DNA of 63,941 nt, filler included, from Reticulomyxa filosa (Eukaryota; Protista; Foraminifera), in assembly GCA_000512085.1 (NCBI GenBank). It is 21 parts of 21 records of this genome, joined end to end, with 100 filler letters (N's around TTAATTAATTAA, not from the genome) between each part and the next. Parts side by side here need not be neighbours in the genome. Positions count along the whole stretch, not along the records: positions 1 to 7,087 come from ASPP01018412.1; 20 more parts are not named here. One strand, 5' to 3'. The notes beneath the pieces are model-generated. The model worked only from the letters and a program-made list of their open reading frames with translations, ran no database searches and was not told the DNA's origin. A program made the position numbers and the translations under genes. Of this stretch, positions 1 to 63,941 are shown piece by piece (the stretch's first letter is position 1; the number at the start of each line of letters is the position of its first letter).

Positions 1-119
1 TGATGGTAAGTTAATCGCTAATCTTAGAGGATTCGGTGCCTCATTCCATAAGCTAGCTGGTTGCTTTGCCTCATCTGATGGTAAGTTAATCGCTAATCTT
101 AGAGGATTCGGTGCCTCAT
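1..119. repeat. 75-bp coding tandem repeat (about 1.6 copies visible)
   Basis: tgatggtaagttaatcgctaatcttagaggattcggtgcctcat occurs at 1 and again at 76. Confidence 0.9.
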
Positions 120-480
120 GACTCTCTGATAAGCCAAACTTAGCTGAATAACTACTTATTTCTTCACTTCCATCTTTAAATTCAGAAGCTTTTGGTATGA
201 TTTCTAACACATTTTCAGCCTTCTCTACGCTGTAAGCTGAAAAATTTTGAAGTTCTCTTATTTTTATATCACACGCTTTTATAATTGCAACACTTGCCTT
301 TATCTTTGCAGCAAGGTCTTCTACCAATGCTGTAAAGGCAAGTATCTCTGGATCTGCATCAATTGCTTTTATCCTTGTAAGAAGGTCTTCTACCAATGTT
401 TTAAGTACCTCCATCTCGCCGGAAGATGCTTTATCCTTATCATTAGCGGAGCTCGTTATCTTTTTATCAGCTTTATCCAT
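1..480 (-). CDS. Hypothetical bacterial protein, 3'-truncated by the window edge, with 25-aa EAPNPL repeats
   Basis: Not in the ORF track. Manual translation from ATG at 480 is open to position 1: MDKADKKITSSANDKDKASSGEMEVLKTLVEDLLTRIKAI...HEAPNPLRLAINLPSDEAKQPASLWNEAPNPLRLAINLPS. Purine-rich sequence precedes the ATG. Confidence 0.7.
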   Translation of the reverse strand, partial: MDKADKKITSSANDKDKASSGEMEVLKTLVEDLLTRIKAIDADPEILAFTALVEDLAAKIKASVAIIKACDIKIRELQNFSAYSVEKAENVLEIIPKASEFKDGSEEISSYSAKFGLSESHEAPNPLRLAINLPSDEAKQPASLWNEAPNPLRLAINLPS

Positions 481-690
481 TTCTTTCTCTAATAATTTCT
501 GGTTTTTAAAGATGATCTGCACAAATAGCCTTTTTATTTGTACAAATCAAGTCCACATGCGTATAGAAATACGCTGCTTCATGTACTTAACGTGTAGACT
601 ATGTTATCCACATCTAACTCCAATGTACACACTTTTTTAAAATTATAAATCATTTTCTATACTATTAATCATAGATATACCTAATGAGCA

Positions 691-1630
691 TCATAAGTCT
701 TGATGTACTTGTTCGTGGACTGTATATGAACCAACTAAGGATTCAACATCCGTTTTCTCTATCGCAATTACAACGTTGTCAGTAACTTCTGCTGTTTCCA
801 CCATTTCTTCAGCCTCTTTTAATATAATTAAATTGGCTTCCGTCATAGCAATTTCCTTTCTTATTGCTAATGTTCCAGCAGCTTGAAATATTTTTTCTGC
901 TGTTTTCACCATTTCTTCAGCCTCTTTTAATTCGCTCTCTGCTACTGCTACTTTTTTATCAGCCTCTTTGAACTCTGTTTCTTTGGCTTCCTTCACTTTT
1001 GTAGCTTCTTTCGTAGCTTCCTCGGTTGCTTTTGCCACTTTATCAGCCTCTTTGAATGCTGTTTCTTTGGCTTCTTTCATTCTTGCAGCCTCTTTTGCAA
1101 CTTCCTCGGTTGCTTTTGCCACTTTTATCAGCCTCTTTGAACTCTGTTTCTTTGGCTTCCTTCACTTTTGCAGCTTCTTTCGCAGCGACTTCTGTTGCTT
1201 CTGATAATTTTGCAGCCTCTTTGAATGCTGTTTCTTTGGCTTCTTTCACTTTTGCAGCTTCTTTCGCAATTTCTTCTGTTGTTTTTGCTATTGTTTCAGC
1301 TTCTTTTAATGCTACCGCTGTTTCATTCGCCAATTCTTTAGCTTCTTTAAACGCTACCACTGTTGTCTTCACAATAGCTTCAAACTTTTTCGCTACTATT
1401 TCTTTAGATTCTTTTATTCCCTTGGCTTCTTTAAGGGCTTTTTCTTTTATTTCTTTTATTTCTTTAGCATCTTTGAAAGCTTTTTCTTTTATTTCTTTTA
1501 TTTCTTTAGCATCTTTGAAAGCTTTTTCTTTAGCTTTTATGTCTGCATTAGCTTCTTCTAGTGATTGATCTATAGTTTTTAATCCATCACCTGTATTCGT
1601 ACTCTTTTCTTCAACACCAACGTTTGCCAT
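691..1630 (-). CDS. Ala/Lys/Glu-rich coiled-coil repeat protein (one gene split by a 1-nt homopolymer frameshift near 1123-1126)
   Basis: ORFs 1043-1630 and 691-1122 join into one. It has 14-aa (KEKAFKDAKEIKEI) and 28-aa (KEAAKVKEAKETAFKEA...) tandem repeats. The copy at about 1120 reads gccacttttatcag versus gccactttatcag in the neighbouring copy. AGGA SD precedes the ATG. Confidence 0.75.
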
Positions 1631-1647
1631 AATTCCTACATTTTTAA

Positions 1648-1695
1648 TTTACTTAGTTTTTGCTATCTTGTACTCAACTGACTAAGTAAAGTCAA
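1648..1695 (-). promoter_or_regulatory. Putative sigma70 promoter with overlapping inverted-repeat operator
   Basis: Minus strand TTGACT (1695-1690)-N17-TACAAG (1672-1667). A 10-bp inverted repeat tttacttagt (1648-1657)/actaagtaaa (1681-1690) overlaps it. Confidence 0.4.
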
Positions 1696-1726
1696 GTGCC
1701 TATTTTTTAGAAATATTGCGTTTAAT

Positions 1727-2615
1727 TTATAGTTTTAGTTGTCTCTTTATAAGGTTAGAAGAAGGTTTTATAACAAGATTATGCTCTTTTTCATCAATAT
1801 TGACATTAAGAGCTGGCCAAATTGCTTTAATTTTTCTTAATTGTATTTTAAAAGATCTTTTAAATTCATATCTGCCTCTGTAGTCATTCTTATAACCTGT
1901 GCCAAACTGATGCATTAGACTTTTCAATGGTATATACACTTCTTCAATCATATAACTAATCCTGTATGTAAGCCAAAAATATATATCGAGCGCAAAAGAG
2001 CTGTACCTTAGTAACTTAATAATCCTCCAATCAACAGGGACAGGGTAGTTTAATAAATCTTCATAAAATTTTCACTTAATTTAACTACTGAATTAAAAAA
2101 ACTTGTTTGCTTAAGATTTAATGGATCCCACCAGATAGCAGATGAGTCTGCTATCTGCATATTTTTTCTAATAAATTCTCCTCTTACTTCATCAAAGTAC
2201 GTGCAGGATATTGTTGAAGAGAGCAGTTTTTTCATCTGGTCTTTAACTCTTGGGATTGTACCCCAACGTCCTCCTGTTGGGATAATATCCATCGTTTTCA
2301 TAAGTTCATAAAAACTGTTTCCTAACCAGATCTCTCTGCTTTTTTTAGTTATAACTTCAGTTGCAAGCCAGCAAAGTATTATTCGTGGTATACCCCAAAT
2401 GGAAGGCCAATACCTTTTTTACTTATTATTGAGAGTTGGAATATTCCATTAATCCTAGTGAATTCTGTCTCTTTTATTTTACTATGTGGTAATGTAGCTT
2501 GGATTAGATTTCTGCCAACGAATCCTAGAGAATTTGCTTTGATAGTATCGTTATACTCATACTCAGAAGCTTTATCTGCAATCTTTATTAAATTAAGCTC
2601 TTTACTTGAGGTCAT
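1727..2615 (-). CDS. repA: Plasmid replication initiator, RepA_C (PF04796-like) family; two apparent 1-nt homopolymer frameshifts (about 2395 and 2065)
   Basis: The three ORF pieces plus manually bridged frames give LGFVGRNLIQATLPHS..FTRING..GLPFG/IPRIILCWLATEV..PTGGRWGTIPRVKDQM..SENF/YEDLLNYPVPVDW..SSFALDIYFWLTYR..QFG.GY, the diagnostic motif series of this family. Confidence 0.85.
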
Positions 2616-2781
2616 TTGGTGGTATGTGGATTCAATTCACTTTCCTTTCTAAAAGTGAAAATAAAAGCTTTTATCTTTATTGCAAGCTGAATTGGTTAAT
2701 AACTTTGCTTTTTTAAAAGTTATTAACAATGAAGCGAAGCTATATAGGTAGGTATAGGATAATATAGGTATATATAGAGGG

Positions 2782-2818
2782 TGCTCTACAAGCACGAAGA
2801 TTGCGTGCTTGTAGAGCA
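2782..2818. promoter_or_regulatory. Perfect 15-bp inverted repeat (hairpin) upstream of repA
   Basis: tgctctacaagcacg-aagattg-cgtgcttgtagagca. Confidence 0.8.
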
Positions 2819-2853
2819 GTACCATCGAGTAATTATGCGTAAAATATCGGGTA

Positions 2854-2932
2854 CTTCCAAGCTGTCTGTGCGGCAGTGAACTGAAGAACAAATGAAACAT
2901 AACGTCTTACTTCAAAGCTGCCTGTGCGGCAG
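2854..2932 (-). CRISPR. Orphan type I-F CRISPR mini-array/remnant (one full and one 5'-truncated repeat, 28-nt spacer; possible third diverged repeat at about 2800-2824)
   Basis: The minus strand reads CTGCCGCACAGGCAGCTTTGAAG (2932-2910), spacer TAAGACGTTATGTTTCATTTGTTCTTCA, then GTTCACTGCCGCACAGACAGCTTGGAAG (2881-2854, 28 nt). This matches the I-F/Csy4 consensus GTTCACTGCCGyryAGGCAGCTwAGAAA. No cas genes are in the visible contig. Confidence 0.85.
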
Positions 2933-3566
2933 GTTTAGTGAGTTTGCGAATATTTTATTTTTAAAATTACTCAGTGAAGGTAATGAGAAATCTTGGTGGA
3001 GTGATATAAAGTCGCAATCGAATGATTATATTATAAGTTATATAAATAGCTATGTTATAGGTCAGATACAGAATAAATATGGAGGGGATGTTTTTACGCC
3101 AGTTTTGATAAAGTCACCGCAAACGCTCAGGCATATAATAGATGAGATAGATCCATTGGTTTTATCAAGTATAGACAGCGATATTAAAGGAGATGCATTT
3201 GAATACTTTTTAGAAAAGACGACCTCGACAGAGAACGATTTAGGAGAATATTTTACTCCGCGCAATGTAGTAAAGACAATAATTAATTTAGTTGATCCAA
3301 AATTCAAAGAGACTGTATATGACCCATTTTGTGGAACAGGAGGATTTTTAACCGAAAGCTTTAATTATATTAAGGAGAACAATATAATTGAAGGAGAAGA
3401 AGACTTAAAAAGATTAAAGCAAGAGACAATATACGGAAGAGAGGTAACAGCGACAGCCCGAATAGCGAAGATGAATATGATTTTGCATGGAGATGGTCAT
3501 GCTGGGATACAACAAATTAACACATTGAGCAATCCTGACTATATAGAGAAGAAAGGAGGCAAATGG
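2931..3566 (+). pseudogene. hsdM: Type I restriction-modification N6-adenine methyltransferase (HsdM) internal fragment
   Basis: RFSEFANILFLK, GDAFEYFL, LGEYFTPR, motif I VYDPFCGTGGFL and ARIAKMNMILHGDG are present. The native N-terminus and catalytic NPPF motif are missing. It is fused to a CRISPR repeat at the 5' side and a transposase at the 3' side. Confidence 0.88.
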
Positions 3567-4176
3567 ATATTTGTAAAATTGCAAATAAGTTATATCAATT
3601 TACTGCCATAGATGATTGTACAAGATACAAAGTTATAGCTTTATATAGTACTCGTAGTGCAGATAAGACACTAGATTTTTTAGACCAAGTTATCAAGAGA
3701 ATGCCTTTTATAATACAACGTATTCAAACTGATAGAGGGCAGGAGTTTTTTGCTTATAACGTGCAAGAAAAATTAAAAGAATATAAAATTAAATTTAGAC
3801 CTATAAAACCAGCTTCTCCACACTTGAATGGTAAGGTAGAACGTACCCAAAGAACTAATTTAGACGAGTTGTAAGTAGTATCGATATTAAGTACTCTCAT
3901 TTAATGGACAAGCTTCATACTTGGGAAAAATATTATAATAAAGGACGACCCCATAGTGCTTTGCAAGGGAAAACTCCTTGGGAAAAGTACAAAGAACTAG
4001 AACCTCAGATTCCTACTATAGAAGAAGTGCATCTTAACTATGAGGTATCACAAGAAAATTTTGTACCACAAAGCTATAATGTTCACAAAAATATACAGGA
4101 TATAAAAAGGGGCAAATCATATAACTAATCACGAGTTGCTCTGACATGTCAATTGAAATGATCTTTGTAAATCACA
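3560..4176 (+). mobile_element. IS481-family insertion sequence, 5'-truncated, transposase frameshifted near 3873
   Basis: rve core QMDICKI..YQFTAIDDCTR..IQTDRGQEF..PHLNGKVERTQRT then YYNKGRPHSALQGKTP. The HTH region is absent. A plausible right end ...tgtaaatcACA lies at 4176 (IS481 ends are TGT...ACA). Confidence 0.85.
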
Positions 4177-4247
4177 TCAATCAGGACGTAACACTTAGAT
4201 ACTGTACCATCCTTCATCCTATATCTTGACACTACCTAGGACAGCCT

Positions 4248-4943
4248 CTATTCTTCTATCCACGGGATAGTCTCTATGCTTTTATTCACTGCTATTTCTA
4301 AAATTTTCTTTGTTCTGTTAAGAAACTCTTCATATCGTTCTTCTAGAGGACTTTTATCTGTAGACGAAAGAGTATAACCGCTATCCGGCAAGAGTTGTAT
4401 CACATATTTGTGATAAAAAAAGCATGCTGTTAAAGCTCTATCAAAAGAAGGAGTATTAGGTTGATTTACACCCATCCTGTTTTTGAGCTCTTCATCAGTT
4501 GTAGAATGAGCTAATACACAATCACGAAAAGGTTTGAGCTCTTTAGTTATATACTTGTTCCACTCTTCTTTCGTGCATTTTAGTTTATCTAAAAGTGCCT
4601 TTTCAAATTTATCATGTTTGTTCTCGCTAATATGTTTTCTCCAATGTACTACTTCGAGTTTTTTAGGATTAGAATTACAATAAAACATTTGCACAAAGTT
4701 TAAAATAATTGACGCGTATAGAGCATTTTGGATACGAATCCATACATCACGGAACTCCAACATTTCTTCTCTATCACGGGGTATTTTGCATATATCAGTT
4801 GCTTCGATGTTGAATATATTAGTTGTTTTGAATATATCAGTTAATGTTCTGCAAATTGCTATGTTTTTTACCACAAGGAAAATTTTCTCTACTACTTGCA
4901 CTAGTTGTTTTTGCCGTAGTTGTTCAATATTGTTATCAGGCAT
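4248..4943 (-). CDS. HEPN-domain (AbiU2-like) putative RNase/toxin
   Basis: Rx5H motif RDCVLAH (4526-4506), preceded by W..IQNALYASIILNFVQMF and followed by P.FDRAL..FFY. The ATG at 4943 overlaps the upstream stop (ATGCCTGA). Confidence 0.55.
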   Translation of the reverse strand: MPDNNIEQLRQKQLVQVVEKIFLVVKNIAICRTLTDIFKTTNIFNIEATDICKIPRDREEMLEFRDVWIRIQNALYASIILNFVQMFYCNSNPKKLEVVHWRKHISENKHDKFEKALLDKLKCTKEEWNKYITKELKPFRDCVLAHSTTDEELKNRMGVNQPNTPSFDRALTACFFYHKYVIQLLPDSGYTLSSTDKSPLEERYEEFLNRTKKILEIAVNKSIETIPWIEE

Positions 4944-6708
4944 GATTATTTGATGATTTGGTTTTAGGATATAATATAAATTTATAATATACTTCTTCAA
5001 GTATATTCAGCTCATTCTCATCTATATCTTGAAATATTTTTATTTTCGCCCGTTGTGAGAATTTTCCCTGATTTTGTTCAAGGAAGCGAATTAATAATGA
5101 TATTTTAGGTTTTATATCTAAATTATTTAATTGTACAGGCTCATCTGTTGGTAAGCTTATTGGTAATCCTAGAGGGTTTGGTGCCTCACTCCATACACTA
5201 GTTGGCTGTACAGGCTCATCCGAAGGCAAGCTTATTGGTAATCCTAGAGGGTTTGGTGCCTCATTCCATACACTAGTTGGCTGTACCGGCTCATCTGAAG
5301 GCAAGCTGGTAGGTAATTTTGAAGTTTCTTTCTGTTTTTTTTGTATAATGCATTTGTTTTCTGTTGCATTATTCCCTGCATCAAAATTTACATCGTCACA
5401 ACTTATAGTCCATCCTTTTATCTGTTTCTTTAGATCTTTTTTTAATTCCTTAGAGTTATCAGGTATGTACACTTTATTAATTGTGAAAGTATGCCCAATT
5501 TCATCTACTATTACATCTTCTGATCCAGTCTTGATTTTAGTATATTTAATCTCGTATTCAACATCATTATATTTTCCAACGGCTATTACTATAGATTTTC
5601 TAACTTCTAAATTGCGGAGCCTTGCAACTAAAGCCCCTTCTAACTCTCTCTTCCCAACACATACGCCTCTGCCAATTAATAAATTGAAATCCATATTCTT
5701 GCAATCGAATGTCGTACGCCTGCCACCTATAACAATCTCTCCTGATTTTCTTACGACATGCAAGTTTTCTATGTGCCTTTTCAAATCTTCTGCAGTGCTG
5801 AATGCTAGAAGCCTATTCACTATAATAAGATGCTTATTTTCATTTTGATATATGTTGGCACTATTTTTTCCATTTAACTCACTAAGCTCTGGCGGTAAAC
5901 CAACAAGCTTAGCATAATATACGCTATATTGTAGAGATGAAATTTTCACTTCTGCCATATAAATAGTATTTGGATTTTTTAATAAGTCCTTGATAGATTT
6001 TACACTAAATGGCTTTAATTCTTGAAATCTTTCAAATAATGATTTGTGATAATTTGATAGCTGAACACTTGCCTTGAGATAATTATCATATTGATCCTTA
6101 ACGGGTTGGCCATCAATAAAACATGATGTATAGGCTTGATTAATGAGTTTTAGCTCATTAGCATTAAACTCTCGATTTATTGACGGTGCGAGATCTGGAT
6201 GATAAAATTTAGCGAATGCTTGATACACTGCTTTTATTTCTTTTATTGTAGCACTTGGCTTAACTCGCATATAATCATAACATGTTTGGCTCTTCTGTAA
6301 CAAGCCGTAAAACCTCTCTCGAAAAGAGATCGCATCAGCTTCAGCTGATGCGGGAAGATGAATTGGAGCACATTCTCCTATATAAGGCTCATCAAAGTCC
6401 AAATTGTCGCAATTAATGAATGACTTGCTTGATGAGTCTATGTATGGCTGATTATTTTTCGAAAAGGATATGCCGATCCCAGATAAAATGCTTTTTATTG
6501 CTTCGCTATTACTAGGTAAATTTACCTTATCTACAAATACGGATATTGTGTTGCCGTTGTAATCTATATGATTCTTAGAAGTGAAAGAAAATTTTGTTCT
6601 TAAATATATTGTATATAAAACATCATTAATTTCTATCTCGGCTATCAATGCATACCCGTAAACATGCATCTTTAAGTTTTTTATTTTCTCTAAAATTGAT
6701 GAAAGCAT
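4936..6708 (-). CDS. 590-aa multidomain protein: internal J-domain, three copies of an unknown domain, Pro-rich 25-aa repeats, Fic-family-like C-terminal tail
   Basis: J-domain YDYMRVKPSATIKEIKAVYQAFAKFYHPD (HPD at 6201-6193). Repeats LPSDEPVQPTSVWNEAPNPLGLPIS. Tail LLIRFLEQNQGKFSQRAK. Confidence 0.75.
   Translation of the reverse strand: MLSSILEKIKNLKMHVYGYALIAEIEINDVLYTIYLRTKFSFTSKNHIDYNGNTISVFVDKVNLPSNSEAIKSILSGIGISFSKNNQPYIDSSSKSFINCDNLDFDEPYIGECAPIHLPASAEADAISFRERFYGLLQKSQTCYDYMRVKPSATIKEIKAVYQAFAKFYHPDLAPSINREFNANELKLINQAYTSCFIDGQPVKDQYDNYLKASVQLSNYHKSLFERFQELKPFSVKSIKDLLKNPNTIYMAEVKISSLQYSVYYAKLVGLPPELSELNGKNSANIYQNENKHLIIVNRLLAFSTAEDLKRHIENLHVVRKSGEIVIGGRRTTFDCKNMDFNLLIGRGVCVGKRELEGALVARLRNLEVRKSIVIAVGKYNDVEYEIKYTKIKTGSEDVIVDEIGHTFTINKVYIPDNSKELKKDLKKQIKGWTISCDDVNFDAGNNATENKCIIQKKQKETSKLPTSLPSDEPVQPTSVWNEAPNPLGLPISLPSDEPVQPTSVWSEAPNPLGLPISLPTDEPVQLNNLDIKPKISLLIRFLEQNQGKFSQRAKIKIFQDIDENELNILEEVYYKFILYPKTKSSNNHA
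5132..5307. repeat. 75-bp coding tandem repeat, about 2.3 copies
   Basis: aagcttattggtaatcctagagggtttggtgcctca..ccatacactagttggctgtac repeats with a 75-nt period. Confidence 0.9.
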
Positions 6709-6842
6709 CTTTTGTATAACTGATTTAGCTAGTTGCGTATTTTTTATAAGTTTTGCAAGTTCTTAAAATAAGTTGCCATATCACTTGTTTGCAGTTACAT
6801 CTGCAAACCAGACCTCTTTTCTTTTCAGTCTACAATCATTAT

Positions 6843-7087
6843 CTATCGGAGTCCAGCATTCGGAAATTTATCAGTATATAAGTTGTCGTCAATACTTTCA
6901 AAAGTAAATTCGATCGCACTACTAAAGCTGGTATGATCATATTGAGGTTTTGCATATCCCATTGGGGCATATCCAACAACTATATCAAATGCTTTTTTAG
7001 TTGGAACTGTTTTAAAATAGTCTTTATATAAGCTGTCATAATAACCTCCAGCACCAAAACCCATGATCTCCAATTTACTTTATTACT
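6843..7087 (-). CDS. Hypothetical protein fragment at the contig end
   Basis: 76-aa open frame running to the contig edge, with no recognisable motif. Confidence 0.35.
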
Positions 7088-7187
7088 NNNNNNNNNNNNN
7101 NNNNNNNNNNNNNNNNNNNNNNNNNNNNNNNTTAATTAATTAANNNNNNNNNNNNNNNNNNNNNNNNNNNNNNNNNNNNNNNNNNNN
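7088..7187. other. Artificial contig linker (44N-TTAATTAATTAA-44N); first of 20
   Basis: Identical stop-in-all-frames spacers start at 7088, 8188, 11155, 12255, 15140, 17117, 19189, 23513, 29397, 39194, 41738, 43544, 46448, 47564, 48900, 50221, 51563, 56259, 58894 and 60358. Confidence 0.98.
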
Positions 7188-7260
7188 TAATTTGAATAAG
7201 TTTTTGCGTCATTCCAAAAAAAAAAAAAAAATAAAAAAAAATTAAAAAAATAAAAAAATA

Positions 7261-8187
7261 GCCGAGGCAACCAAGCAATGTCTCTCTTACTTGGGTGCCG
7301 TCGCAGGATCAGTCGCAGGTGTAGAGAAGAAAGTGTTCGACGCGAATCCGATATTGGAAGGATTCGGAAATGCAAAAACTCTCCGAAACAATAACTCGTC
7401 TAGGTTTGGGAAATACGTGGAAATATTCATGAACGATGAGTTGCAATTGATGGGTGGCAAAACAACCAATTACTTGCTGGAAAAGGTTCGTGTTGCAAGA
7501 CAAGCCGAGGGTGAAAGAAACTATCACATCTTTTACATGCTAACCAAAGGATGCGATCGCAATCTGCGACAATCGTTGGAATTGGGCCAACCTGAGCAAT
7601 ACTATTACTGCAACAGTGGCAATTGCACAACCGTGCCTGGCATCAACGACAAAGGCGACTTTGACGACGTGAGAGAAGCCTTCAAAACTTTGGAATTCAA
7701 TGAAAAGGATGTTGAATCTATATATCGCATCGTGGCGGGTATTTTGCACATTGGCAATGTTGAGTTTGAACGAGTGCAATCCAATTACGCCGATGACACT
7801 TCGAAAGTCAAAAATCGCTCTCCTTTGGCAACAGCCGCAAAACTTTGGCAGGTCGACGCAGGTGAACTCGAAAAAGGTGTCACCCATAAGGCACTCGTTA
7901 TGCCTGGCAACAAGAGTGTGGAAAAAGGATTAAATCCAGAGTTTGCGCGAGATCAAAGGGATTCTTTGTGCAAATTTGTGTATGCCAAAATCTTTGATTG
8001 GTTGGTTGTTCAAATTAACAAATCCATGGAACCCAAAAAAAAAGTGCACAAGTCCATTGGCATATTGGACATTTTTGGATTTGAAATTTTCCAAAGAAAT
8101 TCTTTGGAACAATTGTGTATCAACTTTTGCAATGAAAAATTGCAACAGTTGTTTAACTTTACCGTGTTTAAACAAGAAGAAAAGGTT
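7261..8187 (+). CDS. Myosin heavy chain motor domain (internal exon, partial)
   Basis: NPILEGFGNAKTLRNNNSSRFGKY (switch I), YLLEKVRV, ERNYHIFY, ILDIFGFE (switch II), LCINFCNEKLQQ. Confidence 0.97.
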
Positions 8188-8484
8188 NNNNNNNNNNNNN
8201 NNNNNNNNNNNNNNNNNNNNNNNNNNNNNNNTTAATTAATTAANNNNNNNNNNNNNNNNNNNNNNNNNNNNNNNNNNNNNNNNNNNNTTAAATTCAAGTC
8301 TTCACGCATTTGATATTACAATTCATTTTATGTGCGAACTTGACTGGCAGCAAAAAAAAATAAAATAAAATTATGTTTCAATTTTAAAAAATATGTTATG
8401 TTGTTGAAATGTTTGTTGTTTGTGCATTATCCATGAAAATCCGTTAATTGGAAAAAAAAGTAAACTTTGAATAAAATGTGGCAA

Positions 8485-9512
8485 TTACAAAGCAGAAGCA
8501 TGAACATTGCGCTCTTTGAGGCTTTGCAACTGTGAAATGTGTTCTTTGACAAACTCTTGAATTGTCTTAAAACTGGAGTGTTTGGCGTCTCTTAAGAGCT
8601 GAAACACCAAAGACTCGGCACTCGTGATTGACGCACCTGCAGACTCCAATCGCTAATTGGAGGGAAGAGAACAATCAAACAGGATATTGCAATATGACAA
8701 TGTGAACACAAAAAAAAAAAGCAAAAACAAAAACAAAGCAAACTCGCAAAGCCAGGGCTTCATCATCTAGCCGTTGACTTCCAATGCAATCAGCAGGAAC
8801 GTGAACAATATATCCATGTCGCAACAACTCCATTGACGTTTGCAATACACAGATATGAGCCTGATGTAACCATTATAAAATTGCACATATGCATATACAT
8901 ACGTATATATACACGTATATGCATATGTATTAATAAAGTAACTTCAAGTCCGACAATAATGACATTTTTCACTTTTCCTTTGGTTTGTTTCAAACTGTCC
9001 AACTGCTTGGTTACGTCTTCACATAGCATTGAAAATTTTGTTTTTGCTACTGGTGTCACGTTTGGTGATTTCAATTCGTCAACTGTTTGGGATTTACAAA
9101 TTTTTTTTTTAAAACAAAAAAAATTTTTATATGACTTTTTTTAAAAAAAAAAAAATTTGTTTGGTTTAAAAAAAAAAAAAAAACGCACTTGTTGCCCCAA
9201 ACACTTTTGGATATTGCTCGGTTGTTATGATCGGTATTTCCAATGTTTGACAGGTTGACAACAACAAACGTGAGCTAACTATCATTCTTTCCCTTTTTTT
9301 TTTTTTTGTACACTTGGTTTTGTCATTTGTTGATTCGTTTAGCTGTTTTTTTATTCTCCATTGTTGACAAACATTTTTGGGATCACTTTTCGAAATCGTT
9401 CTTGCATGTCACACACAAACAACACTGTATCGTGTGTATGAGGCATTATAGTTTGTAATTTTGCATCATGGCTAACATCATTGGTTGATTTCGCTGGAGT
9501 ATCGGTTGCCAT
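8485..9512 (-). CDS. Isochorismatase-domain (ISOC1/2-like) hydrolase, multi-exon
   Basis: Exons give VLFVCDMQERFR, TTEQYPKVFGAT, KTKFSML, IIVGLE/AHICVLQT and ITSAESLVFQLLRDAKH. Introns are GT-AG. Confidence 0.9.
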
Positions 9513-9751
9513 TTGATTATTATGAACAGCGCAAAAAAAAAAACGGGACTTTTTTAGTATCACTCTGTCCCTCGTTAAAATTTGCTAAAAAAGTGTCGTG
9601 AAACTTTAAATATTCTAGTGTGCAAATGCATCAACAATACAAAAAACGTGTGCAAATATTGATTTTTCCTTCTCCAAAATTTCTTTTGACGGAACTTCCA
9701 AAACCTTTGGGGTTTTTTAGACGTTTAATTGATTATAGAAAGAAATAAGAC

Positions 9752-10186
9752 ATGGCACGCAGACCACAAACTGGCCAATTATTGATTGGTATAATCGCAG
9801 ATGAAGTTTTGTGACGCTTTTGCGTTTCTTTCAGAGGATAATAGAATAAAAACTTGGGACTGTTTGTACTGCAGGATACAGTGACAGGCTTTTTATTGGC
9901 AGGTATTGGTGATCGCAATCGAAAAGGCCAAAGAAATTTCTTGGCGGTGACAGGAGAGACACAAACAGCAGAAATCGAAGCTGGGTTTAAAGACATGACC
10001 CAAAATCGTGAAGACATTGGAATTTTGTTGATAACCCAGCAATGTGCCGATCAAATACGACATTTGCTGAGCCAATACGCCAAACCACTTCCAACTGTCT
10101 TGGAAATTCCATCCAAGAATCAAGAATATGACCCTGATAAGGACGACATAATGATCCGAGTCAAAAGATTGCTCGGAAAAGGCTAA
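9752..10186 (+). CDS. ATP6V1F: V-type ATPase subunit F (2 exons; intron about 9806-9874)
   Basis: MARRPQTGQLLIGIIADE/DTVTGFLLAGIG...DIGILLITQ..ADQIR..LPTVLEIPSK..YDPDKDDIM.RVK. Confidence 0.95.
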
Positions 10187-10569
10187 TTTTTTCCTTTCCA
10201 ATTTTTTTATTTTGGTTTGTGAGACGTTTTGTTTGTCAATAAGTCGAACCTACTAATAATTCACACAACAATTTTCATATTCCTCTTTCTTTTTTTAACT
10301 TTTTTTAAAAAAAGAAAGTTGGACAAGAGTAAACGAACAAAAAAAAAAAGGCTCATTAGTGAACTAATCAATAAAAGTTCAAAACTATTGATAAACAAAT
10401 TTTTTTTTTTTCCAAAAATAAATTGAAAACATTTTCAATTACAAACAAACACTTCACTTATTTCTTTTACACACGTAATTTTTTTTTAAAAGTTACAAAA
10501 AAGCACGTTTTATTGATGTGACAAAAATGGCAAAATCGAATGGAATCAAAAGGGACAAAAGGAGGACCT

Positions 10570-11120
10570 ATTGAAAACTATCGATTAGATCGTCAGATGG
10601 GATTGCTCCTTGACTTTGGCCAGCATCGCTAAGAATGGCGGAAGACCGATCATTGTATCGCTCACCCGTGAGAGTGGGAAGAGAATTGGCGGATTCCTGG
10701 GGTATGGAAGAATACGCGCCAGTAGTTCCCCACGTCGAGCGTTTCTCGATGTCGCTGACTTGCCCCTTATCGTCGTCGTCGATTACTCGAGCATAGACCG
10801 AAAACGTAAGATTCAGAAAAAGATGTCCTTATTTTGTACATTGTCAGATTATATATGTATATGCATATATGTACAGATAAACATATACATATACATACAT
10901 ATGCATATACACATATACGTATATACATATATATATGTATGTATATAACAAACCGATTCCATAGTGCACAATAACCCAAATCCAATCCTTGTCGTAGTTG
11001 CGGTTACGGTTGCCGAGAAAAACAACGACCACATAAGAGCCAAGTAGCAATGACGTATACAGTGCAAGCCCAAGAACTAGCCAAGTCAATCGACGAATGG
11101 TACTTCGAGTCTGGTCATAA
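10570..11120 (-). CDS. C-terminal exons of an unknown membrane protein
   Basis: Hydrophobic segments LTWLVLGLALYTSLLLGSYVVVVFLG and WIWVIVHYGIG, a (TA)-rich intron, then a hydrophilic tail. Confidence 0.4.
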
Positions 11121-11499
11121 CTCTTTTTTTTTTTTTTTTTTTTAATTTTTTTAANNNNNNNNNNNNNNNNNNNNNNNNNNNNNNNNNNNNNNNNNNNNTT
11201 AATTAATTAANNNNNNNNNNNNNNNNNNNNNNNNNNNNNNNNNNNNNNNNNNNNATGCAATGAAATGGTGCAAAAACAGTATCATAAGAGTGACAACATT
11301 AAAGAATCTTAAGTGTTGTAAATGATTCGTTGATGTATATCACAAAAAAAGAAATATAATACAATTGCATCAATCAGAATGTTTTAAGTTTGGATCTTGA
11401 GTAAACATGGAAACAAAGGAATTGCTATTTTTATCATTCAAATATGCCAATAGTTATGATGCGTGTCCATTTATTTGTTTTTTTATTTTAAAAATCCAA

Positions 11500-12254
11500 C
11501 TTAACTCCAATGATTTGAGTCGTTGTTCAGTTGTGATAAGTCTTGCATACAATCCATCCAATTCTTGTCTAGCCTCATCGTATTTAGCAAAAGCTGCGTC
11601 AGTTTTACGAATTTTTGCAACAAGTTCATTCTATTTTTTTTTATAAAAAAAAAAGAGATATTTTTCAAAAGACAAAAGAAAAAAAGAGTAAGACACACTT
11701 CCAACTCTTCCAAAGGTGAATGAAGAGTATCACAATGGAATTTGCCCAATTGAGGCACGAGTTCGTTGATTAAAATTTGGAGTGGCTCCAAATACTGTTC
11801 ATTAAAATTGCTAAGACCGAGAACAGGAAGAGGAGCTTCTTCTTTGGTCAATTTCAAAATCTCACGTATTTTATTGGAAAACTCTTTACCATATTCAGGA
11901 GCTTTCTTGGCCTTTGGTCCCTCAACTCTGGTCATGACAATGATCATATGTTTCCAAACATCGCGACCTAGCATAGACTCCAAATTTTTGAGCATGTTTT
12001 GGTACGTTTCGCTGATGCGAGCATCCTGATAATTTTTCACAAGTACAATTGCATGAATGAATTCAATTCCTCGCAAATACGTCACCAAGTTCGTGGCATG
12101 CTCACGGTCCCTGCCAGTGGAATCTGCTTCTCCAGGTTGGTCGGTCAAACTTACCGGATACTTGTACAGACCCTTGTCAATGAATATTTTTTTAATCTCC
12201 TGTGTCTTCGACTCCACACTGTCGCTAGGTGCAAATGGGCCCTCGAGGCCCTCT
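11500..12254 (-). CDS. AIG1/GIMAP-like GTPase (partial)
   Basis: G3-like SLTDQPGEADS, IHAIVLV, LESMLGRDVWKHMIIVMTR (AIG1 G4 region), then a coiled-coil exon. Confidence 0.7.
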
Positions 12255-13859
12255 NNNNNNNNNNNNNNNNNNNNNNNNNNNNNNNNNNNNNNNNNNNNTT
12301 AATTAATTAANNNNNNNNNNNNNNNNNNNNNNNNNNNNNNNNNNNNNNNNNNNNTCTCTATAAGATTGCATTTTAGGTTTCAACTTTCTTTTTATCTTAA
12401 TATATATACAAATCTTATGTTTTTAAATATCATTTTGATTTTTTATTATATCATTGCTGTAGTTTGCGCAACGTTGCAAAAAAATTCAGTGTAAGTCCTG
12501 GATATATGAATAAATAGAAGCTGACGTTAAAGACTGAAAAAATTATTAAGAGGAAACCAAGAAAATAGCATTTGTTAAAAGTATAATAACGAATTCCGTG
12601 TGGTCTTGTTTTGGAGTGTTAGTACCTTGTTATCAACGTAAAATTGATTGATGTATCAATATATATATTTACAAAGAAATTATATGTTCAAAAGCATTTA
12701 TTGATATTTAGAATATAATGAATATTTGACATTTCATCACAAAGAAATTACTGTAAAAGAATTGTTTTAACAAAATACTATTAAAGTATTGAATTTCACT
12801 ACAAATTCTACAGACATGAATACAATCGAAAATATGTGATTTATAGTGAAAATAAAATATACGAAAATAGAACATTCAGATCAAAAGAAATTTGGAAATA
12901 AGTTGAATTTAAAAATTGATAAAGAAACAATCACAAACTTAACAAAATCAATACCAGAGCGAATATAAGCATTATACAATGCAAAAGGTGATTTAACCAA
13001 ATGATAATTTTCACTAAAAAAAATATTACTACAAAAAAAATTTCGTTATTATGTTTTTGAACTAACTTGACTTGTTTGGCATTGGACAAAAAAAAGACAA
13101 AAAACAAATGATTTAGACAAAGCAAATAGTAGTCAAAACAATCGCGTATTTACAAGTGAATGATAATCAGTTTCATTCAAAATCAAATGAAAAAGAAGAT
13201 CATTTTATGTTAAATAAAGAATTAAAAAACTAATTTCATATTTAGAACTTCGAGCTTGTATATCTTTACAAAAAAAATTAGTTTTATGTTTGTTTTTCAT
13301 ATAGAAAATAGATTATGTTAACGTATAATAATATTTGAAATTTTTTCTGCAAACTATTGCATTACTTAGAAATATATTGTGATATTTTGTTTCTTAAATT
13401 TCATTTTAGTCAAAATTTTTCTTGTTTTACTTATTTTTGTATTTTGTTTCGTTTTAATGAAAATTTTGTCACAATATTAATTTTTCCAACAACAGTATAA
13501 TAACTATGTTGAAATGTTGTTAATGTAGTGATAATACTTACATAATAATATAATCATAATGAATATTAATTCATTTTCAAATTATATTATTAATATTGTA
13601 TATGTCATTTTGTGTTTAGTAATATTGTTATAATAAACAATATTATTATATCAAGTTTAATTTTCTGTAATTAAAACTCAATTGTAAACAAAAGTATATA
13701 ACTGTGATTACACTTTCATCGATTTTCAACGAAAATCACAAAAGGCATTTCTAAGTAATTTAGATAACTGTTACATACTAAACCAAAAAAGGAACATCAT
13801 GTTGATGAAACTGTAATTATAGTGTCCATAATTTTATAGTTTTTTGCAATTGCTAATCT

Positions 13860-15095
13860 TTATTTTTTTACATTAGCACTAACCCATTTTTCAATTAATG
13901 CAATGTCTTGCTTTCTCCAAGAAGCGTTTTTTTTAATATTTTCCACACATTGCTGCATAGAGCGTTTACATGCAGGGAAATCTAAAGAATCATAAAATTT
14001 TTCGATTTCTGAAGCTTTTTCAAATGACACAAATTCTGACGGAAGTTTGGCCAAGTGTTTAACCAAAAAGCCTCCTTCGAATATCGAATACCATTCTGAA
14101 AAAGTTTTTTGCAAAAACTCCCATGCAATTTCTCTTCCGGCGGGATTAGTTGCAAGTGTTCGAAATGGATACACTTTGTCTTGGTTCCGAACTTCGCTTG
14201 AATTTTTGATCCATTGTAGCATATGGCGAATTAACTCAGTGTCTGTTGTCCATCCTAGTGACCGCAAAGCCCAATCCTTTTCTGCAGAATCCGTAGCAGT
14301 CAAATAATACTTTTTCAATAGTTCAAAGTCTTTTTTGTCACCATTTTTTATTGCTATGGTGAACACCACACTTTTCAAAGAAGGTGATATATCTGTTTTC
14401 TTTTCATCGTTTTCGTTACTGATTTGATAACAAAGCAAATCACAAAAACGAACTTATAATGAAATAAATAAATAAATAAATAAATAAATATGTATACAAA
14501 CTTCATAAAAGATCTGAATCGTTTCAAGGCCTCATCTATAACAGGTTGATAGCCATAATCTCCAATGGACTGTATAATAAGAGGCCTTAGCAATCCTTCG
14601 ACATCTTCGTCCTCCTTTTTGTCTTCGGGTGCCTGCCAGCCAACTTTTTGGAAGATGGGTAGCAACGTATTACACATGATTTGTTTAAAATTCGGAGCAA
14701 TTACACTGTCATCATCGATGATATGATTGATTTTTTTGCGCAGCAGTTAATACAGTGTCCCATACCGGATAACTTTCATCGTTTTGGAACGAAACAATTA
14801 AATTCAGCAAGTTAAGAGTCTCCCCTGGCATTCCGCACTCCGCAACTGCCAAGGCATCTCTCACCAAGCATACCTTGTCCAACACCGTCAGGGCTTTCTC
14901 TCCATTTTTAAGTGCTTTGGTTAGTCCCTCCATCATCGCATGATCACACTGCGAGGCATAAAATCCAGTGCTGTCTGCATTCAAATGAACCCACTCAGTA
15001 TTTTTCGGCAACTCCAAAGTTTGTTTTTCATCCTTGAACAGCACACTAATAGTCTTGCTTCCAACACGTATCTTCATCGGGACACTCCATATCAT
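13860..15095 (-). CDS. M1 family (puromycin-sensitive) aminopeptidase, ERAP1-like C-terminal domain (partial)
   Basis: WSVPM, WVHLNADSTGFY, ESYPVW, ALRSLG, VRNQD, NPAGREIAWEFLQ, RSMQQCVENIKKNASW. One intron and a frameshift near 14725. Confidence 0.9.
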
Positions 15096-15239
15096 TTTTT
15101 TCTATTTGTGCAATGGTTTATTATTATTATTATTATTATNNNNNNNNNNNNNNNNNNNNNNNNNNNNNNNNNNNNNNNNNNNNTTAATTAATTAANNNNN
15201 NNNNNNNNNNNNNNNNNNNNNNNNNNNNNNNNNNNNNNN

Positions 15240-15381
15240 AAACAATTTGTCGCTTAACGTTGCTTGGAAGAGGGTAAGCAGGGGTCATATGACAAGAGGC
15301 ATGATCGCCATCAGCTCCTGCATGTGTCAATGATAGCAAATTTGATAATAAGAAAACGGATACCGCGAATTTTGATGCCAT
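15240..15381 (-). CDS. N-terminus of a secreted protein (partial)
   Basis: Signal-peptide-like MASKFAVSVFLLSNLLSLTHA running into the contig end. Confidence 0.5.
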
Positions 15382-17269
15382 TTTTGTTTTTTTTTACAAA
15401 GACTTGACTTGGACTTGAAAAACTCACAATTTTTTAAAAAAGGTGGTACTTGCATGTCCTAAAGGCCATTTAATCACGGACGTTAAAAACTTGTTGAATA
15501 TTTTTACCTTACAATCAAAATTTCATGCAGACTTTCGAAAGTAAATCAGAGACAGTAATAACTAAAAAAAAGGTTTACAGAATATGAAAAAAAACGTAGT
15601 ACCTTGGTGTGTTTCAACTTGGTCAAAAATTGTTTTCTTTGAAGAATTTGAGCAAGCTTAGTGTAAATCTTCGTTATCTTTCGGGATTTGAAGATTATTT
15701 TGGAAAAGATTGGTTGTGGAATTTCAACAAGTAAAATTTGGAGAAATTTCACAATTTACGAACAAGATAACAATTTGCAGATTTAACTGTACGAAAAGTA
15801 AATTATTGTTATATCACAGTATATGATAGTAGTTTATTTGAATACTGAAAATTGATTATGAGAATTCGAATTTGAAATATTATTTCAAGATATATAACGT
15901 GAAAATTTTATGAAAAAAATTACAAAATTAGTTGAAAAAGAATTAATGTTGGACAAACAACTATTGTACGAAAGTTTTAAAAAATTTTTATGAATAATAC
16001 ATATATGACTAATGCAAAAAATTAATAATATGAATTGAACATTTATTACAGAAATAAAATATAATTAAAAACACAATAATAATTCAAAACAACAATATTA
16101 AAAATCGTTCAAGATAAAGTAAATATAAAGTGAAGATAAAGTAAGAAAATAAAGACTAAATTAGTTTGAAAGACATTAATAAAACGAACAAAAAATAAAA
16201 AAGCAATATTATTTTGCAAATTTATCAACATTAGTAAATGTAAAATATTTATATAATGATGATCAAAATAAACTTGATAAGAAAATATATTCACATTAAC
16301 TGTTTATGAATTAGTGAGCTGCATTTGTACATTTTTATGCTTATATATAAAACTGCAAGAATTACGATAAATTGGAGAATATTACGAAAGATATATATAA
16401 AATTGTATCAAAATGCAAAATTTTCAAAAATACTTATTTAAAATAATTGAAGAAAAGACTCAATATAAAATGAAGAATCAATATATAAATCGATTTGTAT
16501 TATGAAAAATATCGATTTAATGAAACAATACCAAGTATAAAGCAAAAAATGAAAAATTATAACTTTCAAATGTTTATAATTATTGAAATTGATATTTAAA
16601 AATGGTGAATAAGTTGAAAAAAAAGATAATTAAAGAGAAAATTTATTTACTTATATATAAATGCTAAATTTGAACAGTTTGATCAATTCAGTATCAGTAG
16701 TCGAAGACAATTCAAACAACATAAGAAATATAATCGTTTTAACAATGATGTAAAAGATTGTTTGAAGAAAAAAGTAATTTGTAAGTTTTATGATATTATA
16801 AATAATAAAAATGCAAATTGCAAATATCGTTGTATATTATGTCGAGTAAATCATGCAATAGATTATATTCTCTGTGAAATCATAATCAAGACTATTGAAA
16901 AACTTGGAATCAAAATTACTATAAATGAGAATTAATATTGAAAAAGAAAAATTTATCGTGGAAAGAAACAGTTCAACAAATACAAAAAAAAAAGAAAATC
17001 CACATAACAATTCTAAAAAAAAAATTACACAACAGAAGCAGACAAAAAAATAAATACAATCTGACAAATCAAGATTCAAAACATATCAATGTATTGAGTG
17101 CAGAAATAGCAAACTTNNNNNNNNNNNNNNNNNNNNNNNNNNNNNNNNNNNNNNNNNNNNTTAATTAATTAANNNNNNNNNNNNNNNNNNNNNNNNNNNN
17201 NNNNNNNNNNNNNNNNTTTTTACATTTTCAATCAAATAATACATATATGCATATGTATATGTATATGGC

Positions 17270-17641
17270 CTGAACCTTTTTGTCCATTCTCAAATTGAAC
17301 CAATTGAAACGGCCTCACATTTGTAAACCCATTGATGTGTGCCACACCATTGTCTATCTTTTCTACTGTGCCTATCGTCTTCTTCTTCAGTAGTCTCTTT
17401 GTTATTTGCGAACTTTGCTGGCCTATCAATCGATCTGTTATGTCGGCTTCATGTTCGTTGGAATAATCGTTCGCCTTTTCTTTTGGCGCAACCATTTTTT
17501 CTTGTGTCTGTCCCAGGTCCTTGATGCGGGCGCGGGGGTGCTTATTGGCAGAAAATGCCGCGAAGATAGAAACATAAAAGGATATGCATTGTGACATAAT
17601 AATTTTCTTATCCGATAATAATTCAAACGTGAGAGCGCCAT
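17270..17641 (-). CDS. Nuclear-encoded, divergent F1 ATP synthase alpha-like protein N-terminus (partial)
   Basis: IGTVEKIDNGVAHINGFTNVRPFQLVQFENGQKG resembles the alpha-subunit beta-barrel (GxVxxxxDGIAxxxGL..V...ExVxF..GxxG). An Arg-rich presequence MALSRLNYYRIRKLL lies in another frame. An intron follows. Confidence 0.55.
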
Positions 17642-17939
17642 AATTGGTCCGAAGGGCGAGTTAAAAAAAAAATTCAAAAGCGTGTCCACCTACACTTGTT
17701 GTGCATTTTCAAGAAGCTGTGCATGAATTTTACTTAAATATTTATTTTCTTTAATTTGCATTATTTAATTGTTTTTAAAATGCTGGCCAAATGTAACTAT
17801 TTGTTTTAAATCAATTTTAATTCACTTGCGAAGTTTTTAAAAATAGTAGGAAAAAAAAAAATATCATAAATGTTGTAGTTTATATTTTGAAGTCTTAAGT
17901 GAAAATAAGCTGAAAAGCTTGAAAAGATAGTAATATTGA

Positions 17940-19160
17940 TCAGTGTTTAGGATTAGTTTTTTTGTGAAATTTGCCTTTTTTTCCTAACACTTCATTTTGA
18001 ATGCGTTTTTTTTCAAGATGCTTGTTAACTCCTTTGAATTTTGAAATTCCACTGTGATAAAGGTGATCAGGGATGGAATGTTTTGAATTGCTAACCGATT
18101 TGCCGACTAAACTTAGCCAGCTCTGTTCGAATTGTTTATTCCATTTGGAGTTGATAATGTTATTGGATGAGTACTTGTTGGTATTTTTTGTTTGTTTGCC
18201 AATATTCATGGAGACGTTTTTTACTTGAGCGGATTTTGCTTTTAAAGAATACAGTGGTAAGAGCAGCGTTGTTTGTGGCAAGTCAGGGAAGACAGCAGCA
18301 AAATCTTTTTGAAATGAATAAAAGAATGGTTCGATAGACCCGACTGCACAAAAGTGTTCTTCAAGTGCCCACCAATCTTTACGGTATTGCAACCCTTCGA
18401 TTTCTGTTTGATTGGATCATTCCCCCCCCAAAAAAATAAAAAAAATAAAAAAAAATAATATATATGTATATGTGTATATAAAAGTGCACATTAAAAAAAA
18501 AAAAAAAAAAAAAAAATTGTTCTTAACGCATGACTGTTCCCAGAATGTTCTCGGCTTCCGACCGAATTCCTCGAGCGAGATGCGGATAGACCAAAGCAGC
18601 GAAAGTTTGATTGGTAAGTTTAAAGTGGAAATCGTGATCGACATTGGCCATTAATTTGGACTTTTTGGTGGGTTGTATTTTGGAAAACCTTTCAAACATG
18701 TTTAGCAAAGATTGCCTGCTTTGTTGTGCACCGACCAAGTCTTCATTGACTATGCGTTGGCTATGAACTGAAGCGATTCCATAAATAATTAGATCAAAGG
18801 TGATTCGATTGGGACTGCAATGAAACAAGGAATAGTTGTTCAGAACGCTTTCCAATATCGACACCATATCCATGCCATTAGTGGAAGCTGCAATTGTAAC
18901 GATATTGATATTGCGCGAAGGCGAGGTGCGTTTCAATGACTGATTCCAGTCGTCGTGAATTTTCTGTTGGCGTTCCTGGAACATTCTTTCGTCCCCATGG
19001 CACACCAGCAACAACTCGTGGATGTATCCCAAAATGCGGGCGTTCAAAGATAGCACCGTGCATTTGTTGCCTTGCAGTTGTCGAGCAAATATTTCGTTTA
19101 CTTTTTTGCTGTCTCCCAAGTAGCCATACGTCGTCATTTTGGCATACTCAAGCAGTTGGG
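17940..19160 (-). CDS. PPR-like helical repeat protein (partial, 2 or more exons)
   Basis: MTTYGYLGDSKKVNEIF, PNRITFDLIIYGIA and TNQTFAALVYPHLARGIRSEAENIL resemble degenerate pentatricopeptide repeats. Confidence 0.45.
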
Positions 19161-19309
19161 AATCTAACTTTGTGTGTGTGTGTGTGTGNNNNNNNNNNNN
19201 NNNNNNNNNNNNNNNNNNNNNNNNNNNNNNNNTTAATTAATTAANNNNNNNNNNNNNNNNNNNNNNNNNNNNNNNNNNNNNNNNNNNNAAAAAAAAAAAA
19301 AAAAGAAAA

Positions 19310-20857
19310 TAGAAACAAGTAAGCCGAAAGCAGAAAAGGATGAGAACAATGTAGGACGAAGCAAAAGTGTGGGATCAGCAAAGGACTCATTCTCTCGACC
19401 CTTAGTATTCAAAAGTCAAGTCACATTTGCGACGAGTAATGACAACGAGAAACAAAAAAATGAGGTTGTATCTCCAAACAACACCACCACTACCAATGGA
19501 GTTTGGGCCAGTGGGTTGCCTCCTCTGCCGAAAACGGGCAGTGAAGAGCATGGCGGATTGCCCACGCCTGTCTACGATGATGAAGAAAATGAAAATACAA
19601 ATGACAACAAAGAGGTTAAACAATTTTTTTTTTTTTTTTTTTGTACGTGTTTTTTTTTTTTTTTTTTTATATTGTTCTGGAACATGATTTTTTTTTTTTG
19701 TGGATTGGGGAGGGAACAGGAAAAAAGGGAGAACCAACCCAAACCGATCTCACCAGTGATTGCCGCAATAAATGGATTTGATTTCGAAGCAAAAAAGAAA
19801 ATGTCATTGACGGATTTGAACGAACCCGATTATCATCTCAGTTCCAATCAAATTAAAACAGTTCCGAAAGGGACCCCGAAATTGGGCAAATTAAAACGTC
19901 TTCCACCCAGTTAAAGTTTTTTTTTTTTTTTTCTTTTTGAGTAAAAGATGTGAACATGGGTTGTGATGTAGTTTGCAGTTGCATCAAATGTTTTTGATCT
20001 CACTTGTTCTTATTCTCCCTCCTCCTTTGCCTTGCAATTACTGTCTCAGAACAACAAAAGTTTCAAAAGCAAGACAACAAAATATCGGATGTAACGTCAG
20101 TCGAACGCACCACGCAAGTGATTTATGATGAAGCGGCAGGGATGTTTTATGGACTGCCAAAGGAGTGGGAAGAACTATTGAATAAACAATTTGGGGTGTC
20201 GCCCAAACATCTTCCTGGAGTAAAATTGCCACAATATACTGCCAAAATCCCCAAAGTGTTGGTTGTGTTGAAGGAAAGATTAGTTGAGGCCAATGGGTAT
20301 CAACAGGTTGGTATTTTTCGCTTGGCCCCCGATGCGAGAGATAACAACGCTGTCAAGTCTTCGATTGACTCGGGCAAATTTCAACTCTCTGGAAATGATC
20401 GTGCTGATGTGAATGTATACGCCAATTTGATCAAAGTGTGGTTTCGAGATTTACCAGACCCTTTACTTAATTGTGTTGCTCCAGAACGGGTCGAAATGGC
20501 CAACAAAGAGGAAGACGTTGTCAAAATTATTGCTGATTTTCCTGAGCCACAAAAATCCATTTTCTTGTGGTTATGTGATATGTGTGTCGAGTGCGCTGTC
20601 CACGAAAATGTTAATAAAATGGGACCCAAAGTTATTATTGTCTTATTTCACTTTTTTTTGTTTATGCATTTCTGAAAGAAAGAAGACACTTTATTTTTTT
20701 TAATTGGAAAAAAAAACAAAAACAGAATTTGGCAATTGTGATTGGACCCAATCTCTTCAATACAACCAAATTCGAAAATCCAATGAAAGCTATGACTTAT
20801 TCTGCCAAAGTTGTTGACTTCTTTGAAAAGGCTATCAAATGGAGACAATCTCATTAA
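19310..20857 (+). CDS. CRIB/PBD-RhoGAP protein (multi-exon, 5' partial)
   Basis: ISDVTSVERTTQVIYD..MFYGLPKEWEELL (CRIB-like), GIFRLAP arginine finger, ANLIKVWFRDLPDPLL, NKMGPK/NLAIVIGPNLF. Confidence 0.93.
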
Positions 20858-22250
20858 ATATTTGAGTATTATTTTATGAGATTTTTTTTGTCTGTGTTCA
20901 TATTCGTTTTTCGCCTTTCTTTTGGCTCTCGTTTTCTATGCTTTCTCAGGTTGTTGTTTGGTTGTTTTTGCGCTTTGTTTCCCCATCCCGTTTTCTGTGT
21001 TGTTGATATGTGCTGCAAATGAGACATTTTTTTGTTTGTTTTTTTTTTTGCAAGGCCATGGGGTTAACACAAACGACCAACATTTTCGTGTAAGAAAGCA
21101 CTAGTTGTCCTTTCGACTTTCAATTTTTCTAATTTGCCTCGAATTACCACAGAATATTGTGCGCCCATATTCGCTCAATTATTTCTCAAAAAAGTGGAAT
21201 AAACATTTGGCAAAGGCGAATACAATATATGTTATTTGTCGTGCATGACATGAAAAGTTGAAAATTTTGTCACTTTCAATGAGGATCAAGTAATATTGAC
21301 CACATTTTAAAATATGTTTATCTAACAAAATATTTTCTCAATGAAAACAAACATTTGACACTAATTTTTTACAGATTTGTTAGAATATTATTTCTTTTCA
21401 TTGCGTTTTGTTTTATTATGAATTTAATGCAAATACTGTACGTCAACGCCCTACTAAACGCTATAGAGTGAGACAGTACTTGAGTCTTTTTGTTACTAAA
21501 ACTTTTCCCTTTTTTTCTTCTACCAAAAAGTTTTTTGCTTCTTTATTTTCATTTTTACTTGTTTTTTGTGAATCATTTTCTTTTATTCACATCAATTAGA
21601 GCATTTGTCTGTAATGTCTTGTTGCCAAGCGGCATAGAGGAGACAATCTCCGAAAAGCCGCAGCAGTGCAACATGTGATCAAAGAACATAGACAAGTGCA
21701 ACAAATTCTTGTCAGTAAGTTTAGCTTTTTGTTTTTTCAATGAGTCCAAAATTATGCCACGATAACAACAAATACGTTATGTTGTTTATTGTTATACAAT
21801 TTCGAAAAGAAAATGCGATGGCAGAACATTGAACTCAGCTTTAATGTGTACATAATTTAACTGCTGTTGCAACAATTTTAAATTACTTACAAATCATATA
21901 GTTTTTTATTTTTCTTGCTTTGAATAGTGACGGCCAGAGTTGACAAATCTCTAAATCGAGTTTGTGATTATGAATTCTTGCCATGCTCAAATTATTTATA
22001 TTGTTAAAAAATTGTTTGCCAAAAGGGCTCATTTAAAATATTCTTTTTTAAGTTAAAAAAGAAACTTATATTTTTGAAAAATACTCTCTAAATGTTCAAA
22101 TATTATTTCTAACATTTTTTTGAGCTAAAAAATCTCACTTTTTGTTGAGTCTCGAATTAAATTTTTTAAGGAATTTCAAAACTAATTTAAGCGAATATAG
22201 CAAGCATTAAGTTGAAGCTTCTTTGAGCTTGTTACATATTGCCTGTTCAG

Positions 22251-23435
22251 CTACCAAAAAGAAAACAATCCAGTCGTTTTCGTGTCGTCATTTTTGTCAA
22301 GTTTGAAAAATGGTTTAGGACTAATTTTTTTAGTATCTTCTGCAGATACTCTAGTACCATAAATGGCAATTCTGCCACTTCCCCCTTCGGGATGACCTCC
22401 GTCGCATCGAATATTGCCTAGAACGTGTTGATGTTTGGTATAGTGAGAGCAAAGATCAATGAGTATGGAGCCTCCACTTCCGCCACCACCGAGGCCAGCA
22501 AAACCAAACTCTCCATTTGCTAATAAAGAACCGTTATTGACAAAATGTTGTTCAATGACAAGTTGAATCGAACCACCACCGAATCCTCCCTTACATAAAC
22601 TAGCACTATGATCCATTCCAGACCCACCTCCACTCCCACAAAAAATACTTGTTAACAAAGTTTCTTCTCCATAAATAAAACCACCATTTCCATGGCCTTT
22701 GGAGACATCTGATTCTCCTCCTATTGTCCCATATCCAGCCCCACCACCATGAAGTTCCCTAGACCAAATAAATGTAGAAGATGGCTGTGCACCTGCCCCA
22801 GGGCCAAAATCAGACGGATATCCCAGCTGCGAGCAATCAATAGAAGATGTGGAATGTTTGATCCACAAATGACTTGTTCTAATTTTGAGAATACCCAATT
22901 CATGTTCGTTCTTTAATTTGTTACAATCTACTGTCAATTTCAAATCTCGTCCAACTAAATAAATCCCAAATTTGAAGTGATTACATTCATTGTTTTTCAA
23001 TTTTATAGTTTTGTTATGTTCATTTACCAATAAGTAATCCACATTGTTTTGCAGCATTGGAAGAGCAAAGTACAAAAAGATATTATCCACCATATCTTCA
23101 CAGGTCCTTGTCAATTCATTCGCATTGAAGCGTTTCATTGACATTACATGCTCTTGTTTCTCTTCTTCGTGTTGTAATAGCAATTGAAATCTTGCCACAT
23201 TCAATCTATTTATTTCTTCATTTTCTTCTTCTTCTTCTTCTTCGTCTTCATTGTGACGAGTCTCATTTGCAGGTCGATACAATACATTTTGGATCAATTC
23301 ATTGTGTTTGTGAACGAGCGTGTCAACTTTCAATTGGCAGGTACGAATTTGTTCAGACTGTCGGTCTATTGACAACACCTGTGACGTTAATTCCTCATTT
23401 TGCCGGCTCACTAGTGTTTCAAGTTGCTTTATCAC
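22251..23435 (-). CDS. Coiled-coil plus glycine-rich repeat domain protein
   Basis: 394-aa ORF with HGGGAGYGTIGG, GSGGGSG, GGGGSGGSILI and GGSGRIAIY. Confidence 0.75.
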   Translation of the reverse strand: MIKQLETLVSRQNEELTSQVLSIDRQSEQIRTCQLKVDTLVHKHNELIQNVLYRPANETRHNEDEEEEEEENEEINRLNVARFQLLLQHEEEKQEHVMSMKRFNANELTRTCEDMVDNIFLYFALPMLQNNVDYLLVNEHNKTIKLKNNECNHFKFGIYLVGRDLKLTVDCNKLKNEHELGILKIRTSHLWIKHSTSSIDCSQLGYPSDFGPGAGAQPSSTFIWSRELHGGGAGYGTIGGESDVSKGHGNGGFIYGEETLLTSIFCGSGGGSGMDHSASLCKGGFGGGSIQLVIEQHFVNNGSLLANGEFGFAGLGGGGSGGSILIDLCSHYTKHQHVLGNIRCDGGHPEGGSGRIAIYGTRVSAEDTKKISPKPFFKLDKNDDTKTTGLFSFW

Positions 23436-23612
23436 TGTCGTATTTTTTGCATTTCCAATGTTAATTCACTTATGGTTTTGTCTTTTTCTTTTGTTTTCAA
23501 TTCCAATTCTTTNNNNNNNNNNNNNNNNNNNNNNNNNNNNNNNNNNNNNNNNNNNNTTAATTAATTAANNNNNNNNNNNNNNNNNNNNNNNNNNNNNNNN
23601 NNNNNNNNNNNN

Positions 23613-24504
23613 AAAACAACATTTAATCAAAATTTTTTTAAAAATATATACGAATCACTTAGTTTTTAAGTATTTACAATTTTTTCCAAAATTTTAATCT
23701 TTCACTTGATTTGGTAAGTTGACAATCGTGTTTTTCTCGTAGTCATGAAATTTGACAATCTTTTTTTAAAAATTTTTGATATTTTCCTTTGTTTTTTTTA
23801 TGTATTCGATATTGATTTTTGTCATTTTAATTATTTTTTGCCGAATATTGATTGACATTTTGCTATTTTTGTTAAAATATGAAAACAAGTCTGTTGTTTG
23901 GTGAAAGGTCTTGCTGTCGAAATAGTACGAAATTGCTCAAGATGATTGGATTTTCTAGCAAGATAATTCAACATGCAATAAATCGGAAAAAATTATGTAA
24001 TTGTTAAAACAAAAAAAATAAAAATAATGAATTTTACCAAATTCACCTGATTTAAATCCAATTGAAAATATTTAGTTGATAGTAAGTACAATGGTTCACA
24101 AAAAAGGACTATTTAATATAACTTAAGAACTTTGTAAACAATTCGAAACATAATGTGAAAAAATAGAAACAAACATTTGTGAAACTTTAATAAAGTCGAT
24201 GTCAAAGATAATACATAAAGTTAAAAAACCAAAGTAGATTTAACACGTTGGTAAACTTAAATTAAATTTTAAAAAACAAATATTATCATACTCAAGCAAC
24301 TACAAAAAATTTTTAAAGTAAATGAAGATTAAAATTTTTGAAAAAATTGTAAATACTTAATAAAAAACCAAAATGATATTTAAAGACTACATGATTTATA
24401 TATATTTTAAAAAAATTTTGATTAAATGTTGTTTTTTCATGGATAAACACAATAATCTATATAATGTGGCATTTTATGTTTCAGCTTTCTTTGTTATCCT
24501 ACTG
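23613..24504 (+). mobile_element. Decayed Tc1/mariner DNA transposon with long terminal inverted repeats
   Basis: Remnant SPDLNPIENI* motif at 24043-24075. The contig start aaaacaacatttaatcaaaattttttt is the reverse complement of about 24410-24436. The right end ...ttatcctACTG is followed by TA (24505-24506). Confidence 0.85.
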
Positions 24505-25769
24505 TATTATCAGGTAGCAATGATTGCTAGTCTACAAATTTAACTTTGCGTAGTATGTGATGCAGTGCAAAACATACAAACAAGGCAAAAACACTTATCT
24601 TACACTCACATTACAACACACATTTAATAGCACGAATTTCACAACACACAACACATTGAATGCTATGTTTAGTTTCTACTGTTGATTAGTAATCATTTGC
24701 TACTATTTTTTTAACAAAAAGACAAATGGTTTTTGAAAATAGCATAAACTAAAGTTGTGTTGAAACATGTGAAAACAAATTATTGACCAAAAAGGTACTC
24801 AAAAAGGTTTTGGTTCCGTTTTTAAATTTTTTTATCTGTAATATATTGGTTCAGCAACAAGTCTAAAAGAATCTAACCTGAATTGTACTAACAAACGAAC
24901 CTTACTTAATGATTTTGCATTTTCTCAGTTCAGCTTTTTTTTTGTGTAATAACAAAACAAACAAACTTATTAAGCCTTTAATTTTCTCCATTAATATCAT
25001 GAAAATTCAAGTAATAAACAGTCAAAATATTTCAACAATACAAGTCGACAATTCGTCCGCCATAGTTTGATCAAAAATTTCAGAAGTATTGAATTTACAA
25101 AAATAATTTTAACTTTTTTTACAACATTATCATGTTTCTAGCGATGTGTTATCTGTTTACATTCAGTTATTATTTTACTTTCATTTGTTCAATTATTCCT
25201 TTTTACTTTACTTGGTAAATCCTATTTTTTAAGTTATCGCATCCCTTGTTTTCGGAAGCTTTTTGATATTATCTATGATTGTTAAAGTATGATCATTTTT
25301 AATATTTGATGTTCATTAATAATTCTGATTCTTGGTTGTTCTTTTTGATTAGGTAACCTGTCCGTAGACGTGGCTCTGAAAACAGGAATTTCCTAAGGAT
25401 TTTCATAATTGATCTTTGATTTAGTAATGAAATAAACCAAGAAATAGTTGAGTTTTTTTCTAGCCAAAGACATATTTCTTTGGACATTTAAAACGTTCAT
25501 TTGTCCGAAAAGTAATCAAGCAAATGAACGAGCAAATCCCCTTGCAAGAAGTTCATCTTGACTCTTGAAAAAAAGGAAAAACAAGCTCATTTTTAAAACC
25601 CGATCCAACATCAAGTAAAAAAAGAAAGTGTTTGTATTTCAATCCTCTTCACTGTCTTTGTGAAAGACGACTCTTTACATCCAGGAGGGAAAAGAATCAT
25701 ACACGCAAGCAAATCAGAATAAAACATAAAAAAAAAACTCTGTAAATCTGCAAAATGTTGGCACAATGA

Positions 25770-26417
25770 TTACTCCAATGGACTAACAACAAGTTTTAAA
25801 GCGGTGTAATTTGACTTTTCTCCTCCCTCCTCACCCAACTTCCAGTAGTCATCCCCGACAACTCGTTTAACAGGCAGACGTGTAACGCCTTCATCACCAC
25901 TTTTCTTGTAAACAATTTCTACTTGACACTGAAAAAAAAAATTTGCTTCCACTTCAAAGACTTTTTTGCAACCAGGACATCTTACTATTTCGTCTATGTG
26001 TTCATCGTCGCTCGGATCAATTTTTCCAAATCCTCGATGAAACATCACATTTTGTTCGTGTGCTTTGCATTCTTTGTTGCGACATTTTCCACCATAGTTC
26101 AGCCCCTTGTCCAAATACCAATAAAGGAGATTGTTTTTTCCTGTTTTCTTTGTCTCGCTTTTGCTCACATCTGGCGCTTTGAACATGCGGCCTCGAGTTG
26201 CGACTTTTAGGATTATCGTAGCGCCGTCTGTTATCCCATAATCTGACAGGGCTTTGCCACATTGCAATTCTCGTTCTTTAAAAAATAAAACTGATTCTTC
26301 CTTGGCTGATCCGTTCTCATCGCACGCCACTTCTACCAACTTGTCCACATTAGCTGTTTCGCTCACCTCCACTCTCAATTTTTTGCCTGTTTCGGTCTCA
26401 ATAATGAGATGCAACAT
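25770..26417 (-). CDS. Ubiquitin-like domain fused to a Cys-rich domain
   Basis: N-terminal Ubl (LFFKERELQCGKALSDYGITDGATIIL), then GLNYGGKCRNKECKAH..GFG..RCPGC..FFQC. Intronless. Confidence 0.8.
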   Translation of the reverse strand: MLHLIIETETGKKLRVEVSETANVDKLVEVACDENGSAKEESVLFFKERELQCGKALSDYGITDGATIILKVATRGRMFKAPDVSKSETKKTGKNNLLYWYLDKGLNYGGKCRNKECKAHEQNVMFHRGFGKIDPSDDEHIDEIVRCPGCKKVFEVEANFFFQCQVEIVYKKSGDEGVTRLPVKRVVGDDYWKLGEEGGEKSNYTALKLVVSPLE

Positions 26418-26779
26418 TATTTCCTTGTGGAATTATGTCAAATTAATATACAGACAATGAACGCCAATTTAAAGAGGCAAAACGCACTAGTAAAGATTTT
26501 TCCCGTGCAAACTTATGCATGGTCGTGACATATTTTTCCTAAAATTGTATTCAATTTTACGGTCTCTAAAATGTGTGTCCTTTGCATCTAAACAAAGATG
26601 CTACAAACTTAGCATGATTTTTATCCAAAATTTTGTTTATTTGTCGATTAGTCATTGACTCCAGTTTTATAATTACTCCAGAATCTCTTGGAAAAAGGGT
26701 TAATTTTTTTGTTCTCAAGCTCATAGTTTGAATTAATATAGACATATTAATTTAAAATTAGACTTATTGTTATTAGATA

Positions 26780-28602
26780 CTAACAGTTTTTATGATAATG
26801 AAAACGAAGGAGAGTTTTGATTCGTTGACAACGACAACGCTCATGTGAAGGAAATGCAGGATCTATCCAATCGTTGTGAAAAGAGTTGTCCAAGCTCATA
26901 GTTTTATTTTTGCAATGTTTAGTTTGCTGCTTCCAGCGTTTATTTTTTTGGAGTGAATACATGTTAAACCACACAAAGAATATTTTTCTTTTTTTAGTGT
27001 GCAATTTTTGAACCTTTTGAATTTTAAGTTTGTTCAATTTTTTGTAGCGCTCACGCCAAAGTGTGAAGTGTTTTCCCTGAACTCGAGTGGCCCAATAAAA
27101 CAAGACCATCCGATGTCTTTCTCTTTCGTCGAAAGAGAGCATCCATTGCCAAAAACTTTTATGCAAGATACGCTGTTCAAGAAACAAGTACTTTTGTCGT
27201 GTTTAGTCCCTAAACCTTAAAAAAAAGTTACTTTTAAGTGTAGCTGTTGCACTTTGCAACAGACAATCATTCTTTTGTTCGAAATACGTGCTTTGTTATT
27301 CCAGTTGTCAACAACATTTTTTAGAGCTTCTTGATCAAATTCTTTCAAAATTTTAACAATCTGTTGAAAGAGAAACCACAGAACATCTAATTCTCTTAAA
27401 AAAAAAATTATAAAATACCTTTGAAGCAGCAACAGTCTTTTCATTGCTCATTATCCTCCACGTACTAAAAATAACCAAGAGGACAGCGCTGCGATATTTT
27501 CTTGTCATTTTATTTTGCAAACAAAAACAACGATGAGAAGGCAACGAAATTGTAAGCCATCTGCTCAGCGCAATGATTTTGAGAAACGTGTGAAGACACC
27601 GTTGATCATTTGAAAAGGTTAGCATTCTTCTCATACAATTAAATCACAAACTGAAACAATTGCGACCTAAAAAAATGTATGAAATCTGTCATATAATTTT
27701 TTTTGCTCAACTTCACTTTATCTTTTTCAGCTAAGATCCGCCTCTTCCATCGTTTGAAATAAATTTGTTTACAAAATTTTCTTATTGTAATCCAATATTT
27801 TTTCCAAATTAAAAAATACTTTTTTAATTGTTGTTCTGTCCAAAATATTTGCCGTGCCTGTCGCATTAATATAACAACTCTTTTCCATTCTTTCCAAGCT
27901 TTTGTTATTGAATGATTAAAATGAAATTGTACTGCTTTGTTGAGATTTACTTGATAAACTTTGAACTCTTTCTTTTGATTTTCTGCTATTTGTCTTAAAA
28001 TTATGGGAATTACTCAAAACAAACATCATTTCAACACAATGTCTTTTTTTTGTTACTCAAAAAAGGTAGCAATTTGTAATACGAAAGTTCAATTACTGTT
28101 GTGATTGATTGAATTGCTCGAATTGATCCAAATCACTTTTCATTGCGAGTAATGCTTCTTGAGAACTTTTGAATATGTTGTTTGTCCATTTATCATTGTC
28201 AATTATCTTTTGACAAGAGTTCGAGTGTCCAAGATATAGAGTAGGTTCTTGTTCAGTTATTGAAGGACATTGTAAGCCTATATCTAGATTGATTCTATGT
28301 TGATTATTCTTTCGAATTAATTCTTCATTAAATTCACAACTTTGAGATGTATTAGTGTTCATAAATGATTGTATCCTTTTTGTATAGCTCGAAGAAGTTG
28401 CTTCCAAGCCCTGATCATCAGTACTTTCCACATGCTTCACTTTCTTAGAAGTTTTTCTATACTCTTGTTGTTGCAAAAACTCCTTGTTGGCATTATCAAA
28501 GGAAGCAAGGGCTTGTTCCAATTCATTGCTTATATTTTCTCTTGTGTTTTTATACTTTTGTAATGTGTCTAAAAAATGTAAAGTACTGTTTTCAGGATCC
28601 AT
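26780..28602 (-). CDS. Sfi1-like centrin-binding repeat protein (multi-exon)
   Basis: Recurrent LxxxFxxW motifs (LKKYFLIWKKYW, YFKRWKRR, IFSTWR, LHKSFWQW, KHFTLWRE, IFFVWF) after a coiled-coil N-terminus. Confidence 0.6.
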
Positions 28603-28933
28603 AGCCGTCTTGTTATCTTGAGAGGACAACAAGCAAAAAAAGAAAAAGGCTTCAAAACTGACATTGACGTCATTAATAATCTTTCTCACCATATGCTTGT
28701 ACATTATATTAGATAATCTTTACATTGGTGTCACTTTTTTTTTTTTGAAAAGAAATTAAAATTTGCTTTAGTTTGCTGATAAAAATGAAAAAGGTTTAAA
28801 TTGCCTTGCAAAAGAGTAAAACATTGCAGAATGTTTTCAATTTGAAAAGAGTGCGAAAATATAAAGTTATGAAGAAACGAACAAGTTTTTTTTGCATTTC
28901 TGGCAAAAGAAAATGTTTGTGACGTGATTTAAT

Positions 28934-29396
28934 TTATTTTTGAGGAAAGCAGATATCTTCAACTGCCTTTGTGACATCAATGTCAGAATCATGTAACAAA
29001 TCGTCAAAGATCTTTCGTTTGTTTAATTTAGAAGTTTTAAAAGTGATGTCTTGGGCTAATTTGGCTTGATCGCTTTCACTCAATTTATTTATGTCCGAAA
29101 AAATGCCCTCTAATTTCGCTTTGGCTTCTTGGTATGTCTTCAATATGGCCTTCATTTTATTGGCATCTGCGACGTTGTTATTGTCTAATGGCTGTGAGTG
29201 GATAGGATCGTTTTTTTCGTCATTCTTTTTCGATGATTTATTATTTCTAACAGAGACATTGTCATTTTCTTTTTGTTTTTGTTTTTGTTTTTGTTTTTCC
29301 TTTTCTTTTTCTCTTTCTTTTTCTCTTTCCCTTTCTCTTTCTCTGTCTCTTTCTCTTTCCCTTTCTCTTTCTCTGTCTCTTTCTTTTTCTCTTTCT
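28934..29396 (-). CDS. KE-rich low-complexity protein C-terminus (partial)
   Basis: An open frame from the contig edge encodes (KE/RE)n via a CT-rich microsatellite, ending in ...DICFPQK*. Confidence 0.5.
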
Positions 29397-29549
29397 NNNN
29401 NNNNNNNNNNNNNNNNNNNNNNNNNNNNNNNNNNNNNNNNTTAATTAATTAANNNNNNNNNNNNNNNNNNNNNNNNNNNNNNNNNNNNNNNNNNNNATAT
29501 ATATACATGTATATGCATTATATAAATATATATCCAACTTTCTTTGTGT

Positions 29550-30889
29550 ATTTCTCTACGGCCAATTGCATGTACCCTTGTCGATTCAGGCAATGACTTC
29601 AAGGTCAGATCTTTTGCGCGTTTATTTGTTTAGCTATCTTATTATTACCCTCTTTTTTTTTTAAAAAAAAATTTTTTTATTTTACAAAAAAAAAAAAATG
29701 ATGTTAGCAGTTTGACAATTAATACTTGCTTATACCAATAGGTGCGTTGCTCTCATACATTTCATTGGAATGACCGGCCTCCAATTCCAACGGCTCAGGG
29801 ATTTTGGAAATGATGTGGGATCGTAGACGCGGCGACGAAAAGACCACAAAAGTATTCACCATGCTTAATGTCATTTGTGCATTGTGACAGAGTGAACACA
29901 CTCCGTGTGTAGAATTCGAAAAAAAAAAATAAAAAATAAAAAAAATAAAAAATTGTACACACCTTTGCAATTGATGCAATTGCGATTGTAAGTTGTGAAT
30001 TTGTTTTTGCAATATCTCGATTTGCTTATCTTTTCTACGAATGTATGGCTATTCATTGTATTTTCCTTTTTTTTTTTGTTTTGTTTTGTCGAACCTCACA
30101 AGTTCAAATTTGGGGGAAAAAAAAAAATCAAACAAAAAAAGGAAATGGAAATTTGTGCAATCGCACCTGCATTAATTCGAAAACGCATGTTTTCAAATGT
30201 TCATTCACCGAAGTCGGGACCCCTTCGTATTTGCATCCCTATTTTTTTGTTATTATTTTAAAAATTAAAAAAAAAAAAAAAAAACAAACAAACAAACAAA
30301 TAAATAAATAAAGAAATAAAATTTTTAAAAAAACTTGTTTCCAATGAGGACATCCTCGGATTCTTCTTGGCTCTTTTATCGTTTGCTGCGTGTCAGTCTC
30401 CGCGTTGTTCATTTGGTCACATTGCTTCTCATCGATAAACATCTCTGGATATTCGTCTCCATACACCTGTGCCAACTTTGCTATCTTTTTTTCTCTCCTT
30501 CTTCTTCTCTCTTCTTCTATTTGTGCCTGCATTTGCGCATGTGCTTGCATTTTCGCTTCTGCTTCTTTTTTATCATTGTCTTTTTCTTGCTCGGTCTCTG
30601 CTGTCTCTGTCCCGTTTAGTTCACTACTCTTTTGCTCACTTTCGTCGCTATTGCTACTCTTTTGTGGCTCTTCTGTCACCGTTTCATTGTCTTTGTTTAA
30701 TTGAAATAGATCGAATACATCTGCTGGAAGATTCGGGTTTGGTAACTCGGTACTTCTTTCTTCCTTCTTCGCTTCCGAGGGAGGCGTGATCTTACTCAAA
30801 TCATTTATTACTTCTACTTCCGCTTTCTTGGGAATAAGAACTACTGGATATGAACGATAATCAAATGGATCTGAAGAAGATGGGGTCAT
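29550..30889 (-). CDS. TRAF-type zinc finger plus coiled-coil protein (multi-exon)
   Basis: Splicing gives RGCPHWKQ/GCKYEGVPTSVNEHLKTCVFELMQ/PYIRRKDKQIEILQKQIHNLQSQL. Confidence 0.65.
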
Positions 30890-31363
30890 GTTCGAATCTT
30901 CTTGGTGAATAGTTTGTGTATGTTTTTTTGTTGTTGTTAAGTCTACGTTTTCCCCTTCGTCGCATCACAAAACTTATATTAAAAGAAAAAAAAAAGTGGG
31001 AAAAACAATTCAACCAAAACCCCACTTGTAAAATAAGATTTTGTATATATTTATTATTTTATTATTTATTTTTGAACAATTAAAATTTCTACTCTTTGTT
31101 CTTTGCTCATCAAAAAACAAGAAAAAACTTAGACGAGAAAATCCATGTAACAAACAAAGAAAAAAACAACAATGGACAAAAAGAACTAAGGCGGTAAAAT
31201 CTCTTGAGTTGAGAATTTGGTATTCATTTCAAGGAGTTCATGGTCTTGGTAAGACAAAACGACTTGTTCCATCAATACACTTTCACTTCTGTTTTCTCTT
31301 TCGCAGGTGTCTATGAAAAGCCAATTTTTTTTTTTTAAAAAAAACGGAGTGCTATAAGATATA

Positions 31364-32735
31364 TTATATACATGTATATAAATACATATATATGTATATA
31401 TATGTATGTATATATATATATTTGCACATAAACGTGTGTATGTACATACCTTTGTGATCCAAAGTGATACTAGTGGCATAAGAATGCCGTGGTTGATTGA
31501 GCAAAGAAATGGGAGCAGGGATATTAGAGGAGTGAAAATGTTCGAGCCATTCTTTGGAAAGAAAGCAAAGCAGCAAGCGAGATTTGGAAAAGCAAAGGAA
31601 CGAGCGGGATTTGGAAAAGCAAAACGAGCAGCACAATAATTTGTACAGACAAAACAAAGCAAAATAGATAAGGACTAGAACGAGCAAGAAGAAAGTGGGT
31701 AAAAGCAACAAGAGATCGACAACGAAGGCCATTTGCACATCATTGTCTTTGAAATTGGGACGTTGCAGCAAGAGTGAAGGGGGTTGTTTGATGAAGGGAA
31801 TTCGATCGGAAAAAGCAAGAAGAAGGACGACAATTGGAACGTGAACAAAGAACACCAACCAAAGGGACACAAACCAATAAAACTTTTTTCCCACGGTAAA
31901 ATTTGCCGACGAGGCAAAATTATTTCTTCATAATGATGTGTGAACAACGTCAACTCGCTATTGAGAAAGCTTTTTTTATGTTTGGATGTCTTTGATCGAG
32001 GTCTGGTCTTCCATTTCTTCGTGCTATATCCTCCAAGACGACTGTTGTGCTTGCTGGCGGCGATCGTGGACAGAGTGGTGGCCTCGGTCGTCTTTGGGTA
32101 ATGTGCCAATGGGGTCATGTCGTGACAATGGACGTAATCGAAACGACTCACTTGTTGCTCTTGCTCCAACTCTGTCGATGGGGGGTTGCAACATAAGGTC
32201 AATGTCTTTAGACACAGCAACACGATCAATATCCACGAACTTATCACCAACGTCCAATACCAACTCCCTGCGTCACGCTGCAACTGCATCATGCTTACCA
32301 ACATATCGATAGCCAACATTTGTGATAACACATATTGTAAACATACGTTGTATGGAAATGATCCCAAAATCAGTGACGTTTTTATAAAGTCCATCAAATG
32401 CACCACAATCACTAGGAACGGAAATGGATGTTCAACGATATCCCCAAGTCCGTTATCACCAATGCCATTACCATACTTGGCAACGACAAAAACAACAACT
32501 GCGACACTCTTGATCGCGCTGAAAGGTACGTGCCGTAACACAACATGTTAAACCAGGTGGCCACGTAAAATATCGTCTTTATGCAAAATATTATACTGTA
32601 CATTACTGAAATCCTGCTCTTATACGATGTCTTGCCATCTGACATTTCAGGAAGTGCCAAGATCATCAGCAGATTGGAAACCCAATCAACCACACGCCAA
32701 AGAGCGCGAATCACATGTTGATTGTGTCCGCACAT
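31364..32735 (-). CDS. Hypothetical multi-pass membrane protein (apparent frameshifts)
   Basis: Overlapping ORFs 32412-32735, 31675-32541 and 31364-31894 each contain hydrophobic helices. GC content is coding-like. Confidence 0.4.
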
Positions 32736-33157
32736 TTTTGCACTGCTTTATGGGAAGGGGGAAAACAAAACTATTTCTCAGACGAAAAAGCTGTGGTTTA
32801 CAAAAGACTAATCTGCCTTATTTCGAAAAAAAAAAAAAGTAATAATAGTATTTCTTGAGAAGTCATATCTTTATTCGCATTAAATCTCATCTTCACAACA
32901 CGCAAAAAATAAAAATTTCAAATAGATTGACTTTAAAATGAACAGGAACATAAATTATGTCGACATGATCTCAAGACAATGGATTAAAACAGGAAAATAG
33001 TAAATTTTTTGGGTCATGTTGTTAAGAGCAAACCCAATGAAAGTCTTCAATTAAAGAAGATTTTTTTAAAAAAAGAAAATAACGTCGTAGCCCCTTGTCT
33101 GATCTTTGAGAAGCATTTGAAACGAACTTTGTTGATTTTTTTTTTTGAGAAGCAGAA

Positions 33158-35709
33158 ATGACATCATTGCTAAATGGTACTCGGCAGGTTTTTGGAATCC
33201 CCCTTAAACAAAAGAAGAGACCCCACGTGTGTTTGTGTTTTCCCAAATAGACGATGATGCAGAAATATCGTTGTTGACAGTAACGCAGCAAGAGACAGTA
33301 TCAATGTTAGTATCAATGGGTTTCGACAGCCGCCAAAGTATTCTCGCGGCGCAGATCTACGGAAGCAATGTGGAGTCAGCAATCAACCACCTCGCAGACA
33401 ACGCAGGTGCGGTATTTCCCCGCTCCTCTCGTGACAGTAGTAGTTATGGCAACGCGAATACGAATACGAATACGAATGCGAGTGCGAGTAGGGACACTAA
33501 CGAAGCAGGAACAGGAGTGAAAGACAATGCCACAGCCGTCAGTCGAACAAGCAACGCAGTGCCCGTGGATATGCAATTGAGTATGCTGCTGACGTCGCCA
33601 CAAGAGCAGCAGTCGATCATTGACGAGGCAGTGATCGAGGGTTCGTCTGTGGACGACGTTTACATGAACGACTTTTGTCACGCACAAATCCCATTGCTGA
33701 TGCATCAATACTTTGGAGACGTGTTGGACGACTCCAAGCAAAGCGTGGACCACCACACGGTCTCCAGCGCAAAGGGACCCATCGCCAAAGAAGAAGAAAA
33801 GCAGATCAATGTCACAGCCGAGGACAAGTCCAATGCAAGCTCCGCGTCCACTACGGTTGTTTCAGCCACATCCAATCAAAGTGAGAACGATGTTGAGTTT
33901 ATATATACATATATATGTATATATATATATATATGTATGTATATATATGTATATATATATGTATGTATATATTTATTTATTTATTTATTTATTTATTTAG
34001 TTAATTAGTTAACTTGCTCTTATTGTTTAATTGTTGCTTATATATCCTCTCCCATCTTTTCCATAGTTTGCATTACACAAAGCGGCGTGGTTTGGCGATA
34101 TTCTGACGATTAAGAATGTATCGGGCGAGTGGATCGATTCCAAAGATGTGCATGGCAACACTGCGCTGGCCATCGCGGTGCGAATGGAAATGCCCGACGT
34201 TGCGCATGCGCTGCTGGAAAAGGGCGCGGACCCTCGCGTCGAACTGGGCTGTGGCTGGAATATCTTGCAGGAAGCGTGTTTGTACCAACAGCAGCAGTTG
34301 GTCACGGACATGGTCATTCACACGGTCCAATTGCGAGGAAATGAGTACGAAAAACAAAAGCAACGTCTGTTGGACTCGCTTCAAAAGATTAAAGATTTCA
34401 AATTGGAAATTAAATGGCAAGTCACTGTTGAGTTGCTTTTTGTTTGTTTATCTTTGTCTTTGCTGTGTATTATATATACATATATATGCATATATATATA
34501 TATATATATATTGTATATATATGTTTATGTATGTATATGTCTCTGTGGTGTTTTTTATTTGTGCAAGCACAAATAAAAAAACGAAAAATAAATACAATAA
34601 AACAAAGACAAAAGAGAGATGGTAAATACACAGTCTTCGGTTCCAATGGTGACAAGTTTATTGAAAAAGTTTTCAGATATCGAAAATTTCAAAATTTGGA
34701 AATCGGGCACAAAGATTCGCTTTGACTCGTTCGTTCGGGGCTTTAGTGCGACGGGCGTTCAAAAGGGACACTTAACGTTTTTGTTCACGGAGGGCAATAT
34801 CGTCACGATCGATCATGACAGAGGCACCTTTTGAAAACGCAATTCGAAAGTACAAAAATCCTGATTTCGACGAATTGGAACGTTATATTCGATTGCTTAT
34901 CTCCACCGAGCAAGGAAGGTCCTTAACTTTTTTTTTTTTTTTTGCTCATTGTGTGTTTACGTGTTGCTTGTGTGAATACACTGCTCATATAGAGCCTCCA
35001 TGACCACTACAAAGACCACTTTTACTGCAAAAAAAGATTGGTTGGGAAAACCAAAACATGAAACGATCGAAGGTTATGATTGTGAAATTATGGCTGTCAG
35101 CGGATTATGTTTCTCTGTAGTTACTTACTTTATGCATACATATACATATATATATTTTTTATATTGGGTTTATATATAGTTTTTTTGAAAGTGCAACTCC
35201 GACAATCAATAAATTATGATGGGATAGATCAGTCCCTCGGATGACAAAAAAAAATGGTCGCCACCCGATTTTGACGAATATTTTGCAGAGGAACAAACCA
35301 AAAAGAGCTCCAAAAATAAAAAAATACATTATTCACCCACCAACATTGTACGCAAAGATCAACCAGTTAATATTACTTTGTGGCAAAGCACCGAGTTCCC
35401 ACTCAGCCATAAAGACATTGAGGTCATACTCGAAGCCATTTCTATCGCTTCTGAAGATATGAGAAGACTGGCCGATGTCTTTCAACTTGAATTTCAAAAA
35501 GGCTTTCCAGTCAAATTGGGTTTGTTCTCTTTTTTATCCTTTTTTTCCTCTTATCGCTTGAATTAACTGCTCTTTTTGTCATTTGGTTGACTTTTACAGA
35601 TATTCCTGTTGTTGTAGGTGTTGCGGCTAGTGTCACCTTTTGTAACTTTGAATGGACTGAATCAAACGAATCACTCTTCAGGATACCGGAAAGCTACACG
35701 TTAATGTAA
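33158..35709 (+). CDS. ANKRD13-family protein with an N-terminal UBA domain (multi-exon)
   Basis: UBA VSMLVSMGFDSRQSILAAQIYGSNVESAINHL; ankyrin DVHGNTALAIAV..GWNILQEA; ANKRD13 core DFKLEIKWQ/SSVP..FKIWKSGTKIRFD and GFPVKL/DIPV..VTFCNF. Homopolymer frameshift at about 34830. Confidence 0.85.
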
Positions 35710-38700
35710 CTAAATACATTGCAGTGTTTTGGTTGTTTGTCGATAATTTTTTTTTCAATAAGCCAAATGACAGTAAACCCAACCATTTCTTCTTTAATCA
35801 TAACTGCGACATAAAAGTGTTTAACTCTTAAACAATCTTTTCGCATCTTCAACAACAAAAAAGTGTGACAGCCACAAAGTATAAAATAATATCGCAAATT
35901 AAAATAGTGATCCGCTAAGTATAAACTTTGAGATTTTGGCTCTATTTGCTACACAAAATATTCTTCAAAATTTTTACAAATGGTCTAAAAAAAAAAAGTA
36001 CTTTTTAAGTTGACGTTGCGTAAAAAAAGGGCAAAAGAGAAGCTTGAAAAATGAGCAGAAACAGAAGAAGAAAAAAAGGAAGCACAAATATGCAAATCAA
36101 AAAAGATAAAGAAGCAAATAAACAATTGGCAAACATCAAAAAAGAGGATGTATAAACAATATTAGATCTGGACATAATAGAGTTACAATTGATTGTGGAC
36201 CGTCTGCAAATGCATTCGAAACACAGTATATGATTCTCCGCTTAGCAGAACCTATACCTTTCCATAGGTTCCGCTTGGACTTCAATGACAAGATAGCAAT
36301 AAAAACTTTTGTGCGGATGCTTTGACATGAATGACGCATGACTAAATACAAAATTTACATTTATTTGCAAAAGAGAAAAGTGAGGAAATCTTTAATTAAA
36401 ATTGAAATGGTGAGAATTGCTTTGCTGACTATATTTTATTTTAATCTTTTTCTTATATGAATATTTAATGTTAAAAATTTTCAAATAAAGGTATTCTTCT
36501 TTTTGTGGTCGCAAGACTTACTTTTCATTTAAGTAATTTAACTCTTTTTGAGTCAATACTTCATTGTTGTTAAAAAGTACATCTGAACTACATAATATCA
36601 TTGCATATTCACAAGCGAAATTCTTGATTGACGTAAAATCGCTCCAACAGACTTTTTCATTTTTTTCAAGGATAAGAATATCACGTTTTATTTCCAAATC
36701 TTCATATAACAATTGTACTCCATTTTACAATACACATGCAAATTAATCACAAGTTCATGTATTTGAGAATTATGATTTATTGAACGAATCTATCACAATC
36801 AGTGTTTGTTTTTCCAAAGTTTTCATAAAGTTGTCTGACTTTGACATTGCAAATACAAACAAAAACACGAAACTTCAATAGTATCCATGAAGAATCATTT
36901 TATGTCTTTCCTATCAAGAGCAGGCAGTGCTAAGAACTTTGTAGTTTGTTTTCAACAAACAAACATTACATCTTCAAAAAAAAAAAAATGGAACTAACCA
37001 CCCTCTTGTAACTCTATGTTTTGGTTGATTAATTTTAGTTTGACACAATAACAAAAAAATATGTATTTTGTGTTGTTCAACGAATTGGTTGTATCAAAAT
37101 CTTTTTTCTTTTATAATTTTTATTTGAAGGAATAATAAAACTATGTTTCATCGTTTTTTTAAACAAAAAACAGCACAAAAAGAAAATTCTCAAAGAGGAA
37201 TATATCAAAAAAAGGGGTAGTTCCATTTTTTTAATTTTTTTATCTTTCATCTTTTTTCTTTTGAACAAGCAACTTTTTCATTTGTTGGGGACATGATATC
37301 ACGTAGCAGCAAAAGTACTTGTAAACAAGTTATTCTTTACTTTTAAAAAACTAGAACAAGTAAAACGTTATATAAAAAAAATATATTCATTTAAACAATA
37401 ATACTGTTTATATATTGTTTTCTTGATTGTCACTTTCTCGTTGTCTACAATGACTGAATAGCAGACATAAACGCTTTGACAATAAAATGCTGAAACAACA
37501 AATATATATGATTGTGACAACATTACACAATGTCCGATAATTAATACATTTTTAATAACATTACAGACTAAAATAACAATAATCAACAACATATGATATA
37601 TTTTTTATTTATAAAGTTATGATCAAACAACAAGAAATGAATAATAAAGTTTTCTCCACATTATAGTATACTTTAAATGTTTAGATTCATTTGTTCATTG
37701 AATTGGATATACGATCAAACAATTTTTTCCAAATAGAGCGTATAACGTAACACATATTTTTAAACGAATTCTTTTTTTCATTTAATGTATTCAACTGTGA
37801 AAATTTTCAATGTTTTATAAACAGCATTCATCTTCCTCAAAACAGCACATTGTATACTTTATTCAAACTCTGTTTATTTATTTTTTTTTTTTGAAGCATG
37901 CCAACATCCATTATTGTTTACAGTACTGCAGTTATACACAATAATAAACAAAAAAAGTCTAATAAAAAAAAACAACAATAATAACAAACAAAATATCATC
38001 ATATTAGAAAATACATAAACAACTTAAGTTTTATGTTTATTATTACAAAATTATTTCTCTTTGAATTTTGTGGTTTCTTGTTCCACCTCTTACATTTTAT
38101 TTAAAATTTGATTTCTTCTTCAAACAAATGAAAAATATATTGAATAAAAGTGGTCAAAAGGGGTTAGTTCTATTTTTTAAATTTTTTTATCTGTAATGTC
38201 TTTAGCTCGCCAACAAATCCAAAAGATTCAAAGTCTAATTGTCACAGATGATGAAACTGAGTTTATCTTTTTGTAGTGAAAATTTTATTTCATAAAAGAA
38301 ATAATTTTCAAATCAACTTACAAAACTGACAAAATATGTTGATAATTGTGAAATCTTTGAAAGTATTGTTATCATTAAAACTTATTTTTGAAATATTACC
38401 TTTCATTTTTCATAAACGAGAATGTAATCATTTAAGTAAATATCCACTAGATCCAGAAACAGTTACATGCACCAAATTCTTTTCAGAGTATTAGATATAC
38501 TAAAAATTTGTTTTCAGTTAAATATTTTTGTGATACATTTTAATGTCTGTTACAATAAGCTACTGAATCCTTTTTCCGTGTTTGGTATATTGTATAAAAA
38601 AGCACAACTGAAATAATATGCAAATTAAATAACTGCGTTACGTAAACACAAAAATCTATAATTGCACGCATATATGTGCTAATTGTAATCTCAATCTAAG

Positions 38701-39293
38701 TTATCCAAAGAACTTCAAAATGTTGTAATTTTCTTAATTGGTTACGTTGTACCTAAAAAAATACTGAATAATTCACCGCTTTTCCAAGTGAGCAAAAATA
38801 CAGTTACTATATTTTGGAAATACTTCTAATTTTCTGAAATTTTCCAAAAAATGACTACATCTATGATTACAATGAAAAACGGACTTATGTTCTTCTTTGT
38901 CATCATTCTAAGTAATAATGTTAGTTGTCAAAAATCATAATGTCAACTTTTTATTTAGGTATGTTGCTATTGGTCATTGTTGTCATCTTTACTATCACTT
39001 GATTACGTGCTCGAATATACTTAACATACAAAAAGCTTGGAATTGAAAAATCTTTTGATCAAGGATTTGTTTATATTATATTGAATATATTATAAAAGAA
39101 CGCTTGTCAGTTTATTTTGATATGCTAATCAATTGTAATCACATTGTTAAAACTTAGATTTATCTATTAACAAAATTTCATTTTCATTTTTAANNNNNNN
39201 NNNNNNNNNNNNNNNNNNNNNNNNNNNNNNNNNNNNNTTAATTAATTAANNNNNNNNNNNNNNNNNNNNNNNNNNNNNNNNNNNNNNNNNNNN

Positions 39294-39327
<34 letters not shown>

Positions 39328-40267
39328 GCAAAACAAAACAGGTCGCTCGTCCAAGGCTTTCAAATGAGAACTGCCTTTTTTCAACAGCGAACTCAACTCG
39401 CCGATGAGTGCCTTCATGGAAGGGATGAAAGAAATGATGCCTTCGGGGATGAGCACGATGCCGTAATCTTTGCCCTTGGCCTGTCGTGTGGCAATGACAT
39501 CCGCCATATGATCGGCAATATCGTGCAACAGCAGGTCCTGCTTTTCGACCTCTTCGCCAATCAACGTGATATTCACATGCGTTTGCAGCGCACAATCCAA
39601 CGTTACATGCGACGCATCCCGACCCATGAGCTTGATAAAGTGCCACGATTTTGCGGCTGATTTCGCGTCGCGGCAGATATTCGATATCATTTCGCTGTAC
39701 GTTTTCACCGCAGTGTCGAAGCCAAATGACATTTCAATATATTCATTTTGCAAATCCCCGTCAATGGTTTTGGGAACGCCTATAATATTACACATTATTA
39801 AACACATATATACATATACATGTATGGATATGATATATATATATATATGTATATACGTTTTTCAAATCCCAGACTTACCTATGACCGAACATTTGCATTT
39901 TTGAGATGCAAAATACTCGGCAAGAACAGCAGCATTGGTATTGGAGTCGTCGCCTCCAATGATCACCAAACCATTCAAGTCGTGCGAGACGACGCTTTTC
40001 AAGGCTGACTCTTGTTGTTGTGACGTCTCAATCTTGTCGCGACCGCTACGGATCATGTCGAACCCTCCTGTGTTGCGGTATTCGTCCACTACGTTTTTAT
40101 CGATCTTGATGTATTTGTTTTGAATCACGCCAATGGGGCCGTCCAAAAACCCTATCATTGTCGATTCTCCATTCAAATGCTTCAGCGCGTCAAACAAACC
40201 TGTTATCACATTGTGTCCGCCAGACGCTTGTCCGCCTGATAACACCACCCCCACTTTCAACTATTTG

Positions 40268-40300
<33 letters not shown>

Positions 40301-40655
40301 TGTTTTTGTACGCTATTGGGGGCTAAGTTCAAATTATTTGCCAAAAGGGGAGGCAATGAACCGAGGAATGAAGACAAAAAAAGGTTCTTATATGTAAGAT
40401 CTGTGTCAATACATATCAGTTTTTTTAAGGGTTAACTGGAGAGTGTTCCAGCGACTTTTCTTCGTCGGAATGTGCCAAGTGCAAAAGTGGTTGACCGTAC
40501 GTCAATGGAAACAGTCCACTTATCTCTTTTTGGTTCGATATCGATTTTGTCTTTTCACCTGTTTCAAACTTTAGCTTCTCCAAGTGCTCTAATGACTTGG
40601 GAATACGTGGCACGAATTCTCTTCGAAGTTTTCCTAACAATGTCTCATCTGTCAT
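39294..40655 (-). CDS. pfp: Pyrophosphate-dependent phosphofructokinase (PFP), 3' partial, 3 or more exons
   Basis: [20 protein letters not shown] (PPi-type Asp), [26 protein letters not shown]. Confidence 0.96.
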
Positions 40656-41244
40656 TATTTTTTCTTAACCCTCAAACTAATTTATTCCCTTTACCTCTTC
40701 AAAGATATAAAATTCGCACAAGAGAGTTTTGTTTTGCTGAAGTTTTTTTTGTTTTTTCACGTGTTGAGTTGCGGGCATACCAAAAAGAAAAACAAGTCAC
40801 AGCAAAAGGAGTACTTAAATCAAATGTCTTTGAATTCTAGTTGTCAGCATTAAAACGAATGCAAAATTAACAATTCAACACTTCAAATAATTGCAAATTG
40901 GTTTACGTGATGAAAGGGTTTGTAATTTGGTTAAGTTTTTGTCACTTTGTGTGCATTTGTTTTAATTGCAGAATGAGAACGCTCTGACTTTAATTTTTAT
41001 TTTACCAAATTAAAATCTCTTCTAAATGTTGTCAATGTCAGAAATAAAAATTTTTTTTATTCGGTTCTAGCGCTGTCAGCTTAAAGGTTTCTCAATTAAA
41101 ATAAAGGTATAAACTGCAAGTATTCTATTTTTAGGGCATAGTCTAGATGACGTAAAAAACGTTTAAAAATGTACTGTGCGTAGAAAAGTTTTCGAAGGAC
41201 AGCCCTTTTTGCGAACGTTTGTATATCATAGAAAGATTGCAAAC

Positions 41245-41690
41245 ATGTTTAAATCCGAAGATGCAAAAGCTTTAGTTCAGCAGAATCCTCGAAGTACGTT
41301 CGAAACTGAAGTCGACAATGTCAAAACGTTAGTTGTGATGTGTCGTTTTACATTCTTTTTTAGTTCCAAAGAGTCATAAAGGAGTGTGTAAAAAAAAATT
41401 ATATATATGCATATGTGATAAGATCGGTTTATTACGACTACCATTACGGAACAGCCGGGTTTCGAGGGGATGCAAGTATATTAAATTCAGTATTTGTTCG
41501 TGTGGGACTGTTAGCAACCCTGCGATCATTTCATAAAAATGGCGAAGCCATAGGATTAATGATAACTGCTTCACACAACCCAGAGAACGACAACGGAGTA
41601 AAGATCATTGATCCTTCAGGAGAGATGCTTTGTCACACATGGGAGCCTATCGCCACAACCGTGGCCAACTTGCCTCCAAATGTTGGGTGT
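41245..41690 (+). CDS. PGM3: Phosphoacetylglucosamine mutase (5' part)
   Basis: [35 protein letters not shown]. Confidence 0.95.
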
Positions 41691-41837
41691 GTGTGTTGGA
41701 TGTGATTTACACTTTTTTTTTTTTTTTTTTTTTTTTGNNNNNNNNNNNNNNNNNNNNNNNNNNNNNNNNNNNNNNNNNNNNTTAATTAATTAANNNNNNN
41801 NNNNNNNNNNNNNNNNNNNNNNNNNNNNNNNNNNNNN

Positions 41838-43330
41838 TATTATTATTATTATTATTATTATTATTGCTTTCAGTTAGTACTGGTGAAGTAGGAATTTTTG
41901 TGGTTCCATTTGATGGCGCTCCTGCTACTGATACTGGTGTTGCAATTGGTACTGAAACTGGTGCTGGTGTTGTAGGTGTCCGTGTTGCTGACGTTGGAAA
42001 ATGTGTCATTGTAACCATGTTCGTTACCGGCATCGGTGGGTCCATTAAATCATTGGACAACGTTGGAAGGTGAGATAAAATGTCGTGACGCGGCCACGGA
42101 GGCAGCAATTCCGATAACACTGGCACATTCAACAGTGTTCCTCGTGCTTGCGATTGTACTTTTTCCAAGTTGTCTTTGCTAGGCATCGTTGGCAACAAAG
42201 TTGGTAATGTCAATACACCCAACGTAGAAGAACACATTGACACCTTTCCACCATCAATTTTATTTGGATTGGAGCCTGCCAAATTAATTGATGTTCCTCG
42301 GTGGACGTAAAGTGTTTCCTCTTTATTGGGGCACAAACGGGGTTTTTTTTTGGGGCACAAGTGTGGGTTCATTACGTGTTGCAAATCTTTTTTTTTATTA
42401 TTGAATTCTTTTGAGTGCATTTTTTCACTTACCACTTTCAAAAGAAAGAGAGGAAAGAAAGTAAAGTAGAACAAGAACAATAAGGTTGTTAACTTCTGTT
42501 ATCATCATCTTTCAGAAGTACAGCTTTCTAATGTGATTGAAAAAAAAACTAAATAAATTTTTAAAAAACGTGGGAAACAAAAAAATTTAAAAGAGTCATG
42601 TGTTTTCATAAAAACAAATTTAAAACAAAAAAAAAAAGACAAAACTGGTACGACGGCGTTGGCCTCATTGCAATTGAAAAGTACAAGATTATTGATATTG
42701 AAACAAAATACAGTGATGGCATGTTTTGGGAATTTTTTGTGGCAAAGATAATTGGATCCAAGGGAGCAGATAAAAGTATTGGTGGCATTGTTTGTTTGAG
42801 AAGCTGGAATTTTATGGTAATTTCGTTTGTCAAGTGCAATAGTATTACTATTATTATCATTATTATTATTATTATTATTATTAGCAATAGTAGTTGCATC
42901 AGTGACGTCATTTTTTGTTGTAACAAAGGCAGGAAAAGGAGTAGCGACAACAGAGTGAATATCGTCATGACAACCGAGTGGCGCCAAAGCGGACGAAAGA
43001 TTGGAGTTTTGAATAATGGTGACGTTGACATGTACCAAGTAAGATAAAAAAAAGTGTCTGTTAAAAAAAATTCAAATGCAATAGTTTCTGTTGAATTGTT
43101 TCCATTTTGTAAATGGTTTGGATGACATGGAAATTCCATTGCCAAACACATTTGCATTTTTGAATCGACAGCTACGCCCAGCACATTACTCCTTCGACCT
43201 TTTGCGTTCCCATTAACACAAGATATCGTCAAATAGGCCACGTCAGGTATCACCTCGGCCCAGAGTCTTTCGTACATGAACGTCACCGGTGCGTGATCAG
43301 TTTCTGTATCACACTGTAGGGGTTCCTGTG
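41838..43330 (-). CDS. Hypothetical protein, internal exons with Asn/Pro/Thr low complexity
   Basis: Long open frames with poly-N and PT-rich segments, flanked by poly-T introns. Confidence 0.35.
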
Positions 43331-43505
43331 TATGTGCGTATGTGCGTATGTGAAAGTGTTTAAAACAAAATTGCAAGACCTCAGTTTTTGTGTGTTTGTG
43401 TTTTATTCTTATTTTTTTTTAATTTTATTTTTATTTTTTTAAAATAAATAATTTAATTAGTTAATCGAAAACAAAAAAGAGCCAAAGCTCAAATTGTGTA
43501 CGTAT

Positions 43506-43543
<38 letters not shown>

Positions 43544-43643
43544 NNNNNNNNNNNNNNNNNNNNNNNNNNNNNNNNNNNNNNNNNNNNTTAATTAATTAAN
43601 NNNNNNNNNNNNNNNNNNNNNNNNNNNNNNNNNNNNNNNNNNN

Positions 43644-45417
43644 GTGTATAAAGACCAACAAAATCAAAAGACACTGTGCCAAGTGGTCGTGATAACACCG
43701 GAAGACCAAAAGAAGATGGGCTTGCTGCAAGAAAAGTATCAGCGAATAACAGAGGATATAACGACAATCGATAAGGCGATGACGCAGTTGCAACAGAATC
43801 ATGCGGAAAAGCAAGAGATAGTCGAGTCGATCACAAACGAACTGATCGAGAACATTACCAAATATAAAAAGGAGTTGCTGTTGTCGATGGAACAGTATGT
43901 CAAAGGCAAAGAAGAGCAGTTGCTGGGACACAAGCAGAAATTAATTGTTCTAGAAAAGCAGTTGAAACAATGGAATGACGATTTGGTACAATGCATGAGC
44001 GATCAATCGTTGAACCCCCCTCAACGAAAAAATAAAATCACTCAAATTATCGATAATCCAAACATTTCACAACTGCAATGGTCTAATCGACTGCCTTGTC
44101 ATGTCGACATTCGTCTTGGATCTGACATTTTCTCCATTCTTCAAGTTGTTATTGTTTTTTTTTCCAATGCTTTAAACTGAACATATATATATATATGTAT
44201 ACGTATACATATATGTACGTGTATATAATGAAATATTGTAGTTAGTACGTGACAAGATTAGAGTGTTTGAAAAAGGGAGCCCACAACTATTAGGAGCGAA
44301 ATATAAATGTGAAGAACATACGATTGAGTTGGAGTGGAAAGATGAAGACTGGGACGACGATGTGATGCGGGATCAGTATATGTATGAAGTGGAGTTGAGA
44401 GAAGACAAAGCCCCAAGTATCAATGACAACGAAACGAAAACGAATGACAAGGACGAAGGAAAAGATGACTCACAAATGGAATGGAAGAAAATTACAACAA
44501 TCGAACGATGTGAAAAACAAAGCAAACATACAACGGCAATCAACAGCAAAGACATTCCCTCTAACAAAATATGTTACTTGCGAATGCGTGGCTGCTTTCT
44601 TTCACGCACTTTATGGACTCCATACAGTAATGTTATCTCCCTTTACACCAGTAAGTTTTCAATGTCCCTTTTTTTCTTCCTCTGGGTCCCCTTCTTCAAC
44701 ATAATCAATAACGTGTGTGTGTATCGGTGGGTATGAAGTGCCAGAATAATACTCGCGTGGGATACTACAAACCATGGAAATTGCGTCACATTTGAAAGTC
44801 CAAACCGTGCCAAGTTTGGAAATACCAGATCCAAGGCAGTGGCTAATTATGTCATCCAATTGAAGCAACATAAACGCTTTGCTTGGAAATTTACAATGCA
44901 CTCGTTCCGGCTTTTTGTTTTTGTTTTTTTTTACGTGCTCTTCTTTTCTTGTCTCCTCTGTCTCAGATGTTATGGTATATATTGCATTTTTTTTTCTTTT
45001 TTTTAGAATCAGCAATTATTCGTGGATCGGATTTACTAAAGCGCCAATAACTCAATACACAACCGACTGGTCTTTATTTTTTTTTCTTTTATTAGGCTCT
45101 TATTTATTTTTTTTCTTGTGTGATATTTCTTTGCGCTTAGGAATATATGGCTTGGACAAGCAATGGATTACAGTATTGGCTTTGAACAAAATTCTACATC
45201 GATTTATCCATATGTGTTTGGAGTGAGCCTCAGTACAGTGAAGACACCAGCAATTCAAGTTAATGACAAGTTCAAATTTGTGGTTGATGGAGAACAAAAA
45301 ACATGTGAAGTGTTTCACAATGGGAAAACGTTGGGAGTGATCTTTACCCAAATATTCGCTGAAATTTGTCCTGCCGCTTCAAATAATCTAAGTCCCTCGG
45401 AAATTACTATTGAATAG
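43644..45417 (+). CDS. Coiled-coil-FN3-SPRY/B30.2-like (TRIM-like C-terminus) protein, 5' partial
   Basis: Coiled-coil exon; FN3-like IELEW..YMYEVE..CYLRMRG..WTPYSNVI; SPRY-like WKFTMH..WIGF..VNDKFKFVVD..VFHNGKTLGVIF..ICPAAS. Confidence 0.65.
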
Positions 45418-46547
45418 ATCTTTACGTAATGTACTATGAAGGACAAATTTCTTGTTTTTTGTTATTTACATCGAGTAATGTATGCATCGGCTGACCATTG
45501 GAGACATATGCAGCCACAGCAAATCATTCCAATGGGCAAACTCCCCTTCAATTCCTATTTATGTTGAAATTGGATTTTGTATAAACAACTCAAAGGACAT
45601 CTGTTAAAACTTTTTCTGGGTCACCTGCGCCAACTTTCATTTAAAAAACTTCTGAAATCCAAAATGAAGTTTACCATCATTTCAAAACTATTTCTCTTTT
45701 CTTACACAAAATTTTGCACGATTACTAGTGTAATCAAAATTACAATTTTTAAAATACTGATCAAAACATACGTTTAGTTTTCTATCAAAAAAATATCGCA
45801 ATTCGCATCTTACGAAAAGTTATTTTTATAATGGAATTTGAAAAGATTTGATGTTTATTTTAATCCAGTGTCCAAGTTTATTGAGAAAAAAATATTTGGA
45901 AAATTCCAAAAACGTTCTAGTTATCGATATAACTGTTAGTATTAATATTATAATTATTGATTTTAAAGTAAATGAACTTAAGTTACCAAAAAGATAAAAA
46001 GCTTTAAGTTAATGATGAATATAAATACAATTAAGTATTTGTATAATCAAAACATGCGAATACTAATGTAGGGCAAGGCCCTAACAGTGCAAAGGGAAGT
46101 TCCTGAGTAACTCAGGAAACCCCTTTTTTACAACAACTTACTTACCTTTTCTTCCAACTTCTCTTATTCTCTTGTTGTTATTGTCGTTGTTATTTTATAT
46201 TCTTCTTTTATTTAAACTAATTTTGTTTTTGAAAGATTGCTTAAAGAGCAACTATTCGTATTACACTTGACATTTCAGTCTAGACAAGCTAGTCCACTTC
46301 CTACACTAAAATAGTGAAAATATTAAATCAAGTAACTTAAAAATTAAATAAAATAATTACAATTATCAATACAGCAATTATAGCCGTTGATTCAAGTATG
46401 CAATTATTTATAGTTAAAAGATCAAATGTGTCAATATGTATTACATANNNNNNNNNNNNNNNNNNNNNNNNNNNNNNNNNNNNNNNNNNNNTTAATTAAT
46501 TAANNNNNNNNNNNNNNNNNNNNNNNNNNNNNNNNNNNNNNNNNNNN

Positions 46548-46707
46548 AAAAACTGGAAAGACTTAATAAAAACCAAAACGATATTTAAAACTACAAGATT
46601 TGTAGATATTTTTAAAAAATTTTGATTAAATGGTATTTTTTCATGGAGAAACACAATTATCTAATAAGGTGACATTTTAGGTGTCAACTTTCTTTTTTAT
46701 CTTAATG
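46548..46707 (+). mobile_element. Second copy of the Tc1/mariner terminal inverted repeat
   Basis: Collinear with about 24340-24504 (acttaataaaaaccaaaa..ttttgattaaatg..ttttcatgga.aaacacaat..) and also followed by TA. Confidence 0.8.
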
Positions 46708-49700
46708 TACTTTGTTTTAAAAAAAAATTATATTTGATAAAAATCACAAGTATTCCAATTTTTATTTAACCGTTTTACGGATGCGCAACACATAAATCTC
46801 CTATTTAAAATGTAAATCACATGATCATCATTATTGAATGGTAGCAAGTTAGACTTTTTGCACTTTTTTTCATCGGTCAACATGTTCTTTTCTCAAGAAT
46901 ATAAATTCAGGATTCAAATTCAACTTTATCTATCATTGAAAAATTTAAATAATATTTCTTTTGTTTGTGTGCTTATTTTTATTATTTTACTAATGTTAAA
47001 AATTTGAAATTATCTATTTAACCAATTTATTTGGCATACAAAACTAAAATCATTTACTCTATCTCTTTCTCATATAGCAAAACAAACTTGAATTAATAAC
47101 ATAAATTGGCATCAGCCTTACAAAAAAATATCAAAAAAAAACAAGCTAAAATTCCTTTTTATTAACCAAAAAAAATGTTACTTCATTTTTTACAGCAGTG
47201 GTCGTGGAACATGACGTTCAGGGGACATAATTTCGAATTTTTTTGACCTTGTTTGAAGTATTTGAAAATTTGGTGAAGCGCCATAATATAGATAAAGCAA
47301 GTGGTTTGGGAATTGTTGAGGAAATAGCAAAATTATCATGGAAACCGAAAAGGTTTTGTGTATGGAGTGTATTTGCTGTCTCTGTTTCAGAAAAGTAAAA
47401 CAAAAAAAAAAACAATAAAACAAAACAATGAAATTTCCAAGAGATGGAAGGAGCTCTTGGAAAGTTTCAAAAAAAGGGCTGGAGTGGACCTGCGTGCGAA
47501 TTGCCGCCTATGCTTTATAGTTTATATGTGTATAAAATAAAAGCATGCAACGCTTTGCAAATGNNNNNNNNNNNNNNNNNNNNNNNNNNNNNNNNNNNNN
47601 NNNNNNNTTAATTAATTAANNNNNNNNNNNNNNNNNNNNNNNNNNNNNNNNNNNNNNNNNNNNAAGGATTTTTTTTTTTTTTTGGTACAAGCATTGCAAT
47701 ACATTCACAACAAATACAATTCAGAAACATACAACTATCCAATCGCGGAGTGCCAGAAGATAATGAAAGACTTGGGAGAGAACGGAGTAGATGATTACTG
47801 ATGATGAGTAGTCGGACACCTTCACGCCTCTGCAAAAGATTAAAAAAAATGCCATGTATCAGGCATGTTATTGAATGATAGTGATGAATGTAAATATCTT
47901 CGTCTCACTCCAGTGGAAGCTGTAATCGATGTCCTTCTTCTTTGGTCTAAATCCTTCTTACAATAAACAGATATGGGGCCGCTTCTGATGAAAAAAAAAT
48001 CTAATATATCCTCTTCGTCATTAATATTAACTTTTCTTAAAAAGTTGTATTTTGAAAGAGATTGCTCAAGATACCTCGACATCTCTTAAATTTTGAAGGA
48101 GAAAATTTTTAACTAGTATAGTAATATAAAATTTTTTAATAGTAATTTGGATTTTGTGATATTGTGGCTGGAGTGTGACTTTAAACTATTTTGTTACCCT
48201 TTGGCAACATTTTTTTGTTGAAGTTCATTTTTGGGGGCTTCGTCGGTTCAGCATCTAGTGTGTGACTGTGAATTGGAAGTGCTTTTAAACTTACCTCGTA
48301 TCTTGTCATCAGTAAAGCGATGATAAAATCAAAAAGATATTGGAAGATTATGGATCAAATACAGTAAGTTAAAGATTCCATTATTTGCCTCTAGAATGCT
48401 AATTCCCCAAAAGCGTGAACACTCTTAAGGCTAAACAAGGATTGATACCCTCTCACAAGCCCGTTTCCAGTAAAAGAGTTACTATCTCAGTTACCAGGAG
48501 TTTGCACGGTACACTTAAGCACGGAGAAGCAGGGCATATTTATTCACTTCAGGATTAGTCGCTGCTTCTTCACGCTTTTTCTTTTGTTCAGAAGCAAATG
48601 TCTTACGATAAATGTTACATCTTAGCTTCTTTACAATTCTTTGTTTTTTTTTTGTTTTTTTTTAGAGGGAGAAAGTTGTATTGTCGAAATTCAAAAAGAA
48701 ATAACACCATAAACAAGCACCTCACTCACACGGAATACAGTACTAAGAATACAATGTCTTACAAAGTAATCAATAAACAACAAATTGCATGTTTCATGCA
48801 AAATCCTTAAACAACCAAAGGGGAAAAGACCAACAGTAAAATAAATTTCAATATCAAAATTTGTAAAACAAGTGAAAACATAAAAACAATAATCAAAAAN
48901 NNNNNNNNNNNNNNNNNNNNNNNNNNNNNNNNNNNNNNNNNNNTTAATTAATTAANNNNNNNNNNNNNNNNNNNNNNNNNNNNNNNNNNNNNNNNNNNNT
49001 GTATTATAATTGGATAAAAGCGAAATTTATGGGTTTACATGAGTCAATGTAATGTCAAGTCATCATAATGACTTCTATGAAAGAAAAAAATATAAATTAA
49101 TGAATACGTTATCAAAGAGAAACTTTGCTTAACAAAAATAAAAAAAATTATTATATAATCTCGTTATTTTGCAGAATTATAATAAAATTGATTTGGGAAT
49201 ATCCACTTGATTTTTTGCTCGTTATCTATATTACATGAATTAACAGTATTTTATAATAAAGTTATATTATGACTTTTTTCAATTACATTGTCGAAGATTA
49301 TGATACGTAAATTACATAAAACTAGTATGTGTTCGCTGCAGATTGGACCAGCTTACATATCTAATTATTAATTACATTCATTGCAATGAATTTTCATATT
49401 AAGTAGCATGATTATAACAAAGCTGCAATCATGACTATTTCAAAATTTTTTTTTTGTTATTACATTAACTACAAATAAAATATCATAGCAACGAAATTTA
49501 AATATATAAAAAAACTTCATGTCGAAAAAAAAATTGTCTGCTGGTAGAAAAAAAATGATGTTATTGCAAGTACATTACAACCATTACCAGATGGCAAATG
49601 AAGTATTATTTTGGAAAACAAAAGATGATCGATATTTGTTGAAACAATACAATGTCAATTATTGTAATTTTTTTGCTTGTGTATCTACATTATATTAACA

Positions 49701-50349
49701 TTATCTATTTAATGAATGCATAGCAAGTATTTTGATAAATATTTATAAAAGTAACATGAAAAATGGTGACTCAATTTGAATGAATTATATATTGGTTTTG
49801 GCAACAGATGGAAATGTGATAGAATTAAAGCTAAATACAAACTTTATTATCATAAACATGCTATTGAATCGATATGCACGCAACTGTTAACGCAGCAACA
49901 TCAATCGACGCAACAATATGAAGAATCGATTCAACGACATCAACCTTTGAGTCAACAAATTAAAGAGTTAAAGATCAAAATGAACAGTTGACTCTAAATG
50001 ATTCAGTAGCCTGCAATAGATAAATCTGCGAGCTCTGGCCATGCTGTAGATATAAATAAAATAGATTTTCTATTACATGCACCTTCGGACAGCGGATGAT
50101 AGGAGCTTTAAATAATAGTATTAGTGCATTGCAAAATCTTGGCGTTGACATATTATGCAGTAGTCAACTTTCGTTCCCAGACCATATAGCTTTGTCATAG
50201 AAGAAATTATGCTACAAAATNNNNNNNNNNNNNNNNNNNNNNNNNNNNNNNNNNNNNNNNNNNNTTAATTAATTAANNNNNNNNNNNNNNNNNNNNNNNN
50301 NNNNNNNNNNNNNNNNNNNNTTTTTTTTGTTTTGGTTGAAAAAAAAAAA

Positions 50350-51520
50350 ACAACCACAAAGGATTCGCGAATATGAAGTAAGTTTTGATGCCCTGGTACT
50401 GCCAAGCGTGAACAACTTAGTCGAGACGGGGTTTCAACAATTTATGTATTTGCTGATATCAATCCACACGACAGAGCGTTTATTGGCAGTGAACTTAAGA
50501 CAAGGATGCGAGTTCTCTCTGGCGGGCAAGGAGCACACGTTTCAAGAGTATGTGAACGAGGAAAAAGGCGAGAGACAGTACGTAATAGTGTTGCCACCGT
50601 GCAAAGAGATAAGCAGCGGCAATTCGAACAACGAGAAAACAGGAGGAACAGGAGGAGGAGCCGGAGGAACTGGAGGAGGGGAGGGAGGGGATGGGACGAG
50701 TAGCAGCAGTAGTAGTAGTAGTAGTAGTAGTGGTAGTGGTCGTTACGAAAAAAAAAGTGGAGAAACCATTCCTCTTCCAGATACTCCTGGAGGCTCAATC
50801 GAAAATGCTATATGCACATATTATCTTGTCATTGAGTCGAGTGATGAACTAATCCAAAGTTTTGAAGAAAACGTCAACCAAATCATTTCCTTTAACATTC
50901 ATCAGCAATTGGGAATTCTGTTAGACTTTAATCACGGCAAGTTTGTCTTTCAGCCTAGTGATAGTCAAATTGCATTTTACAAATCCGTTGATAATGCAAA
51001 CGGGTATATTATTATTTCTTTTTATTATTGTTATCTTTTTTTTTTTTTTTTAAAAAAAAATCAAATAACAATCTTCTATTGTATAATACTTTTTTTTTTT
51101 TTTAATAAAAAAAAAAAAAAAAAAAGTGGGACCAGAAATGCGAAAACAAAGGTAACCGATGGGTTTTTAACATTGATTGAACGCGTTCTGTTTTCAGTGC
51201 ATCCGAATCTTCCTTTGAATGGCAGATCTCAACACTCAAGCACATCGAACAACGTGCTCTCTTCAAGAGAGCAAAGAAATGGCAACGACTCGATCAACCA
51301 CAACAGCGACAACAACAGTCTGGCAGTAGTGTACAGCGAATGCAGCTATTTCCAACTGTATGGAGTAAGACCGTCCAAGAACGATTTCCCGGTCGGAATC
51401 ATCTTTCAGTCTGAGGGCAGCTCTTTTGCGGCCACTTCGAGTTCTTTTTCCATCTCTCAATTCACTTCCGTTGCTGGCAGTCATGTCACCACTGAGGTTT
51501 CAAGGTTGGGCTCTCGTGTT
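50350..51520 (+). CDS. Hypothetical protein internal exons
   Basis: Long open frame with Gly/Ser tracts and an in-frame poly-T/A intron at about 51004-51126. Confidence 0.5.
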
Positions 51521-51524
51521 GTTT

Positions 51525-51562
<38 letters not shown>

Positions 51563-52430
51563 NNNNNNNNNNNNNNNNNNNNNNNNNNNNNNNNNNNNNN
51601 NNNNNNTTAATTAATTAANNNNNNNNNNNNNNNNNNNNNNNNNNNNNNNNNNNNNNNNNNNNATATGTTTTAGGCGTTCAGTTTTCTTTGCAACCTACTG
51701 TATCTTTACATGTTTTTAAATTAAATTAACTTGTGTTGGATAGATATGACAGTCATTGATTCTAACTGCATTTATATTTTTAATAAATGTCTTTATTTTT
51801 CTTTTATTACTTTGAAGTGATAATGTCAGATTTTTTCCTTAAAAAAAACTCGTGCAAAAATATTTTTCAGAGTCGACAAGAGTTTTTTGTGTGCTATTTA
51901 AATCCTTGTTTACATGGGATACCCCAAATTCCGCAAACAAAATCATTATACAGGAGTAGAATGTTATTTTGCAATTTATTGTGATAAGCCTTTCTAAATC
52001 TGTGTGCACTGTTGCTTTTAATAAGATTATTCTAAAGTAAATAATAAATTGCTTGAAAGCAATCATTATGTAAACCAAGGAACAACTATTGTGTATTCTT
52101 TTCCAGGCCTTGGATACAGTACAAAGTTTTTTCACAGAGAACTGTTTAAGGAACAAAAGACTTTTATTAGTCCTTTTTTTTTTTTGAAAATATAGTAAAT
52201 TTTTCCAAAAGAACCATAAAGTCAAAAAACAATGGAAAATGAAGAAGAATAGTCTCTTTTCTCAAGACATCCACAAATGAGGAATTCGTGTTTGTGTAGA
52301 AAGTATAGTGAGTAAAAACTTCAACTTTTGAGGGAGTCGAAGTAATAAGACGTTTACCTTGTGCAGTTCGGCTTCAGAAGATTTTTGGTTACTTATGTTA
52401 TTAATGTTGTTGAATTCTTTAAAAAAGGCT

Positions 52431-52645
52431 TTAGAAAATTATATTCAAAAGGAACAAAATCAAAAAATCACTTTCATGAATATAATAACCTCCAAATTTG
52501 CAATCATTATAGCCTAAAATAATTTTATTCCCATTTTGAGAAACATCTATATATCTCACATACGCAGAATTTTCGTTCAACATGTGTATGATCTTCTCCG
52601 ACTCTACGTCCCACAATTGAACCGTTCTATCTCTTGAACATAATA
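52431..52645 (-). pseudogene. WD40 repeat fragment
   Basis: CSRDRTVQLWDVESEKIIHML..YVRYIDVSQNGNKIILG. Confidence 0.6.
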
Positions 52646-52662
52646 TGCAAAAAAAAATAATA

Positions 52663-53867
52663 TTACTTAATATAGTTTAAAATAATTTTATTAAATTCAT
52701 CGATCCATCCTAATTTTATCTTTAAAACTCGAGTCCAATACTGAATAGTAATTTTTATAATTACCGACTGTGGGCTATCCCATACACGCAATCTTGTCTG
52801 CATGTGAGTTGATAATACTGTACTTTTATCACCTTGTCCTCCAATAAAGTGTATATTAGTGTTGTCTTCACTTAGTATTGCAACACAATTCTCTAATTGA
52901 ATGGGTAAATCGTTTTCAAATGTTATCCATTTGCGTTCTTGAATTGAATACTTGTGCACTGACTTTGAAATAATATTACCACCATTCCATCCACCAAAGA
53001 ATAAGATGACATCATTAATACACACATATGCATATCTAAATAATGATGCAATATCATCACAAACAGGCAATCGATGAACTTGAAAAGTGCTGTTTTCTTC
53101 ATCATATTCAATTGATAATCCTGTATTCTGTTTAAACAACAGCATTTGATAATTTTGTTTATTTGTTTTTTATTTGTTTTTATCATTTCTTGCCCTTGTC
53201 CATTTTCTGAATTTGATACAAAGCAATGATACAATATTCGATTATTAATTGGTAAATAATGATGTTTAATAAATTGAAATGTATTTAAATCAAACACACT
53301 AATATCACATCCATAAGTGATAAATAACAAATGACTATTGCTTCCACCAATCACTGCACGCACTCCTTCATAATTATCATGCTCTCTTCCAATGATAACT
53401 GAACGATTGTGATTGTTTGTGAAAGGAGTCCATTTATTGTAATTGTTTGATTTATTTAATTCCTTTGAGTGATTTATTTTATTGTCATTGTTATTGTTTT
53501 CATTACTCCAAATACTTACATATTTCATCATCAATGTATGCTTATATTTTCCACCAAAAGACAGCAAAGTGCTTTCGTTTCTGTCTTTACTGTTGCTATC
53601 TACCAGTTTCACTACACAGTGCCCATTTAATTTAACATCAATTGGATACTTACAGATAAACTTGTATTCATTGTTGATTGTATTATAAGAATAACAAGCT
53701 CTTTGTTGATAGCCTCCACAAATGAGGAGTTCGTGCTTGTGTGACACACATTGAGAGCGAGAAAATGGATTAGGCAAGGCCTTCAGAGTTTGAAAGAGGG
53801 TAATAAGAGACTGATTTTGTTCAGCTTGTCTTTCCGGAGATTTTTGTGCTGTATTTAGATTAGCCAT
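52663..53867 (-). CDS. Kelch-like beta-propeller protein (frameshift near 53150)
   Basis: FQTLKALPNPFSRSQCVSHKHELLICGG, AVIGG, ILFFGGWNG, IHFIGG; C-terminal IQYWTRVLKIKLGWIDEFNKII. Confidence 0.85.
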
Positions 53868-54249
53868 GTTGTTAATGTTGCTGAAGTTTTTAAAGTAGTT
53901 TTTAACTTTTTTAAAAAGGACTCTTTCAAGCATACAATAAAAAAGTATTTTACGTGGACATTTTTTATTTGGCTAATGAAACAAAAAAATTTCACAAAAT
54001 TGAATATTGAATAAAAAACTAATCAGTAATATCTTTGTTCAACATAAACAACGACAAAATATTGAATGAAGGGTTCAATTCATTTATTTGAAATAATGAA
54101 AAGGAATGGTGTTTTATAAAATGTGATAATATTGTTCGATTTATTTTAACTTTTACCGAATATTTTTGCAGTCCCTATTGAACTTGATAATCATTTTTCC
54201 ATCTTACGTCAAAAAACGATATAAAAGAAAAAAACGAAAAATTGAAAAC

Positions 54250-55614
54250 ATGGCCACTCCTGACAATGAAAAAAAAATTTCAACGCAACTAACAGCTGTA
54301 AGCTTCATTTCAATCTTTTAGAAAACAAGTAATCCTACGTTTTTTGTATGATTTGTGATTGAACCACAGTCAAAAGAAGAAGGAGAAGAGATCCAATTAA
54401 TTATTCAGCACTGGATTCGAATATTAAACATTAAATTAGGATGGATTCATGATTTTGACAAATTTGTTGTCAATTATGTATGTATTTTGTTTTTTAAATA
54501 TTTATTTGATGTCTTGTTCATAATTACGTTTATTAACACAGGCAACGTCCATATTCATGCTTGATACATTTCGTTCATCATCTAAATTATAAAGACATTC
54601 ACTGGACACACAAATTGGGTAAATAGTATTGATTATTCAACATTTGATGATAATCAATTCATTTGTTCTGGGTCAGAAGATAGTACAATTCGTGTATGGG
54701 ATATAGAAACATACAGACAAGTTCGATTATTTAATCAAAGTTCAAGTGTAAATTGTGTAAGATTTTCACCATATCATTATTATAACAATCACCGCCGTAA
54801 TGTCATTTGCTTTTCATCAGATGACAAAGCCATTCATTTTTATGATATTAAAGATAATCGGCAATTTCAAATATTCAATGGACATACAAATAGTGTTTTT
54901 GACATTGAATTCTCACCATTTAATGGTGGTAGATATTTGTGCTCTGGATCACGTGACAATACTATTTGTTTGTGGGATGTTGAAACATCCGAATCATTAT
55001 GTACTTTTAATGGACATGGAAATTGGGTTTGGTGTGTCGATTTTTCATCATTGCAAAGTAATAACAAAAATAATAGTATTAGTGGTAGTGGATATACGAT
55101 TTGTTCTGGGTCATCAGATTCAACTATTCGCATATGGGATATTGAAACAACCAAACAATTACTTGTACTTAATGGACATAAATATTCTGTATGGTGTATA
55201 AAATATGGGTCAAATGAATTAGGAAACAGTGGTGGTGCAAATACGATATTATCTGGATCAATGGATAGAAGCATTCGTTTATGGGACATTCGATCTGGTC
55301 AACAAATTCAAATTTTCAGTGAACATAAAGGTTATATTTATGCTGTTGAATATTCACCATTTATAGTAAAAAATATTGAAATTGGTGGTTGTTCAAATGT
55401 AATATGTTCTGGGTCAACTGATAATACAATTCGTTTTTGGGATATTCGATCAAATAAAAATGAATTGTATTTGATAAAAGCAAGCAATCAAGAAGAAAAT
55501 GGAATTAAATCTCTTAAATTTATACCATTGAAAAAAAAAGAACAGAAAAATAACAATAATGGTATCAATTTATGTTATGGTTCATTGAAAGGTCTTATTT
55601 GTATTTGGGGATAG
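54250..55614 (+). CDS. WD40-repeat protein (multi-exon, at least one frameshift near 54590)
   Basis: Repeated GH..W/V..ICSGS.D.TIR.WD units; N-terminal IQLIIQHWIRILNIKLGWIHDFDK. Confidence 0.9.
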
Positions 55615-56226
55615 TGTAACTCTTTTTGAGTGTACCAAAACAATTTGACAATTCACTGGAATTTTCTATTTCAAAGAAAATACGTTTTGATAGAGCATGC
55701 AAACTCTTTTCAACTATTGAAATGCAATTGCTAAACGAAACTGATTTCAGGACCAACCAAAAATGTGAAGGAATGGTCTTTTTTGATGAAACAGAAGCAA
55801 TTATTTGAAAAAACAGAAATGGGAATCAAATTATAAATCAACCCCACATTTATTCTTTTCTGTTTATATTTGAACATGTAAACTCCAACAAATAATTTGG
55901 TTGTTGTGAAGTTTTCACCACAAACAAAACAATATTTCCAAACTCTAGGTAAAAAAACCACCTCAAAAAAGACCAAATCAAAAAAAAGTAATCACCCAAA
56001 AAAAAAGTAAAATTTTCTATCAACATACATTGTGAAATATTAAAAGAAAAAAAATAAAATGGCAAGTTTGCCGCCATTTTCTGTAAACCATTTGAACAAA
56101 ATGTCAATGGGTGTGAATATAAATGCGTATAAATGTTGTCAAAGTAGTGTAATACAGTGTTAAAAATGTATGAAAAAACAGAGGCAACAAAAAACGGGGA
56201 AAAGATAGCAAAGTAGCCAAAGCAAG

Positions 56227-56258
<32 letters not shown>

Positions 56259-56458
56259 NNNNNNNNNNNNNNNNNNNNNNNNNNNNNNNNNNNNNNNNNN
56301 NNTTAATTAATTAANNNNNNNNNNNNNNNNNNNNNNNNNNNNNNNNNNNNNNNNNNNNAAAAAAAAAAAACAAACACAAGACCTTTAAACAAAAAAAAAA
56401 AATACGTATAAAATTGTATCACAATTGCAATGTACCTCCCCTCTTTTGCTTTCTTCAG

Positions 56459-57700
56459 GAAAGAGTGGAAGAAAACAGCGAAGCGATGGAACGGATAAAG
56501 AAAAAATTGATGGGAAAAACGAAAAGCAAAAAAAGCAAAAACATGAAAGGATTTGAAACGGAAAGCAAGTACGACAGCGAGGAAGAAGAGGAGAACGGAG
56601 GAACAAAGAAAGCACTGACATGCAACATTTGTGGACAAAGGTACGACACGAGCAGAGTATCGGCCATTCGATTGGCGAGATTATCAGTGGAAGATTTTGG
56701 GACGGAAGGCGAGTGGCACTGTCCTCAATGCGCGATCAAGCCTTTGGCCATTTATACTACGTGGATTTCGTTGTCGGAGTTGAGCACTCCAAAGGATAGC
56801 ATTTTGTGCGTTGCGCCGAAAACGCATCTACTGAAGCTGTGGGACGTACCACTTCTCAACTGCCAATTGCCCGGTGATTTCCACTGGGATATCCCATGGG
56901 TCATCCCCACCCACGTGTCTCCTGGCGACATTATCCTTTTCAATATCAAGACCGTTCATGCCGCATCCTTTAATGCCTCCAGTCCAAAGTGCTTTCGTGT
57001 CAGGTTTCGTCACTTGCAAAAAAAAATAATAAATTTGTATGTTTTTGAACGTTTTCAAACAAACAAATTTTACTTTGTTTATTTACATATACATACATAC
57101 ATACATATATGTATATACGTATACACACATGTATTTTTTTAAAAAAAATTTCTAAAGTTTTGATACTCGTCTACAATTGGTCCCTAGTGGTGGACTTGAC
57201 CCCAAATTGAATCGGCTCGCTAGTGTTGGTGAAAAGGTGGAAGATGATGCGGACAAGGGCAAGCGTGTGACGAGGAGGAAACGTCGCAGCAGCTACGCGC
57301 AACTTCAGTCCCAACATGTGTTGGAAAGTGAAGACGAAGGTGTTGATGAACAACAGCAACAGCAACAGCAACAACAACAACAACAACGAGACCAAATGGA
57401 TGTCGACAATAACGATGAAAATGCTGGTGATCAGACTAATGTTATCCCCCACGAAAAGGCTAATTCGTTTCACACTGCACTTGCTGATGAACACGGCAAA
57501 GGTGATCGCTTGTCTGCAAATCGCACAAAAGAAAATCCTTTCACTCGCTTTCAAGGTATTGTGTGTTCAAATTTTTTTTTGTTTATATCGCTGCTGCAGC
57601 TGATCGTGCGTGTGTGTGGACACAAACAACAACAGCAAGGGAACGCGAACAAGGTAACCAGGAAAATGTCACCTTGCGACGAAGTGAAAGATTGCGCCAA
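56459..57700 (+). CDS. PhyH-like 2OG-Fe(II) dioxygenase with an inserted Cys4/PHD-like finger (5' partial)
   Basis: YTTWISL..SILCVAPKTH, PGDIILFNIKTVHAASFNAS..RV/SFDTR, preceded by CNIC..WHCPQC. Confidence 0.6.
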
Positions 57701-58017
57701 AAAAACCTGTTCAGCAAATTTACTTGAATGTCGTTAAGTAATATTTGTGGTTAATACAAAGTGTTCCATTGCTGCGGTTGGGGAAATTATTTTGTCGTTT
57801 AGGATTTATTTTACTTGTACGACCTTTATTTACTATTTAACTCGATGTACAATTTGCTAAATTGCAATTGACTCTCTTTCAACCAATCTCAATTAAAATT
57901 GAATTAGATTATATAAATAACCAATTTGACTGCGTTGATTTTTCACTTTTCGCAGAAACGACAACAAAAAAAAACAAAGGGGAAAACAGTGCAAAAAAAT
58001 CCTAAATTTTGGAAAGC

Positions 58018-58820
58018 ATGCCGACAAAACGCAACAAAGCGACATCTGAAAAATCAGTCCCTCCGCCCAATCAACATGAAGAAAAAAAGAAAAATGTCAC
58101 CGAGATGATAGACCCGGTAAATACCCTTCCAAAAGTGTACGTGGTGATAGCGTTTGTGGTGGCGATTATTGCCTTTGTATTAATCCGGAACAAAGACTCT
58201 AATCAATATGTCAATAATTCACTGCCATTTGTGTCATCTCCATCAAGTAAACAGCATGTGTGTTATTGTAAACCATACATTAGAAATTTGTCAAGAAGCA
58301 AAAAAAAAAAAAAAAGAAAATTTATTGTTTAAAAGGGGACTTTTTTGTTTGGTTCAATTTTTAAAAAAAAAACAGATGAAAATAATAACGTAGAGACAAG
58401 TGGGTCGACTTGTAAAGGTACACTGTCGACATATTCATCAAAGTGTGATACAGAGAACTGGTTAAATCGCAATGGCAGTATCGAAGGGTATCACGTGTTA
58501 TGCGTGCGACAATTGGAAGGCGAGAAGACAGCCTTGGAAATTGAGTATTGGGTGAATGGACATACCGAAAGTGACGTTCATTCAAAGTACGTACTAAGCG
58601 ATCAAGACATGTCGTCGGTGACAAATCTGCGAGCAGTGTTGGAAGGCTTGCTGCAAATAAAGCAAACGGACACGGAAACAACAAAAACGGGATTTCAGCC
58701 TTGGCGAATGTTCACTCAATTCGGATATTCCATCACACAAAAAGATTACCTTACGGCTTTTCTTGGCACCGTTTTAGTATTTGAAGGAGGACAATTCATT
58801 TATCCGCCTATTGTAATTGG
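58018..58820 (+). CDS. Type II membrane protein, probable prolyl 4-hydroxylase N-terminal part
   Basis: TM VYVVIAFVVAIIAFVLI; GYHVLCV and W.MFT..G..I..VLVFEGGQFIYP..IG resemble the region preceding the catalytic domain in protist P4Hs. The catalytic domain is not in this contig. Confidence 0.45.
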
Positions 58821-58993
58821 TAAGGTCTTTATATAACATAGTATATGTGCACATATATGTGTAGATATAATTTGACTTGTTTTGTTTTTTTTTNNNNNNN
58901 NNNNNNNNNNNNNNNNNNNNNNNNNNNNNNNNNNNNNTTAATTAATTAANNNNNNNNNNNNNNNNNNNNNNNNNNNNNNNNNNNNNNNNNNNN

Positions 58994-60348
58994 TTTTCCA
59001 ATTGAATTTTTAGTGATTTTTTATAATATTCAATTGCATTATTATATTCTTCTTTGTTAGCATAAACAATTCCCAAATTATTGTATAAAATAGCAATATC
59101 AAGATGATCAGATCCCAACTTTTCCAATTGAATTTTTAGTGATTTTTTATAATATTCAATTGCTTTATCATATTCTCCTTTTTTTTTATGAGTAAATCCC
59201 AAATTGATGTATGAAATGACCATTTCATGATTATCATAACCCAATTTATCTAAATCAATTTTTAATGATTTTTCATAATATTCAATTGCTTTATCGTATT
59301 CTCCTTTATGATCATAAACAAGTCCCAAATTGTTATATAAAGTAGCAATTTCAAGATGATCAGATCCTAATTTGTCTAATTGGATTTTTGATGATGTATC
59401 ATAACATTCAATCGCTTTATCGTATTCTCCTTTGCTTTTATAAATAACTCCTAAATTATTGTGTAAAATATCAACACTGTGATGATCATACCCGAATTTA
59501 TCCAATCTAATTTTTAGTGATTTTTCATAATATTCAATTGATTTATCATATTCTTCTTTCCTTTCATAAGCATCTCCTAAATTGTTATATATAGTAGCAA
59601 CATCAGGATGATCAGATCCCAATTTATCCAATTTGATTTTCAATAATTTTTGAAAATATTCAATTGCCTTGTCATATTCTCCTTTCTTTTTATAAACAAA
59701 TCCCAAATCATTATATAAAGCAGCAACATCAGAATGATCATGCCCCAATTTATTTAAATCAATTGTTAATGATTTTTCATAATATTGAATTGCTTTATCA
59801 TATTCTCCTTTATTATCATAAATAAATCCTAAATTATTGTATAAAATAGAGACATCATAATAATCAAATCCTAATTTATCCAAATTAATTTTAGATGCCT
59901 TTTTATTATATTCAATTGATTTATCATGTTCTCCTTTGTTACTATATGCTTTAGCTAACCAAGTATAAGAATTATTAATATCAATATGATAATTATGTAA
60001 TATTTGTAATCTAACACAAAGTACAAAACGAAATAATTGAATTGCTTGATCAAAATTTTGAATATTGAATAAATATATTCCTAATTCCATTAATTTTTCT
60101 GTATTAATAGGCCAAGAACAAGTAAAAACAGGAGAATTAAAATGACAACGAATAATAGAATTATTTGTATAAATAAGTTGTTGAGTAATATCAAAATTTC
60201 CAATTGCATCAATAATACAATCAACAACATAAATACATCCATCAATTGTAATATTATCAAATATAATTTTTTTTGAATAAAAAGAATAAATAGAATATTT
60301 TCCAAATGTAAATATTTTTTTCATATGTTCAATTGAAGTAATCATCAT
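58994..60348 (-). CDS. TPR protein with 42-aa kinesin-light-chain-like (TPR_12) repeats, partial
   Basis: About 8 tandem 126-bp units: H.DVA..YNNLG.VY..KGEYDKAIEYYEKSLKI.LDKLG. Confidence 0.93.
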
Positions 60349-60646
60349 TGAAAAGGGNNNNNNNNNNNNNNNNNNNNNNNNNNNNNNNNNNNNNNNNNNN
60401 NTTAATTAATTAANNNNNNNNNNNNNNNNNNNNNNNNNNNNNNNNNNNNNNNNNNNNTTTTTTTTTTTTTTTTTTTTTAACGATTGAGGAAAATAAAAGG
60501 GAAGAGGAAAAAAATGGGGCATTGTTATGTTTTTTGTTGTATTAGTTCTTCTCCTCTCCCTCTTTTTGTTTTATGTATGCGATGTGTAAACGTTGCGCTT
60601 ATGCATCTTTGGCAATGTTACAAAAAAAAAAAAAAAAAAATGAATA

Positions 60647-62853
60647 GCGCTCAAATGCAAAACACACACGCAGTAGCAGCAGCACCGAGGTGATCAAGCC
60701 AACGAAAACGAAATATACTTTGTTGGAAACAAAGTTGTGGAAGGCGTTGAAAGAACAATTAGTGCAAATCTTTGACTGGCAAAACATCTATCGCGCACCC
60801 ACTCAGTGGTATTGGTTTCAATACAATTTCTTAAACAATCCAATGTGGTTGGATGTCCCAGGTAAAAAAAAAAAAAAAAAAATAACTAATGTCATCACAA
60901 CCACGTATACGCATATACGTATACGTACATAGCAAATTAATACAATCTGTATACATATATATGTATTCTCAGTTTTTTTGTTTTTTTTTTTTTTTAGTTG
61001 CATTAACATTGGCATGTTTAGCAAAAATGTGTTGTGTTTGTGTGTACGTTAACGTGTATCTGTGCGCAAACAGAAGAGAAAGTGGAAGAAGAAGAGAAAG
61101 AAAACGAAAAGAACACGAAAAGCAAGGAGAAGGACAAGAAGACTGAGGGCGATGACAACAACAGTGGATTAATGTTGGATGAGTTGCACACGATAGCGAA
61201 AGCGGAAATGAATCATGGAAGCAACATGTTGGAGCAAGTGATGAAAGTGCTAATAGAAGAGAACGACAAGAGCGAGCAATGCTGGCAAAAGATCACCGAG
61301 TATCAATACAAAAACCCAGTGTACCGTGGCAAGCAACAAATCCGACAGGACGCGATTCCGGAAGGATTGCAATGTGACGTGGAATCTACGGAATTGCAAC
61401 AAGTATCACTGATGAGCAAGTCGTACAATTACGACGCAAAGTACGAATATGATTATAACAATTACGTGTCGCAGCTGTGTATTCGTGCCCATTCGTTGAA
61501 TGAGCCCTTCCAAGAGGCTGTGCAAACGCTGTTCAAAGATCAATTGGAAAAGAAACTGGTGAAATTCACTGCTGGGCCAGTGAAAACGGTCCAACGCGTT
61601 CGTGAGAAGGCGTTCAATTATTATCGCGATAGCCAATTCCCTACGACGGCCCAAGTGGTGGATATGGTAAGATGCACCTTAACATTTTCGTCGATTGAAG
61701 ACTATTGGAAGGGCGTGGAAACATTATCCAAAACCGATGATCTTGAAACGGACAATGCCAATGCTTCGATAGCTCCAAAGCTGGCTTTGATGAGATGCTT
61801 GAATCAATTTGCTGAAATGAAAAAAGGAAAGCATTATCGCGAAGTGAGCAAAACCAAACTACCTATCCCCGCTGCCTATGGGGATATGAAATGGAATGTG
61901 ATCATCTCCGTGGAGCAAAAGGACAAGGAGGCGATTGGCATTGTAGGTGAAATTGTCTTGGTGTTGAAACCTATGTTTGAGTATCAAAAGAGAAGCACAG
62001 AATTAGTGCAAGTGTTGAAATTGAAAGAGAAAATTGACAAAAGCTTGCAAATCAATCTCCCCTTTGAAAAACGTTTGCGAATTGCTGGTACAAATCCCAG
62101 TCTTTTGGCTCCGTTGTTAATTAAAGAGCCACACCATTTCACTGAAGATTGCATTCGTGCTAAGGACGCCTTTGGTAAAACCTTGCTCACACGCTTCTTG
62201 CAAAACAAAGATACGCCCGCCGATTTAATTGGAAAATACATTGCCTGCATTCCAAAACCTTTGATGAATGAAGTTTGGAAAGCAAAAATTGATGCTGGTA
62301 GAACTCCGTTGATGCTTATTTTGCAATATCACAATGCTGATATTATCAAAACTGTATTGGAATGCATACCCAATTATTTGAGAGAGTTTTGTTGTATGTT
62401 GTTATTGATTTTTTTTTTTTTTTGAAATAATGATATAAGTTTGTTAAAATGAAAAATTATACTGAAATTAGCGAATTATTCAAAGAGAAAAACAATGACG
62501 GATGGACATCACTGATGTTGGCAGCTCGTTATCAGACATACGAGAGTATTAAAGCAATGATCCCTTTTATTCCAAAAGATCCATTGCTGTGGCAAAACAC
62601 CAGCTCCAAAGGTTTACATGTGCTGCATTGCATTTGCCAAAATGAAAATGAAGATGCGCATAAATCATTGAAAGATTTGCTTGAAGTCATTCCTGAACAC
62701 ATCCGAACAAAACTTGTTAATACTGCAAACAAAGACGGAAAGAAACCGATACATTATGCTTCGCTTAAAGCAAGCCAGAAGAATGGAACAGGTGCTGTTC
62801 TTGCCGAAATGTTTCCAAATGAAAAAGAAAAAGAATCCAAAACTGCAGAGTAA
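60647..62853 (+). CDS. RelA/SpoT-like nucleotidyltransferase domain plus ankyrin repeats (multi-exon)
   Basis: GPVKTVQRVREKA..Y..VVDMVRCTLTF..RCLNQF..YGDMKWNV..IVGEIVL, then ankyrins DAFGKTLL, DAGRTPLM, NDGWTSLMLAA, KDGKKPIHYA. The 5' boundary is uncertain. Confidence 0.65.
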
Positions 62854-63941
62854 TCTTTTTCATTCGATTCGTGGTGTTAATTTTTTTCCTTTTCTTTTTT
62901 TTTTTCCAAGTTTTCTTTCCTTTTGACCTCGAATTACCTTGTTGTAAAAATGTCGTATTTTTGTGTTTGATATGACTTGTTGAGTCGCAAACAATGTTTT
63001 TGTCAAATCTTCTGATACGCAGTTATTTTTGGGTTTCTGCGTATTGGGTTTGACAAATGCTTTAATCTCGCCTTGTTTGAATAAGAAATCATCTCATTCC
63101 GCACAATTCAAACAAAATGTTACATTCAATACTTTCGTACATTACGTTGTAAAACGAATAATTATTGGATGCATCTGAAACTGTTAGTTCTCTGTATACA
63201 AAACAAGATTGTGTTGCTCAATGCAATTACCGATTTAAAAAATTCCTTTTTAAGAGATGAAAAAGTGTTAAAGTTTCCATTAACATTTTTTTAATACTTC
63301 AATGCAAAAAAAAAAAGCAAAAGCAGCACATTGCCATCTCGACAATGTTTTATCTATAATACTTGAATTATTACTCTTCAGTCAAATTAATCAAGGAAAA
63401 AGTATTATTTTTATTAAAATGTTCTCCCGATGAAATTGAACGATTACATGAATTACTTGAAGACAATTGTTTAAATGGTGTTTGTTCTGATTTACGAGGT
63501 GAATCATGCGTTGAATCCGAATCTGAAGAGCAACCTGATAATATCACAACTCTTGCGTTTTTCTCGTTTGTTTCAGCGACATCGATTATATGTTTTGTTT
63601 CGTCTGATTTTGTGGTAGCAGGACTTTGTGATTTTGCAGTATTTTTTTGCCTTGACAGTGGACAATAAGTGCCTTGCGCCGTCACCATTATTTGTTCAAC
63701 TGACTTTATTGCAAGCAACAACGACAACAAGAGCTATTGGTTCAATGTGACGAATGTAACATACAAAAAAACTATTGTCAATGTGTTTGCACGTAGAGCT
63801 TACGTCATTATATTGTTGTTTGGTTTGTTTGAAAGCGTTATAAAAAAATCCATCTACGACTAAATCGGAAATGGCAGGCTGAAGATCACAAACATTGCAA
63901 GTTTGATATCGGAGTATACTATTGCGCCTTTTTTTTTTTTT

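Follow-up and report, generated by a model that had tools for sequence, protein, structure and literature searches.

Orphan and degenerate CRISPR arrays are common on plasmids, as documented in a survey (PMC9071438) and in a review of CRISPR in mobile elements (PMC11656645), and plasmid arrays often aim at other plasmids (PMC9071438). Racrs, solitary repeat units carried by viruses and plasmids (PMC10651486), and the CreA genes and regulatory mini-arrays of type I-F are further small repeat-bearing units; in an Acinetobacter regulatory case, 17 of 20 nt pair with a CC-flanked site (PMC10097628, PMC10120712, PMC9458426). In the type I-Fv model, a spacer made 6 nt shorter no longer supported interference, with complexes still being formed (PMC4937334). 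The locus described here is a repeat-spacer-repeat unit upstream of a repA gene in the Reticulomyxa filosa assembly (GCA_000512085.1). An earlier note had read it as an orphan type I-F mini-array and had proposed that it serves as a crRNA mimic or regulator, that it couples Csy4 cleavage to the processing of repA mRNA or, as a fallback, that it is the decayed trailer end of a deleted array. It is the fallback that has held up, given a truncated first repeat, degeneracy that rises 3'-ward, a spacer shared with other remnants and wrecked genes on both sides; we consider the unit to be probably a non-functional relic, namely the trailer-side end of the same bacterium's type I-Fv array, scattered by recombination.

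The window (the whole stretch of DNA that was analysed, 63,941 nucleotides, with a GC content of 33.7%) carries the repeats on contig C18412, one of 50,809 contigs in a 101.9-Mb assembly that appears to combine a eukaryotic host with an AT-rich bacterium. The unit and its neighbours are as follows.

2932-2910, minus strand: remnant of repeat 1, matching the 3' part of the assembly's 28-nt type I-F repeat consensus at 23 of 23 positions
2909-2882, minus strand: spacer of 28 nt between repeats 1 and 2
2881-2854, minus strand: repeat 2, full 28 nt, matching the assembly consensus at 25 of 28 positions
2822-2853, minus strand: second-spacer register, a unique stretch of ~30-32 nt after repeat 2
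2782-2818, either strand: palindrome with perfect 15-bp arms and a 7-nt loop, between the repeats and repA
1727-2615, minus strand: repA (RepA_C family), in three reading frames with two frameshifts
2933-3611 (ORF 2892-3611), plus strand: fragment of an N6-adenine methylase, type IIG/HsdM-like (N6_Mtase, 103 bits)
3563-4128, plus strand: IS transposase remnants (rve, rve_3; two ORFs) that cut the 3' end of the methylase fragment

That two I-F repeats lie on the minus strand at these positions, as the earlier note had described, is confirmed both by sequence and by the Rfam CRISPR-DR4 model, on which repeat 1 scores 26.5 bits (E 0.017) and repeat 2 29.7 bits (E 0.0017), both short of the model's gathering score (35), which the repeat consensus of the assembly itself, GTTAACTGCCGCACAGGCAGCTTTGAAG, exceeds with 38.6 bits. 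Within 3 mismatches, this consensus occurs 8 times in the 101.9-Mb assembly versus 0 times for a reversed control pattern, and the repeats are thus no chance occurrence. Repeat 1 retains its 5-bp stem (CTGCC/GGCAG), 5-nt loop and the 8-nt 5'-handle part, so that the intact Csy4 hairpin reported for it is real, as are the 28-nt length of the spacer, the absence of any cas gene from the window and the distance of about 240 nt to repA (repeat 2 ends 239 nt upstream of the ATG at 2615). The first 5 nt of repeat 1 have been replaced, with positions 2937-2933 unlike the repeat and a junction at 2932/2933. Repeat 2, for which one stem mismatch had been given, does have that mismatch (G17A) and differs from the consensus at three positions in total, the others being A4C and, in the handle, T24G. 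Predicted hairpin folding energies are -8.6 kcal/mol for the consensus, -9.4 kcal/mol for repeat 1 and -2.2 kcal/mol for repeat 2; the latter folds worse than most shuffles, and its canonical stem is not in the centroid structure.

The repeat-spacer period in the window is 56 nt, as opposed to the ~60 nt (32-nt spacers) expected for a type I-F array and to the 60-62 nt seen in the canonical array of contig C19500 and in metagenomic arrays with the same repeat core. Beyond repeat 2, matches elsewhere to the stretch at 2822-2853 were sought and none were found, and a third degenerate repeat at 2821-2794, although in register, matches at 11 of 15 positions, which is not significant (p ~0.15). Along the minus strand, the repeats decay from 0 mismatches in repeat 1 through 3 in repeat 2 to a possible third copy that is barely recognisable, and this 3'-ward rise in degeneracy fits the pattern usual for the trailer end of an array. 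The palindrome at 2782-2818 has a left arm weakly similar to the repeat core (11/15; p ~0.15 alone, not significant); it was considered as a repeated element and rejected, being unique in the assembly, and likewise rejected as a classical terminator, having no T-run.

The label "orphan" is accurate for the contig and wrong for the assembly, where a search for cas genes and further repeats located a cas operon on contig C2453. This operon comprises cas3 (HD and helicase domains) and genes for Cas7fv (NF040577, 427 bits), Cas5fv (PF20158, 212 bits) and Cas6f/Csy4 (TIGR02563, 126 bits), followed by a leader and a single repeat; Cas1 was seen only as a fragment, on the 768-nt contig C16553. Judged by sequence, the C2453 operon is an intact-looking type I-Fv (I-F2) system with the same repeat as the window unit, and the repeats in the window are shown at this level to belong to that resident system. 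Contig C19500 carries the same cas6f end and leader, here followed by three repeats with a period of 60 nt and by a fourth that an IS has cut. More repeats are found at one other site of C19500 and on two further contigs, C29446 and C37079, the latter plasmid-like, with parA and a 5'-truncated repA. The arrays of the assembly are thus tiny (1-3 spacers), cut by IS and scattered over 5 contigs, with 8 full repeats in total. The two versions of the I-Fv locus end (C2453 1891-8150 and C19500 5084-6437) are 99.9% identical in their shared part and differ in what follows cas6f and leader, i.e., a single repeat in one and three repeats plus the IS-cut fourth in the other, which suggests two copies or two strain variants. 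On the minus strand of C19500 at 209-236 lies a degenerate repeat of terminal type with a GTTAAC palindrome at both ends; its hairpin (-6.5 kcal/mol) is longer than that of the normal repeat.

The exact 23-nt repeat core was found in 4 metagenome contigs, within ordinary arrays with unrelated spacers, and had 0 matches in the genome contigs database and 0 in viral contigs. These metagenome arrays have near-identical repeats that start with GTTGAC and share the 23-nt core, 32-34-nt spacers and AT-rich contigs (31-36% GC); given the same core in ordinary arrays, the unusual TTTGAAG handle is a natural variant. As for the relationships of the bacterium's proteins, the nearest plasmid RepA is that of Rickettsiales bacterium Ac37b (46%), the ParA of another contig is nearest to Piscirickettsia plasmids (41.5%), and Cas7fv is 65-70% identical to that of many unrelated Proteobacteria.

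Both sides of the unit are occupied by damaged genes. The methylase ORF takes its start codon (ATG, 2892) from inside the spacer, and its frame continues across repeat 1; the fragment aligns with a paralogue on contig C11106 from the codon spanning 2931-2933, exactly where repeat 1 ends, and repeat 1 is therefore the edge of a junction between two fragments. At the C11106 locus, a separate ORF of 136 aa with an HSDR_N nuclease domain stands upstream of the methylase ORF, and its counterpart is missing in the window. This paralogous restriction-modification locus (C11106 3101-5754, minus strand; HSDR_N nuclease, N6_Mtase/Eco57I, Methylase_S) is itself in several ORFs, which suggests that this family of defence genes is decaying as well. 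On the other side, the identification of a repA gene stands as regards the RepA_C family and fails as regards an intact gene, as the frame is split in three by frameshifts at a G run near 2390 and at an A run near 2075, the second being a 1-nt deletion compared with the C37079 copy; both sit in short homopolymer runs, where an error of the assembly could have produced them. The repA 3' parts of the window and C37079 are ~95% identical, which marks the two as related replicons. Nothing was found in favour of Csy4-coupled processing of repA mRNA, which is unsupported because repA is broken and its co-transcription with the repeats is only hypothetical.

Further genes of the contig were recorded along with these. 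On the minus strand at 691-1630 there are two overlapping ORFs (143 and 195 aa), rich in Lys, Glu and Ala and with 14-residue (42-nt) tandem repeats, which probably represent one gene broken by a frameshift; C37079 (5335-6348) encodes a homologue of 337 aa. A 590-aa DnaJ-domain protein (31 bits; 4936-6708, minus strand) contains 25-residue (75-nt) proline-rich tandem repeats at 5119-5340, and this repeat type recurs at window 1-119, the start of the contig, and in a 174-aa ORF of C37079. Finally, a 250-aa ORF at 4248-5000 (minus strand) gives a sub-threshold match to HEPN AbiU2 (16.6 bits; cut-off 26.8) and may be the remnant of a gene of abortive-infection type.

The spacer itself recurs in the assembly. 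The search of the assembly with the spacer, which the earlier note had called for, returned copies beside repeats on three other contigs, so that four copies are known.

C18412 (window), 2882-2909: 28 nt, reference orientation
C37079, 1199-1230: 32 nt, reverse complement relative to the flanking repeats, 26 of 27 core positions shared
C29446, 401-425: 25 nt, window orientation, followed by a badly degenerate repeat
C19500, 237-257: 21 nt, orientation as on C37079, followed by the degenerate repeat of terminal type

The window spacer agrees with that of C37079 at 26 of 28 positions, and the C29446 copy has diverged from it (about 20/26); each of the six possible pairings of these copies aligns better than 1000 shuffles (p<=0.002), as the assembly's other spacers do not. 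Differences in length sit at A or T runs and at a tandem 7-mer that duplicates the repeat's 3' end, such that the "short spacers" are explained by small deletions in an ancestor of 32 nt. An old spacer at the trailer end would be expected to be shared by all remnants, as this one is. A looser genome-wide search with the spacer core gave 81 matches versus 114 for the reversed control, with nothing beyond the three known copies, and the loci, when compared with one another beyond their repeats on the downstream side, showed no homology. The family has two copies in each orientation relative to the repeats, and this occurrence in both orientations is beyond simple decay; the presence of the family beside repeats at four loci could, moreover, reflect selection and not common descent. 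The flip might be accounted for by integration in the flipped orientation or by template switching at palindromic repeats; inversion between the 5-bp stems was rejected, as it predicts swapped flanks, which are not seen. The sole core mismatch between the window and C37079 spacers creates the ATG at 2892 of the methylase ORF, probably by coincidence. Directly after the degenerate second repeat of C29446 (359-297, minus strand), there is a Shine-Dalgarno-like GGAG and an ORF of 20 codons, whose peptide is lysine-rich and then hydrophobic and recalls the small toxin ORFs that accompany CreA genes; no matching target was found.

Taken as a relic, the unit would have originated when the trailer-side end of the I-Fv array was severed from its leader and joined to the methylase fragment; it would then have been transferred onto the plasmid-like replicon, by recombination or IS activity, and would still be decaying there, with a truncated restriction-methylase gene on one side and a frameshifted repA on the other, on an IS-scrambled replicon. 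The short spacer would, on this account, be the product of small deletions and not of design. If read-through transcription is present, Cas6f could bind and cut at repeat 1; repeat 2, in contrast, would offer no sound 3' hairpin, and as a normal crRNA needs Cas6f at its 3' hairpin, maturation there is doubtful and a normal crRNA would probably not be formed. A guide of 28 nt would at best bind, given the loss of I-Fv interference on 6-nt shortening (PMC4937334).

Among the other readings, a Racr-like decoy, in which repeat 1 RNA made from a multicopy plasmid ties up the Cas6f and Cas7fv of the I-Fv system and so shields the plasmid, is unlikely, even though it can draw on several features of the locus. 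The contig is plasmid-like (RepA_C), and repeat 1 has by sequence and predicted fold a hairpin that Cas6f could bind; the perfect hairpin and 8-nt handle would suffice for a decoy RNA, and the cas6f of the assembly looks intact, so that processing would be possible in principle. Repeat 1, however, stops at a junction within a gene wreck, and what lies upstream of it is the antisense of the methylase fragment. An array leader was sought in the window by comparison with the leader of C19500 and C2453, and the one resemblance, on a TA-rich 14-mer, was not significant (p ~0.05); promoter-like sites numbered 2 versus 2.3 expected by chance; and a search of sequencing runs returned two "synthetic metagenome" contig sets with 6% of words and no RNA run containing the sequence. 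A Racr would also be expected to stand alone and to be conserved among related mobile elements. The window's unit is not solitary, and comparison of its RepA with 1.84 billion representatives gave no relative above 49% identity. The proposed search for the repeat-repA arrangement near RepA_C homologues found no I-F repeats at five loci (four loci of three relatives and the Rickettsiales bacterium Ac37b plasmid), in all of which no more than about 75 nt separate repA from the end of the gene upstream. With relatives that have no repeats and a repA with two frameshifts, the locus also lacks the functional, conserved repA that a repA leader or attenuator implies. No recognisable acr neighbourhood was found, and the nearly empty arrays of the resident system leave little immunity to escape.

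A related reading, and one we regard as decidedly improbable, is that repeat 1 or the whole short-spacer unit acts as a decoy for Cas6f and Cas7fv of a minimal I-Fv system in an intracellular symbiont, or that transcripts of the spacer, which two related replicons carry in opposite orientations, pair as crRNA and anti-crRNA and so cancel each other out. If true, such a decoy or pairing would give plasmids a form of counter-defence that has yet to be described for I-Fv.

It is very improbable that the unit is an active plasmid mini-array engaged in conflict between replicons, its crRNA targeting C37079 sequence, or the reverse. Plasmid arrays do aim at other plasmids, the two replicons are related through their repA 3' parts, and the window spacer does match C37079 nearly perfectly. 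This flipped copy is, however, the only near-perfect match, it lies within an array remnant, and its flank is CA rather than the CC PAM; in the reverse case, the C37079 spacer meets a GA flank in the window and seed mismatches at positions 1-2. The defective hairpin of repeat 2 and the loss of I-Fv interference with a spacer 6 nt shorter (PMC4937334) speak against activity. The protospacer search that had been proposed (spacer plus 3 nt of flank on each side) gave only chance-level matches among PLSDB plasmids and INPHARED phages (E >= 0.4), and when the whole upstream region was compared with plasmids, the repeat alone produced matches, all of them in other I-F arrays.

We give equally little credence to an assembly artefact, i.e., a chimera joined through the repeat or a mixture of strain variants, with the frameshifts and short spacer as errors. 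The heavy fragmentation into 50,809 contigs, the two versions of the cas6f-leader-array junction and the indels at homopolymer runs would all be consistent with it, and the fragmented assembly may mix strain or replicon variants. A join mediated by the repeat, however, still requires a repeat beside the methylase fragment; repeat 2 and the spacer have private substitutions, beyond indels; and the homologous unit on C29446 backs a real ancestor.

Least credible is a CreA/CreR-type regulator, in which Cascade, guided by the short spacer to a CC-flanked site with a partial match, would repress the promoter of a toxin, cas or repA gene without cleavage, since, for all that the repeat/short spacer/degenerate repeat layout resembles CreA and the regulatory mini-arrays (PMC10097628, PMC10120712) and that I-Fv Cascade assembles on shortened crRNAs (PMC4937334), the best CC-flanked partial match in the window and the four cas/array contigs was 12/17 versus a shuffled null of 11.6 +/- 0.8, the unit lies neither inside nor beside the cas operon (which is on C2453), the C29446 spacer copy has diverged, and mini-arrays are rare in I-F2 (0.04 of 33 loci; PMC10120712). 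A CC-flanked partial match is the feature by which CreA-type guides are defined (PMC10097628, PMC10120712). The broader proposal of a crRNA mimic or regulator has thus found no support, with a weak repeat 2 hairpin, no leader, promoters at chance level and no CC-flanked target.

As a relic, the unit is a further instance of array erosion and recombination scatter in an IS-rich, pseudogene-rich symbiont, which is useful for annotation, and it advises caution, in that cas-less repeat pairs on plasmids are not all RNA devices. The assembly presents an apparently intact minimal I-Fv operon alongside almost empty, fragmented arrays, and the one spacer family found in both orientations at four remnants could aid the study of array rearrangement.

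Set against the described systems feature by feature, the unit shows none of the CreA-type features tested; of the Racr features it has the hairpin only, and of those of a type I-F array it has the repeat sequence and hairpin family and cognate cas genes in the genome, without the leader and the regular period. With the CreA genes of type I-F CreTA and regulatory mini-arrays (PMC10097628, PMC10120712, PMC9458426) it shares a short spacer between a good and a degenerate repeat; theirs, however, are inside cas loci and have spacers that pair with a nearby CC-flanked site, whereas the unit in the window is on a non-cas contig. Repeat 1 has in common with Racrs such as RacrIF1 (PMC10651486) its repeat-like form, its location on a mobile element and an intact hairpin of Cas6f type; Racrs are solitary, with a strong promoter of their own, and often near acr genes, whereas the window holds part of a repeat-spacer-repeat remnant for which no promoter above chance, acr context or conservation was found. 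The resident system differs from the I-Fv system of Shewanella putrefaciens CN-32 (PMC4937334) in a repeat handle variant that ends in TTTGAAG, in a cas3 without an adjacent Cas2 fusion, in having cas1 as a fragment only and in its IS-broken arrays of 1-3 spacers; it resembles that system in its set of Cas3, Cas7fv, Cas5fv and Cas6f with no large subunit, and in the 28-nt repeats and 32-nt spacers of its canonical array. Compared with orphan plasmid arrays, the unit is unusual in being cut at one end by a gene fragment, in a repeat 2 without a hairpin and in a spacer that is a shortened copy from the cell's other remnants and matches no foreign element; it is like them in its few repeats, in having no adjacent cas genes, in its plasmid-like replicon and in repeats that match a cas system elsewhere in the cell.
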